Of a DNA stretch of 64,000 nucleotides, positions 1 through 64,000 are shown one piece after another. The notes beneath the pieces were generated by a model, which was not told the DNA's origin, ran no database searches, and was given only the letters and a program-made list of their open reading frames with translations. Source of the stretch: Marsupella aquatica. Lineage: Eukaryota > Plantae > Marchantiophyta. The position numbers and the translations under genes were made by a program. Positions within the stretch are counted from its first letter, which is position 1; the number at the start of each line of letters is the position of its first letter. The DNA lies in the NCBI GenBank assembly GCA_973895155.1, contig OZ316897.1, positions 17,766,457 to 17,830,456 on the forward strand, in the 5' to 3' direction.

Positions 1-305
1 TTTCCGATCATAATAAGCAGTTTGCTGACAGACCCGTGTTTGAGCAATTTAGCTTTCGAGATCATAATGAGCAATTTGGGCAATTGCAAGCACAACCATG
101 TTTAAGCTATTTCGCATTTACGATCATACTAAGCAATTTGCTCACAGAACCGTGTTTGAGGAACATAGCTTTTGAGATCATAATGAGCAATGTGGCGTAT
201 GTGCTGACAGAACCATGTTTCAACAATTTAGCTTTTACAACCATCGTAACCAATCTAGCCTTTACTATCATAATAAGCAATTTACTGACAGATTGTGTTT
301 TGAGC
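1..305. repeat. Degenerate minisatellite, ~50-60 bp unit, truncated by the window edge
   Basis: The motif 'atcataatragcaattt...ctgacagaaccrtgtttgagc' recurs 5-6 times. Confidence 0.75.
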
Positions 306-537
306 ATCTGGTGCGCCGGGTTCTGAACCGCACTTTGAGTGGCTTTTCAGAGACTCAAGCCACGGTTCCGCCCTGGGAAAAGCTGTCATGAAGCCTTGCA
401 AACCCTACCTGACTTGTGGACGGCACCGACTTGGCTTGTACAAATTGATATTAAGAATTTGGTCCTTTAGATTGAAGAAATATTGCATTACTAAATAATC
501 CAAGGAAGCACGCCCGGTAAAACCAAAGAAGTCGTCT

Positions 538-755
538 CCGGACCCAAAAATATCTCTTTTTTTCAGCACGCCCCGCTACCGGCATGTAAGGTGCGAAGCG
601 AGAGAACGCGTCGTAGCCCATATGTACAGATTCATTAATTTTGGGACCCAAAAATATCTCGTCTTTTTGTCGCACGCACGGCTACCGGGATGTAAGGCGC
701 GAAGCGAGAGAACGTGTCTTTAGACCATATGCAGTGATTCATTAATTTCGGGAGA
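538..755. repeat. Two-copy direct repeat, ~105 bp
   Basis: 'ggacccaaaaatatctc...gctaccgg.atgtaagg.gcgaagcgagagaacg...gattcattaattt.ggga' occurs twice in tandem. Confidence 0.75.
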
Positions 756-2233
756 CATGGTCCACGCCCGGGCAATGGACTTTATCAGAGGGAAATATAT
801 ATAGCACCAAAATATAATTACTGGAATAAGAATGGGCCCAGTTGTTTTTACATTTGAATGAGGTTCGATGCTGTTAATTAGGTGGGGTGAAACTGTTTAT
901 AGTGATCGAGCCGCGTTCTCTGTGTGCGAAGAGATTAGGACGCACAGCAGAGTGGGCCAGTCTAGAATCCAGAAACCGGTGAGCTGCACTCGTTGTAACA
1001 GATTGCATTGTCGATAGCTATATTTGAGAGTCATGCATGGAAGGATTCGAAGCCCCTAAAAGTAATCATGTGAAGGGGCGCGAGATCTGAAGGTCTAAAT
1101 CAAACTGCAAACACTGATTGTCGCGTGACAAAGCCAGGTTCCCAAATGAAGTAATTTAAGTGATTCTGACTTTCCTCGATTGAACGAATACATGACTTGA
1201 CGAACTTGAGAAATGTTTACCGCTCATGTTTTACATGGTGCCCCTCTCACATCAAGCTGCAGTGAATGTTTCTTTGATTTCTTGGTGAATTTCCACGGGC
1301 AGCAAGACAGAATGTGACAGCAATTCGAGGAAACAGCGGCGGGCATTGACCGAAACCACGATGGATATAAAGCTTTGAAATTAACTTGGTAAATTACGAA
1401 ATTTGATTTAGACTTCAGTTTTTGAGGTCCCACCATATGTGAGAGATTACTTTTACTGGCGGCCGCTCACCGGAACTTTCGGGAAATCTTTATTGAACAA
1501 AACTGACACTGAACTCAAACTGCCCAGATACAAGAATGAAGGAGGGTCTCGGCTTAAATTGTCAATTGATAGGAAGTAAAATTTGTAGTGAATTGACGCA
1601 TTCAAGACAGTGAGGCAGGAGGCCTGTCTGAATGCCGGTCTGGAGTACAAATAAACTCCTCATTCAGAGATCTACGATTCGTAGTCCACATTCCTGGACC
1701 ATCGTGACGAGGGAGCCTAGCTTGGATTTTTAAGACTACTGCTGCAAGCGTGGTTGGAATGCCTAAATAACCAGCTTGCCCATATATAGTGCCATGGACG
1801 GAATCCGCACGGGTCATAGACCTGAAAGCTTGGACGGCTCAGACTACAGAGATCTGAAGGTACTGAACATAGCAAATTACGGCACAGCCGAGGATCTGAC
1901 CCAGGTCGATTAACGAGCCATTGCGGATTGGGTCGACAGTTATTCTTCCAGAAACTGCTACCAGTACAAGCTCCATTTAATAGTCTGGTGATTCATGTCT
2001 TCTTATGATTGTCACACCTATGAACTGTAGAAGCTGACAATTTGTTCTACAGTAGATGGACTGCAGCCTCCCATGACCTCCACCTAGTTAAGATTTGTGT
2101 AAAAGTTTTTGCTTGTTAGGTGTATGCAGAGGCTCCACTTCGTCCACTTCTTCAATGCCTTCCGACACCCATCCCAAAGCGTCAGTAGGATCACCCAGAA
2201 AAAACATCACATCATTCTCCACCGTTGCATTAA

Positions 2234-3820
2234 CTATGAATATTCAATCGGATCTTTCTCTACATCATCCAGTACTTCTGCCTCTGCATGGTGCACGCGA
2301 GCCTTGACTTTTTCAGCCTTTTTCGTCCAGTTGCTCTTGAAAGTGATGGTTGCTAGTGCCACCATTTGTAGTCCCAGGCCAACAATGAGTCCAGTGAAAA
2401 GACCTTTTCCAGCCCATTTAAAGTGAAAGGCCAAGAGAACCCCTACAGGGACACCCACTCCATAGAAAGTTGCCAAGTTGGCCAACGCCCCTAGATCTTG
2501 CCATCCTGCGCCACGGGCGACTCCCGAAAGCACGCCTTGAATGCTATCGAAGAAAGACAGCACGGCAATAATGGGCATGATAGTTGCCACGTATCCCACC
2601 ACTTCAGGGTCACTGCTGAAGACCCAGCCCCAGACATTGCGTGATAAGAGCAATAAACTAGATATAATACTGGCCTGAACTGAGGAGATTCCCACCACCA
2701 CATACACAGAAACTTTTGCTGCATTCGGCTCTCCTGCTCCAAGGTTATTTGAAACCCTGGTGCTTGCAGCGGCACTAAGTCCGAAAGGAATCATATAATT
2801 GAGCGTCACTGTATTCAAACAAACAGAGAGAGCAGAAAGCTCTAGCTCCGGATTCGTTAATAAGCCCGCCAGCATCACCATCACCTCAAAGCACCAATAC
2901 TCCAGACATATCATCGCGCCAGACGATGCTGCGAGCTGCAAAAAAGGTTTCAACTCAGAAAAGGCCTCCGTCGTCCATCCAGCGCCCCATGTTTCCTTGC
3001 ACGCGCCCGTACCCCTCACATAAAGAAACAAAAACACCACATTTAACCAATACGAGATACTTGTAGCCAGGGCTGCGCCACGAAAGCCCATCCCTAATAC
3101 GTGGATGATCAGCCAGGATAAGACCGCATGGAGACCTAACGAAACCGCAGAGCATATGACCATGGGCGCCACAACACTCTGGGTTTGTAAAAATTTGATA
3201 AGTGGCTGAAGCGCAGCACTCGCAAAAAGAGCTGGGAGTAGCCAGATTGCATATTCTCCAGCTTTGGCCGATATTTCAGGTGTCTGTCCAACCATGAGGA
3301 GCAGTCGCTCCATGTAGAAGAACACGAAACTGAGGGGAATACAAGTCACATAAAGCACTACCAGAGCTCGTTGCAGATAAACCCCTAGCTTGGGATACTG
3401 CTCTGCCCCATAGGCCTGCCCACAGAAAGTCTCCAGTGCACTTGCCATACCCAACAGGACGTAGAAGCCAAGCACACTGGCGATGGAGTTGGCAAGAGAG
3501 GCGCTAGCAAGCTCCAGCACGCCCAAATGCCCTGCGAAAATGGTCGATACCAAAAGAATAGAATACTGCAACACATTGACAAGCACCATTGGCCCCGCGA
3601 TCTGAATCTGGGTCTTCGTTTCAGCTTTAATATAAGTGTAATTTACCACGAACTTCTTGTCTGTCTCTTTCCAATTTCCAGCTGATTCCTCCACCTCTTC
3701 TGTTGGTGTGGGTTGTACGGCCTTCTCTTCTGACATACCACCAGATCCATCCTTGACAAAACTTCGTGACGATTTTTGTGATGACGAACGTAGAAGAGGC
3801 TCCTTCAATGGGCTCCACAT
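2234..3820 (-). CDS. MATE/DTX-family efflux transporter, intronless (~528 aa from ATG 3820; alternative ATG 3736)
   Basis: Uninterrupted ORF with plant MATE motifs GHLGVLELA, LGMASALETFCGQAYGA, LEYWCFE, STRVSNNLGAG and QGVLSGVARGAGWQ, plus many hydrophobic segments. The track's start at 3907 is not an ATG. An N-terminal KEPLL follows ATG 3820. Confidence 0.93.
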   Translation of the reverse strand: MWSPLKEPLLRSSSQKSSRSFVKDGSGGMSEEKAVQPTPTEEVEESAGNWKETDKKFVVNYTYIKAETKTQIQIAGPMVLVNVLQYSILLVSTIFAGHLGVLELASASLANSIASVLGFYVLLGMASALETFCGQAYGAEQYPKLGVYLQRALVVLYVTCIPLSFVFFYMERLLLMVGQTPEISAKAGEYAIWLLPALFASAALQPLIKFLQTQSVVAPMVICSAVSLGLHAVLSWLIIHVLGMGFRGAALATSISYWLNVVFLFLYVRGTGACKETWGAGWTTEAFSELKPFLQLAASSGAMICLEYWCFEVMVMLAGLLTNPELELSALSVCLNTVTLNYMIPFGLSAAASTRVSNNLGAGEPNAAKVSVYVVVGISSVQASIISSLLLLSRNVWGWVFSSDPEVVGYVATIMPIIAVLSFFDSIQGVLSGVARGAGWQDLGALANLATFYGVGVPVGVLLAFHFKWAGKGLFTGLIVGLGLQMVALATITFKSNWTKKAEKVKARVHHAEAEVLDDVEKDPIEYS

Positions 3821-6800
3821 TATGTTCCAGTTGATGTATGTAGTCACCAAGCGCAAGTACTCCATATATTGATATACTTCGTGCTGTTGCCTTCGAATTA
3901 AAAACAACGCTTAAAACAAAGACGTAACTGCAAATTACATTTAAGTCAACAATAGAAAGTAATCCTCGAGCAATTCCTCCCGAGTCGAATAGATTTGCGT
4001 ACTATAGGTTTGACAAGAGAGAAGCTCTAGAGAACTCGGCGCGCAGGCGAGCGAGATAAATTAAGCAGCATTATCGGCATTGAAGAATTACTCCGCTACT
4101 CTTTAACAAGAAGTAGCCAGGCAGTTCTCAGTGCTCGATCTGCATCCACAAACAAAGCGTTTAGGGCTGATCTAAGCTAAGTCTAGCTCAACAGCCAGCA
4201 TTGATGGATCATAACATCTCCGACATCATTTCTGGTCCAAAAGGTAAACATCGCAGTGGACGAGTAAAGCCGGCATGTATCACTTCAAGCTTAATTTCAA
4301 TTCAAAGGTGTTGAACGTAACGGATTGTTGGAGAGCATCTATAGAGAGAGTAAAATGAGGGATAGAGCTCGAGGGCATCAATAGAGAGAGTATTAAATTA
4401 GACGGAGGGACAGATCTCTAGGAGAGAAAGAGTGGTGGGAGGGTGGGGGGCGGGGTCAGGTCCTTATGTACGAATTCATTCTGCTGCCGCTGATTGAAGC
4501 CCCGATTGAAGCAATGGTGCGGCTGACCTAACCTTCAAGAAGTCCAGGTAGCCACTCGTCCTACAACATTGCTGCTAATTGAGAAAACAAACGACGAATG
4601 ACATTTCAAAGGAATTGCTACTGATCGACTACAACCGGGTACTTTCATCGAATAGATTCTGCCTTTTACAATACTGGAGCACATACTGGCCAGGAAAACC
4701 ACAGATCTTGGGCAAAAGCCTAAAGCAGTTACAGGACCTACCAGTGAAGCCGCTTTAGCAACATTTGCTTCATTACTCGCTTCTATCATTTAATTTTTAA
4801 AAACTTTTAGTATGATCGTTGACATATACAACTGCATCGATCCCCGCATCGATCTACGTTACGGAGCAGTCGGGTGACCATGCCCAGGTAGGGACGCTAA
4901 TATGCCCAATGACTACAATTATTTCCTGTCAGGTTTGATAATTCAGTCCTATCGAATTCTTGGGAATTGTCGTCTACGATATCGTCACGAGCTGAGCTGC
5001 AATTGGTGTGAGGGTCTGTTTATGCACGAGGGAAGATGTTCACGATTTATTTGATTACATGACAATTAAAGGAAAGACAATTAAAGGAAAGAGCGGAAAT
5101 GGAAAAGTGCATGGAAGACCGTACTTAGAAGTTGTCATCGTATCCTGTGATATCAAAGATGACTGGAAACCCAACATACCCGGCATGAGGCTGCACAATT
5201 TTAACAAAACAAATTGACGAAAATGTTGAGCCTGGAGTACTGACATGATCAGCGCATTTGCTACATCACACTCATGCTCGAGCGAGAGAAAATGCTTAGA
5301 GTTTGAAAACTGTACATGTTCAATGGCAACTTCTGCGAGATAACAAGTCTAACTTGAAGATAGAGCACCGTTATATCAGAGGAATAGAATAATATGAACA
5401 TTTGGAAGAAAACCTCAAATTAATCTATGCGAGAACTCTTTTGAAGGTGTTGCATCCGGTCAAATCCTTCGAATCCTATCCTTTATAGATTCTGGCGGGT
5501 CTCTGCTACTTTTATTCCAGTAAGGCACCAGCAACAAACTTCATCGATGAATCAGTGGATATAACCAGTTGAATGTTTACTTCTACTCGACCTTGAGAAA
5601 ATGGAAGGTAAAACTCTCAGTCTTCAAACATTTAGAACGCCAGCAATGTCTTCTCTACCGTGCAAGAATCGTAACAATAATTTCTACACATCGAAGAGAC
5701 CTACTGTAGGATCGGCAACACGTACGTCACAAAGCTTGAGATTGGTTGCCTTGACTTCGTCCCTTCTTTCAGTGTGAAGAATTTAACAAACTAGATCCGA
5801 TCACTCCCCTGATCTACTGTACAATAACCACTTGAACTGGAATCTAGCAGTGAGCCTTACAAGCCAAACGTGTCAACGTGTGTCAAGATGGGAGAGGGTC
5901 TCCCATCATATGCAACCTCGTGATCACTTGTCAATGATGATTGTGCAGCAGCGCCAAAGTCAGCAGCAAGTAGTTCATAGAAAGTAAACAAGTCAAATCC
6001 TTCCAATATGGACCCCATAGTGTTGCGCGAATTGGGCGGGGAATTGGGCTCAGTACTGAGTACCTACCACGACGTTTAGTAGAATATCTGAGCCCCACTC
6101 GATGATCGCGTCTGACTTCGCAATCGAGCTAGTGGATCTTGCTCCAGCTTTCTATCGAGGATCGAGTCATGGAGGACTGAATAGTGCAGTAAACGGCGGT
6201 AAACACTGATGCCGAGGTACAGCTGCTCAGGCTCGAATTTGTTGTGCTCCCATTGCGCTCCCATCGAGAGAAGCAGCTATTCCTGAACTTGTGTACCGAC
6301 GTCTAGAGTGGGAGTATGGAAGTTGCCCTTATCCGAGCTTAGCCATGCTGAGTGTCTTCGAGGTAAGCCATATTGGAACGGAGGTCGGGAGTGTGAAAAC
6401 GAGAAGTGACTTGGGTCTACGCAACGAATTCTTGAGAGCGCATTTTCGCACGGGTCAGAATGGTGGCCACTGAAGTTGGCAGCAAAGCTCCTCAAGTCCG
6501 AGCAATTCAAGGCCATAGTATTGGGTGATTGGAATGACAGAGGCCAGCATGAATTCAAACCGGAAGGAGGGGTCTCGGTCGAGCCAGCTTTAGCACTCTC
6601 ACAATCGATGAATCGACTCTATTGTTGACTCAGCTCAGACCTGTGGTGCACTCTGGCATAAAGACTCATAATTACTTTCCAAGTAAGGTAATGCACAGGA
6701 GATAATCGTGACACATATGTTGTATTAATTTGTCTCCAAAATATGATTGTTTCGATGATAATTCTTTATAAGACGATCTGCAATGGCGGCTTGCTTTTGG

Positions 6801-8421
6801 GTGTCCTTGCTGTCCCGGGTAGACCGCTGAATCGCTGATCCACACTTTTGTGGGTGCTTGTTGACCCTAGCTAGGTGGCTTTAACTCCGATCCTACTTTT
6901 GTGGGTCCTTGCTAGGTACTGTAGATCAGTTCTGTAGATGGCTTACATTCTACGCCTCTCAAATACAGGTTTGGTAACCAAAAATAAGAAAATGATCTCC
7001 CACGGACCTCCCAAGGACCGTACACAGAAACCATAGAATATATTGGGATCCACTAATTGAGAATATTCCCTATCACATTGTGAATACAATGCTGTCCATT
7101 TGAGTTGCAAAAATACATGGGAGCATTTTGACAAACCTAGAGGTCTATCCTGGATTCATTTTCCATAAACAAAATATGAAAGAGCTAACGTAACATGTTC
7201 AATTGTTCATCTTGCAACATGTTTCATTTTTGTCTTTAAGTGATATGTAGGTGAGCTAAGTTTTTGTGTGGCCATTGTATATTTGTGGGATAAAATACAG
7301 GCCACATAATGACTTGGAAATGAAGAGTTGATTCTGCACATAAGGTACAAGAGGAGAAGTACAACACATGTAAAAGAAAAGTAACAATGACCAGGAAAAG
7401 TTTAACTCTATGGTATTGGGTTGTGCTCATAATGTACAAGAATAGAAATCCCCTAGGTAATGACACTCAAATCAATTAATTAAAACCATAAATTTAGGAA
7501 ACAAAATCATGAGGAGAAACACACAAGGTGTGCACTTTATCTATAATCATTTCTATCTCACTCATGAGAAGAAGTGCTAAAATTCCACTAGATTTGGTAA
7601 AGGGTTGGATGCACAATATTGGAACCTAAATTAGTGAGAGAAGAGCTTCAGGATAACAAAGATTAATAACATTGATAGAGGTGCCAATATAAATTCAAAA
7701 TCTACCTTATACAAGGGATGCACCTTATTAAGACACATTGGAAATAAAACTACACAACAAAAAAAGTCTGAATAAGACAGCACTGAAAGGTGGATTTGTC
7801 ATAATTATATTAACATCAAAAATTATATGCTAGCAAGCAAGAGCATTATAGTAACCACAAGGTGTTCCTTTTAAATACACAGTTGGATTCCATGGAAAAT
7901 GCTTGGGTGGATTTTGACAACCTAGATGACCCTGAGTCTAGCCTTGGGCTAGCTACTATCCATAGGAAATCATTATTTTAAAGTAAAAACCCCGAAAACA
8001 CATGAAAACAAGTCAATGAAATTAAATTCATTTATTTATAAATTTATTTTCCAAAAATAAATTTCATATAGAGTACAAACCCTTCCCCTATTATAAAGCT
8101 TTTGAAAAAAATTTAAATACCTTGCTGACTATTAGAATTAACATTTTTACCAGAATTGGATTTTTAAATGCCTTTAGCATAAGTTTTTAATTATAATTAT
8201 TAGCCCAAAAGATTTTAAAAAATAACCTTCATTTTCTCGCACCTCTCCTAAAAATCCAATGAGTGAAATATGCAATGAACTGCAATGTCTTACAAAACTC
8301 ACACATTCACCTGCAGGAAGAAAGTGTATGCTTTCTTTAATGAGATTACTAAAAAATATCTTTTAAAAATAATAATTAATCATTCTTCTCAACATTTCAA
8401 GACAGTGTATTACAAGAAAAA

Positions 8422-9230
8422 CTGTGAGAGATGCGACTGCTCAGGGTCCCTCTGGCTCTTTGATATGCGTGTGGCGGGAGGTGGTACTCGAGTTACCTGG
8501 GCCCCCATCACAGCGGCTACAGGTGGATCTTACCATGGTTCGTGAGGATCAACGTACTTTGGCAGATGTAGTGGTGGCAAACCCATTGCGCCAAGACATC
8601 ATTGGGACAGTGGCAACAACGGCAGGGGCAGCAGCGACACGTGTGGCAACAACGAAGGAGGCCAAATATGTTGCACAAGCTTCATCCTACAACTTCCTCC
8701 CCCTTGCCGTTGAGATATTCGGGCGTCTTCATCCTCAGTTTGATGGGCTTCTTCGGCAAGCTGCCCGGGATGTTCATGGCCGAATGGGTCCCACCGGACC
8801 CTTGCTATCTATTTTGACCACGCACTTTTGCCAACGTATTTCAGTCACCTTACAGAGTGCTCAAGCTCGGGCCATCTATCGTCAATCTCTTACAATGGGT
8901 GCTAGTGTGCCCCTGCAGCGGCTAGCTCCCCTAGAGGATGTTCCAATCCCACTTGCCGATCTAGTTTCAACACTTGATGTGGACCATTAGCTTTTGCCAC
9001 ATTTACTAGGAATGATGAGGACCTCGGTCCGTTAGGGTTAGTTTTAGTTCCTCTTTCTTGGTTTTTAGGGGTTCCCTATTGTTCATTTCTTACTTTTAGT
9101 TTCTCTTTCTTGGTGTTTAGGGGTTCACTTTTGTTCACTTCTTTTAAGTTTTGTTTTGTCCCCTTGGACCCTCTTTTGTTTGTTCTTTTGTACTCTGTTT
9201 GGTCCCTTTCTATAAAAGGTGTGTATATAT
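8422..9230 (+). mobile_element. 5'-truncated RLE-type (CRE-like) non-LTR retrotransposon, copy 1
   Basis: ORF remnant 8424-8990 has a restriction-like endonuclease signature (VDLTM..LADVVV..KEAKY..FLPLAVEIFG). It is closely similar to 39626-40430, including the T-rich 3' UTR. Confidence 0.7.
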
Positions 9231-10869
9231 CATTCACTTTTATGGTTTTGGTGAATCTTCACTTTCCTAGGTACCTTAAATATATTCGTCTTTTCATTTA
9301 TGTCTTACTGCTAGGAAAGAACCCAGTTCCTGCCTTGTCATTGAAACAATTATTCTATTTCTGATAGAGCAGGATACCAAAGGCTGGGGAAAAACAAAGG
9401 GAAAATTGGGGAAATCCAAGAGCCAAAACCCTAATTAAATGACAATTAAACAAAACCCAATAAAGGGCGAAAACAAAAGAAACACCAGGTGGGGGGGAGG
9501 GCCTGGCCATGCAACCATTATTGTGAGAAGTCCAGCAGTCCTGCACCTTCTTGTACGGATGGGTGCTTTGCTTGAACGAGGCGCAATAAATCTTTTTGGT
9601 CGATTTTTTCAACTTGTTCCTACTCAGGTCCGTCCTTCCTCTGCGATTCGTGCGCTGTGAATCTGTGATTCACTTCCCAATGTCTCGGTATATCAAACAA
9701 AAAGCCAGAAAGTTGTCTGCTGCATTGGGTTTGAAAGACTTACGGAATACGATAGAAACGAATGAAATCTAGTGAGTTCTTCTAAAGAAAGCATGAGAAT
9801 ACCTCCATAGTCAATACCGCTTCCCGGCTAGGAGATAGGAGATACTAGATAGGCAATCACTGGCACAGGGTCATTAATTGTATTTCAACTTCTTGAGCCA
9901 CAGTCGAGTGATCAATGTCCTTTCTAAATAAAGGCCACATGTTCGCTTTCCTGTGAAGCGAGGATGACATGTCGACCAGCCCTAAACTGGTGCGACCTTT
10001 GCAGCCTTCTTATTATTCTTCCTCCAGTTGCCTCGCTCCCTAAGCCCCGTGTCCGTTCATCGAAAAGGACAAGTTGTTGTGAAGGTCGACAAATAGATAA
10101 TTGGGTTCAACTGTCCGTTCCAAAAAATAGAAACCTCCGTGAGGTACTGTACACCAGCAAAGTAATATCGTAGCGACATGCAGACTTCCCCAAGTAACAC
10201 GTTTGTCCTCGCTCTTGTCGGAACGTTGATAGACATTTGGGAAGTTTGGCATATGTCGAATCAATCAGAGATTTTGCATTTCCCGCTTCCAAAGGAAGTT
10301 CGCTCACCTGGCCTGTACAGCCTATTGTCAAGATAGCCAGTCATTTGACTTCTCCATGATTCTTTACTACGCCAGAATAAACTAACTAAATCTTTTCAAG
10401 CCAGTCAAATAGCTATGGAGAATACGTTCACTCTTGATAGACCTGTCAAATTGGGGTGGAGAGTTTGGAAAACCAACGATATTCTAGTCAAAGAGGGTCT
10501 AGGCTTTTGTATTCAGATTCTGCCGTGACCAGTAGTGACTCCAAGATCTTCTATAGAGGAGATTCTGTCACGAATTGATGCTGCCAATGCCGCTACTTCC
10601 GTAGTAGGTGATTCGACAGGATTAGAGTGGGTCCACGGTGAATCCTCTTCACAGAGAGCTTGGGTATAATTTTGTGCTAAAAGGCTCACTTAATGTATGT
10701 ACTGAAGAGGCAGCTCAAGCAGGGCATGTGAGTTATTAGGCAGAAGGGATGACGAGGCAATGATGGACTCGAGTTCGGGGTTCACCACTGTTTAACGAAT
10801 GAAGTTATGGTGACTTTTTGTAGACAAAAACGGTCAAACTGCCCTATATGTTTTCCTACATTTCAAGGC

Positions 10870-13175
10870 TAGACAACCATGACCACCTGCCAGAGGGGCT
10901 AAGATGGTAACAAATTAACCACTGATTTGCTACGAGAACAATTGCCGGAGTAAGATTTGAAAATCTGATACACACCAGCATGTGTGATGTTGGTCATATG
11001 CATCCAAGTACGTGAACACATATTCTTTCTCATTTTGGTGAAGGGTCCGAGCTCTATATTCTGATTGTAACTCAAGGTTTCATATTGTATGGCTTCCTCA
11101 TACGGTCTCCGTCTCTCCAAGAACGTCAACGCTCTGAAAGCAGAGGAGATCATCCTGTCTACTGTAATCGATATATATATCGTAATTGGAAGAGGACATT
11201 GGACGACATAATCCGAAAGCGAGCCTCGATCAGCCTTCAAACCATACAACACCCGATTGAATTTGCACTCGGCACTGAAGTCCTCGTCAGGGATAAACCT
11301 AAGAGGTCAACGTCCAAGCCTCACATCTATGGTAGCCTATTAATTAAGCCAACTTATCTTCATTCTGCTGAGTCCTGCACGGGGGAAGGCGCGCCTTTTG
11401 GAATTTCACTATTATTTTGATGGAATGAATGGATTCGCCCACCCATGTTCTTGGAACCAAGAGGATTGAAAGAGTTTTATCCTCTGTACTAATAAATATC
11501 CACCGAAAAACCTGTCGACCCAGACCGCCATGCCTCAGTGCTACTCTCTCATTTCTCCTGTCGATCAGTATCTAGAATATTTTTGGTCCTGAATGTCGTC
11601 AGATCCGGTCTAAGCTTACATACAATCCTTGATAATGCTGTCAACTACAGCAGTTCCTTGCAGACCGCGTACCCGAATTCGCACACTTGCTTGTAACGGG
11701 GCTTGTAAACGACTTGCCTGACTTACTTTCATTGCAGTCGGGTATCAGCATCTTGATGCCAAACTCCTCTCCAGTGCGCGAGGTGCTTATCGAAGAGACC
11801 ATTGGCGCAGTGGAAATTGATATAATTTCTCTTATCGTCCTCCAGAGCGTAGTCATCGAATGACTGGGTGACAGTCTTAATTTCGAGTGTAGGGGCGTAA
11901 GGATAGTCCGAGCCATACGTGATTTGGTTGTTGGGGATAAATTGGAGGGTGCTGGGAAACGCAGACGGGCTGGACGAGAGGGCTGTGTCCACGTAGAACT
12001 TCTTCATCTCCTTCGACTTTGCCTCAATTTGGTGTTCCTCACCAAGGAAATAGGCTATAGATCCAGCCATTCGGCTCGCAGCAAACGGGAGAAACCCTCC
12101 TGAGTGAGCCAGAAGGAACTTAATGTTTGGGTAGCTTCCAGTGACGTTCCTAATCACCAAGAGCGCTGCAGCACGAGTCGTATCGAGCAAGAAGTCGAGC
12201 ATATATGCATGTACTTTAACTTCCTTCCCTCTGACGTCAGTTGTCACAGATGGGACGCCGAAAAGTGTGCTCGGATGAACGAAAACTACAGCCTGACGGG
12301 CGTCCAACACCTCCATGAGAGGATCGAACTTCTTACTACCCAGATACTCGCCGAGTGAGTTGGCCATCAATGCCACTCCCGCAGCCTTGAGCGTGTCCAA
12401 AGCGTAGATGGCTTCTGCGACGGACCCCTCCACATCGGGCAGAGTGAGTGTGGCGAAGAACTGGAAGCGCTCGGGGTATGCCAGCGTGATCATGTGCCCA
12501 TACTCGTTCAAATCCCTCGCTAATTTTCTACTGTCCTCCACGTCGTCGAAGGGTGAGAATCTCGCACCTGGGGTGGAAACAGACAGAATCGAAAGTTCGA
12601 TGTTAAGGGAGTCCATGAATGCGAGATGGTCGTCCGGATCCCACTTCGGAGTCCACTTCGGATTGAATGATCCTCCAGAGCTCAGGCCCTTTGCGACCAA
12701 GAAATCGCGGTAGAAAGGTGGAATCATGTGTGCATGTGTATCGATTCGGATGAGTTTCGCTTGAGTTCCCATGGGAGAGAAGAACACAACAACAAACAGA
12801 GCAACGAAAAGTGTGGAAATGCTCGAACTGGTCTCCATTGCGATCGTCGTTGTTGGAAATGGATCGATTATGAGCTCACTGCAAAGGCCACAGAGAAGTC
12901 AATCTACCCCCCAAAAAAACGTGAATGCTCGACGACATTCTACTCTCACAATTTCGACGGTATTTGTCATACTGAAGCATTTATCTCGGTCTCAGCTATG
13001 TCAAGAGCAGACCAGCATCTTTCCTACATGGGAAGTGAGAGCTTCAAAGCACTATTTGACCATACCAAAACAATTCGCAAACGGCATTCACAAACCAACT
13101 TCACAAGTTTCATATTCAGGAGCTGGACGTGAAATAACTCCCATGCCACCGAGGAGGAAAAGAATAAGCACTACA
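10870..13175. repeat. Tandem segmental duplication unit A, part 1 (amidohydrolase with flanks); paralogous to ~31660-34050
   Basis: Collinear shared strings, e.g. 'gaccacctgccag', 'ctccgtctctccaagaacgtcaa.gctctgaaagcagagga', 'gtcgtcagatccggtctaagctt', 'catgccaccgaggagga'. Confidence 0.85.
11729..12838 (-). CDS. Amidohydrolase_2-superfamily enzyme (aromatic acid decarboxylase / ACMSD-like) with N-terminal signal peptide, copy 1, 369 aa, intronless
   Basis: Motifs RIDTHAH (HxH), VFVHP, LAHSGG, YVDTALS and GSDYP. The N-terminus is hydrophobic (LFVALFVVVFFS) and ends in TQA-K. ATG and TGA are intact. Confidence 0.88.
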   Translation of the reverse strand: METSSSISTLFVALFVVVFFSPMGTQAKLIRIDTHAHMIPPFYRDFLVAKGLSSGGSFNPKWTPKWDPDDHLAFMDSLNIELSILSVSTPGARFSPFDDVEDSRKLARDLNEYGHMITLAYPERFQFFATLTLPDVEGSVAEAIYALDTLKAAGVALMANSLGEYLGSKKFDPLMEVLDARQAVVFVHPSTLFGVPSVTTDVRGKEVKVHAYMLDFLLDTTRAAALLVIRNVTGSYPNIKFLLAHSGGFLPFAASRMAGSIAYFLGEEHQIEAKSKEMKKFYVDTALSSSPSAFPSTLQFIPNNQITYGSDYPYAPTLEIKTVTQSFDDYALEDDKRNYINFHCANGLFDKHLAHWRGVWHQDADTRLQ

Positions 13176-15339
13176 TTGCCTGACTACCCTGACTTGAACC
13201 GTAAATAGAATTGAAAACAAAAAGAAATGAAAAAGAAAAGAAATATATATTTTTTCCACCTATGTTTTTGTGCACCTTTTAGATTTGTCTTATTGACAGT
13301 CATTATACATTTTGTTATTATTTGAGTTATGGTCTAGAGGCATTATACATTTTGTTCTTGTTTGAGTTAAGGTCTAGAGGCTTCACTGTAGGTTGTAGCC
13401 CTTAAAAATAGCTTCTGTTTGCGATAATTATATAGTAAGATTTGCCATTAGATGACAACTCGCCTTGGAACCACCACTAGCCATGCCAAAACCTGTATCC
13501 ACCACTTTCACCATTCAAAGTTACTGCAAAGGAGTGAGTGGAGTGTGAAAATAGTGAAAAATATTGGACACTTCCCCTTAGTTACATTGGCCAGTGGCTG
13601 AGCACGTCCATTTATATCCAGAATCCGGATCATCCTAAGGGCTGTCTTGCATGGGATGGTCCTTGAAATTCCATCCCTCTAGGTTCCCAAACATTTTGGG
13701 GAAAAGTAGATTTTGTGTGTCCACAAGTCTCTCTAAATGATGCTTGTGATTGCAAAATCTTTATAGTGACTACAGTCCCAAGAAGTTAGAGGAAACGTCA
13801 AGTGGGGAACTATTTCACCTGTTCTACCAATACTTAGAGATGGGTTCTCTGGTGAGGACTTCTCTCTGACAAATGAAACCCAAGAAAATCCACCTTACCT
13901 AAGCTGGACAATTTTGATTTTCTTGTAATGTATATGGGTAATTAGTTACATAAAACATCCAAAACAGGTGAATTTGTGAAAATGTCAATCCTGTCCCAAC
14001 TCTTGACTGTCACCAAAATATTCTAGCGCGAGAGCACCTTTCTGCCCGAGGGAACCCCCTCCTTGGTGTAGTTCAGGTTATAGTGTGTTGATCAGAAGTA
14101 ATGTCCAAACAGGATAGTTGAGGTACTTGAGTTAACTTATCTCCTGCCAGCATTAACCCCATTGTACATTAATCCCATTGTAGAGAGTCCTCTGTCTTGG
14201 GTACTTCAGGGTGATTTCCTTGCCTCAGACCATTCTGTACAGTCAATTCAAGTGAGCATCTAGGAGGCCAGTTTAGTTTGTTTTTAGCATTGTCTGCAAG
14301 ACTAGATACCATTGGCCCTTTCCTTAGGGCTATCAGCATGAAATCTAGATATTGTACACAGTCCAAAGGCCACTTCAGTTTGTTTTCAGCATTGTCTGCA
14401 AGACCATATTCTCCTTGGGATAATATCTCAACCTCGATTTGTTGAATGAGGACTGAATAATTTTGCTTTACACGACCCAGAGGAGACAGTGATGTTTGTA
14501 TAGGATGGCACTGAGCCCAACCACCATTCTCCATTCTAGAGTTCTGTGGGCCCATCTTGAAAGCCACTTTTGGCTTCACATACCATGGGCAACTCTCTGG
14601 TTGAAGTGGTTCCTCCTAAGTGATCAATTAAAGAGATAAGTAATCTCATCAATTATCATTCATCTCCATCAGTCAACTTGATATAAGCTGCCACCTCATC
14701 TCAAACAGACCGCCGAGTTTCGGCAGGAGAAAAAAACCAAAAAAAAAATTAATATTTCAAAATTTAAGGGATTTATTTTATTCTTTGAAATTTTTTTCAC
14801 TATGGGGTGTCCGTACGCCCCATCTCGGCGAGGTCAGCTGAGATGGGCAAATATCCATACGATACGATCACAAAAAAATTCACCCAAAAAAAATTCCAAT
14901 ATTTTTCTTTCAAAATTTTACTCTTTTTTACTGCACGATTTTGTTTTTCTGTACCCCTCAATTGGCCAAGGAGGCATAGTTGGCAATGACTTTCACGGCA
15001 TGGGTATGTTTGTCTGTAAGTCCTAAATTGAAGGAACTTAGAGTGGTCTTAGGGTACATAGAGAAACTGATGCACAGTATATGAACTTGTTGAACTAAAT
15101 TTTCAGCAGCCCTGCCTAAGTACCGTACAATTAGAATTAAGCTTTTATGCATACAAGTCTTCCAGATTCTTTAAGGCCCATAGGTGACGATGGCATTTTC
15201 CTGAGAATCAAACTCACCTAGTGCCTGGGTCCTTTCTATGTGTAAGTTTGGTTTTTCAAATCATATCCTGAGTTTTAAGGCCCACACTTTGAGGTTGTCA
15301 TACTTTCCTAATAAATAAACCCATTGGGCTTCTTTCAAG

Positions 15340-15730
15340 ATTTTCAAATTGGAATCCTATTTGTGAAGATGGGCCCATACGGCCCATACGAGGGCCCATA
15401 TGGCTGCGTCATGCCTTCCTGAGCATCAAACATACCGCTTCCTTTGATACTCAGGAAATTGTAATCCTGGTTATGAAGGCGGGCCCATATGGCTGTGGCT
15501 GTGTCATGACAATTTCCTGAGTATCAAATACATATATATACCCTTCCTTTCAAGATTTTCAAAATATTAATCCTGATTATGAAGATGCTCTGGCTCTGTC
15601 ATGCCTTCTTGAGAATCAAACATACTGCTTCCATTCAACAAAATTGAATTGTAATCCTGATTATGAAGACACGGGCATTGTGGCTGCCACTCTATCATGC
15701 ATTGTTGAGATTCCAAACCGGGATTCAAAC
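15340..15730. repeat. Degenerate tandem repeat, ~95-110 bp unit, ~4 copies
   Basis: Recurrent 'aatcctg.ttatgaag...ggct..gtcatg.cttcctgag.atcaaacata'. Confidence 0.7.
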
Positions 15731-17127
15731 ATAGGGCCTCTTCTCAATATTTGAAATTGGGATTTTGAAATTTTTATGTTGAGCAATTTTTCTCCCCATG
15801 TACTATATATATATCCAGCTATTGGATGGATCTACCAAGACAGCTGTATGCTGTCATATGATGAACTTGTTTCAACATGAATAATCAACTTTCGTCAATG
15901 CTAATGAGGATTGTAATTCTATACCCTAGAACAAAGATGCTAGTATCTATATGTTTCAAATTTTCGTAAAGCAAACTGAATGCCATAGTGCCATGGGTAG
16001 TTAGTATAAGAGTGTGCATATATTGCTTATTTGTAGGATATATATGTACTTAGGGCTTTGCCAGGACATTTGCCAACATTCAATTAATTCCACCTTGGAT
16101 TAATTCTGCAACCCTGATTGAAAACTTGTGTGCAGCGCTAGTATCTTCGACAAATTTTCCTGCAGAATTTCTGAGAAGCCAACTTCTGTTCTTGGAAGCT
16201 GTTCAGTACAAACCATTTCCAACATCCCAACTTCAGACCACAATGATGAGATATTACAACTAATCCATGAATCCAGCAACCACAAGATACACCTTTTGGA
16301 GGTCCCTTAATAGATGCACTCATTCACACAATTCTTGATAGAACACAAATCAGGTATGGTTGTCAGGTTTGGGACCAAAGAATTTGGGAGGTGATACAAC
16401 CCTTTCAAGATGTACAAAAAGGCAGGTAGCATCACTTCCCCCATCACTTTAGGAAGAAACCAGGACCCCTGGAGATGACATTGGGGGATACTAGATCCCC
16501 TGCGGGAAATTCAGTAAAAATTTTAATACAAAAACTTCTATGCTTGACATAGTCAGATTTTTTTAACTTGCATCATGTCACCCATACGCAGGACTTGCAT
16601 ACATATGTAAGGTTGCAAGTTTGAAATCTTACTACTAATTTGCAAACAGAGGCTACAAATTGGGGTCCAGGCTTCTAGAGTGAAGACTCTAGACCATAAC
16701 TCTAAGTAGGACCCCACCAAATGTATGTGGATGGAGAGGATGAGATATATGGTCTATTTGGTGCATCAAGCTGATTATGCATGCTGATTTTTTCACAATC
16801 TCGATTGTTATTCTAATGGGCAATTAGGCCACGAGAATTGATAATTTGAAATTTTGTTGGCTATCTTCTGAACAGCACTCGGAAGTTTGTTTGTTTTCTT
16901 CTTCTTTTTTAACAGCACTCGGAAATTGACAAGTATATAGGCCACCAGCCCAATTTCAGATGGTGGGTCATGAAATGCAACTCCACCTTCTGACTCTCCA
17001 TTGCCTACGAGCCCTAGTAGATCAGAAGACATTCTTGGGAGCACTGCTATCAATGTGGACACTTTCACATCACGGAAAGTTAACAGCAATGAGGACTCTG
17101 AAACATCCAGCTTTGTTGCTGCAAACA

Positions 17128-17226
17128 GTCCTCCAAGGAAGAAAAGGAGGAGTCCAGACAACAACTGGTCACTGCAATTAGTCCTCCAAGGAAGAAAAGG
17201 GGGAGTCCGGACAACAACTGGTCACT
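17128..17226. repeat. 53-bp tandem duplication
   Basis: 'gtcctccaaggaagaaaagg.ggagtcc.gacaacaactggtcact' occurs twice. Confidence 0.8.
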
Positions 17227-18200
17227 TAGCCGGCAAGTGAAAGCAGCCCCTAATTGATTGGTTGAGTGTGGTTGAAAACGATAGACCAGGCATATGACCA
17301 CCGGCAAGAAGGAAAGACGCTCTTGTCACCTCACTGTTTCGCAAATTCTGCTTCCTTGCGCTTGGACAGAGTGTGCTAGGACAATAGCAACGGCAGATTC
17401 GTTGCAACAGATTTTTCAATCTTGACGATGGGCAATTGTTGGTGATTCGAGCTAGGTCTTATTGTATTTACATCTTACAGACTCAAATTTATCAGCATTT
17501 TCCTGTACATCGCTCACTTCTTTCCGGATACTGCAATTTTTAGCTTGAGACCGTCACAATCGCTTCAATTTCAGTGACCAACTTATGGAAGGAAGCTAGT
17601 CAACACTGAAAGGCACTCTAATCATCTAGGGAGCAGTAACAGAGTAGACTTGAATTGCAGAAGTATCTTGCATAGATTTGTGAAAGTTTGGAAGAGGGAG
17701 CAGTAGTAGGGTAACTCGCTCGCAGAAGATGAGATGCTCTCAAGCACGCATTGAGCTCATGTGTACTGTTAATTTCACAGGGTCCAAACTGTCGATCTCC
17801 AATGAGAGTTCTTCCAGGGAAATGATAGTAATTAGCAATCTCAATCCTCCGAGAGATGAAGTCGATGCCTCAGTCCACTTTGGTCCATTTTAGTTTTGCA
17901 GTTGACACAGTCCTTTAATGAAGCATAATATTTATCGGGAGACCCGAAAAACTAATTAACAATTGATTTCAAGATAAAGGACAGTTGAGCATCAAGAAAC
18001 ACGTCATCCGTACTGCATGGAATTTGAATCAACACTCTAATGAGCCCGTTCATGAGAATCAGAAACTACAAGAAAGTGTCACAAATTTATAACCACATCA
18101 AAAGAATTCATCATCAAGTCAAACAGACCAATATGAAGCCCAAACCAAGTCAAAAGTCCAAAACATGCCAAACTCAAGCTTGGACAGAGACAGTTATACC
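17215..18200. repeat. Segmental duplication unit A, part 2; paralogous to ~36040-37225
   Basis: Collinear shared strings 'aaaacgatagaccaggcatatgaccacc', 'gcagttgacacagtcctttaatgaagcataa' and 'tggacagagacagtt'. Confidence 0.85.
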
Positions 18201-20579
18201 GCATCGACTTAGGTGGACATCCGTGGTTTGAGAGCAAACCTTTTTCAGGAAATGAACATAATGGGCAGCCCAGAAAGTCACAAACTAGCCACATTTTTGC
18301 TCCGGGTATCCGCACTAATTTGGCGGTGCCGAGCCGGGTATGTTACAAAGCCAAATAATGTAATCTCAAAGTTCCTGTGACATAAACTCTTATCGCCGAG
18401 GGCTGCAATAAACACCTCTCGTAACTAATGATTTTCATGTATGCACGTCATCAAGTAAACAACGGAAACCTTATTATATCTGCTGCCAGTGGGTACTGTT
18501 TCCAGTCACTTTTCAGCCAGCGCAACAGTGCCTGCACAGTATGGTCACCAGTAATCACCACAAGAGCGCACGTCATGTTTAAGATTGTGAAAGCGATATT
18601 GCATCCCTTGCATTAATCCCTCATCTTCTCACCTTAGGGATCAACTTACCTAGAAATCAACTTACCTTGAGATCAACTTGGTTGCTGTTAGTTATGACAA
18701 TCTGGACACACCCAAAGGTTCTTTCAACCACAAATTTGTTCTCCTCGAGGTATATTTTAGACTAACGAACTGGACAATTTCTTCACTGTCTCTTCGGCTC
18801 GCCTCCTTTAAGTTAAGTTTTGTGTTATAAAAAAGCTTGGCCAACAACAAAAATTCAACCTTTAAGTAATTATATATGAATACTGGGGTTTAGTTTAGGA
18901 TTAGAAAGAATGTGAGTGGCACCGGACTAGAGTCTCACCAAATTTCACGAATTTCTCGGGCGCGCTTTTTCAGATTGCAATCACCAGAGCCGTCGCATGG
19001 AAATCCGCACTGAAAACTTTTGCTGTGTCAGCACTTGTTGTTTGCAAGAACTCAACATCTACTAATTCTTTTGATGCTGAGATGAATTCGTCATAAATAT
19101 TAAGCAAGGCCCTGTAAAACAGATAGTAGTTACTAGTCACCCTTAGTAGGACAAGGTTCTTAGCTTCAGGCAATTCGCCTTTAGCAGAGTACTCAATTTC
19201 ACAGCAATGGAAACAACAAATGAATCGGGATGAACCGACAATATTCTGTTGAATGCTGCACATGCAAAGCTTCCAATTATTTAAAGTATACACATCGGTA
19301 GCTAGGATCAATTGGAAGGTACAAAACTGCCCTGACTCTGCGACTTCCTCTGAAAACTTTCATTGTGCTTAGCATACGTAGAATCACCTCCAATTCTCCA
19401 AAGGTGAGAGCCTCTCTGTTTCTGAGTCGCAGCAACAAAGCACATTTTACCCCATCGCTGTGAAATGGTCTCCAGTGAATGCACAAGCTGTGCATAGACA
19501 CAAATGAATAGATCAATTGACTTCGTTCCCAGAAACTTGGCTGAAAGACTCAGAGAAAGACTCAGAGAAATTGTCTGAGAACAGCAATCCGACCCTTTTC
19601 GGTTGTGGGACTCCGCCTATTACCAGAATGAGAGCTATTTGGCTTTCTCTCAACTAAATAACTTGTCAATTTATCACTCAAGACAGTAAGCCGACTCTCA
19701 TTGGTCACCAACACCGGTTGTCATCCAATTAAAGGTTAACTTTCATCTAACCTTCAAACTATATGACTTTTTAAAGAGAACTTCCAATCTTAGGATGACT
19801 GAGGAAATTCACCGTTTTCAATTCTTCCTTTTCAAATTCATCCTTCATTTCTTAAATCATCTCCAACATTTCCTTGATAGACCAAACAGAATATATGATT
19901 TCAAATTTACTAATATATTAACCAAACAAGGGTAATTATATAGATTCACTCATTACTACAACCATGGGCCCTTCAGGAACTTCCACTTATCAAACATTCC
20001 AAAATATCTTAGTTGTATGCTAACTTAATTTCTAGCCAAATTACAATCAATCTCTATTTTTTAAGTTAGACAATTCTGACCATCTTTTCTTGACAATTAC
20101 TTTCTTCTCTTTATTTCAAATAATTTCACCAGACGCAAAGTCTACATGCGGAACCTTCATGTTGTCTTGAAGGCTTGGCTCCATAGCCAATTTTCTGACA
20201 TGGATTTCTTTGACTGGACTTCAAACATTGGGGGCCTCAACTCAAGGGGTGTACCATATTACACACATTCAAAGTTTTGGGAGAATAAATACCTTAAAAC
20301 AAGTAAATAAAGTTCCAGGCCAGAAATTACAGGAAGTAGACACCTGTAACACATACAGTCAAGGATGCTGGCTGTCCCATCAGAAACTATAATAACATCT
20401 TGAGCCCTTATGCAGTGGTCGTCATTCAAATTGGAGTGGCTTTGTGGGTGGAAAAACCAAAAAATGCAAAAAGTGGAAAGATTCAAGAAAAAGTGATTAA
20501 TATTTGGTGTGAATGAATGTGAATGAAAAAGCAGATGTACACTTTTCCAAGCTAGAAGAAAAAAAGACAAAATCTTCTA

Positions 20580-20815
20580 TACAAAGTGCTATCCCTCTAC
20601 TATCCACGTTATTATACCATGCTCCTCCCTCAATCATACATGCTATACCATGCTCCTCTTTCAACCATCCATGCTATACCATGTTTTCCCTCTACCATCC
20701 ATGTTATATCATGCATGCTACACCATATAGCGCTCTTCCTTCTACCATCCATGCAATGCCATGCTCCTCTCTCTACCATCCAAGCTATATCATTCATGCA
20801 TACAGGTGCTATATA
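20580..20815. repeat. Degenerate ~31-bp tandem repeat
   Basis: Recurrent 'catgctataccatgctcctctytcwaccatc'. Confidence 0.75.
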
Positions 20816-21049
20816 GTGATAGGAGTTTAGTTGCAAATATTAGATAATCAATAAAGCAGTGCACAATCTAATCAACGAGAGAAAGAGGAGATTAACAAAA
20901 ATTGAAAGAAGGGAACCAGAAGAAAGAGGGGGGGGAGAAGAGGGCTTTAAGCTTTGAAAGGAAAAAATTAAGGTAAAAATTAAGAAATAATTTAAAAAAT
21001 AATCACTTTGTTATACTTTGGTGGTCAATGTCCTCTCTCTTTTGTGTCA

Positions 21050-21545
21050 TGATATATTTTACTCTACGACATATTTTATGCAATGAGATCTTTCTACCAA
21101 CAAAATCTTTTGCTCAAGCTATCTTGCATATGCACCATAATTTTTCTCAACTACATCTTTAGCACAAGGTCATCTATTACACATTGACATCTTTTTTATG
21201 AACAATACCTTTTAGTAAATTAAATACATGTAACATGCAACAGCTTTTGAGCAACCACATATTTTACTTAACGACATTTTTTGTGCAATGACATCTTTAC
21301 TCAACTACATCTTTTGCACAACTACATATTTTACTTAACAACAGTTTTTGAGGGACTACATATTTACTTAATGGCATCTTTGCTTAACGACATCTTTTGC
21401 TTAACTATATATCTTCTATTTAACAACATCATTTGCGCAATGATTTATTTACTTAACAATATATTTTGTGTAAAGACATATTTATTGCAATGACATGTTT
21501 ATGCAACAACATCTTCTGTGCAACACACGGGGATTGAACTCGTTA
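21050..21545 (+). mobile_element. Helitron-like non-autonomous remnant
   Basis: 'acatctttt'-rich body ending in 'gtgcaacacacggggattgaactcg', a variant of the GTGCAACGCACGGG hairpin end seen at 42341 and 55035. Confidence 0.4.
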
Positions 21546-22512
21546 TGAGGTATACTGTCAATCGTATATGGTTGACCTGCGTATGGCGGGAGACCGTGTA
21601 CCGGAGGCAACATACCTCATTATGGGATGATCAAGCACCCATTACTTTATAATTAAACCACACCTACCCCTATAAATCCCCCATTCCATGCCTCACTACT
21701 CACCATAAAAGGTGGTCGGAGTAGTCAGCACCTTTTATGGAGCTCAAGCCCATTCTTATTACGGACCCCCACGAGAGGTCAATTCCAAAATTCCTGGCAC
21801 CAGAGAGTGCCACATCAACAACAACCGCACCAAACAAGACTCGTCAGTTTTGTGCATCAAATTTATAGTTTTCATACGTGTTTGCGTCAATTTGGGTGTA
21901 AATTTGGGGATGCCATGCCGTAAAAAGAAATGTAAAAAATTAGAAATGCAAAGAGCAATGGGGATGCCATGTCGTAAAAAGAATTGTAAAAAATGAGAAA
22001 GTGAAGAGTATCAGGGTTAGTAACTCAGGAGCTGTACAGGGAGATGGAGGAAGAGAAGGGAAAAGAAGTTTGGATGGAGGATCTGTACCTCCAAGTAAGA
22101 CCCTTGTAAGTGAGAGAAGGAAAAGTCTGAGTCAAGTGAACGATGCCTCTGAAAAGCCATTATACTCATCTCCTCGAAATTGAACTGGTGGTGGAATACC
22201 TACTGGGTCACGAGGGGGTATCCATACAGGCTCTCGCTCGCATACCTTGTCTATCAAGTTAGACAAGGTTACAGCTAGAGAGTCAACCGGTAGTAAGGAG
22301 CTGGTTGGGAGGGGTACACCTTCTCTACCTCCTCTTTCCCATGGAAGCCCTCCGTTGAAGAATGGACACAAAGGTGTGAAAGGCAATAATTATGTGCATT
22401 CCGTCAATTCTAAAGGCGGTGTGACCGCAGCAAATCTTCTTAAAGTTCCTGGTGCTTCTACAACACAAAGAGTAGGAAACGGAGGGACTTCTTCAAGAAG
22501 CAGTCGAACTGG

Positions 22513-22596
22513 TCATAGTGGTAATGCCATGGAAGAGAAGAACACAACAACAACCAGAGCAACGAAAAGTGTGAAAAGCCTCGAACTGGTCTCCAT
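22513..22596 (-). pseudogene. Third amidohydrolase copy truncated to its signal peptide (METSSRLFTLFVALVVVVFFSSMALPL*)
   Basis: 22528-22630 matches 12770-12872. Homology stops at about codon 23 and unrelated sequence supplies a TGA. Confidence 0.8.
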
Positions 22597-23754
22597 TGCG
22601 ATCGTCGTTGTTGGAAATGGATCGATTATGAGTGAATTCTACCCTCAAAACAAAGTGAAAACTCGACGACAATCTACTCTCACAATTTACAATTTCAATT
22701 TCTACGGTATTTGTAATCCTGGCACATTTACCTCGATCTCAACTATGTCAAGAGCAGACTAGCATCTTTCCTACATGTATAGTACGTAAGAGCTTCAAAA
22801 CACTATTTCCCCATACCAAAACAATTCACACACGGCATTCACAAATCAATATCACGAGATTCATATCATGCACAAGCTGGACGCCAAACACCTCGCATGC
22901 CAGCGAGGAGGGAAGGAGAAAAGTGACATTTGCCTGTAGCTAGATAAGAACTCGCTTTTAATTGGGTTGCAAACCCATCTAAATACCATGCAGGACATAA
23001 TCCGGATTACTCGAAGGGTAAGCACAGGCTGCCTAGACAGTGAGGGCCCCAGTGAGGCCTGTTTTAACTCGATCTCACCAATGAAGGCGGAAGTATCTCA
23101 GTCGGATCTATTAATAGTTATTTGTTTGATTACCATGGCTCACGATGACTTACACAGAAAGATGAAAGATGTGCAATTATTCACATCCTTCTATCATTAT
23201 CATGCAAGGGCAAGTCGAGTGGAAAGCTCTATATATAAGGTATCTTTCCCTTGAGAAGCAGCTCGAACCTCCCAGACTGCTCGATTTTATTAATGTTCGC
23301 ATCCGCTTAGACCTCACGAATTTTGGATGATGGGTACGTGTAACATTCGTGTTCGACTGAGTTTCTTCGTTTCGCGTTAGGGTCTTGATAATTTTCGTTC
23401 ATGAGCTCGACTGGCTGCATGGGCATGCCCACTGTGACAAACCAGCTTGGCTGGGAATGGCCCGTGTATGGGACCGGCTGGGACGAATGAGAAGACCGCA
23501 CTTCGTACACATTACGAAGAGGATTTTTGACTGGCTGGCACTCTACCGAAAAACATGAAAGGGGTAGGACTTATTACTCAGCTTACAATGTGTGTCTCGT
23601 CCCGGTCGCGCTGCATATGTTCCCAGCAGGGGGGCTTCGTGTGTTTTCTGTGGCGGTTTCTATCACTCCTTAGTCATGTTCTTGGACCAGTTTGACCCGA
23701 GGAAGTTTGTAAGACTCTAGCTGAACAATTGGGCTCAAATTGACTCCAAGTAAC

Positions 23755-23985
23755 TGTTGGAACTAGTGGTAGCGACTATTAGTCTATCTTGCTACGAAGG
23801 ACTAAACAGGAGGAGCCACTATAAGTAGAGAGAAGGACCGAAGGGGACCTAGAGGATCGATGGCAGAGCCAGGAGACCTAAGATGGACCGCTAAGATAGT
23901 GGTAGAACTAAAGTAGGGAGAGAGGCGCCGAATCAGGTGGTAGTAGGGCCGGTCCGTAAGGATGCCTTACGAGATAGTTTCAACA
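23755..23985 (-). repeat. Copia-1 3' LTR (231 bp)
   Basis: tgttgg...ttcaaca. Differs from the 5' LTR by 2 substitutions and one 3-bp indel. PPT (agaggggg on -) is adjacent at 23986-23993. Confidence 0.96.
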
Positions 23986-24037
23986 CCCCCTCTCGAGTAA
24001 GGAAGCGAGAAACTGAGAGCAACAAGGAACCAGTCGA

Positions 24038-24514
24038 ATGAAGGTGATGTCGATTCGTAAGGGGCTGGTGATGCTGGTGAGTGGCACCGTGGAGGTGTTG
24101 GCGCAGATTTGCCGCTTGTTGTATGTCAGTTGTGAAAAATTGGCCCGATGGATGCGGGAGCAAGATGCTCAGGAAGAAAATTTCAAGCCGAAGATGGAAG
24201 GAGCACCGCAGGTGGTGCAGCCAATAGCGTCGTTGAGGTCAGTTGTGCAGCAGCCGAGTGTACCTGTACAGATGCAGATATTTCCGGTAGGAGTCGGTGA
24301 AAAAGGAGAGGGGCAATGGATGCCTATGACGTATAAGCATTGCTTTTATGCTGTGGCGGTAGGAAGAAGGCCAGGAATATATAGAACCTGGGTAGAAGCT
24401 AATGAAGCGGTGGTCGGATACCCCGGGAATTGTCATCAGAGTTTTCGAACGCTAGCAGAGGCGGAGTATTTTCTGGAAAAGAAGGGAGATATAGGAAAGG
24501 ATTGGATGGAGTAG
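24038..24514 (+). CDS. Copia-1 antisense extra ORF, 158 aa, with C-terminal RNase H1 N-terminal hybrid-binding / Cauli_VI-like domain
   Basis: True ATG with an in-frame upstream stop at 24014, ending in TAG. aa 103-146, FYAVAVGRRPGIYRTWVEANEAVVGYPGNCHQSFRTLAEAEYFL, fit the FYAV..GR..G(I/V)(Y/F).TW.E....V..(F/Y)P.....F....EA..F pattern. Confidence 0.8.
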   Translation: MKVMSIRKGLVMLVSGTVEVLAQICRLLYVSCEKLARWMREQDAQEENFKPKMEGAPQVVQPIASLRSVVQQPSVPVQMQIFPVGVGEKGEGQWMPMTYKHCFYAVAVGRRPGIYRTWVEANEAVVGYPGNCHQSFRTLAEAEYFLEKKGDIGKDWME

Positions 24515-24531
24515 AAGAGTAGATAGCGGAA

Positions 24532-27500
24532 TCAAGGAGACCTGATATGTATGTCGGAAATGGATTTCACTCCAATAAAGAATCGATGTTTCTCAAATTT
24601 CTGTCGTGGAAGTGGTTTTGTGAGAATGTCTGCTGGGTTTTCATTTGTATTGATGTAGGACAAGGTGATTTCCCCCTCTAGCACCCGTTCTCGAATGAAG
24701 TGGTGCTTCCCTTCAATGTGTTTGGTGCGAGCATGGAAGACAGGATTTCTAGCTAATTTGAGTGAGCCTTGGTTATCACAGTGGAGATGAACATCGGCAG
24801 TGCTGGGTGTGGAGGCGTGAGCTAGATCAGAGTGAATGATAGGGTTGGAGGAAACAAGGGGTACCTTGAGAGGAGAGGTAGGATTGATTTCTGATAGAAG
24901 GCGACGGATGTGAACCGCTTCTTTTGCCCCTTCAGAGAGCGCTTTGTATTCAGCTTCGATAGTGCTGTCAGAGACTGTTGTTTGTAGTTTGCTAGACCAG
25001 GATATGGGCCCACTGGCGAGTTGGAGTAGATAAGCGCCACGAGAGCGCCGTGTTTCGGTACAGCCAAGGAAGTCAGCATCGGTGAAGCCTTGTAAGTTGG
25101 TAGTGGAGGAACGAAAGAAGGTGAGGCCGTGGTCAGTGGTACCGTGTAGATATCGAAGAATGTGCTGAACGGATTCCCAATGCCTGGTTTGTGGAGAGCT
25201 CATATACCTGCTCACGATGCCTACGGCATAAGAAATATCTGGCCTGGTGTGAGTGAGGAAGATGAGCTTGCCAACGGCGTGACAGTAGGCAGTGGTATCA
25301 AACGGAGCAGAATTAGTGTCAGAAGTTAGAACGTGTCCTTCTGGTAGGGGGATAGGCGCGCTGGTGGTGATGGCAAATTCCTTAACTAATTCCTGGCAAT
25401 AGGATGTTTGATGAAGCATCAGGCCGGTGGGAGTGTGAAGAAATTCTATCCCAAGATATTTCTGCGCTAAGCCAAGATCAGTCATTTGATATTTGTTTTT
25501 CAAATGAGTTTTGATGTTGGCGATTTTCTCTGGATCACTACCGGTAATCAAAAGGTCATCAACATATAACATGAGAATTATTAGAGCACCCTCAGAGTGG
25601 CAGAAGTAGAGATTGGGATCAACGGTACTACGTGTCCAGCCTGTGTCTCAAAGGTGTGAATCAATCTCACTGTACCATTCACGAGGAGATTGCTTGAGCC
25701 CGTAGAGGGACCTTCGAAGTCGGCATACCATGGTCTCTTTCCCTGGAAATTCAAAGCCTTGTGGTTGCTGCATATAAATTTCTTCGGTGAGAGTCCCATT
25801 GAGAAAGGCCGTAACGACGTCCATGTGGTGTAACTCCCATCCATTGGCAACAGCGAGAGCAATGATGGCACGTAATGTTGACCATTTGACAACAGGAGCA
25901 AATGTTTCGTTGTAGTCGATCCCAAACTTCTGTTCAAATCCCCGGGCAACTAGTCGTGCTTTGAGTCTGAAGCGAGTGGAGTCAGGTTTTGCACGGAAGA
26001 CCCATTTAGCTGTAAGTGCTCTACGTCCTGCTGGTAGATAGACAAGATCCCAGGTTCCCATGTCAATGAGAGATTTGATCTCAGATTGCATGGCTTTTAC
26101 CCATTCGGGGTCTTGTAAGGCCATTGCGACAGTGAGTTTAGCGCAGTCGGGGCCAGCAATTTCGACAAGATGTGTGCTCATTTCATAATCGTGATGCCAA
26201 GGTGGGATCTGCCGAGTGCAAAGTGAGCGACGAGTAGCTGGAGGTACGGTAGCAGTTGAAGGATTATCAGGAATATGGTCCAAGACCGGAATATGGTCCT
26301 CCCGTGCTGGCGCTTCAGTGGGGGCCCCCTCTGGAGCAGGAAGGTCGGGAAGGAGAGCGTCGTCGTTGTTGGCTGCAATGGGAACTGCTACCAATGGTTG
26401 AGGGTCGTCGGTGGTGGCAAGGTCGTCAATAAGGACTGATTGAAAAAGATTGATGACATCATAAGGGTCAGGGTGGGAGGCACCCATAATGTTCTCATCA
26501 AAGGTGACATCGCGAGAAATGAGGATGCGGCGACGAGTTGCATCATAACAACGATAAGCTTTGGATTCATCATCATAGCCGAGTAGTGTGGTGCGAATGG
26601 CTTTTATGCCGAGTTTGGTTTGGTGGGAGGGAGGAATTAGAACATAAGCTGTGCAACCAAGGATGCGGAGATGACTGAGGTCCGGTTTGGAGCCAGTGAT
26701 GGCCTGAAATGGTGTGCATTGGTGAAGAGCATGAGTTCCAGATTGATTCTAGAGATAGTTAGCAGAGCGGATGCTTTCAGTCCATAGTTGAAGAGGAATG
26801 CTAGAGCTGATGAGAGTTGCTCGTGAAGCTTCGAGAAGAGTCTGATTCTTGCATTCTGCAATGCCGTTTTGATGTGGGGAGTGGGCAACGGTGAATTGAC
26901 GTCGTATGCCATGTTGGTTGCAGAATGTGAGAAAGTCGGTCGACCGGTACTCCCCCCCCCCTCTATCAGAACGGAGGCAACTGATGTTGAGATTAAATTG
27001 CTTTTCCACCAAAAGTTTGAATGCTTTGAACTTGTCAAAGGTTTCGCTTTTGTAGGTGAGAAAATAGACCCAAGTGAATCTGGTGAAGTCATCGATTAAT
27101 GTAAGCATATACTTGGCGGAGGTGGGACCACGGATGGGTCCACAGAGGTCAGTGTGGAGCAATTCAAGAGGTCGAGAGGTCCGCATAGTGGAGTGCTTGG
27201 GAATTTTTTCCCGATGGTGCTTTGCCACCACGCAGGTATCGCAGACTCGCTGGACACGCGGAAGAGCAGGTAGACCAGTGACGAGTGAGCGTGCAGACAT
27301 GTGATGGACCATCTGATAGTTAACATGCCCCAGCCTTCGGTGCTAGAGATCAATGCTATTGTAGTGGGGCACTGCTGGAATTGGATTGTTGGAGATTTCA
27401 GTGAGCAGAATGGGTGACATCGTGGGTGATGTCGAAGACCGTCGATGTTGAGGACGCGGTTGACGAAGCTTGTAGAGCCGAGTGCGTGAGTCACGGAACC

Positions 27501-28842
27501 CCTTCAGAAACATACGCTTTGGATTATCTTTGTCAAATACAAAGCAAGACTTGGAGTTGAACAAGATGGGATGTCCTGCGTCTGTGAGAGAGCCAATAGA
27601 CAACAGATTTCTCTGCAGACCCGGGACGTAAAGAACCTTGGTAACCTCTTTATTTTTATCGATCAAAATGGTGCCGTGGCCAGCAACAGGTAGTTTGGTA
27701 CCGTTAGCAGTGCTAACAGAGCCAGAGTGAGAGTTGATAGCTATAGTGCGGAAGACAGTGCTATCTCCGCTGACATGGGTGCTTGCCCCGTAATCGAGGA
27801 TCCATTCACTCGGACTGTGGCTAGCGGTGTCTAGCTCAGAGAAATTAGCTTCAAGAGTCTCACCATCATGGTAGACGTCGGAATCGTAGTCATCGGTGTA
27901 GTCATAGGGGACTTCAGCAATATTTGCTTGTGGTTGGAAGCATCGGATGCCGGCTGCTTTGAGCTGAAGATCTGCAATCTGAGTATCTAATTTCTTAAGG
28001 TCACAGTCAGGTTCCCAGTGGCCGTTCTTGTCGCAATAGTTACAGTTGCCAATGCAACGTCCATGGCCAGCGGCAGAAGTGCGGGGTGGAGTGCGAAAGT
28101 GCGGAGTTTGGTGTGGTGGAAGGTTGTCACGGTCAGCGCTGCGTGAGTAGTCAGGTCGTGGTTGGAAGTGCCCCCGGCCTCGGGGAAATGAGCGAGTGAC
28201 GGCAAAGGCCTCTTCGGTAGTCTCAGCTTGCTTCCCTTTCCTCCAATAATCATCTGCCTGGAGTCGTTCGATGAGATTGGAGAACGTAGGCTGTGGAGAG
28301 CGGGAGAGCTCGGAGCTGAAAATGGACACGAAGGGACCCCAGCTGAGTGGCAAGCCTTGTAGAACTATGTGGATGAGACGTGTCTCATCGACTGCGGCAT
28401 TGATGCTAGATAGTTGCCCAGCTAAACCATTGATCTGATTGATGTAGAGCTCAACAGATCCGCCGTCGTTCAGGCATGTAGTCTGAAGTTTGTTGAGTAG
28501 ATGTATCTGGCGTTGCAAAATGTCGCCCCCAAAGCGGAGTTGGAAGTGCTCCCAGCACTTGGCAGGGTCATCTGAATACTTGTCGACAGTCGGTAGAAGG
28601 TGAGTCCTCACAGTGGAGGATAGGACAGCAATGGCTTTGTCCTTCTTCTTCTGCTTCTCTTGTGCCGTTAGATGCGCCCCTTTATCCGTGAAGTTGCCAT
28701 TGGCGTCAGGTTTGACACCAAAGTTCAACTCGTGGAACAGGTCATCCCGTTTGAGAATGTTCTTAACTACGATGGCCCAGGTCAGATGATTGCTGGAGCC
28801 GTCGAGTTTGTCGCAGTCAGAGAAGATCTTGAGTAATTCCAT
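24532..28842 (-). pseudogene. Copia-1 gag-pol, one reading frame with three premature stops (27343, 26749, 25648)
   Basis: Gag knuckle CNYCDKNGHWEPDC; protease WILDYGASTH; L*HRRLGH; integrase HTDLCGP, SDRGGGEY, QNGIAE; RT KARLVARGF and LYVDDLL; RNase H DADF, EAEY, CDNQ, ADILTK. All track fragments share a single frame. Confidence 0.95.
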
Positions 28843-29214
28843 ACTGAAGAGAAAGGCAAGAAAGAAAAAAAAAGGAAAGAAAGGAAAGAAAATAAAATAA
28901 AATAAAAATGAAACAAGGTAATGATGATTGCTAAGAGACTCGAGGAGCTTTCACTCGAACGAAGTAATAGAGCTATTCTATTGTATCAGGGACCTTGTCA
29001 ACCTGAAGAGTGTTGGAGGACTAAGTGTCAGTGACTGCGTGTATTCTAATCGTGCAGGGAATATCTAGTCCTGTGAGTGTCAGGGAACTTTCGACCTGAG
29101 TGCACAGTAATCTATCTGAGAAAATAATTCTAGAAGTGTGCAAATGTCAGGGAACTTCTCGACCTGCGCACACAATGTAAGTCTGACTACTAGAGTCACT
29201 ATTCATCAGAGCCT

Positions 29215-29227
29215 GGCTCTGATACCA
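29215..29227 (-). promoter_or_regulatory. Copia-1 primer-binding site (tRNA-iMet)
   Basis: TGGTATCAGAGCC on the minus strand, directly after the 5' LTR. Confidence 0.95.
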
Positions 29228-29461
29228 TGTTGGAACTAGTGGTAGCGACTATTAGTCTATCTTGCTACGAAGGACTAAACAGGAGGAGCCACTATAAGTA
29301 GCGGAGAGAAGGACCGAAGGGGACCTAGAGGATCGACGGCAGAGCCAGGAGACCTAAGATGGACCGCTAAGATAGCGGTAGAACTAAAGTAGGGAGAGAG
29401 GCGCCGAATCAGGTGGTAGTAGGGCCGGTCCGTAAGGATGCCTTACGAGATAGTTTCAACA
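29228..29461 (-). repeat. Copia-1 5' LTR (234 bp)
   Basis: Near-identical to 23755-23985. Confidence 0.96.
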
Positions 29462-32400
29462 GTAACAGCCTTTCAACGTCTAAACAGCTATCCCTCAACC
29501 AGTATGACCCGTGCCTGAAAGATTTCTAGCTAAGACCAGCTGTTGACCATTGCCACTTCCCTCGCTCAAATTTGCTTCTCAATGTCTCCTAGAACGGCTA
29601 TCCCATACTTCATTCTCTGTTACTACCGGCACCTAGTTACAAACACTAGGGTATTCCTCCCTACCTCCAGCCCATTTGTGGCCCTGATAGTGACAGTCTC
29701 AGTTATGCTTACCTTGGTTATGAGCTCTTATAACTTAGTACCCTTACTATCACTCTTCTAATGCCATGATTACCCTAATTTGATTGCTAATATCATCAAC
29801 AGTTAGTGCGTACAATTTCAACTATTCTGGACAAGGGCCGTGTCATGGGTTAATGAGTTTGACAAAATAGAGTTCCTTAGCAGACGACAAAATTAGTGGG
29901 TCATTGTAGTGTGCGAGTAAACAGTAACAATTTTACTTGCACGAGCAAATGTTTTCTTCACATGACCCCTAATTTTACTCTTTTTTTCTTTTTTTAATTT
30001 ATTCATGACCCCTAATTTTACTATATCCAATTGCCTAGCTAGCAAGAACCTGGTTGATAACATACATTTTTAGGACTCCTCTTTTTGCTAGCCACTTGCC
30101 AGCCAGCCATCTGGAGTCATAAAAAACACAAAAAATATAAAAGGCAGAAGAAAAAAAAAAACCAGTATGAGTGTCCAGCTTGTTCACCACATGTTTAGTT
30201 TGATTTTATATGATATACATGCCCACCTCACGGGTTCCTGACATTGGTACCCACTGATCTTGGATAGTTGAAATAGTGTTGGCTTGGTGGTTATGCAATA
30301 TAATTATGGGTTAAATTTGAAGTTTCATTATTGTAATTAAGTTTGTAAGTGTGTCAAGGTTATTACAGCAAAACTATTGGAGATTTAGAATATTGTGTGA
30401 ATCTCTAGAAGAATCTAAATCTAGTTTGGCCTAATTAAACCAGATTTGCTCAATTGAGTAAAAAACTCTAGTAAATTGTTTTCCAATTTTAAATCATTCC
30501 ATGGTTCCATCAGTATGCTTTGAAGGTTCTTGTGTGCTTTAGTTGTGTGTACCGTAGTCATGTCCCGAGTCATGTATAACTTTGCCATCCTGACAAATTA
30601 TATGCCTTTGCCTGATTTTTGCAAATTTCAATAGCACAAGTAAGATGCAGTTCCAAATCACCCACCTACCCCCTGACCTACCCACTTAGTTGTAGTTCCT
30701 CAAAAGATAGAATGTTTAAAGAAGTACTTACTAGTAGTTACAGACCCCCATGACAAGTCTCTTGCAAAATTCCTAGCACATTGTTGGCCACCCCAGCTAT
30801 TTCCGCCATAAGACAAACATTTCTATTTGTGACAAAGAACAGACACTCCCATTTGTGTTTGTCATAGCACCGGCATGAATGGTTAGACCAGAATGGTAAA
30901 AAAGTTGGAAAATTGAAAGCAAAATCCAAAATAACAAAGTAACTAAGAGTACGGGTAAAAGAAACCTACTATACTAACCCTATTCTAAAACTTTTGACGC
31001 ATTAAAAAATAATGTTTTCTTCACTTTGGATCAGTGGAATGATATGCATGCAATGGTTATATGCAATGTGGAGTTCCCCAAACAACCCATCCTTCTCTCA
31101 CAGTAGGTTATCATGAAAAAAACAAGTCATATCTGACTTTTCTAACCTAGCGCCCCATCTTGGCATTTCCAAGTCCCCATTCAGAAACTCAACTACGAGT
31201 GTTCACTTTTGTCCCACACACACCTTCACACAAGTGCTCACACACGAATGATCTGGATGCTCCATTTAGGAAAATCTAATGGTTGAGGAACTATAGGATG
31301 ATGTGGATTATTCACAGAATTTATAAATATGCCAAGGTCTCTAACTGGACATGTCATCAAGTTTGAAACCTTAAGTGCCTTGCTAAACAACACCCTCTTG
31401 CTAGCAAAAGTCCTCTTTGCTCGCATTATACAATACCTTGGCTCATTGGAAGGTGGTCAATGGAAGGCTCATTGGCAGGCTAAAGAAATTTAGAGACTCA
31501 TGATCTCGTTAGCATTTTACAAAATTTCTTCATATCAGATTCATTAGAAAGCTAGAGAGATCTAAGCTCACACATGAAATTTCTCAAGAGACTAGCTGAA
31601 CACGACAACAGCCACCGTTCAAAAGACACAGCAAGGAAACATTTGGCGAGAGAATTGTTTGGACTAGACCACCTGCCAGCCACAGGGGCAAACAGGATAA
31701 CAAATTAATCCCTGTTTGCTAAAACAATTGCCGAAAAGAGTGAAATTTGAAAATCTGACATACTCGAATTCTTAGAGGATGTGTGATTCTCATCAATGCA
31801 TCCAAGCTAAAACACATTCTCACACATAATGGTGAACGGTGCGAGCCTCGTTCACATTCTCAATGGAGCTCAAGCCTTCGTACTGTATGGCATCCTCGTA
31901 CTGTCTCCGTCTCTCCAAGAACGTCAATGCTCTGAAAGCAGAGGAGGTTATCCTGCCTCCGACCGATGTGCCGTAACTGGAAGAGGCCGCTGGAGGACAC
32001 ACTGAGAAAGTTTGCCTCAGCCCTTAAACAAACCTGCACCAGGTTGAATTTGCACTCAGCACTGAGGTCCACGTCACGAACAAACCTAAGAGACCAAGGT
32101 TCACGGCTTACATCTATGGTAGTCAATTTATTAAGCCAACTGCAACTTACTTACTGCTGCGTCCTGCACAGGGGACGACCAGCCTCTTCGAATTTCACTA
32201 TTATTTTGGTGGAATGAACGAATTCGCCCTTTGTGATCAACCTCTCGGGACAATGTTCTCAGGACCACGAGGATTCAGAGAGTTTTATCTATCTACTGAT
32301 ATATATATATATCAAACTGCAAAAAAAACAGAGGTCGCCCAACCGGGACACAAGATCCCTCAGGCAAACGACCCAATCAAGGGGGGGACCAACAAGGGCC

Positions 32401-32632
32401 AAGAAAGGCAAGAAATCAAAGAAACAAAGAAAACTTTTTGAAAAGACCGCCATGCCTCAGTGCCACTGTGTCCTGTCGATCATTATCGAGAATATTTCTG
32501 GTTCTGAATGTCGTCAGATCCGGTCTAAGCTTGCATACAATCATGCCTGATGCTGTCAACTTCAGCATTTCCTTGAAGACCGCGTATCCGAATGATCGTA
32601 CATTCCTGATGGAAGACTTGCCTGACTTGCTT

Positions 32633-33742
32633 TCACTGCAGTCGGGTGTCAGCATCTTGATGCCAAACTCCTCTCCAGTGCGCGAGGTTCTTCTCGAAGA
32701 GACCATTGGCGCAGTGGAAATTTATATGATTTCTCGTCTCGTCCTCCAGAGCGTAGTTGTCGAATGACTGGGTGGCATGCTTGATCCCAGGTGTAGGGGC
32801 ATAAGGATAGTCCGAGCCAAACGTGACTTGGTTGTTGGGAATGAATTGGAGGGTGCTGGGAAGCGCAGACGGGCTGGACGAGAGAGCTGTGTCGACGTAG
32901 AACTTCTTCATCTCCTTCAAGTTTGCCTCAAAGCCCGCCTCAAAGTTTTCGTCACCAAGGATATAGCCTATAGTTCCAGCCATTCGACTCGCAGCAAACG
33001 GGATAAACCCTCCTGAGTGAGCCAGAAGGAACTTAATGTTTGGGTAGTGTCCCGTGACGTTCCTAATCACCAAGAGCGCTGCAGCACGAGTCGTGTCCAG
33101 CAAGAAGTCGATCATGTATGCGGGTACTTTAACTTCCTTCCCTCTGACCGCAGTTGTCACAGATGGGACGCCGAAAAGTGTGCTCGGATGAACGAAAACT
33201 ACAGCCTGACGGGCGTCCAACACCTCCATGAGAGTATCGAACTTCTCACTACCCAGATACTCGCCGAGTGAGTTGGCCATCACTGCCACTCCCGCAGCCT
33301 TGAGCGTGTCCAACGCGTAAATGGCTTCCGCGACGGACCCCTCCACGTCGGGCAGCGCGAGTGTGGCGAAGAACTGGAAGCGCTCGGGGTATGCCAGCGT
33401 GATCATGTGCCCATACTCGTTCAAATCCCTCGCTAATTTTCTACCGTCCTCCACGTCGTCGAAAGGTGACAATTTCGCACCTGGGGTGGACACGGACAGA
33501 ATCGAAAGTTCGATGTTAAGGGAGTCCATGAATGCGAGATGGTCGGCCGGATTCCACTTCGGAATGATTAGCCCTCCTGAGCTCAGGCCCTTTGCGATCA
33601 AGAGATCGTAGTAGAAAGGTGGAACCATGTGTGCATGTGTATCAATTCGGATGAGTTTCGCTTCAGCTCCAATGGAGGAGAAGGTCGCAACAACAAACAG
33701 AGCAACGAAAAGTGTGGAAATCCTCGAATAATTGGTCTCCAT
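32633..33742 (-). CDS. Amidohydrolase_2-superfamily enzyme with signal peptide, copy 2, 369 aa, intronless
   Basis: Same motifs as copy 1 (DTHAH, VHP, AHSGG, GSDYP); signal peptide ends in AEA-K; ORF intact. Confidence 0.88.
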   Translation of the reverse strand: METNYSRISTLFVALFVVATFSSIGAEAKLIRIDTHAHMVPPFYYDLLIAKGLSSGGLIIPKWNPADHLAFMDSLNIELSILSVSTPGAKLSPFDDVEDGRKLARDLNEYGHMITLAYPERFQFFATLALPDVEGSVAEAIYALDTLKAAGVAVMANSLGEYLGSEKFDTLMEVLDARQAVVFVHPSTLFGVPSVTTAVRGKEVKVPAYMIDFLLDTTRAAALLVIRNVTGHYPNIKFLLAHSGGFIPFAASRMAGTIGYILGDENFEAGFEANLKEMKKFYVDTALSSSPSALPSTLQFIPNNQVTFGSDYPYAPTPGIKHATQSFDNYALEDETRNHINFHCANGLFEKNLAHWRGVWHQDADTRLQ

Positions 33743-36700
33743 TGCGATCGATTATGAGCTCACTGTGAAGGCCACAGAGAAGTCGCTCTACCTCCAAAAC
33801 AAAGTGAATGCTCGACGACAATCTACTCACAATACAATGTCAATGTCGACGGTATTTGTAAGACTGGCGCATTTACCTCGATCTGAACTATGTCAAGAGC
33901 AGACTAGCAGCTTTCCTAAATAGTACATGAGAGCTTCAAAACACGTGCGCAATCTACCATACCCGGCACTTATAAACCAACTTCACGAGGTTCATATACA
34001 GAAGCTGGACGCGAAACAACTTCCATGCCACCGAGGAGGAAAGAAGAAAAATTGGACATTTGCCCCTAGATGAGAAGTCGAATTTAATATGCGTTGCAAA
34101 TCCATTTCTATGCCAGGCAGGATACAAAATCCGGATTACCGGATGGGTACCCAACAGGCTAGAAACCCCAGTTAGGCTTATTTGAACTCGATCTCACCAA
34201 TGAAGACAGGAAGTATCTCGGATCTATTAATAGTTATTTGCTTTAAATTACCATGGCTCACGATGACTTACACGGAAGATGTAAGGATATGTAGTCATTC
34301 ACCTCCTTCGATCCTTACCACAGAGAGGCAAGTCGTGTCGAAAGCTCTCAATATAAAGCATTTTTCATTTGAGAAGCAGCTGGAACCTTCAGGCTGCGTG
34401 ATTATATTAATGATCGCATCTGCTGACCCGACGTCACGATTTTGAATGATGGGTACGTACAACAGTCGTGTTCGACTGAGAGTTTCGCGTCTAGCGTTAG
34501 GTTCTCGATATTTTTCGCTCATGAGCAGGATTGGCTGCATGGACGGAAAGCATGCCCACTGTGACAAACAAGCTTGGCTGGGTTTGGCCCGTGTATTCGA
34601 TCGGCTGGGACGAATGAGAAGACCACACTTCGTACACAATACGAAGAGATTGTTCCGCTGGCTGGCACTCTACCGAAAAATATGAAACGGGTAGGACTTA
34701 TTACGTAGCTCAGAATGGATGTCTCGTCCCCCTGAGGATGGATATCTTCCGAGCAGGGGCTTCGTGGGTTTTCTGTGGCAGTTTCTATCACTCCGAGTGA
34801 TGATCTTGGACCAGTTTGACTTGTGCCCTGACTTGTGCCTGACACAGGAAGTTTGTAAGACTCTAGTTGAACACTCTAGTTGACCACTCTGGCTCAAATT
34901 GACTCCAAATACCAGCCACCCAACAACTAAATTAAACCAGCTCTCCCACAACCAGTATGACCCGTGCCTGAAAGATTTCTAAGACTAGCTGTTGTCCATT
35001 GCCACTTCCCTGGCTCAAATTAACTTCATGTACCTCTCAACGTCTCCTAGAACGGCTATCCCTTACTTCTTCCTCGGCACCTGTTGCAAAATCTAGGCTA
35101 TGCTTGCACTGCGTTCAGATCTGAGATTCCCTTCGCACTTAGGGCACCCATCTCCCTACCTAGGGGCAGAACAACCTAGAAGGGTACTCTAACTTTAAGT
35201 AATGGTGGACGTGAATAGCTTTAAAGGGTGGTAATTGCTAGAGATCCGATGGACTTCTATCAGTGAAGCTGCAGTTGCCTCAATCTGTCTTACTAGTTGT
35301 TATTATCATGAAACTCAACTAAACTAACCAGCTCAATTGCTCTCAGCTGAACCGACTGACTGTAGATTTAAATTATTAGGTTAAGTAAGATGGGGGAATA
35401 AAAAAACTGAAGAGAGACGAACTTATCACCGTCGGTGATGAAAATGTCGGAACAATGAGATTTCTTTTGTTAATCAGTCTAAAGATCGACATCTAACGGC
35501 AAACAAGAAAAACCACAGTTTTCAGAAGTCCCTGAGCTGTTGTGCTTGCTACCTCTGAAAAGTTCAAAGTTCTTTAGAGGGACCAGTTTTGTCCATGCAC
35601 TGTACACCTACACCCAGATCCTGTGACAGATTTTTGGAGATGATCGAGTGTTCGTGTGTGGCAGATGCAACCAAACAAGGGACCAACATGTTCCTAATCA
35701 GGCGCCTCAGATGCAAAAGCTATGTCAATGAAGACTATACGCTTGCGACAAGCAGACTTACGATTATTTTTACAGGTGTTTAAAGGTGTTCCCCTAAGTG
35801 GAAGATTCACTCATGCCTTATCCATCTACATTATGTATGAGAACATGACAAAGGACCATCGCTGTTTTTCATCCTAGAAGGCCATGACAGACTGCATCAG
35901 TAGGAATATCCTACACTAGGAGTTCAACATGGCATCCAACACAAATGGTAGCCCTCGTCTGTTATTTTGTACAAAGCGTATGCCCAATGTCGGATGGAAG
36001 CATGTGCCAATTAATTGAAAAACACGAGTCCTGACGACTATTGGTCACGTAGGGGGCAAGTGAAAGCAGTCTAATTGATTGGTTGAGTGGGATTGAAAAC
36101 GATAGACCAGGCATATGACCACCGACAAGAAGGAAAGACGTCAGGACGCTCTTGTATCCTCACTATTTCGCAAATCCTGCTTCCTTGTGCTTGGACAGAG
36201 TGTGCGACAGAGTTTTCAATCTTGAAGATGGGCAATTGTTGGTGATTCGAGTTAGGTCTATTGTATTTACATCTTACAGATTCAAATTGATCAGCGTTTT
36301 CCTATACAGCGTTTTCCTATCAGTTCTTTCCGGATGCTGCATTTTTTAGCTTGACACCGTCACAATCGCCTCGATTTAGTTACCGATTTGTGGGAGGAAG
36401 CTAGTCAACACTAAAAGGCACTCTAATCATCTAGGTTGCAGTAATCAGTTCACATCAGTAACCAAGTCGAATTTGAAGTGGATGAAATTGTCAGAAATGC
36501 AGCAAAGTTTAGACGTATCTTGCATAGAATTGTGAAAGTTTGGAAGTTTCCAAAGGATAAGTAAAATATCATCCTCTTCACCAGAGCAGTAGTAGGGTAA
36601 CTGGCAGAAGATGGAAATCCTCTCAAGCATACATTGAGTTAATGTGTACCCTTAATTCACAGGGTCCAAACTGATCTCCAGAGTTCTTCCAGGGAAATGA

Positions 36701-36789
36701 GAGTAATCAGCAATCTTAATCCTCCGAGAGATGAAATGGATGCTTCAATCCACTTTGGTTCAGTTTGGTTTTGCAGTTGACACAGTCCT

Positions 36790-37130
36790 TTAATGAAGCA
36801 TAACATTTATCGGGAGACCCGAAAAACTAATTAACAATGGATTTCAAGATAACGGACAGCTGAGCATCAAGAACACGTCATCCGTACTGCATGGAATTTG
36901 AATCAAAACTCTAATGAGCCCGTGCATCGTAATCAGAAACAACAAGAAAGTGTCACAAATTTATAACCTTTGATGATGCATACTATTTATCGGGAGACCG
37001 AAAAACTAATTGACAAATTGATTTCAAGATAAAGGACAGATGAGCATGAAGAAACACATCAACCCTACTACATGGAATTTGACTCAGCAATCACAATCAG
37101 AACAAGAAGAAACTGTCACAAATTCATAAC
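36790..37130. repeat. ~180-bp tandem duplication specific to unit C
   Basis: 'tttatcgggagacc.gaaaaactaatt...gatttcaagataa.ggacag...tgtcacaaatt.ataacc' occurs twice here and once at ~17920-18095. Confidence 0.75.
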
Positions 37131-38132
37131 CACATCAAAAATAGTCAAGCTCAAGTCGAACAGACCAATATGAAGGTCAAAAGTCCAAAACACACCCAAC
37201 TCAAGATTGGACAGAGACAGTTGAAGCTAGCCACAGTGTTGCAATCCGCTGAAGCAAAAATAGTATCATCTCTCAGCAATGCTCAAATAATTCGTATCAC
37301 TCATCAACAGCTACACTAGACAGAGACGAGCCGGAATTGAAACAATCTACAAACTTGAGATTTATTTATAAAGACTAAGAGATCGTCCTCAATGTTTAAA
37401 GCAAACGTGGTGGGAGAACGAAAACGGGACAGTGTACAGCACAGCGGGAGTGCCGATTTCTGCCGCAGAGACGTTCAAAACTGCAGGAGGCATCGATCAT
37501 GGCAGAAATTTTAGTATGACCAAGTGAAATATCACTGAATGCTCGAAAAGTGGGTGTCGTAGAGTACTAAGATTTTTGTGCTTTAAACCATATGAAATCT
37601 GAGTGAGCGAGGCGGGGAGAGCATCTTAACGCCAACGACAGATAACCCAACATTTTGCTAAACAGAATGTGTTAAGCGATGTTTCAGTGTCCCAAATTCC
37701 TGCTTAGGTACCCTGCATGCCTGAAGTTAATTCCTCGAATTGAAGTCTTCTGAAACAGCCACAACTATTTTTCCTACAGAAAACTTCATGGAGTTCCCAG
37801 AAAACATAAAGATGGGGGAAGTCTTGTGATTTTCCTCCGACTATGTGGAGTGGTTAAACCTTTTGGAAATTTCAACTGTACACAGTGAATGACGGACTAA
37901 TCTTTGTAAGTTCATAATTCTCTCAGTTCATCATGAAAACTATATAATTATGTTAGACCGGTTGCGAAGATTTTTCCAAGATACTTTGAACCAGCTCAAG
38001 AATAGCTGATTCCGGTATGGAGAGCCATAGCGAAAGTCACTTTGCTGTTGAAACTGTTTTGGAAATGAGAAGAGTGTTAATGAGTGATGGGGAGTTGCAT
38101 GGTTCATGGCTCGTCTGAAGGGTGCATCATTT

Positions 38133-38343
38133 TAGTCATTTCCTTTAAACCACAACTGCCAATACATAAGTGGGAAAGTATCCAAGATTTCTCTCTTTTT
38201 CCAATCAATGTCCAATCACTTCTTTCTTCTAAAGTGCCTAGTCATTTCCTTTAAACCACAACTGCCAATACATAAGTGGGAAGTATCCAAGATTTCTCAC
38301 TTTTTCCAATCAATGTCCAATCATTTCTTTCCTCTAAAGTACC
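38133..38343. repeat. ~105-bp tandem duplication
   Basis: 'tagtcatttcctttaaaccacaactgccaatacataagtgggaa...caatcaatgtccaatca' occurs twice. Confidence 0.85.
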
Positions 38344-39349
38344 AGTCTGCTCCACAATTTCAGAAAAAAACTACCATATTAGTGGAGTTTGTATTCTATG
38401 GGTAACATGTAGCTCTTGAAGGGCTGTGGTTCAAAAACTATACCATCCAAAACTACTGTCAGGGCCCACAGTTTTAGAGTAAAGCCTCTGGACCTCATGT
38501 CAAGGAGGGGAACTGAAGGTGGAATGAAAATGGGGTCAAATAAAATCACCCAAACATTTGAACCTGAACTTGCTTGGATGTCAGCATACAATACATCCAT
38601 TTTTTAATAAGATGATGCTTCCATGGACAGTAGACACAAACCACAAAATCTGGAAGGACTAATTAAGAAGACTCCCTATGACATTGTGAGTAAAATGCGG
38701 ACCATATGAGCTGCAAAATTTATAGGTGCATTTTGGCCAACCTAAAGGTCCATCCGCGCTTCATTTTCCCTTTCTTAACATGCTAGTAAAAATAATAAAT
38801 CTAGCCTGATGGCACTTGGTACAGGACACGCGTCAGGACTTCACTGCAGAAGCGTCGTAGGAATGAGGAATTGAGGACACCGCGAATCGTGTCAGCCCAA
38901 CGTCACGAAGGACTTGCTGAATTGAGGACCGCAAAAAGAGTGGGGGCCTCCACTATTTTAGCCCACGAACTAACGGTGCATGACTCTATGGGCGCAGTCA
39001 ACAGCAAATGATGGCGTTTGCACGAAAAGTCACTCTCCTTTCTTTTCCTCCCTTTTCTCCTTTTTGGTCTGTTAATTAAAGTCATACTCCCTTTTTTGTC
39101 CTTTTGTCCCTTTAAAGTCATACTCCTTCACTTGTCGCAATCCAGGGACCAATCATCGTCGAAGCCTTTGTTTTCTCTCTTTGTTTTCCTCTTATTGGGT
39201 CTTTTAAAGTCATACTTCGTTTTGTCTTGTAGAGTCCTACTCCTTCACTTGTAGTCATCAAGGGACCATCATTCTACCGTCGAAGAACGTTGCTCTTGTA
39301 ACTGCTCCTGAAAGAGCCTGTCAAGGTGATCTTTAAATCTTTAGGGTAT

Positions 39350-40445
39350 TGTCAAACCATATTATGTGGAATCCCGTCCAAAACGTCTGTTTACAAAATC
39401 ACTTCTGGAAGGGCGCAGGAGGCTGGCTTCAGGCCAATCCAGTCATTCCTCACCTACGGATGTCTTCAGCGGAGTTTGCGACAGCCATGCGTCTTCGTAT
39501 GGGCTTGCCCCACCCACTTCTTGCTGGTTTACCTCCTACTTGCACTTGTGGGAAACCTTGTGATGCCACAGGTGTCCATCTTCTTCGATGCAGTTTGGGC
39601 GGCGAAACCATTTTTATTCACGACGCTGTGAGAGATGCGACTGCTCAGGTTCTCTCTGGCTCTTTGGTCTGCGCGCGGCGGGAGGTGGTGCTCGAGTTAC
39701 CTGGTCCTCCATCACAGCGATTACGGGTGGATCTTACCATGGTCCGTGAAGGTCACCGTACTTTGGCAGATGTAGTGGTGGCAAACCCATTGCGCCAAGA
39801 CATCATTGGGACAGCGGCAACAACGGCAGGGGCAGCAGCATCACGAGCAGCAACAACGAAGGAGGCCAAATATGTTGCACGAGCTTCATTCGATAGCTTC
39901 CTGCCCCTTGCTCTTGAGATATTTGGGCGTCTCCATCATCAGTTCGATGGGCTTCTTCGCCAAGCTGCTCGGGATGTTCACGGCCGGATGGGTCCCACCG
40001 GGCCCCCGCTATCTGTTTTGACCACGCACTTTCGCCAACGCATTTCAGTCACCTTACAGCGTGCTCAAGCTCGGGCCGTCTATCGTCGATCTCTGACAGT
40101 GGGTGCTAGTGTGACTCCGCAGCGGCTAGCCCCCCTAGAGGACATTCCTGTCCCACTTGCCGATCTAGTTTCGACACTTGATGTAGACCACTAGCTTGTT
40201 GCCACATTTGCTAGGTATGATGAGGACCTCGGTCCATTTGCGGTAGTTTTAGTTCCTCTTTCTTGGTTTTTAGGGGTTTCCTTTTGCTCACTTCTTTTAG
40301 TTCCTCTTTCTTGGTTTTTAGGGTTTCCTTTTGCTCACTTCTTTTGCGTTTGGTTTTGTCCACTTGGGACCTCTCTTGTTTATTCTTTTGTACTCTATTT
40401 GGCCTTTTCTCTGTAAAAAGTATGTGTATATATTTTATTTTATTT
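39350..40445 (+). mobile_element. 5'-truncated RLE-type (CRE-like) non-LTR retrotransposon, copy 2
   Basis: GAGGWLQANP..EFATAMRLRMGLP, then CCHC finger CTCGKPCDATGVHLLRC, HDAVRD, and RLE core RVDLTM..ADVVV..KEAKY..PLALEIFG. Followed by a T-rich 3' UTR and a short (tattt)n tail. Confidence 0.75.
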
Positions 40446-41099
40446 TACTTCTGGAAGGAATCTATAATAGCCTGCTGCTTTATTCTATCAATTTCTTGGA
40501 CTGTGTGAATATCAGAAAATGGAGCAAGCTGTATAGGTAAGCAAAATACAAATAATTAGTTCAAGGACCCCTTGGTTATGTATGTTTGTATTTTATTGAA
40601 CTATTGGGAGTCATGAAGAGTTGCACATTGGAATAGATAGATAAGAAGACAAAGTTTGTATGGAGGATTCTAAATATAATGAGTTTTAAAGGTACAATAG
40701 TTAGGACAATACCATTGAATACAAATAGGTGTGCATTCATGGTAATACTGAGGGCAATTCCATCATGCAAAACTTTTCCCTTAGTACCTCTATGTCTATA
40801 GAATACATGTAACATTCTATATAGTTCATGCAAACAATTACTTTGTCCATGGTGGTTGAAAAGGTCTTAGAGTCCCTTGGTATTCCTCTACGCATAGTAG
40901 TTATGGTTTTTCTTACCTATCCATAGTAGCAAAAGTGTTTCTTAAGTTACCTTGGGAAAGTGTTAGAGAAGTTGAAAAGTTTCTTTCTACTTGTCATTAT
41001 TTCAAAAATGTGTAAATTAAACAGAAAATTGAAACAGATTACCAGAAAACACTGATACATCAATCACAACTCATCCAAAGATTTATTTCTTTCAACCCT

Positions 41100-41335
41100 A
41101 GTTTACCTTTTTCTTTGTTTATTTGAAATGCTACTTTTTAATCTTCCATGTTTTTACAGTTACATGGTCTAGCTGTTTTTCTTTGCCTTGCCTCAAACAA
41201 TAATAGTAAGATTTGGTTCTTGTTGCATAACTAACAGTTATTGTTTGTGACAAATCATGCTGATGTGACTACACGTGCATTCAGGAATTTTGGAAGGAAC
41301 TTCACATGGAGGTCCGTAAATACATGTCCAAGAAA
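41100..41335. repeat. Dispersed repeat; second copy at ~51945-52165, weaker inverted relatives near 21760 and 30745
   Basis: Shared 'agttacatggtcta.ctgttttt.tttgccttgcctcaaa' and 'atgtgactacacgtgcat.caggaattttggaag'. Confidence 0.75.
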
Positions 41336-42229
41336 TGCAAGCTATAACTTAGGGGTGGCTTAGTTACAACAACTTGGGACAGCAGTTTCTATTTTCCTAT
41401 GTGTGAAATGCAATCCTGGCCATTCATATGTGGGACCAGGCCATATTTTACATGAACTTAGAGGCACAATCAAGCAAAACCATTACCAAATATAGTCATT
41501 CCTTAGTGGGCCCCCTTTGGGTTCCTTTTTTCCTTGATCTGTACATGCTTTTTATCAAAAACTTAGGGGTCCTCTTGAGGTGATCTAAAAAACTGGAACA
41601 ACGGTTGCAAGGGAGTTAGATTTATTACTTCTAGACCTCACACATTTGGGCTCAGGCATTCTAACTTAAGTGTATAGAAGTGGCCATCACCTTTGCTTTG
41701 GATAAAGAGACACTGACAGGCCCCACCATCTTGTAAAGCCCCCCTTAGGTAGAAGCCTACACTCACAGAGTAGTGGCTAGGGACATAGACTGGTAGAGGA
41801 AGTGTAAGATATATGGGGATAGTCTGCACTCAATCAATATAGTAGCTAGGGCAAAAAGAAGCATGACAAGCAAACTATTTTTCCCTTTGGAATACTCTTT
41901 TCCTTCATTAGAGATGTTTTACCTTTTTCCACTTTGAAATTTCTTTAAGGAGACAATGCTATGAGTTTTTGTAGTTATTTTGTTTTCTAGGTGTTTTTTT
42001 TTTTTTTGGGGGGGGGCGGGTTGGTTGATGTGTTGTGGGGCTTTTATCCATTGGGGAAATAGGCAAGGAAACTTTTTTTAAGGTGCATGTAGTTTTTGGG
42101 TTGGTTGTTGCATATGCCAAGATGCTAGGAGATCAATCATCATAAGGATCCCTCAACCCTACTCCCTAAACCCTAAATGTGTCATCACCCTAGGATCCCT
42201 CTTGAATTGCTATTATCTAACAATCTCAC

Positions 42230-42609
42230 TTTGTTGTGCAATCATGACATATTTTGCACAATGTCATCATTTCTATAACCACATCTTTTGTAAAAGGCCA
42301 TCTTTTATGCATTAATATCTTTTACACAACGACAACTTTTGTGCAACGCACGGGCATTGAGCCTCGCCTAACGGTTGTTGGCAGTATTGAGCCTTGCCTA
42401 CTTCGATATTGTTGCCTCACCTTGACATCTTAACTTGTCTGAACTTTTTTGCCTTGTCTTGACAACTTTGCTTTGCTCGACACCTTTACTTTGCCTTGAC
42501 ATCTTTGCCTCATCTCAACACCTTTGTCTCACCTTGACACCTTTGCCTCACCTCAACATCTTTGCCTCGACACAACGTCTTATGTGTATCTCACATGCAC
42601 TGGGCTAGT
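42230..42609 (+). mobile_element. Helitron-like 3' terminal region
   Basis: 'gtgcaacgcacgggcattgagc' at 42341, internal 'tttgcctc/ttgacacc' repeats, and end 'gcactgggCTAGt'. Confidence 0.5.
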
Positions 42610-44401
42610 AAGGCCATAAATGTTGAAGAGGGAGCACGGAGGGAGGGGGGATGGTAGGAAACTAAAAACCTCATTTATTTTTATTTCTAAAAGGAATATT
42701 TATTCATTATTTTCTGAATTGGACATACTCAAATTATAGATCTCATCATGATGTCTCTTTGCACAATCTTGTGGGGGGTCACTTCCACGGAAGTGGCACA
42801 TCAAGTACAACAAAGTATAGACCCATTTAAATGGGTGTGGCAGAAGACTTCCAATGTTTTGTGGAAGAACACATAGGGCATGGTTTATTGACTGGTTGGT
42901 TTTAAAAAACACATAGGCTTATATAATTGTAATTAAAAAATTCTTTAAAAAATAAATTTAGGGGTTTTTTAGTAAAACATGGAAAAATACAAAGAAAGAA
43001 AGGATTTTGCAAAAAACAAATCACTTATAAGTTAGGGGGTTCAAACCCTAAAACATCACAAGCAATGTATGACCCTCCATATACTGATCCCCTCCCCGAG
43101 TGCACCACAGCCCCGACCATAGATTGCCTTTAGATATGGATGGACAAGATGTTTAGAGTTGGGTTTAAGACAATAAAGAATGGACAATAAGGATTGTAGA
43201 AGGACAGGTTTTTGAATGAGAGCTCCGGATAACCTGAAGGCTCTTGTAATGCAAGTTGTGGTTTTAATAAGTATTTTTTAATTTGTCGGTGTTGCTAATA
43301 TCCTAGTGCATCCCAGTTGGAGAACAACTAAGTGATTATTATAAACAAGGGGGTCCACATGGAACCCCTAGTAAAGAATTTGTTCATCATGTATGTTTAT
43401 AGAATACTCCTGAGAACACTCTAAGCATCCAGGTGTAAACACTGACTTTTCAATGTATATGTTGGTAATGAAATTCAGAATGAGTAAGAGAATAAGATCA
43501 ACCTTGGTATAATACATGGTCGCTCTTGTTGGACTGCGGGCTCAATAGCTCCATAACTTTTGCTTGGACAAGATTGGATCGCATCTGTCATCTTGGTCCA
43601 ACAAACTGCTCTCCGATCCTTTACTGGCAAGACGATGTTAGTCAAACATGTGTTGCAAGCAATTCCCATAATTTAATCATGATTGTGATGTATCTCAAGG
43701 AGTCTGCAGGGCTGGCAAAGAAACTCACTATACTCTGTAGGGATTTATTATGGGGCTACAACCCAGAGGGTGGAAACCTGATCCCCCTGGTGCCCACCCT
43801 GGTGGCATGGGCCAAATTGGCTTGGCCTAGAGTAGAGGGTGGTTTAGCGTACAAAGATTTTTGGAGTGATTATGATGCATTGCTAGCTTTAAGTGGTTTA
43901 CTAAGGCTCTGAATCTTCCTAAAGGAGAATGGTCCATAATGCTAGCTGCCAATCTGAACTTGATGGGATGGATTAATTACAACTTGGGCATTAGAGGGAA
44001 TGGGAGAAGGAACAACTACACTTTCTGTGACCAGTTACTTCTTTGCTCCCCCACTCCCACTATGGATTATCACATTTGTACTGGTGGGCTCTGGAAAGCT
44101 TGGGGCTCATTTGGGCTCATCTCCCGGATGAGGACCCCTGGCCACTAGAGCATCACTGACACCCTGCATTGCTTGGTGCAATTCAACTCCTTACTAAATG
44201 AGGATATCTTAGCTATAGGACTAAGAACCATTAGAGACAGATGGACCTTGTTTGAGGAGGGCTGTTGATAGTATTTACCTCTCTGGTGGAACAATCTATG
44301 TTGATTCTGGAGAGAGTTTTAAGATTTGGCCAAGGCTTTCCTATAGACTATCTGGGGTGCAAGCTCTTGTAGTGCTGACATAGTCTCTAACCGTGCACAT
44401 C

Positions 44402-44708
44402 CTAGGGTCCTCACTTATTTCCTTTCTACCCATATGCCATCACGCAAAAATAAGTATACTCAGGGTTTGTTTATTGGGTTGAGAAGAATACTTTTAAATT
44501 TCTATAGAAGAACATTAGGGTTTTTAAAAATCTAATTTTGAGAATTATAAGAGAAGATAGTGTTTTGAAAATGATTTTTGGGAATATTTTTAGAATATTC
44601 CAAAAAGATAGGGTAAAAAATAGCTTTTCTTTTCTTGTTTTTAGGGTGTTTGATAGCTAAAAATGTCAAGCATGTTATGAGAGCCCTTTTAGAGTGAGGC
44701 CCCCAAAG
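44402..44708. mobile_element. MITE (family M1), 307 bp, 8-bp TSD
   Basis: Ends ctagggtcctcact / agtgaggcccccaaag; flanks tgcacatc / tgcgcatc; internally related, in inverted orientation, to 47159-47453. Confidence 0.7.
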
Positions 44709-45012
44709 TGCGCATCCATGGCGATGGATGAACCAGATGGAGCCCCTTAAGGACAAGTTAGAATTATAGAGAAGTGCAGGATATGTACCAATAAATTCTT
44801 TGACCAGAGTTCTAAGGGTATGAGCACCTGAAATGCATATGGTCCATTACCAGATGAGAGCAAGTGGAGCAACGAATGGTTGGCCTTATGGGGTTGAGAT
44901 GTTTTGGCCAGGGCCAAACCTTCCTTTGGCACATTATCATGGGTGGTCTCTTCACTGGGGATTGTGCATTGAAGATTAAATTAGCAAGCAATATTGACTG
45001 CAAGCTCTATGC

Positions 45013-45352
45013 TGTTGAGCATAGACGACATTTGCAACTGCAAGCCCATGAACCATCCAACGTACAAGAGTTGACACAAAGAGATACATGGTTCACCTCC
45101 ACATGAGACTACGTCCACGGGAACACACAAGAGCTTTACTGCACTCTAGGCCGACAGGCCATATCAAGCATCCACAGCACAAGCTCTCCCTATCTCTCAA
45201 CTAGGTCCGTAATAATGAGCCTAAGTTCCACCCAGGGTCTGTCATCAGCCCTGGCTAAATACACAACAACCGCTAACATTAGCTAAGTCCTAACCCGAGT
45301 TAAACTAAATGTGGTTAGCTCATAAGTCACAAGACTAGAGCAACATCTAACA
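45013..45352 (-). repeat. Copia-2 3' LTR (340 bp)
   Basis: tgttgagc...tctaaca; about 16 substitutions and 2 indels versus the 5' LTR by hand count. Confidence 0.95.
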
Positions 45353-46221
45353 AACTCCCCCTTAACTCTTGTCTTGGGGACTGGACTAAATCCTACCATA
45401 TGGAATACTCAACGGGAAGTTCTAGACAATCACCTAAACAGGTCTCCCCCTAAAAACCACAAGGGTTAACTAAGGGTTAACTAGAACTAAGTCGTAGCCA
45501 AACTGGAATGAGTAATACATATACAAATAGTCACACATTGCTAAATAACTTTATTTGCACTACAACTGCAAAACCTGCAAAGTAGCACAGTGTCTTGAGA
45601 AACTCTCCAAAGGAATCACTTTGGTAAAGGCATCAGCGGGATTGAGCTTTCCATCAATCTTGACTAGCTCAAAAGTTTTATCAGACACTGCTTGCCTGAT
45701 AAAATGCTGTCGGATATCAATGTGCTTCACCCTGTTATCCATCACCTGGTTAGCACTCTGACTCTCACAGTTTAGAGTCATTTTGCCATGCTCTAAACCC
45801 ATCTCCGCGATCAACTTATCCAACCAAATTGTTTCCTTTGCTGCTTCTGCTACTGTAACATACTCTGCTTCTGTAGTAGACTGAGATATACACTTTTGCA
45901 AGGTAGATTTCCAATTGATACATCCTCCTCCAAGAGTAAATATAAAACTAGTTGTAAACCTCCTTGTATCCAGACAGCCTCCATAGTCAGAATCTACATA
46001 GCCAACTAACGTTCTATCTAATATGTCATCAAATAGTAATCCATAGTCATGTGTTCCCTTCACATACCTGAGAATCCACTTCACAGCTTCCCAATGTACC
46101 TTCCCTGGATTTGACATGAATCTGCTAACCTTGCCCATTGCTAGGGCCAAGTTAGGCCTAGTTCAAGTCATCAAATACATCAGACTGCCTACTGCCTTCT
46201 CATAAGGAATCTTAGCCATCA

Positions 46222-46859
46222 GGTCTCATTCACAATTGGGTGTACCTCACAGGAACCACTTTCAGGACTCAAAAACATGCTTTTTTAGTAAAAAATGACT
46301 TTCGTAACATGGAAAAAGCTTCGTCATGATTTTATCTCAAGACATTTAAGTCTAATTTTTTCACAAGGCTATTTTACATGGTGTAACCTACCTCACCATG
46401 TAGATAAATCAAGTTTTTAACTTTTTTAAGGGATCCTATTATTGATGGCCCTAAATAAGCCAAAATTACTGATTATTTTTGTCTTGTACATAAAGGTTTA
46501 GTGTGTGTCAATATTTGAGTTTTAAAATATAAGATTATTCTATTAGTATGCATGCCTTGGTAAAATTTCATTGTCTAAAATGCAAGTTTTAGAGTCCTTT
46601 CGAGTCCTGAAATGATGTGACTCGTTGCGTGACAAGTCCTTTTATCGATCTTTGAAGGACATATAAGGAAAGCTTCAAAGTCTCAAATGCTAGATAGTTT
46701 AATTAATGTTACCAACCTACAGGATGTTTATTAAGTATAGTACATCAAATTTTGCATATCATCTCATTACACCTTACAAATGATGTCCTAAAGCATAATA
46801 AACTATGGTCACTTCTGAGTGTGACGTTCCTTTTGGGTCCTCCAATTGTGAATGAGGCC
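46222..46859. mobile_element. MITE (family M2), 638 bp, inside Copia-2 RT
   Basis: 18-bp TIR ggtctcattcacaattgg / ccaattgtgaatgaggcc (1 mismatch); duplicated target atca; removal restores AVEKGLMAKIPY. Confidence 0.85.
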
Positions 46860-47158
46860 ATCAGACCTTTCTCCACAGCATCCGTAGGAGAGAACGTTGA
46901 TGATAACTTAAAATGTGAAGCTAAAGGAATACTCACTAGCTTACAGTTTTCCATGTTTAATTATGCAAGTACCTTCCTTGCATACTTGCCTTGATTCAAG
47001 CATAACTGTCCAGTATCAGAGTTCCTAAAATCTTCATCCCTAAGATCCTCTTGGCCTTACCAAGATCCTTCATCCTGAATTCAGAATTCAATTTCGCCTT
47101 GATTTTGTAAACCTCAAATTGATCTTTAGTCACAATTAGCATGTCATCCACATAGGTA

Positions 47159-47453
47159 CTCGGGGGTCTCACTATATGGATGTCTCCCCATCCCTGCGAC
47201 GTTTTTAGGCCTCAGACCCCCTAAAATGTAAGAAAAAAATATATTTTTCAACCCCTATAAAGTTGGAATATTCTTGGAATATTCCAAAAATTTGGTTAGA
47301 AAGACTCTAATGTTCTTATAAGTCTCAAAATTGAATTTAAAGGACCCTATTGTTCTTCTACAAAAATTCTTAAGTCTTCCCTTCAAACCAATAAATTGAC
47401 CCTATATTTCGTCGCACGTGATGTGCCATTTTTGTGGAAGTGAAACCCCCGAG
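47159..47453. mobile_element. MITE (family M1), 295 bp, perfect 8-bp TSD, inside the RT YVDD motif
   Basis: TIR ctcgggggtctcac / gtgaaacccccgag; TSD cataggta at 47151-47158 and 47454-47461. Confidence 0.92.
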
Positions 47454-49080
47454 CATAGGTAACTAGAATGATGAAACCAAATACATCATTCTTGACTGAT
47501 TTTGTATACACACAAGGATCATACACCATCCTTGTAAAACCTTGAGCAAGCATGAACTCATCAAACCGCTTGTTCCACTGTCTGGGAGATTGCTTCAATC
47601 CATACAAGGACTTGAGCAATCTGCAAACTAAGTTCTCTTGACCCTTCTTCATAAAGCCTACTGGCTGTCTCATGCAAAAGATCATCTCTTCCAAGTTGCC
47701 ATAGAGAAAAACAGTAACAACATCCATCTGATCCATCATCAGACCAAAAAACACAACAAGCTGACACAAGATCCGAATTGTGGAATACTTAGCCATGGGT
47801 GAAAAGACCTCATTGTAATCCACTCCTTTCTCCTGAGTGAATCCCTTGGCAACAAGCCTTGCCTTGTAGATCTTATCTCCACCCTCTGAATGACTGTCCT
47901 TCAACTTGTAAATTCACTTGCTGTCCACCACTTGCTGACCTCTTGGAAGCTCCACCAGCTCCCATGTCTTGTTCTCACTCAAAGATTGCAACTCCCTCTG
48001 CATTATTGTATTCCACTCATGCTTCTGCTCTGAAGCACAAGCCTCATTGTACGAAGAAGGCTCTCCTTCTTCCAAGATCAAAGCCATATCATCTTCATTA
48101 GGTACAATATCAATATCATCTAACTTAGATGAGTCTGCCCATTGACCATACCTGGTAGGAGCTCTAGTAGAACGACTGGAAGTTCTTCTAGTAGATGACT
48201 CAGGCTGATCTGCTGCTGCTGTTGGCTGAATTTGAGGTACCCCAGCAACAACCTGCTCCTCTTGTTCCAACACAGGAACCAGCTCCAAGCCTGGAGCTTC
48301 TCCATCTCTCCTATCATGAACAGTATCATGACTAATCTCCCTCTCAACTCGGTCCGAGATTTCCCCTTGTCAGTATGGGAGTCCTGAGAACTCTCCCCCT
48401 CTTTTGATGATCTAGATTCATTAAAGGACACATCTCTACTGACAATTAGTTTACAGGTCACTGGATCCCATAACCTATAACCCTTCACACCTTTCTGATA
48501 GCCAAGGAAAATGCACTTCTTTGACTTGGACTCCAGCTTGGATCGAAGCTGGGAAGGTGTAAGCACATAAGCATCACATCCAAAAATCCTCAGATGTGAG
48601 TAATTTGCTGGACGCCCGTACCTCATTTCAAATGACGTCTTGAATCCAATAGAATTGGATGGAGAAAAATTTACCAAATAAGTTGCAGTGTTGACAGCTT
48701 CAGCCCAAAACTCATGTGGTAGGCATGATAGACTCAACATACTCCTCGAGCGATCCAATAGTGTTCGGTTGAGTCTCTCAGAAATACCATTTTGCTGAGG
48801 AATATAACTTGTTGTGAGATGGCGGGTAATCCCCTGCTCCTTACAATATGTTCCAAATTCCTCACGATTGTATTCATCGCCGTTATCCGATCAAAGATAT
48901 CTCACCTTATTACCAGTCTTATTCTCTACTTGGACTTTCCACTCCTTAAAGGTGGCAAAAACATCAGACTTATTGTGTATAAAGTATATCCACACATACT
49001 TTGAGTAATCATCTACGAACGTGACATAGTATAACCGTCCAGAATGTGAGGGAGTAGGGACTGGATCCCACACATCACTA

Positions 49081-49327
49081 TTTTGGCAGTCATTCCACGT
49101 GGTTTTTTAGTTTTTCATTATGCCATTACGTAATAATGGCATAATTCTGATATTTTTTATGGGCCTCGAGCGCTTTCATCGAGTTCTGTGGAAATTGTCG
49201 GAATAGGGCTAAACTTGCCATCGAGTCCTTTTTCTAATGGTACTATAATACCTATTTCTACATCTTTATTACCTGTTTCAGTTATCATACATTCCAAGGG
49301 GTTCATGCGCTCTCTGGACGAAGCAAA
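49081..49327. mobile_element. ~247-bp insertion of unknown class in Copia-2 integrase
   Basis: Removal restores LEYVH|SDVWDP. No clear TSD; contains a 12-bp internal inverted repeat. Confidence 0.7.
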
Positions 49328-51077
49328 TGTACATACTCAAGTACCTCCTTGCTGGTGTGAGTTCCAACTCTGAAGGGTTTCCTGTGCTGCTTCCCAAGCA
49401 CATAGTGCTCACAGAATTCCAACTTACAAGATTACAAATTAGAAAGTAATCCTTTTTTCCAAAGAATAGCCAAACCTTTTTCACTCATGTGGCCCAAACG
49501 GAAGTGCCACATCCGGGCCGTCTCCTCATGAGATAAGGTTACATTGGCTTCATCACAGACTACACTGCCCTCCAAAATGTATAGATTGTTATGTCTCTTT
49601 TCCTTCAATACAACATTAGTACCAATTGAAACCTCAAGGACACCATTAGCAGAACTCCACTGATGGCCATTTGCTTCTAAAACTCCAAGTGAAATGAGAT
49701 TTTTCATCATGCTGGGAATATGTCTCACATTCCTCAACGTTCTCACAGCACCATCAAACATCTGAAATCTAATAGATCCAAGTCCAACAACTTGACATGA
49801 GATTCCATTTCCCATCAACACTGACCCGTTGGAAACCGTGTAAGAACTGAAAAAATTTTCCCTAGAGCAAATATGAAAAGTACATGCACTATCTAGAATC
49901 CAATCATCACTACCTGGATTTGACACTACGTTGAGAGCATAACCTTGGTATCACAATATGTCATCATCATCGAGTAAATCTACCTCAGGTGCGCTCGAAG
50001 CTACGTTAGCTGATGTAGTAGGGTCCTTTACTTGACAACCCCTTTCCATGTGGTCTGGCTTGCCACATCTCCAACATGCAAGAGGTTTCCTCTCTTGCAA
50101 TTTCCCTTTGGATTTAGATCTCCCCCGTGATGTAGATCTAAATTTGTTCGGCCCATTCGTGCGCTACGTTGATCTTTTCCGGTTCATGTTCAGCGTAGTG
50201 CCAGAAAAAGATGTTGTCTGTGATTGACCCAGCTTCTTCTGAGCATCATCAGACAATAAAGAGCTCACCACCTCATTATACAAAATGGACTTCAGATCTC
50301 TGTACAAGAGCACCTTTCAAGCCCTGATAAGATAACGGTAAGGAGCTTAGCAGAAGCAAGGCTTTATCCTCATCTTCAACTCCCTTACCCAAGTTTGACA
50401 GATCCACCACTAGACTGCCAAATTCATCCAGGTGATCCTACAGCTTGCTCCCTTCATTGAGCCTGAAGCTCATCAAGAGAGACTTCTTGTACAGTCGGTC
50501 TGACGCATCTTCCCAGTAGTACTTCTCTCTTAGAGCCTTGAATAGTGATGCGCAATCCGCATAATCATCCAACTTCTTGATGATGTGCGGCTTGAGATAA
50601 AGCATCATTGCATTGACAACAATCACTTGCTCTTGTCTCCATTGCTTCTCTGAGATCTTCTTTTCTCCATCATACTGCTCTCGCAAAGAGAGCAGATGAG
50701 CTAAGCCCATGGCCAGCTTTGAAGCGAGCCGGTCATTTCGGTAGCTGGATTTCGGTAGCTACTTGGCTTGAGCTATAATTATGTGCGATCCCTCCCGCAC
50801 CGCACAGCTCACACCGTTGAAAAATGCGAACTCTGGTCTCTCCCCCGAAAAGCCGTCGAACACGAATAAAACATGAACAACGCAAACTTCGATTCCTCCG
50901 CACCACGAATACCAATCAACAAGTTCTAACCACCGTTAGACCTCTCACTAACCTATCCACTCAGTACACATATTTGAGTTTCATGCGACAAAACTCCGAA
51001 TGTACTACCGACAATGAACGCTGAAAAAACCCGTCACAAAAAAACCTCGTCACCTCCCAGATAGCTCTGATACCACT

Positions 51078-51421
51078 TGTTGAGCATAGACAACATTTGC
51101 AACTGCAAGCCCATGAACCATCCAACGTACAAGAGTCGACATAGAGAGATACGTGGTTCACCTCCACATGAGGCTACGTCCACGGGAACACTTAAGAGCT
51201 TTAATGCACTCTAGGCCGACAGGCCATACCAAGCATCCGCAGCACAAGCTCTCCCTATCTCTCAACTAGCCCGTAATAATGAGCCTAAGTTCCACCCAGG
51301 GTCTGTCATCAGCCCTGGCTAAATACACATTAGCACTACCGCTAACATTAGCTAAGTCCTAACCCGAGTTAGACTAACTGTGGTTAGCTCATAAGTCACA
51401 AGACTAGAGCAATATCTAACA
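51078..51421 (-). repeat. Copia-2 5' LTR (344 bp)
   Basis: Paralog of 45013-45352, adjacent to the PBS. Confidence 0.95.
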
Positions 51422-52761
51422 TGTGCAAGGGTGTTGGAGACTATTCCACATCTGTTTTTGTGGTGTTTGCATGCCCGAAGATGTTGGCTTATATGTCGGA
51501 CTTCTCTCAGGGAGCTGCAATTACCAGTTAGGGTACGTTGAGCTGCTGGATATGATGGACAATGCCATGGGGAATGATGGGGCAAGTGCTCCAAGCTTTT
51601 TGTGCTTTATCAGGGTTTGTGGCAGCTGTGGTTGGGCTGCAACTCACAGGTGTCCCAACCAGGGGGCAGGAGGATTTTTAGACTTGGGCTCGGTGCTTTC
51701 GGAGGTGGCGGACCACCGCCTGATGGCCGTTGGAAGGAGGTCTGCTTTTGGAGGGAAGCAGTCTCAGCTGCTCTAGGCCAAGGAGTGGATTGATTCTCAA
51801 TCATGGTGCAAGTGGCTGACACAGGGCAGTAGCTGCATTCTCTCTACTTCTGTCTTAGAATGATATGTGGTTCTATGGTTGGTGGTCTTCTGATCGAGCT
51901 GTGGTCTGGCTCTCTAAACTCATCCAAAGATTATTATCTTTCACCCCTGTTTTACCATTTTCTTTGTTACTTGAATGTTACTTTTTTCTATTGTTTTTAT
52001 AGTTACATGGTCTAACTGTTTTTATTTGCCTTGCCTCAAATACAAATAGTCAAATTTGGTTCTTCTTGCATAATCAACGGTTCTTGTTTATGACAAATGA
52101 TGCAGCTGATCAATGTGACTACACGTGCATCCAGGAATTTTGGAAGAAACTTCCCATGGGGGTACGGCTCTAAAGAAAAACATTCAAAGGAAGAGACTAA
52201 GTAAGATCTTGGCCTTTATCAGTGGTTTCTTGAAATGAAAAGTAACAAAGGTTTTGGGCAGGTCTAGCGCAAACCAGGATGGCACTATGGTAGTCTGTTG
52301 TGTTACTTAGCAAGGAGATGCAAAGAGTAACTATCACTTATGTCAATTTCTTATATTCATTTCTAAACATCAGGTTTCCCTAAATTAAGGAGAACCCTCA
52401 GGTTGTGATTAATTGACCTTGTGGTGTGGTGGAAACTGATGCATGAGACTCAGAAAAAGTGACCAATTTGAGGTAAAAGTGTACTTATGTATTTTTTATT
52501 AGAACATCTAGCTCATACCCATGCATATTGGCACAAGTACAATGGTTGTCTTCCTTTTTGAGTGAGCCGTGGCTTCAAATAGAAGCCTATCATGGATGAA
52601 TTGTCTAAGTACCTCTCAATTTCATTCTCAATCGTAGCATGAACCCATTCTAGAGTTACTTGGCATAGCATATAATGACCCAAGATAATCAGGTTGAGCT
52701 TATTGACTTCCCCTCCTTGGGGGAGGATTCACTCAAAACTTTTTGAAACATCACATAGAAA

Positions 52762-53040
52762 CTTGGGGGCCTCACTCCAAGGTGGGGCCCATGTCACATG
52801 CAATGTTTTAGAGTAATAAACACCCTACAAATAAGGAAAAAAGAAGTTTTTTTAGAGTATTTTCCTACCCCTAACTTTATAAAGTATCACTATATCTGGT
52901 TTTAAGAAACTCTACAATTATTGTAATTCTCAATTTGGATCAAAACAGGTGCCCCTAACGTTCTTCCTTAAAAAATTAAAATTTTCCTTGTAAACCAAAT
53001 TAAAAACCCTATACTTGTTGTCCATGATGGGTCAAAGAAT
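52762..53040. mobile_element. Diverged MITE M1 relative (a similar fragment starts at ~20228)
   Basis: Begins cttgggggcctcact; internal segments resemble 44402-44708 in reverse. Confidence 0.5.
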
Positions 53041-53677
53041 TGAGTACCTCAGGCGTACAAAAAATAAGAAGGTTCTTTTCAATTGATTTTAAACAAAAAA
53101 TCAAAAGTTATTTGGAGAACATCTTACTGCATACATTTACTTTTTGGAGAATCCCGCAACACATCTATTTCCGCTCACATATTGATTTTTAATTATGCCA
53201 TGACATTATACCACATGACCTTCTCCACTTGTCTATCTCACCTGCTATTTTAAGTGTTCTCCTTCCTCCTATGCTACATGCATGCAAGATACGTTTTAAA
53301 ACAAATCAATAAAATGAGGTTTCTTTTGTGTCAAGAAAAAGAAACAAAATATCTCACTGCTGGTGAAAAAAATTCTCCGCCATAAGAAAGAAAAAGAAGA
53401 ATATAAAGAAATTAGCAAGTTAAACTATTGTGAGAATCTACATCTATAATATCAAATCCCGCTCATTTCAATCCTTCATCCCATTACGAAACGCATTTTA
53501 AGCCAAAATGAATGATAGCCATTAGATCTTTGGGGTCCTGTTTTGTAACCATTTGATATTAATGTTGTGGCCAAGGTACCCTGCAAGGTACACATAAACA
53601 TAATGGCATTGCAATAATCTATTTGAGAACAAGAACAATTGTACTAGATTGTCTTTTTACTCTCCCATGGGGAATAC

Positions 53678-53872
53678 CTTGGGGGTCTCATTATATGGAT
53701 GCCTCCCCATCACCTGCGACGTTTTTAGGCCTCGGATCCCCTAAAATGTAAGATTAAAAATATAAAATTCAACCCCTATAAAGTTGGAATTTTTTTGGAA
53801 TATTCCAAATTTTTGGTTATAAGGACCCTAATCTTCTTATAAGTCTCAAAATTGGATTTAAAAGACCCTATT
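53678..53872. mobile_element. Partial MITE M1 copy (left two-thirds)
   Basis: Collinear with 47159-47351 ('gggggtctca.tatatggatg', 'cctgcgacgtttttaggcctc', 'aacccctataaagttggaat'). Confidence 0.85.
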
Positions 53873-55060
53873 CCCAATTTTCATTGTCGGACAAGATGTG
53901 TCCTTGTCCGACACGACAAATGACAACTTGTCCGTCCAAAAATTGTCTATTTGTCCAATATTCCCTTATATTCCATGGCCCGGTCTCAAATTCTCCCGCC
54001 CCTCCCGGCCGAGCGCCACACTCTCTCGGCCTGGTCAAATTTCTTCCCGGCCAGGTCCTAAAACCACCCGGCCCGGCTGGGGGTTCGGGAGGGACGGGGC
54101 TGGGGTTTTAGGACCTGGCCGGGCTGGGGGGAGGAAGGCCGGGGGGGAGGGGAGGGGAGGAAGGCCGGGGCAGGGTGGGGAGACCGGGCCGGGCCGGGGA
54201 GAGAGGCCGGGGCGGGGGGGTTTAGGGTTTAGGGTAACCAGAACTTGACATGGACGGAAAAAAAGGGGAGAGATAAAGGAAAAAGGAACAAAAATTGAGG
54301 AAGAGGAGAATGAATAAGGTAGGGAAATATAGAGAAGGGGATAAAGTGAGATAATTTTATATTTTCCTGCCCCCCATTTAAATAAAATGAGCATGTATAT
54401 ATTTATGTATTAAAAATATTAATAATTTTAATTATAAGAAAAATTGCATTGCTTTTTTGGGCATTTTTTGGGGTGATTATGCTACAACTCCGTGATGTAA
54501 TGGCCACTGCCATTCATCTTGCATCTCCCTATTCTCACCTTCATCCTCCTCAACAATAACATGTTCACAATAATGACCAAAATGATAATATTTTTGCAAC
54601 AATGACAAACAACATCAAACATTGACATTTTTTATGCTACATCTTTTTTGCAGTGTATAGGAAATGAGTTTGCCTACATTTTTTTGTGCTTTCTTGACAA
54701 CTTTGCCTCACCTAGATATTTTTTCTCTTTTCAACATCTTTTCTTGACCTCAACATCTTCTGTGCAATGCATGAGCATTTTTTGTGTTCTTTACCTCACC
54801 ACAACATCTTTTCTCTTCTCGACATGTTTTCCTCATTTTTACATCTTTTTCTCACCTTGCTTTCTCTCCTCAACATCCTTTTTCACTTTGACTTCATTTC
54901 CTCACCTTGATATTTGTTTCTCTCATCGACAACTTTTTTTACACGAACATCTTTTCTTCACTTCAAAATCTTTTCTCTCATGATCGACAACTTTTTTTTC
55001 ACACCAATGTTTTTTCTTCACCTCAACATCTTTTGTGTAACTCATAGGCATTGGGCTAGT
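53872..55060 (+). mobile_element. Helitron-like non-autonomous element with GC-rich fold-back segment
   Basis: Ends 'gtgtaactcataggcattgggCTAGt'; 'acatctttt' repeats as at 21050 and 42230; 5' boundary uncertain. Confidence 0.45.
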
Positions 55061-55956
55061 CTTATTTATAAAGTGCCAATTACAAGTTAGATTTGGGGCC
55101 TAGGCTTCTAGAAGGAACCCTCTAGACCTAAACTCCATGGCCCACCATGTGGATGGGAAAACTCATGACTATGATGTATGTCAAATTAATGATAATTATG
55201 CATACCTTTTGTCATCATTCCTAGCCTACTTACATTCAAAAAATGAGTTCTATAGCCCCACCATAACATATAAGCATAGAAAGAGTGATGTATATAGAAA
55301 AGAGGACGGTATGTTATATATAATTATTCAATTATTATGACATGCATGATATTTTTTTATCATTTTAGTAACTTTAAAAGAATGTGAATAGGGTAATACT
55401 TTGGTGACACTTATATTTGTTCTCTCCGCTATCCATGTTCAAAGAATGGGTAGTCAGGGCTAGTTTTACTCTTATGAGATTGAGGTTGGGATGAATTATA
55501 ACTTAAGTTTGATCATGCAACTTTGGACTAGCAGCATTGTAGTGACAAAAGTGTAAACCATATACACAGGGAAGATATTATAGTAGTTGAATGCACTCAA
55601 CAAATTGAAGACAGTCCATTTAGGTTAAGTCTATCGGAGCATTGTCTAACAGTGCTGTCAAACAGTGGTTTGTTCTGATCTTTTATTAATTGATGCAGCT
55701 GAAAATATGGGATTGAAACAAAATAAAATATCATGGATAGAGTCTTTTTTGTGGCAAATGCTCACCAAATTCACCTCTTAAAACACTCTTCTCCTCTTTG
55801 GCAAAAACTAGCCAGGCTTTTTGTCTTCCTTTGGCCTATGTCGGCCGGAGCCACAGACCCCTTTAGCCAGAATTCCATGGTTAACCTTAAATATAGATCA
55901 AACGATAATAAAATAATCGAGGAAAACTCAGTATGGAAAATTCCTTTGCATCGTCC

Positions 55957-56135
55957 ACTTCACCCAAGGTGTCACTCACCACCCTGGCGAAAACGAGAAA
56001 ATGTTAAAAATTAGCCCTCTTCCACCCAAGGTACCATCCTGGCGAAAACGAGAAAACATTAAAAATTAGCCCTCTTCCACCCAAGGTGTCATTCACCACC
56101 GTGGCGAAAACGAAAAAACATTAAAAACAACCCTT
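55957..56135. repeat. Three-copy tandem repeat, 53-62 bp unit
   Basis: 'cacccaaggt...acca.c.tggcgaaaacga.aaaa..ttaaaaa' occurs three times. Confidence 0.85.
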
Positions 56136-58025
56136 TCGAGAGTAGCGGTACCAGATTCGCCGAGCCTGGTTCGTACCTTTGCTGGCTTGTCGCCGGCAAG
56201 GTTCGAACTCCGAAGTCCGACCGACAGAGGCGGTTACTGGAGCAGGCCGCACGACTTTACAGACTCACGGAACCTCATGACGAAACATCCCATTTTCTCT
56301 TTTCGTCGGTTTCTTTCTCTTCTCCGCTGTACAGAAATTGTCCCCTTAGGCGAGCTCAAATCAACGTCTAGACGTCGTCAGATTCCATTCCAATCCACGG
56401 ACCCAAAATTTCCTGTACCTTTCTTGCGTCATTAATCAGTAATCGAAGTTTTTTGCGTCGTCGATCTCGAGAGCGAACGGCTGGAACAAGCCACGACTGT
56501 GTTTTACGACCGAGTTCATAATTAAAATTGAATATGCGAAATTCCGGATATAGCTTAACCGGCTGAACTCGTGGGCTCGACCGGGAATAAGGTTACCGGT
56601 GAGAGCACTCTTGCGGTAGCACAATTTTTTGTTTGGTAAAAAGTTGGAGTGGAAAATGAATCTTTCTCGTCTGGTGAAAAGACAAATTGGAACGAGTCAT
56701 GAGTGCTGAGGTCTGACTTCACCTGCTGAAATAGCTACTTTATTTTTATTTGGCTTTGCCTGTTTTCTATCGCAGGTTTTTCAAGGACCAGACCGAAAAC
56801 TCCGACAGGCAACACCTGAGAGCCTACCTTCTCATGCGTGGCCATGAATCCTGGCTGTTGGGTTTGATTATTATTAATAACTATTATCTAGCCAACTTCA
56901 TTGGTCCAGAAGTGCGCACAAATTTTGATACCGCCATGGAACCCATTAGGATTGTGTCTCAGCCAAGATTGGCCTGTCTCCAATTTAGACCAATATTTAT
57001 AAAAATAAACCAGTATCATAAAAAAAACGAGGGATGTTGTAGGGGCATTGACATGCGTACATGCGGATTGGTAGCACTTGAAAAACCAGAACTTGGAAAA
57101 AGGGCAAATATCAGGTGAGGAAAGGCTTGGGTATCATGGCCTGCAAAAACTTTGGCCATGCTGACCAGCAATGCAACTTAATTTGAACGCAACCCATATA
57201 CACAGGACATGCCTGTCCTGTGCCCAATGCAGACTCGGACACTCTAAATGGTACAAATTCAACACAATAGAGGTACTGTCCCTTAACATACCTCCCAACC
57301 TCATAAGCTACTTGCCACCCCCAAAACTTACATGTCCCTCACTCTAAAGAAGCAAAAACCCCTAAACTAGAGTTGGAGTAGGGAGTTGGAGTGCATCTTT
57401 CTCGTAGAGGGAAAAAGACCGGAAGCAGGCTACAGTGGCCAAGAGCTGAAAGATTCTTTCCGAGATGCGAGAAAGATGGAAGCCGCGCGGAAAGAGAAGC
57501 GAGTGTAGTAAGGGCGTCCCGGGGCGGATCTTCCCGAGGAAAGATTTACGGTGCTTTTACTTTACCCTCAGTAGTGTGTGAATGAATATTGCTTGTGTCC
57601 CGGTATTCACGGAGTTACCCGCCGTGATTGGAATGATATTCCGTCCCGGACGAAAGCTCGCCGAAGGGCTCTGCTTCCCAAGGGAGACGGAGTCCAGAGA
57701 CCAGAACAGAGGAGGAGCATCACTGGAGCTTGGAGGCCGCCGTGTAAGATTTGTGGGGATGTGGGTGTGGAGTAGGAAGACGGATTCAAGCACGGGAGCT
57801 CGAGTACATTTGGAAAAAACTTGGACATGAAGGTTTTGGTGGAGAATTGGCCCCCGGGTTGGAGCTTTTCAGAAAGGCTTTGACTCTCTCCTCTGGCTTC
57901 TGACGATGATCTGCGGCACTGGGCGGCCCGTGAAAATCGTCTCGTTGCATCATGCAGTGTTGGAATTACGTCTGGATTGCTGATTCGCGTCGAGCAGCGG
58001 TTGTAGACGTGGTTGCAATCTGGAA

Positions 58026-61000
58026 ATGAATCTCAATTGGAGGGCTTTGAAGGCTCTCGTTGGGATGGCTTCCAAACAGGAGTATCAGGCTGTAAATTTA
58101 GTTGATGAAGATGTCGGGAGAAGGAGGAGACGAGATTCTCACAATGATAATAGAAATGGAAGTAACAGTTTTGAACAAGAGACAGTCAATTATCGACATT
58201 CCATGGAGAGGGAGGGCGAGGAGGGTGATGGTGTGGTACAGTGGGGGCTTGCTGGCTCAACGGATTTGGCCGACGACTCGAATCACTCTGAGCCTGGCGA
58301 TGATGATGCCAAAACATTCACCTTACCGCCTGCTCCAAGTGCTAGGAACCAGCTCAAAGCCATGCTGTGGCGGCAATGGCTGTTCAAGGTTTGGATCCTT
58401 CTGAGAACCATGCAGATTCCTATTTGTTGGCCTGGTCGATTGTCTCTTCTGCACACCAACTGAGATGTTCAGTGCGAATGTAGTAGATGGTTCTGCCGCC
58501 GGGTCAAGGACGGAGCTTTTCTCATCTTCATCCAAAAAGAAAATTTGATAGGCTGCAGAGAAATGGCAAACATTTATGCAGCTTTTGAGTCCAATTCTGA
58601 TGTTGTTGCATGTGGCACTGTAATAAATGCTTCTGGGAATGGATCCTTTCGGAGCTTCTTCTTACTTTCCGCTAGATAAATAGGAATGGAAAATTGATGA
58701 ATTTTGCAGAGGAGGGGGACAGGACAAACGTTTATGGAGCTCATTAGTCCAATTTTGATGTTAGCACTTCTGGTGTTGGGGTGGACAAGGACTACGCCTG
58801 ATCATTACGACGCTGAGGTGTTCGCCAACGCTTCCCTGCCTGTGACGGAGGAGTTCTCAGGTGCCATCTTGGGCTCGCAGCACCTCCTCCGGAACTGTCC
58901 TCCGGCAGTGCTTCTCGAGCAGGTACCGTAACAGTGATGCCAGCGAACCCCTCTTTTGTTTGGGGAGGAATAAGGTCAGTCAGATGTAAATTCCAGGATG
59001 AATAGCCGAGAATGAGTGACTTCATGTCTCTATCCTGGTCCTTTGTCCCATCAGATGGAAGCTCTGCATCCACATCGAATGAGGAGAATACTTTGAACCC
59101 TGATGATGTTGACTTTAGGGTTCAGCCAGGGTTGTCCTTTGACGACAGTGGCAAGAGAGACATGAAAGTTACACTTGCCAAAATCACACATAGCCACGAT
59201 CCAATCGGTCGTTGGGATGCTGTGCAAAGTCATAAATGGTAACTGGAATGCGCTAGAGTGTCTTCTTATTTCAGCGTCATTGACGTTCCCGTATCTGTTA
59301 AGACTTGGAGCTGAAGAGTCTACACAAGAATCCCAAGAGACTCTGATAATTCCCACGACAATCAGCTGATTAGGTTGAAGAAACAAGTATTGCAAACCCG
59401 TTCCAGGAAATTCGTGATTAGTGAACTTCCCCGTTATTATTTTATGAGATTCGAGAGATTATTGGTTGGAATTGGACACAATTTGAGGATCAAGGGCAGT
59501 AGAGGGCATGAACAGAAGTCTTCCTTGAGTCCTGCCAATGACCAAATTGAGTTTTGGTGGTGCAGCAATTATCTTCGCGGGAGCTGGAGTTACTCGCGGG
59601 TCTTATGTCATCGCAACTCTCTCAGGGCCTGGGCCAGTTCTCTGGATTCAACGTGACGCTTAATTCAACCCTGAATGACTTCCTGCCGCCAACACAACAA
59701 GAACCCGATGCTGCTTTGCTGACGCCCGAACTCCTCCTCCTTTCGCTGAAGTGTGTGGATACCGCACAGGAAGCATTGCGTGCTCTCAGTGCGCTAAGCA
59801 AATACAATGGGCCTCTACCCATACCTTCCTTTGATGGATTTATTGCGATTCACAAGCTCATTCTGAAGGCGTTAGGTTTGTCTCCCTCGCCGTTTTCAAA
59901 AGCATGTTGACCTTGTTATTTGCAAGGAATTGTAATCAGGTAGGAATTTTCTGCAAGGTAGTTTAAAGTCTTGTCTGGTTGTGAGAAATTTGTAGATGTC
60001 AAAGTTGCATTGCCAGTCGCAGAGTATATAATGGCGATCTTGAATAAAGCTTATTTTGCAGCTGCGCATGCTTGTTGCATTTTTGTGTTTCCCCTCAAAT
60101 AAGTCATTAACGACGTTTTCTTGAGATGGATTTTTTATGTTGAAGACCTAGTCTGTTGGGGAAGTATAATAGTGGTTTTTCTGTACCAGAGTCTCAGGAA
60201 GGACAGCTGGAGAAGTCCGTGCACCTGCAGAAGAAGTTCGGCAATATTGTATGTTTGGCATGACTCAGTTGTTTCCCACGTACCATATATGAAACCCGCA
60301 AGACACTCGTGCCATATGTGTGGTGATTTGGTTGAGAAGTTCATTTGTTATGGATTTAAAACATGCAAAGGGCTGACGAGTGGATGTTGTCCGCAGCTTG
60401 GAAACCTTCTGGAGTTAGGACAGATTGCATTTGCCCCAAACACATCCGAAGTTGCAGATCTTGTAAACTATATGATGGCAGAGTACCAGGTTGAACTTCG
60501 ACCATAGTTATCCGACTTTGTCTAGTCATGTATTCGAAGAACTGAAGTTAGATATTTTGTGCCATGTCTGATTCTAAGGTTTTGTGAGGTCAAAACATTC
60601 AATCCTGTTCAGAAATTCTCATCTTTGCCCGAAGTTTCTTGTTTATTTGGTTGCATGTCATTTAACTGTGAAAAATCATTGCTCATTGTGCAGAGTTTTA
60701 AAGAGCTTTATGGAGGAACTTTTCATTCCGAGAAGGTACACTTTTATCACATTCATCTGAACTACTGGCCGGAGTTGGAGGTCCACTGAGTACCTAACTT
60801 TGTGAGGTAGTTTAGTGAGACTGTTAGCCTAGGCCTTGTTACTTGTTTTTATCGAGTCACAGGCCTTCAACTGAATGTTGATCATTTTATTACACGCAAG
60901 GTCAAGCTGTTGTGATCGACTGGTCAGTGAATGCTGGATTTGGGCAGGAAGCGATTGATTCATCCATGAAAGGGACTGGAACTCAACTCTGGGCAGTGGT

Positions 61001-63933
61001 GTACGTGAAACATCTGGATATTTCAGGCGGAAACGTCGATTACACACTACGTATGAATTATACTACGGTCCCTGGAACCGGTAGGACAGTCCACAGGCAC
61101 AGACATGGTCTTATTGATCACTACAAGCACTACTATACCTCCGGATTCCTCAGTTTACAGGTACGTGAAGGGTTGAAGGTCGAAATTGGTAAAATCCACA
61201 TATTGGATAGACTTCCTGTTTCATCTGAACTTGCCACGCACTAAGATGAATGATGAAGATTATTGCATTTGTTTTTGTCTCCCTGGTTGATGCATGACCG
61301 ATGACATCATCGTTTTGAATGCCTTTGGACCGTTTGTGCAGAATGCAATAAATTCGTATGTCTTGAAGAAATTTCCAAGTACGAATCCGGAGGGGAAGTT
61401 CGTCGATGAGACAGCGTGGGGAGCCCCATTTCCAGTGGGGGAGTACACTCACAACAGATTTTACGACGCGGTAACGCTCTTGGTCATGTCTAGTCCTACG
61501 AGGAGGATACTTGTGTGCGTGGAATACCAATTACTTGAATAAACGAGTGGTAAGGAGGAGTTGGGTTCTCCTCCTGGATGCGTTGCTGTATCGCAATTTT
61601 ATTCCGGCAAGTATCATTACCTCCACTTTCTAACCCATTGTTTTTGTGATTCGAAACTGGCAGGTGGGTCCCCTGATGGGACTTGTAATGTGCCTGTCCA
61701 CTCTGTATCCACTGGCCATGCTTGTCAAGGTAAACGAAAGCTCATCCTTGCCTGTACCGAATTTCGCTAACAAGGAACTTATTTACAAATCTAGTGTGTC
61801 CAACTGCCCAATCAATTATCGCCAGCAATTCGAGGAGAAGGTTTTTGATCCTCAAGTCAATGATATATTTACGTAATTCATTCAGGATGTCTTTTAATCT
61901 GCTCTTGGTATCCAGAGTTGCATTCCAGGATTTACAGTCGTTCCCACCGTTCATGTTTGGAACCATAGATGCACGGAATGCTTGTGGGCCGTCTTTTGAT
62001 CTGATGGCAGGTCGAGAGATTTGTATGAGATAACAATGTTTACGTGTCTGACCTCAGGCTCTGGTAGAAGAGAAAGAGACGAGGGCTAAGGAGACCATGC
62101 GCATAATGGGATTAAAGCCGTGGGTGTTTTCTTTGTCATGGTTCGCAACTTACATGGTTCGTGAATCTTAATTATTCCATGTCCCGGCTCTTGTCAGCAT
62201 GCAGAGTCTCCTCTTGCTTGATTGATTCTTGCTTTTTCAATGCACAAAGTCCTGAAGTCTTGAAATTCCACTGATACTTTATGTCGTCGTGGCTAATTTT
62301 CGTGTTCTCCTTTCCATGACTTACGCTGGGCTTAGCTCGCTGCGAGTTTGCATACAGTCAATGCCCTTATTTGCTCCCGATGGTTAAGAAGTTCCAGCTA
62401 TTTCTTATTTTGGCGACAATTAGATCCTCATGTGCTTGGTAATGACGCATGCAGGTTGTGTTCTTCATCATATCAGTCTTTGTAACAGCTCTTCTGAAGG
62501 TCACCTTCTTTCCAAACAGGTGCGTTTTTTGAGAGACGTAGACTTGGCACCGCATGCACAGTTTCACGACATTTAACCCGTTCACAGTCTCTGTTTCGTT
62601 GATAGATTCTCTTGCTGATACCTTCCTTGGTTGCAGTGATGTCAGCATAGTCTTCATCCTGTTCTTTCTATTCACCACTTCTCTTATACCTTTCGGTAAG
62701 TACGAATTCCGTTCATCACTTTGCGGACTCCTTTTGAAGGTTAAGACGTTTGAAAGCTTCTTGTACATATTATATACTTCAATTTGGTTTTCGGATGGAA
62801 GGTAGGTTTTACCTTGATAATGTGACTTGACCAGTTTCACAGCTTATGAACATCGCCTTAATAAAAGTGAAAGTCAAATTGCTTGGGGATTTTGCAGGGT
62901 TCTTCCTCTCCGTGTTCTTTTCAAAAGCCAAGCTAGCTGCGCTTGTTGCGCCATTTGTGCATTTCGCCTCCATCATGCCTCGTTATGTGTTCTTTCGCAC
63001 GGGCAGTGGTCAGGCCTTGCGTGGGAAATCAGCGACATCGCTGCTTCCTCCCACAGCGTTTACCTTCGGTAGGTTTCTGATATATCTCACTCTTTCATAC
63101 CTTTGGTGCTGACAGGATGTGGAAAGGTCGGGTAGCGTTTAATTGAAGTGAATTATTTCAAGTTCGTTGGCAATCTCAATTTCCACCCTTGATTGAAATT
63201 CGATTTGAAGTTTAAGAGTACATAATAATAACGTGCTTTCACAGTCTTATATTTTTAGTGACAGTCGCTTGACACCTTTCGTGATTTGTCCTGTACGATG
63301 ACAGGGGTGGATCTCATGGCGCAGTATGAAGGAGCAGATGTTGGTTTGACGTGGGCAAATATCTGGGAGGACGAATTTTCCATGGCTTGGATATTTTTGT
63401 TGTTCATTGTGGACTGCCTCCTTTATGGTCTTCTTGCTTGGTATGGCCCTCTCAAATGTTTTCCTATATTCTTTCACCTGTGTCATACGGTGTCGTCCTA
63501 ATAGCGTTTGGACTAGAATATTATTGGCTTTGAGATACTGTTACCCCGTTCGTGGGCCTTGCTTCGTGTGCTTGGAATATTTGTTCTATCATCGGAAAGT
63601 CCACCTGGTTGGTCGTGTGTCTACTACAAGAAATTCCTAGATTCATGCAGATATTAAGAGAAAATTCTTAGGAGTGTCGAAGTTGTAAGGTTTAGGGTTG
63701 AATCATTGCCCCAGTGAAAAAGGATGTCGATGCCAAAATATTAAACAACGGGAAATCGCTTTGTGAAGGCTTCTACTTAGTGTCTCATAGAGGCCGGTGT
63801 TCTGTTTCAAAACGTTCTCAGGTACCTTGAGCAAGTACTGCCGTCGGAGTATGGTGGAAGGCTACCTCCGTGGTTTTTCTTAAAGTCCTCGTATTGGTCC
63901 TCCGACACAACAAAGTACAGAACGGATTGTGAG
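58026..63933 (+). CDS. ABCA-family ABC transporter (ABCA1/AOH-like), 5' 15 exons, continues past the window
   Basis: Phase-consistent GT-AG exons: 58026-58388, 58710-58922, 59566-59875, 60190-60248, 60397-60489, 60694-60735, 60948-61160, 61342-61470, 61664-61729, 62058-62156, 62455-62519, 62637-62695, 62898-63068, 63305-63440, 63822-63933. Motifs QLKAMLWRQWLFKRR, IAFAPN, YYTSGFLSLQ, LVEEKETRAKETMRIMGL, SLLPPTAF and WYLEQVLPSEYG..PPWF. Confidence 0.92.
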
Positions 63934-64000
63934 GTTTGTATCCAATTTAGTTTAAATTCAAGTTTTGATATTTGCCTGATGATTCTAATTTCTTGGAACA

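Follow-up and report, generated by a model that had tools for sequence, protein, structure and literature searches.

The window analysed here, a stretch of 64,000 nucleotides, carries a Copia retrotransposon in which the space between pol and the 3' LTR is occupied by an open reading frame (ORF) on the opposite strand, and the question that the locus raises is whether this ORF is an accessory gene of the element and, if so, in what manner its product might serve the element. The original prediction had placed a 158-aa ORF within the LTRs and the target-site duplication (TSD), with 52 bp separating the ATG from the edge of the LTR and 17 bp separating its stop from that of pol, and the coordinates and the TSD found in the present analysis agree with this geometry (Table 1). 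When the bases of the 546-nt gap were shuffled, an ATG ORF of at least 158 aa arose in 3 of 5000 trials, which together with the Pfam score given below rules out a chance ORF. It is also the sole match to the family profile within the 64-kb window. The alignments with homologs begin only at Met4, which makes 24047 the probable true start.

Table 1. Coordinates of the Copia element and of the features of its antisense ORF within the window.
Feature	Position	Strand	Remark
Left target-site duplication, GTAAC	23750..23754	.	
3' LTR, 231 bp, TG...CA	23755..23985	-	
TATA-like motif, the sole one in the LTR	23820..23827	+	Oriented towards the antisense ORF; weak hint
Polypurine tract (PPT)	23986..23994	-	
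Antisense ORF, putative accessory gene, 158 aa	24038..24514	+	Between pol and 3' LTR
Predicted N-terminal hydrophobic/amphipathic helix, aa 3-48	24044..24181	+	Conserved in P0001, P0003, P0005
Predicted disordered, fast-diverging linker, aa 49-99	24182..24334	+	
RNase H1 N-terminal hybrid-binding domain (Pfam PF01693 Cauli_VI), aa 103-146	24344..24475	+	
gag-pol, single frame, Copia order gag-PR-INT-RT-RH	24532..28842	-	
AATAAA, 60 nt past the ORF stop, within the pol end	24574..24579	+	Possible poly(A) signal; weak hint
Premature stop within RT	25648..25650	-	X1 contigs agree
Premature stop within integrase	26749..26751	-	X1 contigs agree
Premature stop ahead of the integrase HHCC region	27343..27345	-	X1 contigs agree
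Primer-binding site (PBS)	29215..29227	-	
5' LTR, 234 bp	29228..29461	-	
Right target-site duplication, GTAAC	29462..29466	.	

The element, of about 5.7 kb on the minus strand (23755-29461), has LTRs, a TSD, a PPT and a PBS, which we take to be of the tRNA-Met type, and its two LTRs differ by 2 substitutions and one 3-bp indel. Pfam matches along gag-pol in the order Retrotran_gag_2, Pol_BBD, rve and RVT_2 assign it to Ty1/Copia; its RNase H carries the D-E-D-D motifs, and no hybrid-binding domain is fused to gag-pol. A PDB sequence search with the RT-RH segment gave no match, and the RNA fold near the PPT is unremarkable (z -1.4). The gag-pol of the window copy is broken by 3 in-frame stops, and this copy cannot be autonomous. 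Assembly error as the origin of the stops was ruled out, because contigs from X1, a run that may be the source of the window, show 0 differences at all three sites. An empty site is present in runs X3 and X4, where a joint skips 5712 nt (the element and one TSD); therefore, the insertion is recent and polymorphic. Marks of a nested element (a second LTR pair or TSD) were not seen in the gap with the 20 largest repeat families and blastn (LTR pair only).

In the 5' leader of the element, a motif of about 21 nt was noticed by eye that occurs twice in near-identical form and once more in part (29060-29180, minus strand), and contigs from all four runs contain a joint across 29099-29205 of this leader. 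Another joint in runs X3 and X4, from 23826 to 29291, links LTR positions over 36 T-rich letters and perhaps represents a solo or related LTR carrying an insertion.

The ORF product had been expected to combine a helical N-terminus, a linker and a Cauli_VI domain, and all three parts were recovered. Pfam Cauli_VI matches aa 103-145 at E 8.8e-17, with a score of 61.5 bits where the cut-off is 21. AlphaFold predicts a helix for residues 3-48, a linker of low confidence for 49-99 and the domain for 103-149, and two structure models are concordant in showing a long N-terminal helix, then a disordered linker, then the domain; their mean pLDDT is 57.5 and 64.4, with 73-88 across the domain in the second model. 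The predicted structure of the domain has the three-strand, two-helix fold of PF01693, with human RNase H1's hybrid-binding domain (3bsu) as the top PDB fold match (rmsd 1.3 A over 44 columns, E 0.015), and by sequence the domain matches yeast 1qhk (E 3.5e-6) and human 3bsu (E 8.7e-5). A wide fold search yielded nothing but generic long helices (Z <6).

The resemblance to the RNase H1 domain in sequence and fold extends to the equivalents of human Y29 and W43, both of which are kept (the latter as W118). The differences are that a catalytic domain is absent, that the hybrid-binding domain follows a helix and a linker at the C-terminus, and that human F58-K59-K60 is represented by H-Q-S (Q134-S135), the binding lysines being replaced. 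The place of K59 is held by K or R in 288 of 371 other domains (R in P0148) and by Q in 41 of the 371. The KK59/60AA change has been reported to impair hybrid binding by the human domain, and in the same report an HBD-GFP fusion is diffuse as a single copy, while three copies in tandem form foci and mark R-loops (PMC10639055). In the 9 family members Pfam found no catalytic RNase H domain, and no family other than Cauli_VI was matched by more than one of them.

Homologous proteins were searched for with a profile in 1.84 billion representatives, giving 7608 matches at E <=0.001, and the 150 of these listed are mostly proteins with repeated domains. Single-domain proteins account for 11 of the 161 compared, and 9 of the 11 (including the query; six clusters) are 129-163 aa long and carry a hydrophobic helix at the N-terminus and the domain at the C-terminus; the family members listed are annotated as 'hypothetical protein' only. 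P0001/P0005 and P0003/P0153/P0154 show 43% identity over 92-93% of length. Word-indexed searches likewise matched P0001 and P0003 near full length and P0002 over the domain only; the helix-linker-domain layout is shared by P0002, P0148 and P0119. A profile of the N-terminal part matches only the query, P0001, P0003 and P0005, and in profile comparison P0002 and P0148 align across the domain alone.

A FastTree phylogeny of 360 domains (about 50 columns) groups the nine family domains with a support of 0.78; the sample is skewed in favour of the query, and an IQ-TREE run that did not finish put one unrelated domain within the family group. The domain is 47-50% identical to those of the caulimovirus translation transactivators (TAVs) and 45-57% identical to those of cellular RNase H1, the identities to all candidate origins (host RNase H1, caulimovirus or other) being similar (39-57%). 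Longer fused forms were not found among 7993 candidates, which is weak evidence. A scan of metagenome contigs with a degenerate motif gave 20 loci, none matching the gag or pol of the element, and scans of viral contigs and prokaryote genomes found no relative, save one unrelated viral locus. A 255-kb viral contig (L001, 6001-6843) encodes three tandem hybrid-binding domains, and the domains of three metagenome loci (L004, L006 and L015) likewise read H-Q-S-F; these four loci are without a match to Copia gag or pol.

The original prediction had also appealed to the intactness of the ORF. In the window copy this carries no weight and was rejected as evidence of selection, because at the decay rate of gag-pol (3 stops in 1436 codons) 158 codons have a 72% chance of being free of stops. 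The stronger evidence comes from conservation in sister families. At 80% likeness, 8 joints from runs X1, X3, X4 and X5, belonging to three studies, were listed, of which 7 join the domain to a flank (four the PPT to the domain region, three the domain to the pol end) and the eighth crosses the linker; their sides are 21-62 letters long, except for the linker joint (233 in X1), and short sides can stem from repeats. A 711-nt X1 contig holds the PPT, the ORF and the pol end at about 85% identity, with the middle of the linker unalignable, and differs from the window at 46/312 and 34/233 sites (14.7% and 14.6%). The best-matching divergent pol contig differs at 224/1632 and 29/276 sites (13.7% and 10.5%), divergences that are close to those of the X1 contig; the two contigs are taken as the same family. 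An X5 contig differs at 13/134 sites in the domain and at 8/62 sites at the pol end, the spacer between them being unalignable.

The reading frame in these families was followed through the loose ends of contigs that fall inside the ORF, 9 of the 10 listed (48 further rows fall beyond the listing) being in register and stop-free as judged by eye. Those in register in or near the domain carry residues known from the homologs, and in one loose end from X4 the conserved Trp does not fall in register. Synonymous changes make up 6 of 12 differences in the helix and the domain versus 4 of 21 in the linker and the tail, a count that takes singly the 33 ORF differences among those listed (40 of 104 rows) and is not a dN/dS estimate. 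The closest sister family (X1) has 86 linker letters versus 90 in the window, plus one unplaced insertion, and one X1 contig joins the PPT to pol and lacks a match to the domain at 85%. Retention of the ORF in sister copies is thus observed as far as the linkage of PPT, domain and pol in divergent contigs goes, and is qualified by the one or two sister copies that may be frameshifted. Taken with the full-length homologs, this retention in divergent sister families upholds the earlier reading of the ORF as an accessory gene, and on these comparisons it is very likely that the ORF is under selection as such.

Two other explanations bear on the same data. The ORF could be a passenger, a piece captured once from a host RNase H1 gene or some other mobile element and now decaying, as the chance expectation for the intact window copy and the possible frameshifts would allow; Helitrons in Pleurotus have been reported to capture viroplasmin domains, and PF01693 is reported from a fungal Helitron (PMC4289320). 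However, the domain is still alignable and in register where the spacers on both sides diverge beyond 80%, and the homologs of 43% identity retain the helix and the domain in one frame, which makes a decaying passenger the least probable of the explanations considered here. Alternatively, the antisense RNA or its protein could restrain the copy number of the element, since regulatory roles have been proposed for the antisense transcripts of LTR elements (PMC7264820) and the contig depth over the ORF, close to that over the flanks, fits few copies, although depth is not copy number. Such self-limitation is considered very unlikely, as conservation falls on the protein features (helix and domain) instead of being spread evenly over the RNA, and control by RNA alone needs no captured folded domain.

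Action of the product through nucleic-acid duplexes is somewhat favoured. A tentative proposal within this frame is that a nuclease-free hybrid binder shields the RNA:cDNA hybrids of the element from the host RNase H1. The ORF would be transcribed from the side of the 3' LTR, its product would bind hybrids in spite of the H-Q-S change, and the nuclease-free domain would act as a decoy on the RNA:cDNA hybrids of the element, competing with the host RNase H1. A lone domain binds poorly in cells; therefore, a self-associating helix would matter, and self-association or anchoring through the helix could supply the avidity that is missing from a single domain. In yeast, loss of cellular RNase H has been reported to increase Ty1 RNA:cDNA hybrids and mobility, and direct cleavage by host enzymes has been proposed for Ty1 hybrids (PMC4214602; PMC7524711). 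Competing for such hybrids would be the simplest benefit to a Copia element. If the shielding holds, the host RNase H1 would be a restriction factor that is actively countered by plant retrotransposons. The full proposal, in which a plant Copia clade encodes a self-associating, nuclease-free mimic of the RNase H1 hybrid-binding domain, antisense from the 3' LTR, as a counter-defence protecting reverse-transcription hybrids, is doubtful in its entirety; if true, it would describe a transposon-encoded antagonist of RNase H1 restriction.

The loss of the two binding lysines also suits a different reading, in which the product is a TAV-like host effector that binds TOR, eL13 and eL18 instead of hybrids and boosts translation or blocks the autophagy of particles. 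The homologous dsR domain of the CaMV TAV has been reported to bind TOR, eL18 and eL13 (PMC5902531). The top BFVD match of the product is a caulimovirus TAV (165 columns, E 3.7e-4) with the same order of helix and domain, and P6/TAV has the same Pfam domain, with an N-terminal helix and a linker ahead of it. Most of the matched TAVs are, in contrast, 420-530 aa long and possess additional domains for the binding of eIF3, RISP and eL24, and Copia has no polycistronic RNA; reinitiation would be unnecessary, because gag-pol is in a single frame. The long TAV alignments have an rmsd of 15-33 A and an identity of 12-22%, long helices in general match one another, and the identity of the domain to TAVs is no higher than that to the cellular RNase H1 domains. 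An effector of this kind is therefore regarded as unlikely.

The same viral protein was the basis of the anti-silencing role suggested in the original prediction. Spelled out, such a product would sequester dsRNA and hide sense/antisense duplexes of the element from Dicer-like proteins. Any antisense transcript is complementary to the genomic RNA, and the TAV motif is reported to bind dsRNA and hybrids in vitro. However, the dsR domain of CaMV P6/TAV is described in the same source as dispensable for RNAi suppression (PMC5902531), which weakens the analogy, and its binding of TOR, eL18 and eL13 supports the protein-binding alternative instead. Since the product has a single domain only and a reduced basic patch, a silencing suppressor appears decidedly improbable.

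A service to the element's own enzyme was considered as well, in which the product would act in trans on the RT-RNase H as a subunit for processivity or targeting, held on Pol or Gag via the N-terminal helix. The presence of the D-E-D-D motifs in an RNase H without a hybrid-binding domain of its own would accommodate such a subunit, and for plant RNase H1 this domain, together with a disordered linker, is reported to serve the catalytic domain (10.1101/572842). Against this, ordinary Copia elements function without such an ORF, and none encoding a hybrid-binding domain was found in the second Copia of the window (45013 to ~51370). An RNase H fused to RT is, moreover, already kept on the hybrid by the RT. 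This subunit is accordingly held to be rather improbable, and the shielding of hybrids by a nuclease-free binder is retained as the preferred, though tentative, reading.

The position of the ORF relates it to a known class. Grande (with gene23), RIRE2, Retand and PvRetro13 are Ty3/Gypsy elements that carry antisense 3' ORFs (PMC7264820; PMC4408406), and the present ORF resembles these Gypsy aORF-3R/eORF-3'R (which include that of Ogre) in being antisense and in lying between pol and the 3' LTR. The Gypsy ORFs are kept across copies and families, the present one being retained in several divergent contigs, and the function of antisense 3' ORFs has been called unknown, partly as their products resemble no characterised protein (PMC7264820). 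The known products carry Transposase_28, PMD, DUF390 or SMC-like domains, whereas the present ORF belongs to a Ty1/Copia element, is only 158 aa long and carries PF01693. It is probably a member of the antisense accessory-ORF class, unusual in its occurrence in Copia and in its defined nucleic-acid-binding domain. In REXdb the sole clearly readable Copia entry for eORF-3'R is 1% of SIRE, the rows for Bianca and Ikeros being ambiguous, and the present case would extend the class to Copia, where that large survey ignored ORFs of <250 codons (PMC6317226).

The comparison drawn earlier with the sense env-like ORFs of Sirevirus stands as a difference, and is incomplete in that it omits the antisense 3' ORFs known as a class in Gypsy. 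Sirevirus (SIRE) elements have a sense env-like ORF after pol and a length of about 10 kb (5.6-16 kb), whereas the present element measures 5.7 kb, has an LTR of 231 bp and carries its ORF in antisense, which places it outside SIRE. Other cases of an extra domain fixed in an LTR lineage, namely the AlkB m6A demethylase of orchid Gypsy elements, the archaeal RNase H of Tat and the Sirevirus env-like ORF, are similar in that respect and differ in being Gypsy or sense ORFs. Among 121 angiosperm genomes with 4,811 Copia consensus sequences, 15 frequent extra domains are reported in Gypsy only (PMC9289625), and the available text of a plant RNase H-like classification mentions the domain for RNase H1 only (10.1101/572842). 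In keeping with the earlier impression that this arrangement had not been reported for Copia, no description of PF01693 in a Copia antisense ORF was found in the literature searched, which has most subscription journals and Repbase-type annotations outside its scope. The solved and biochemically defined domain opens the ORF to direct tests of its binding, of its competition with RNase H1 and of its effect on yeast Ty1.

The gene content of the window is that of a plant, perhaps a non-seed plant in view of the intronless MATE and amidohydrolase genes described here. The second Copia, on the minus strand, is older and fragmented, and its RT-RH is 37-42% identical to that of the first. Two tandem intronless amidohydrolase_2 genes (11729-12838 and 32633-33742, both minus strand) encode proteins that are 84% identical and have a hydrophobic N-terminus, and a remnant at 22527-22917 is a partial middle copy, the copies being spaced by about 10-11 kb; the first Copia is inserted in the repeated upstream region of this middle copy. 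An ORF remnant is present in two copies of 85% identity (8424-8990 and 39364-40194, plus strand), the longer of which gave no Pfam match at E 0.1; the remnant presumably resembles the C-terminal part of a non-LTR element. An intronless MATE transporter gene of 543 aa lies at 2234-3865 (minus strand).
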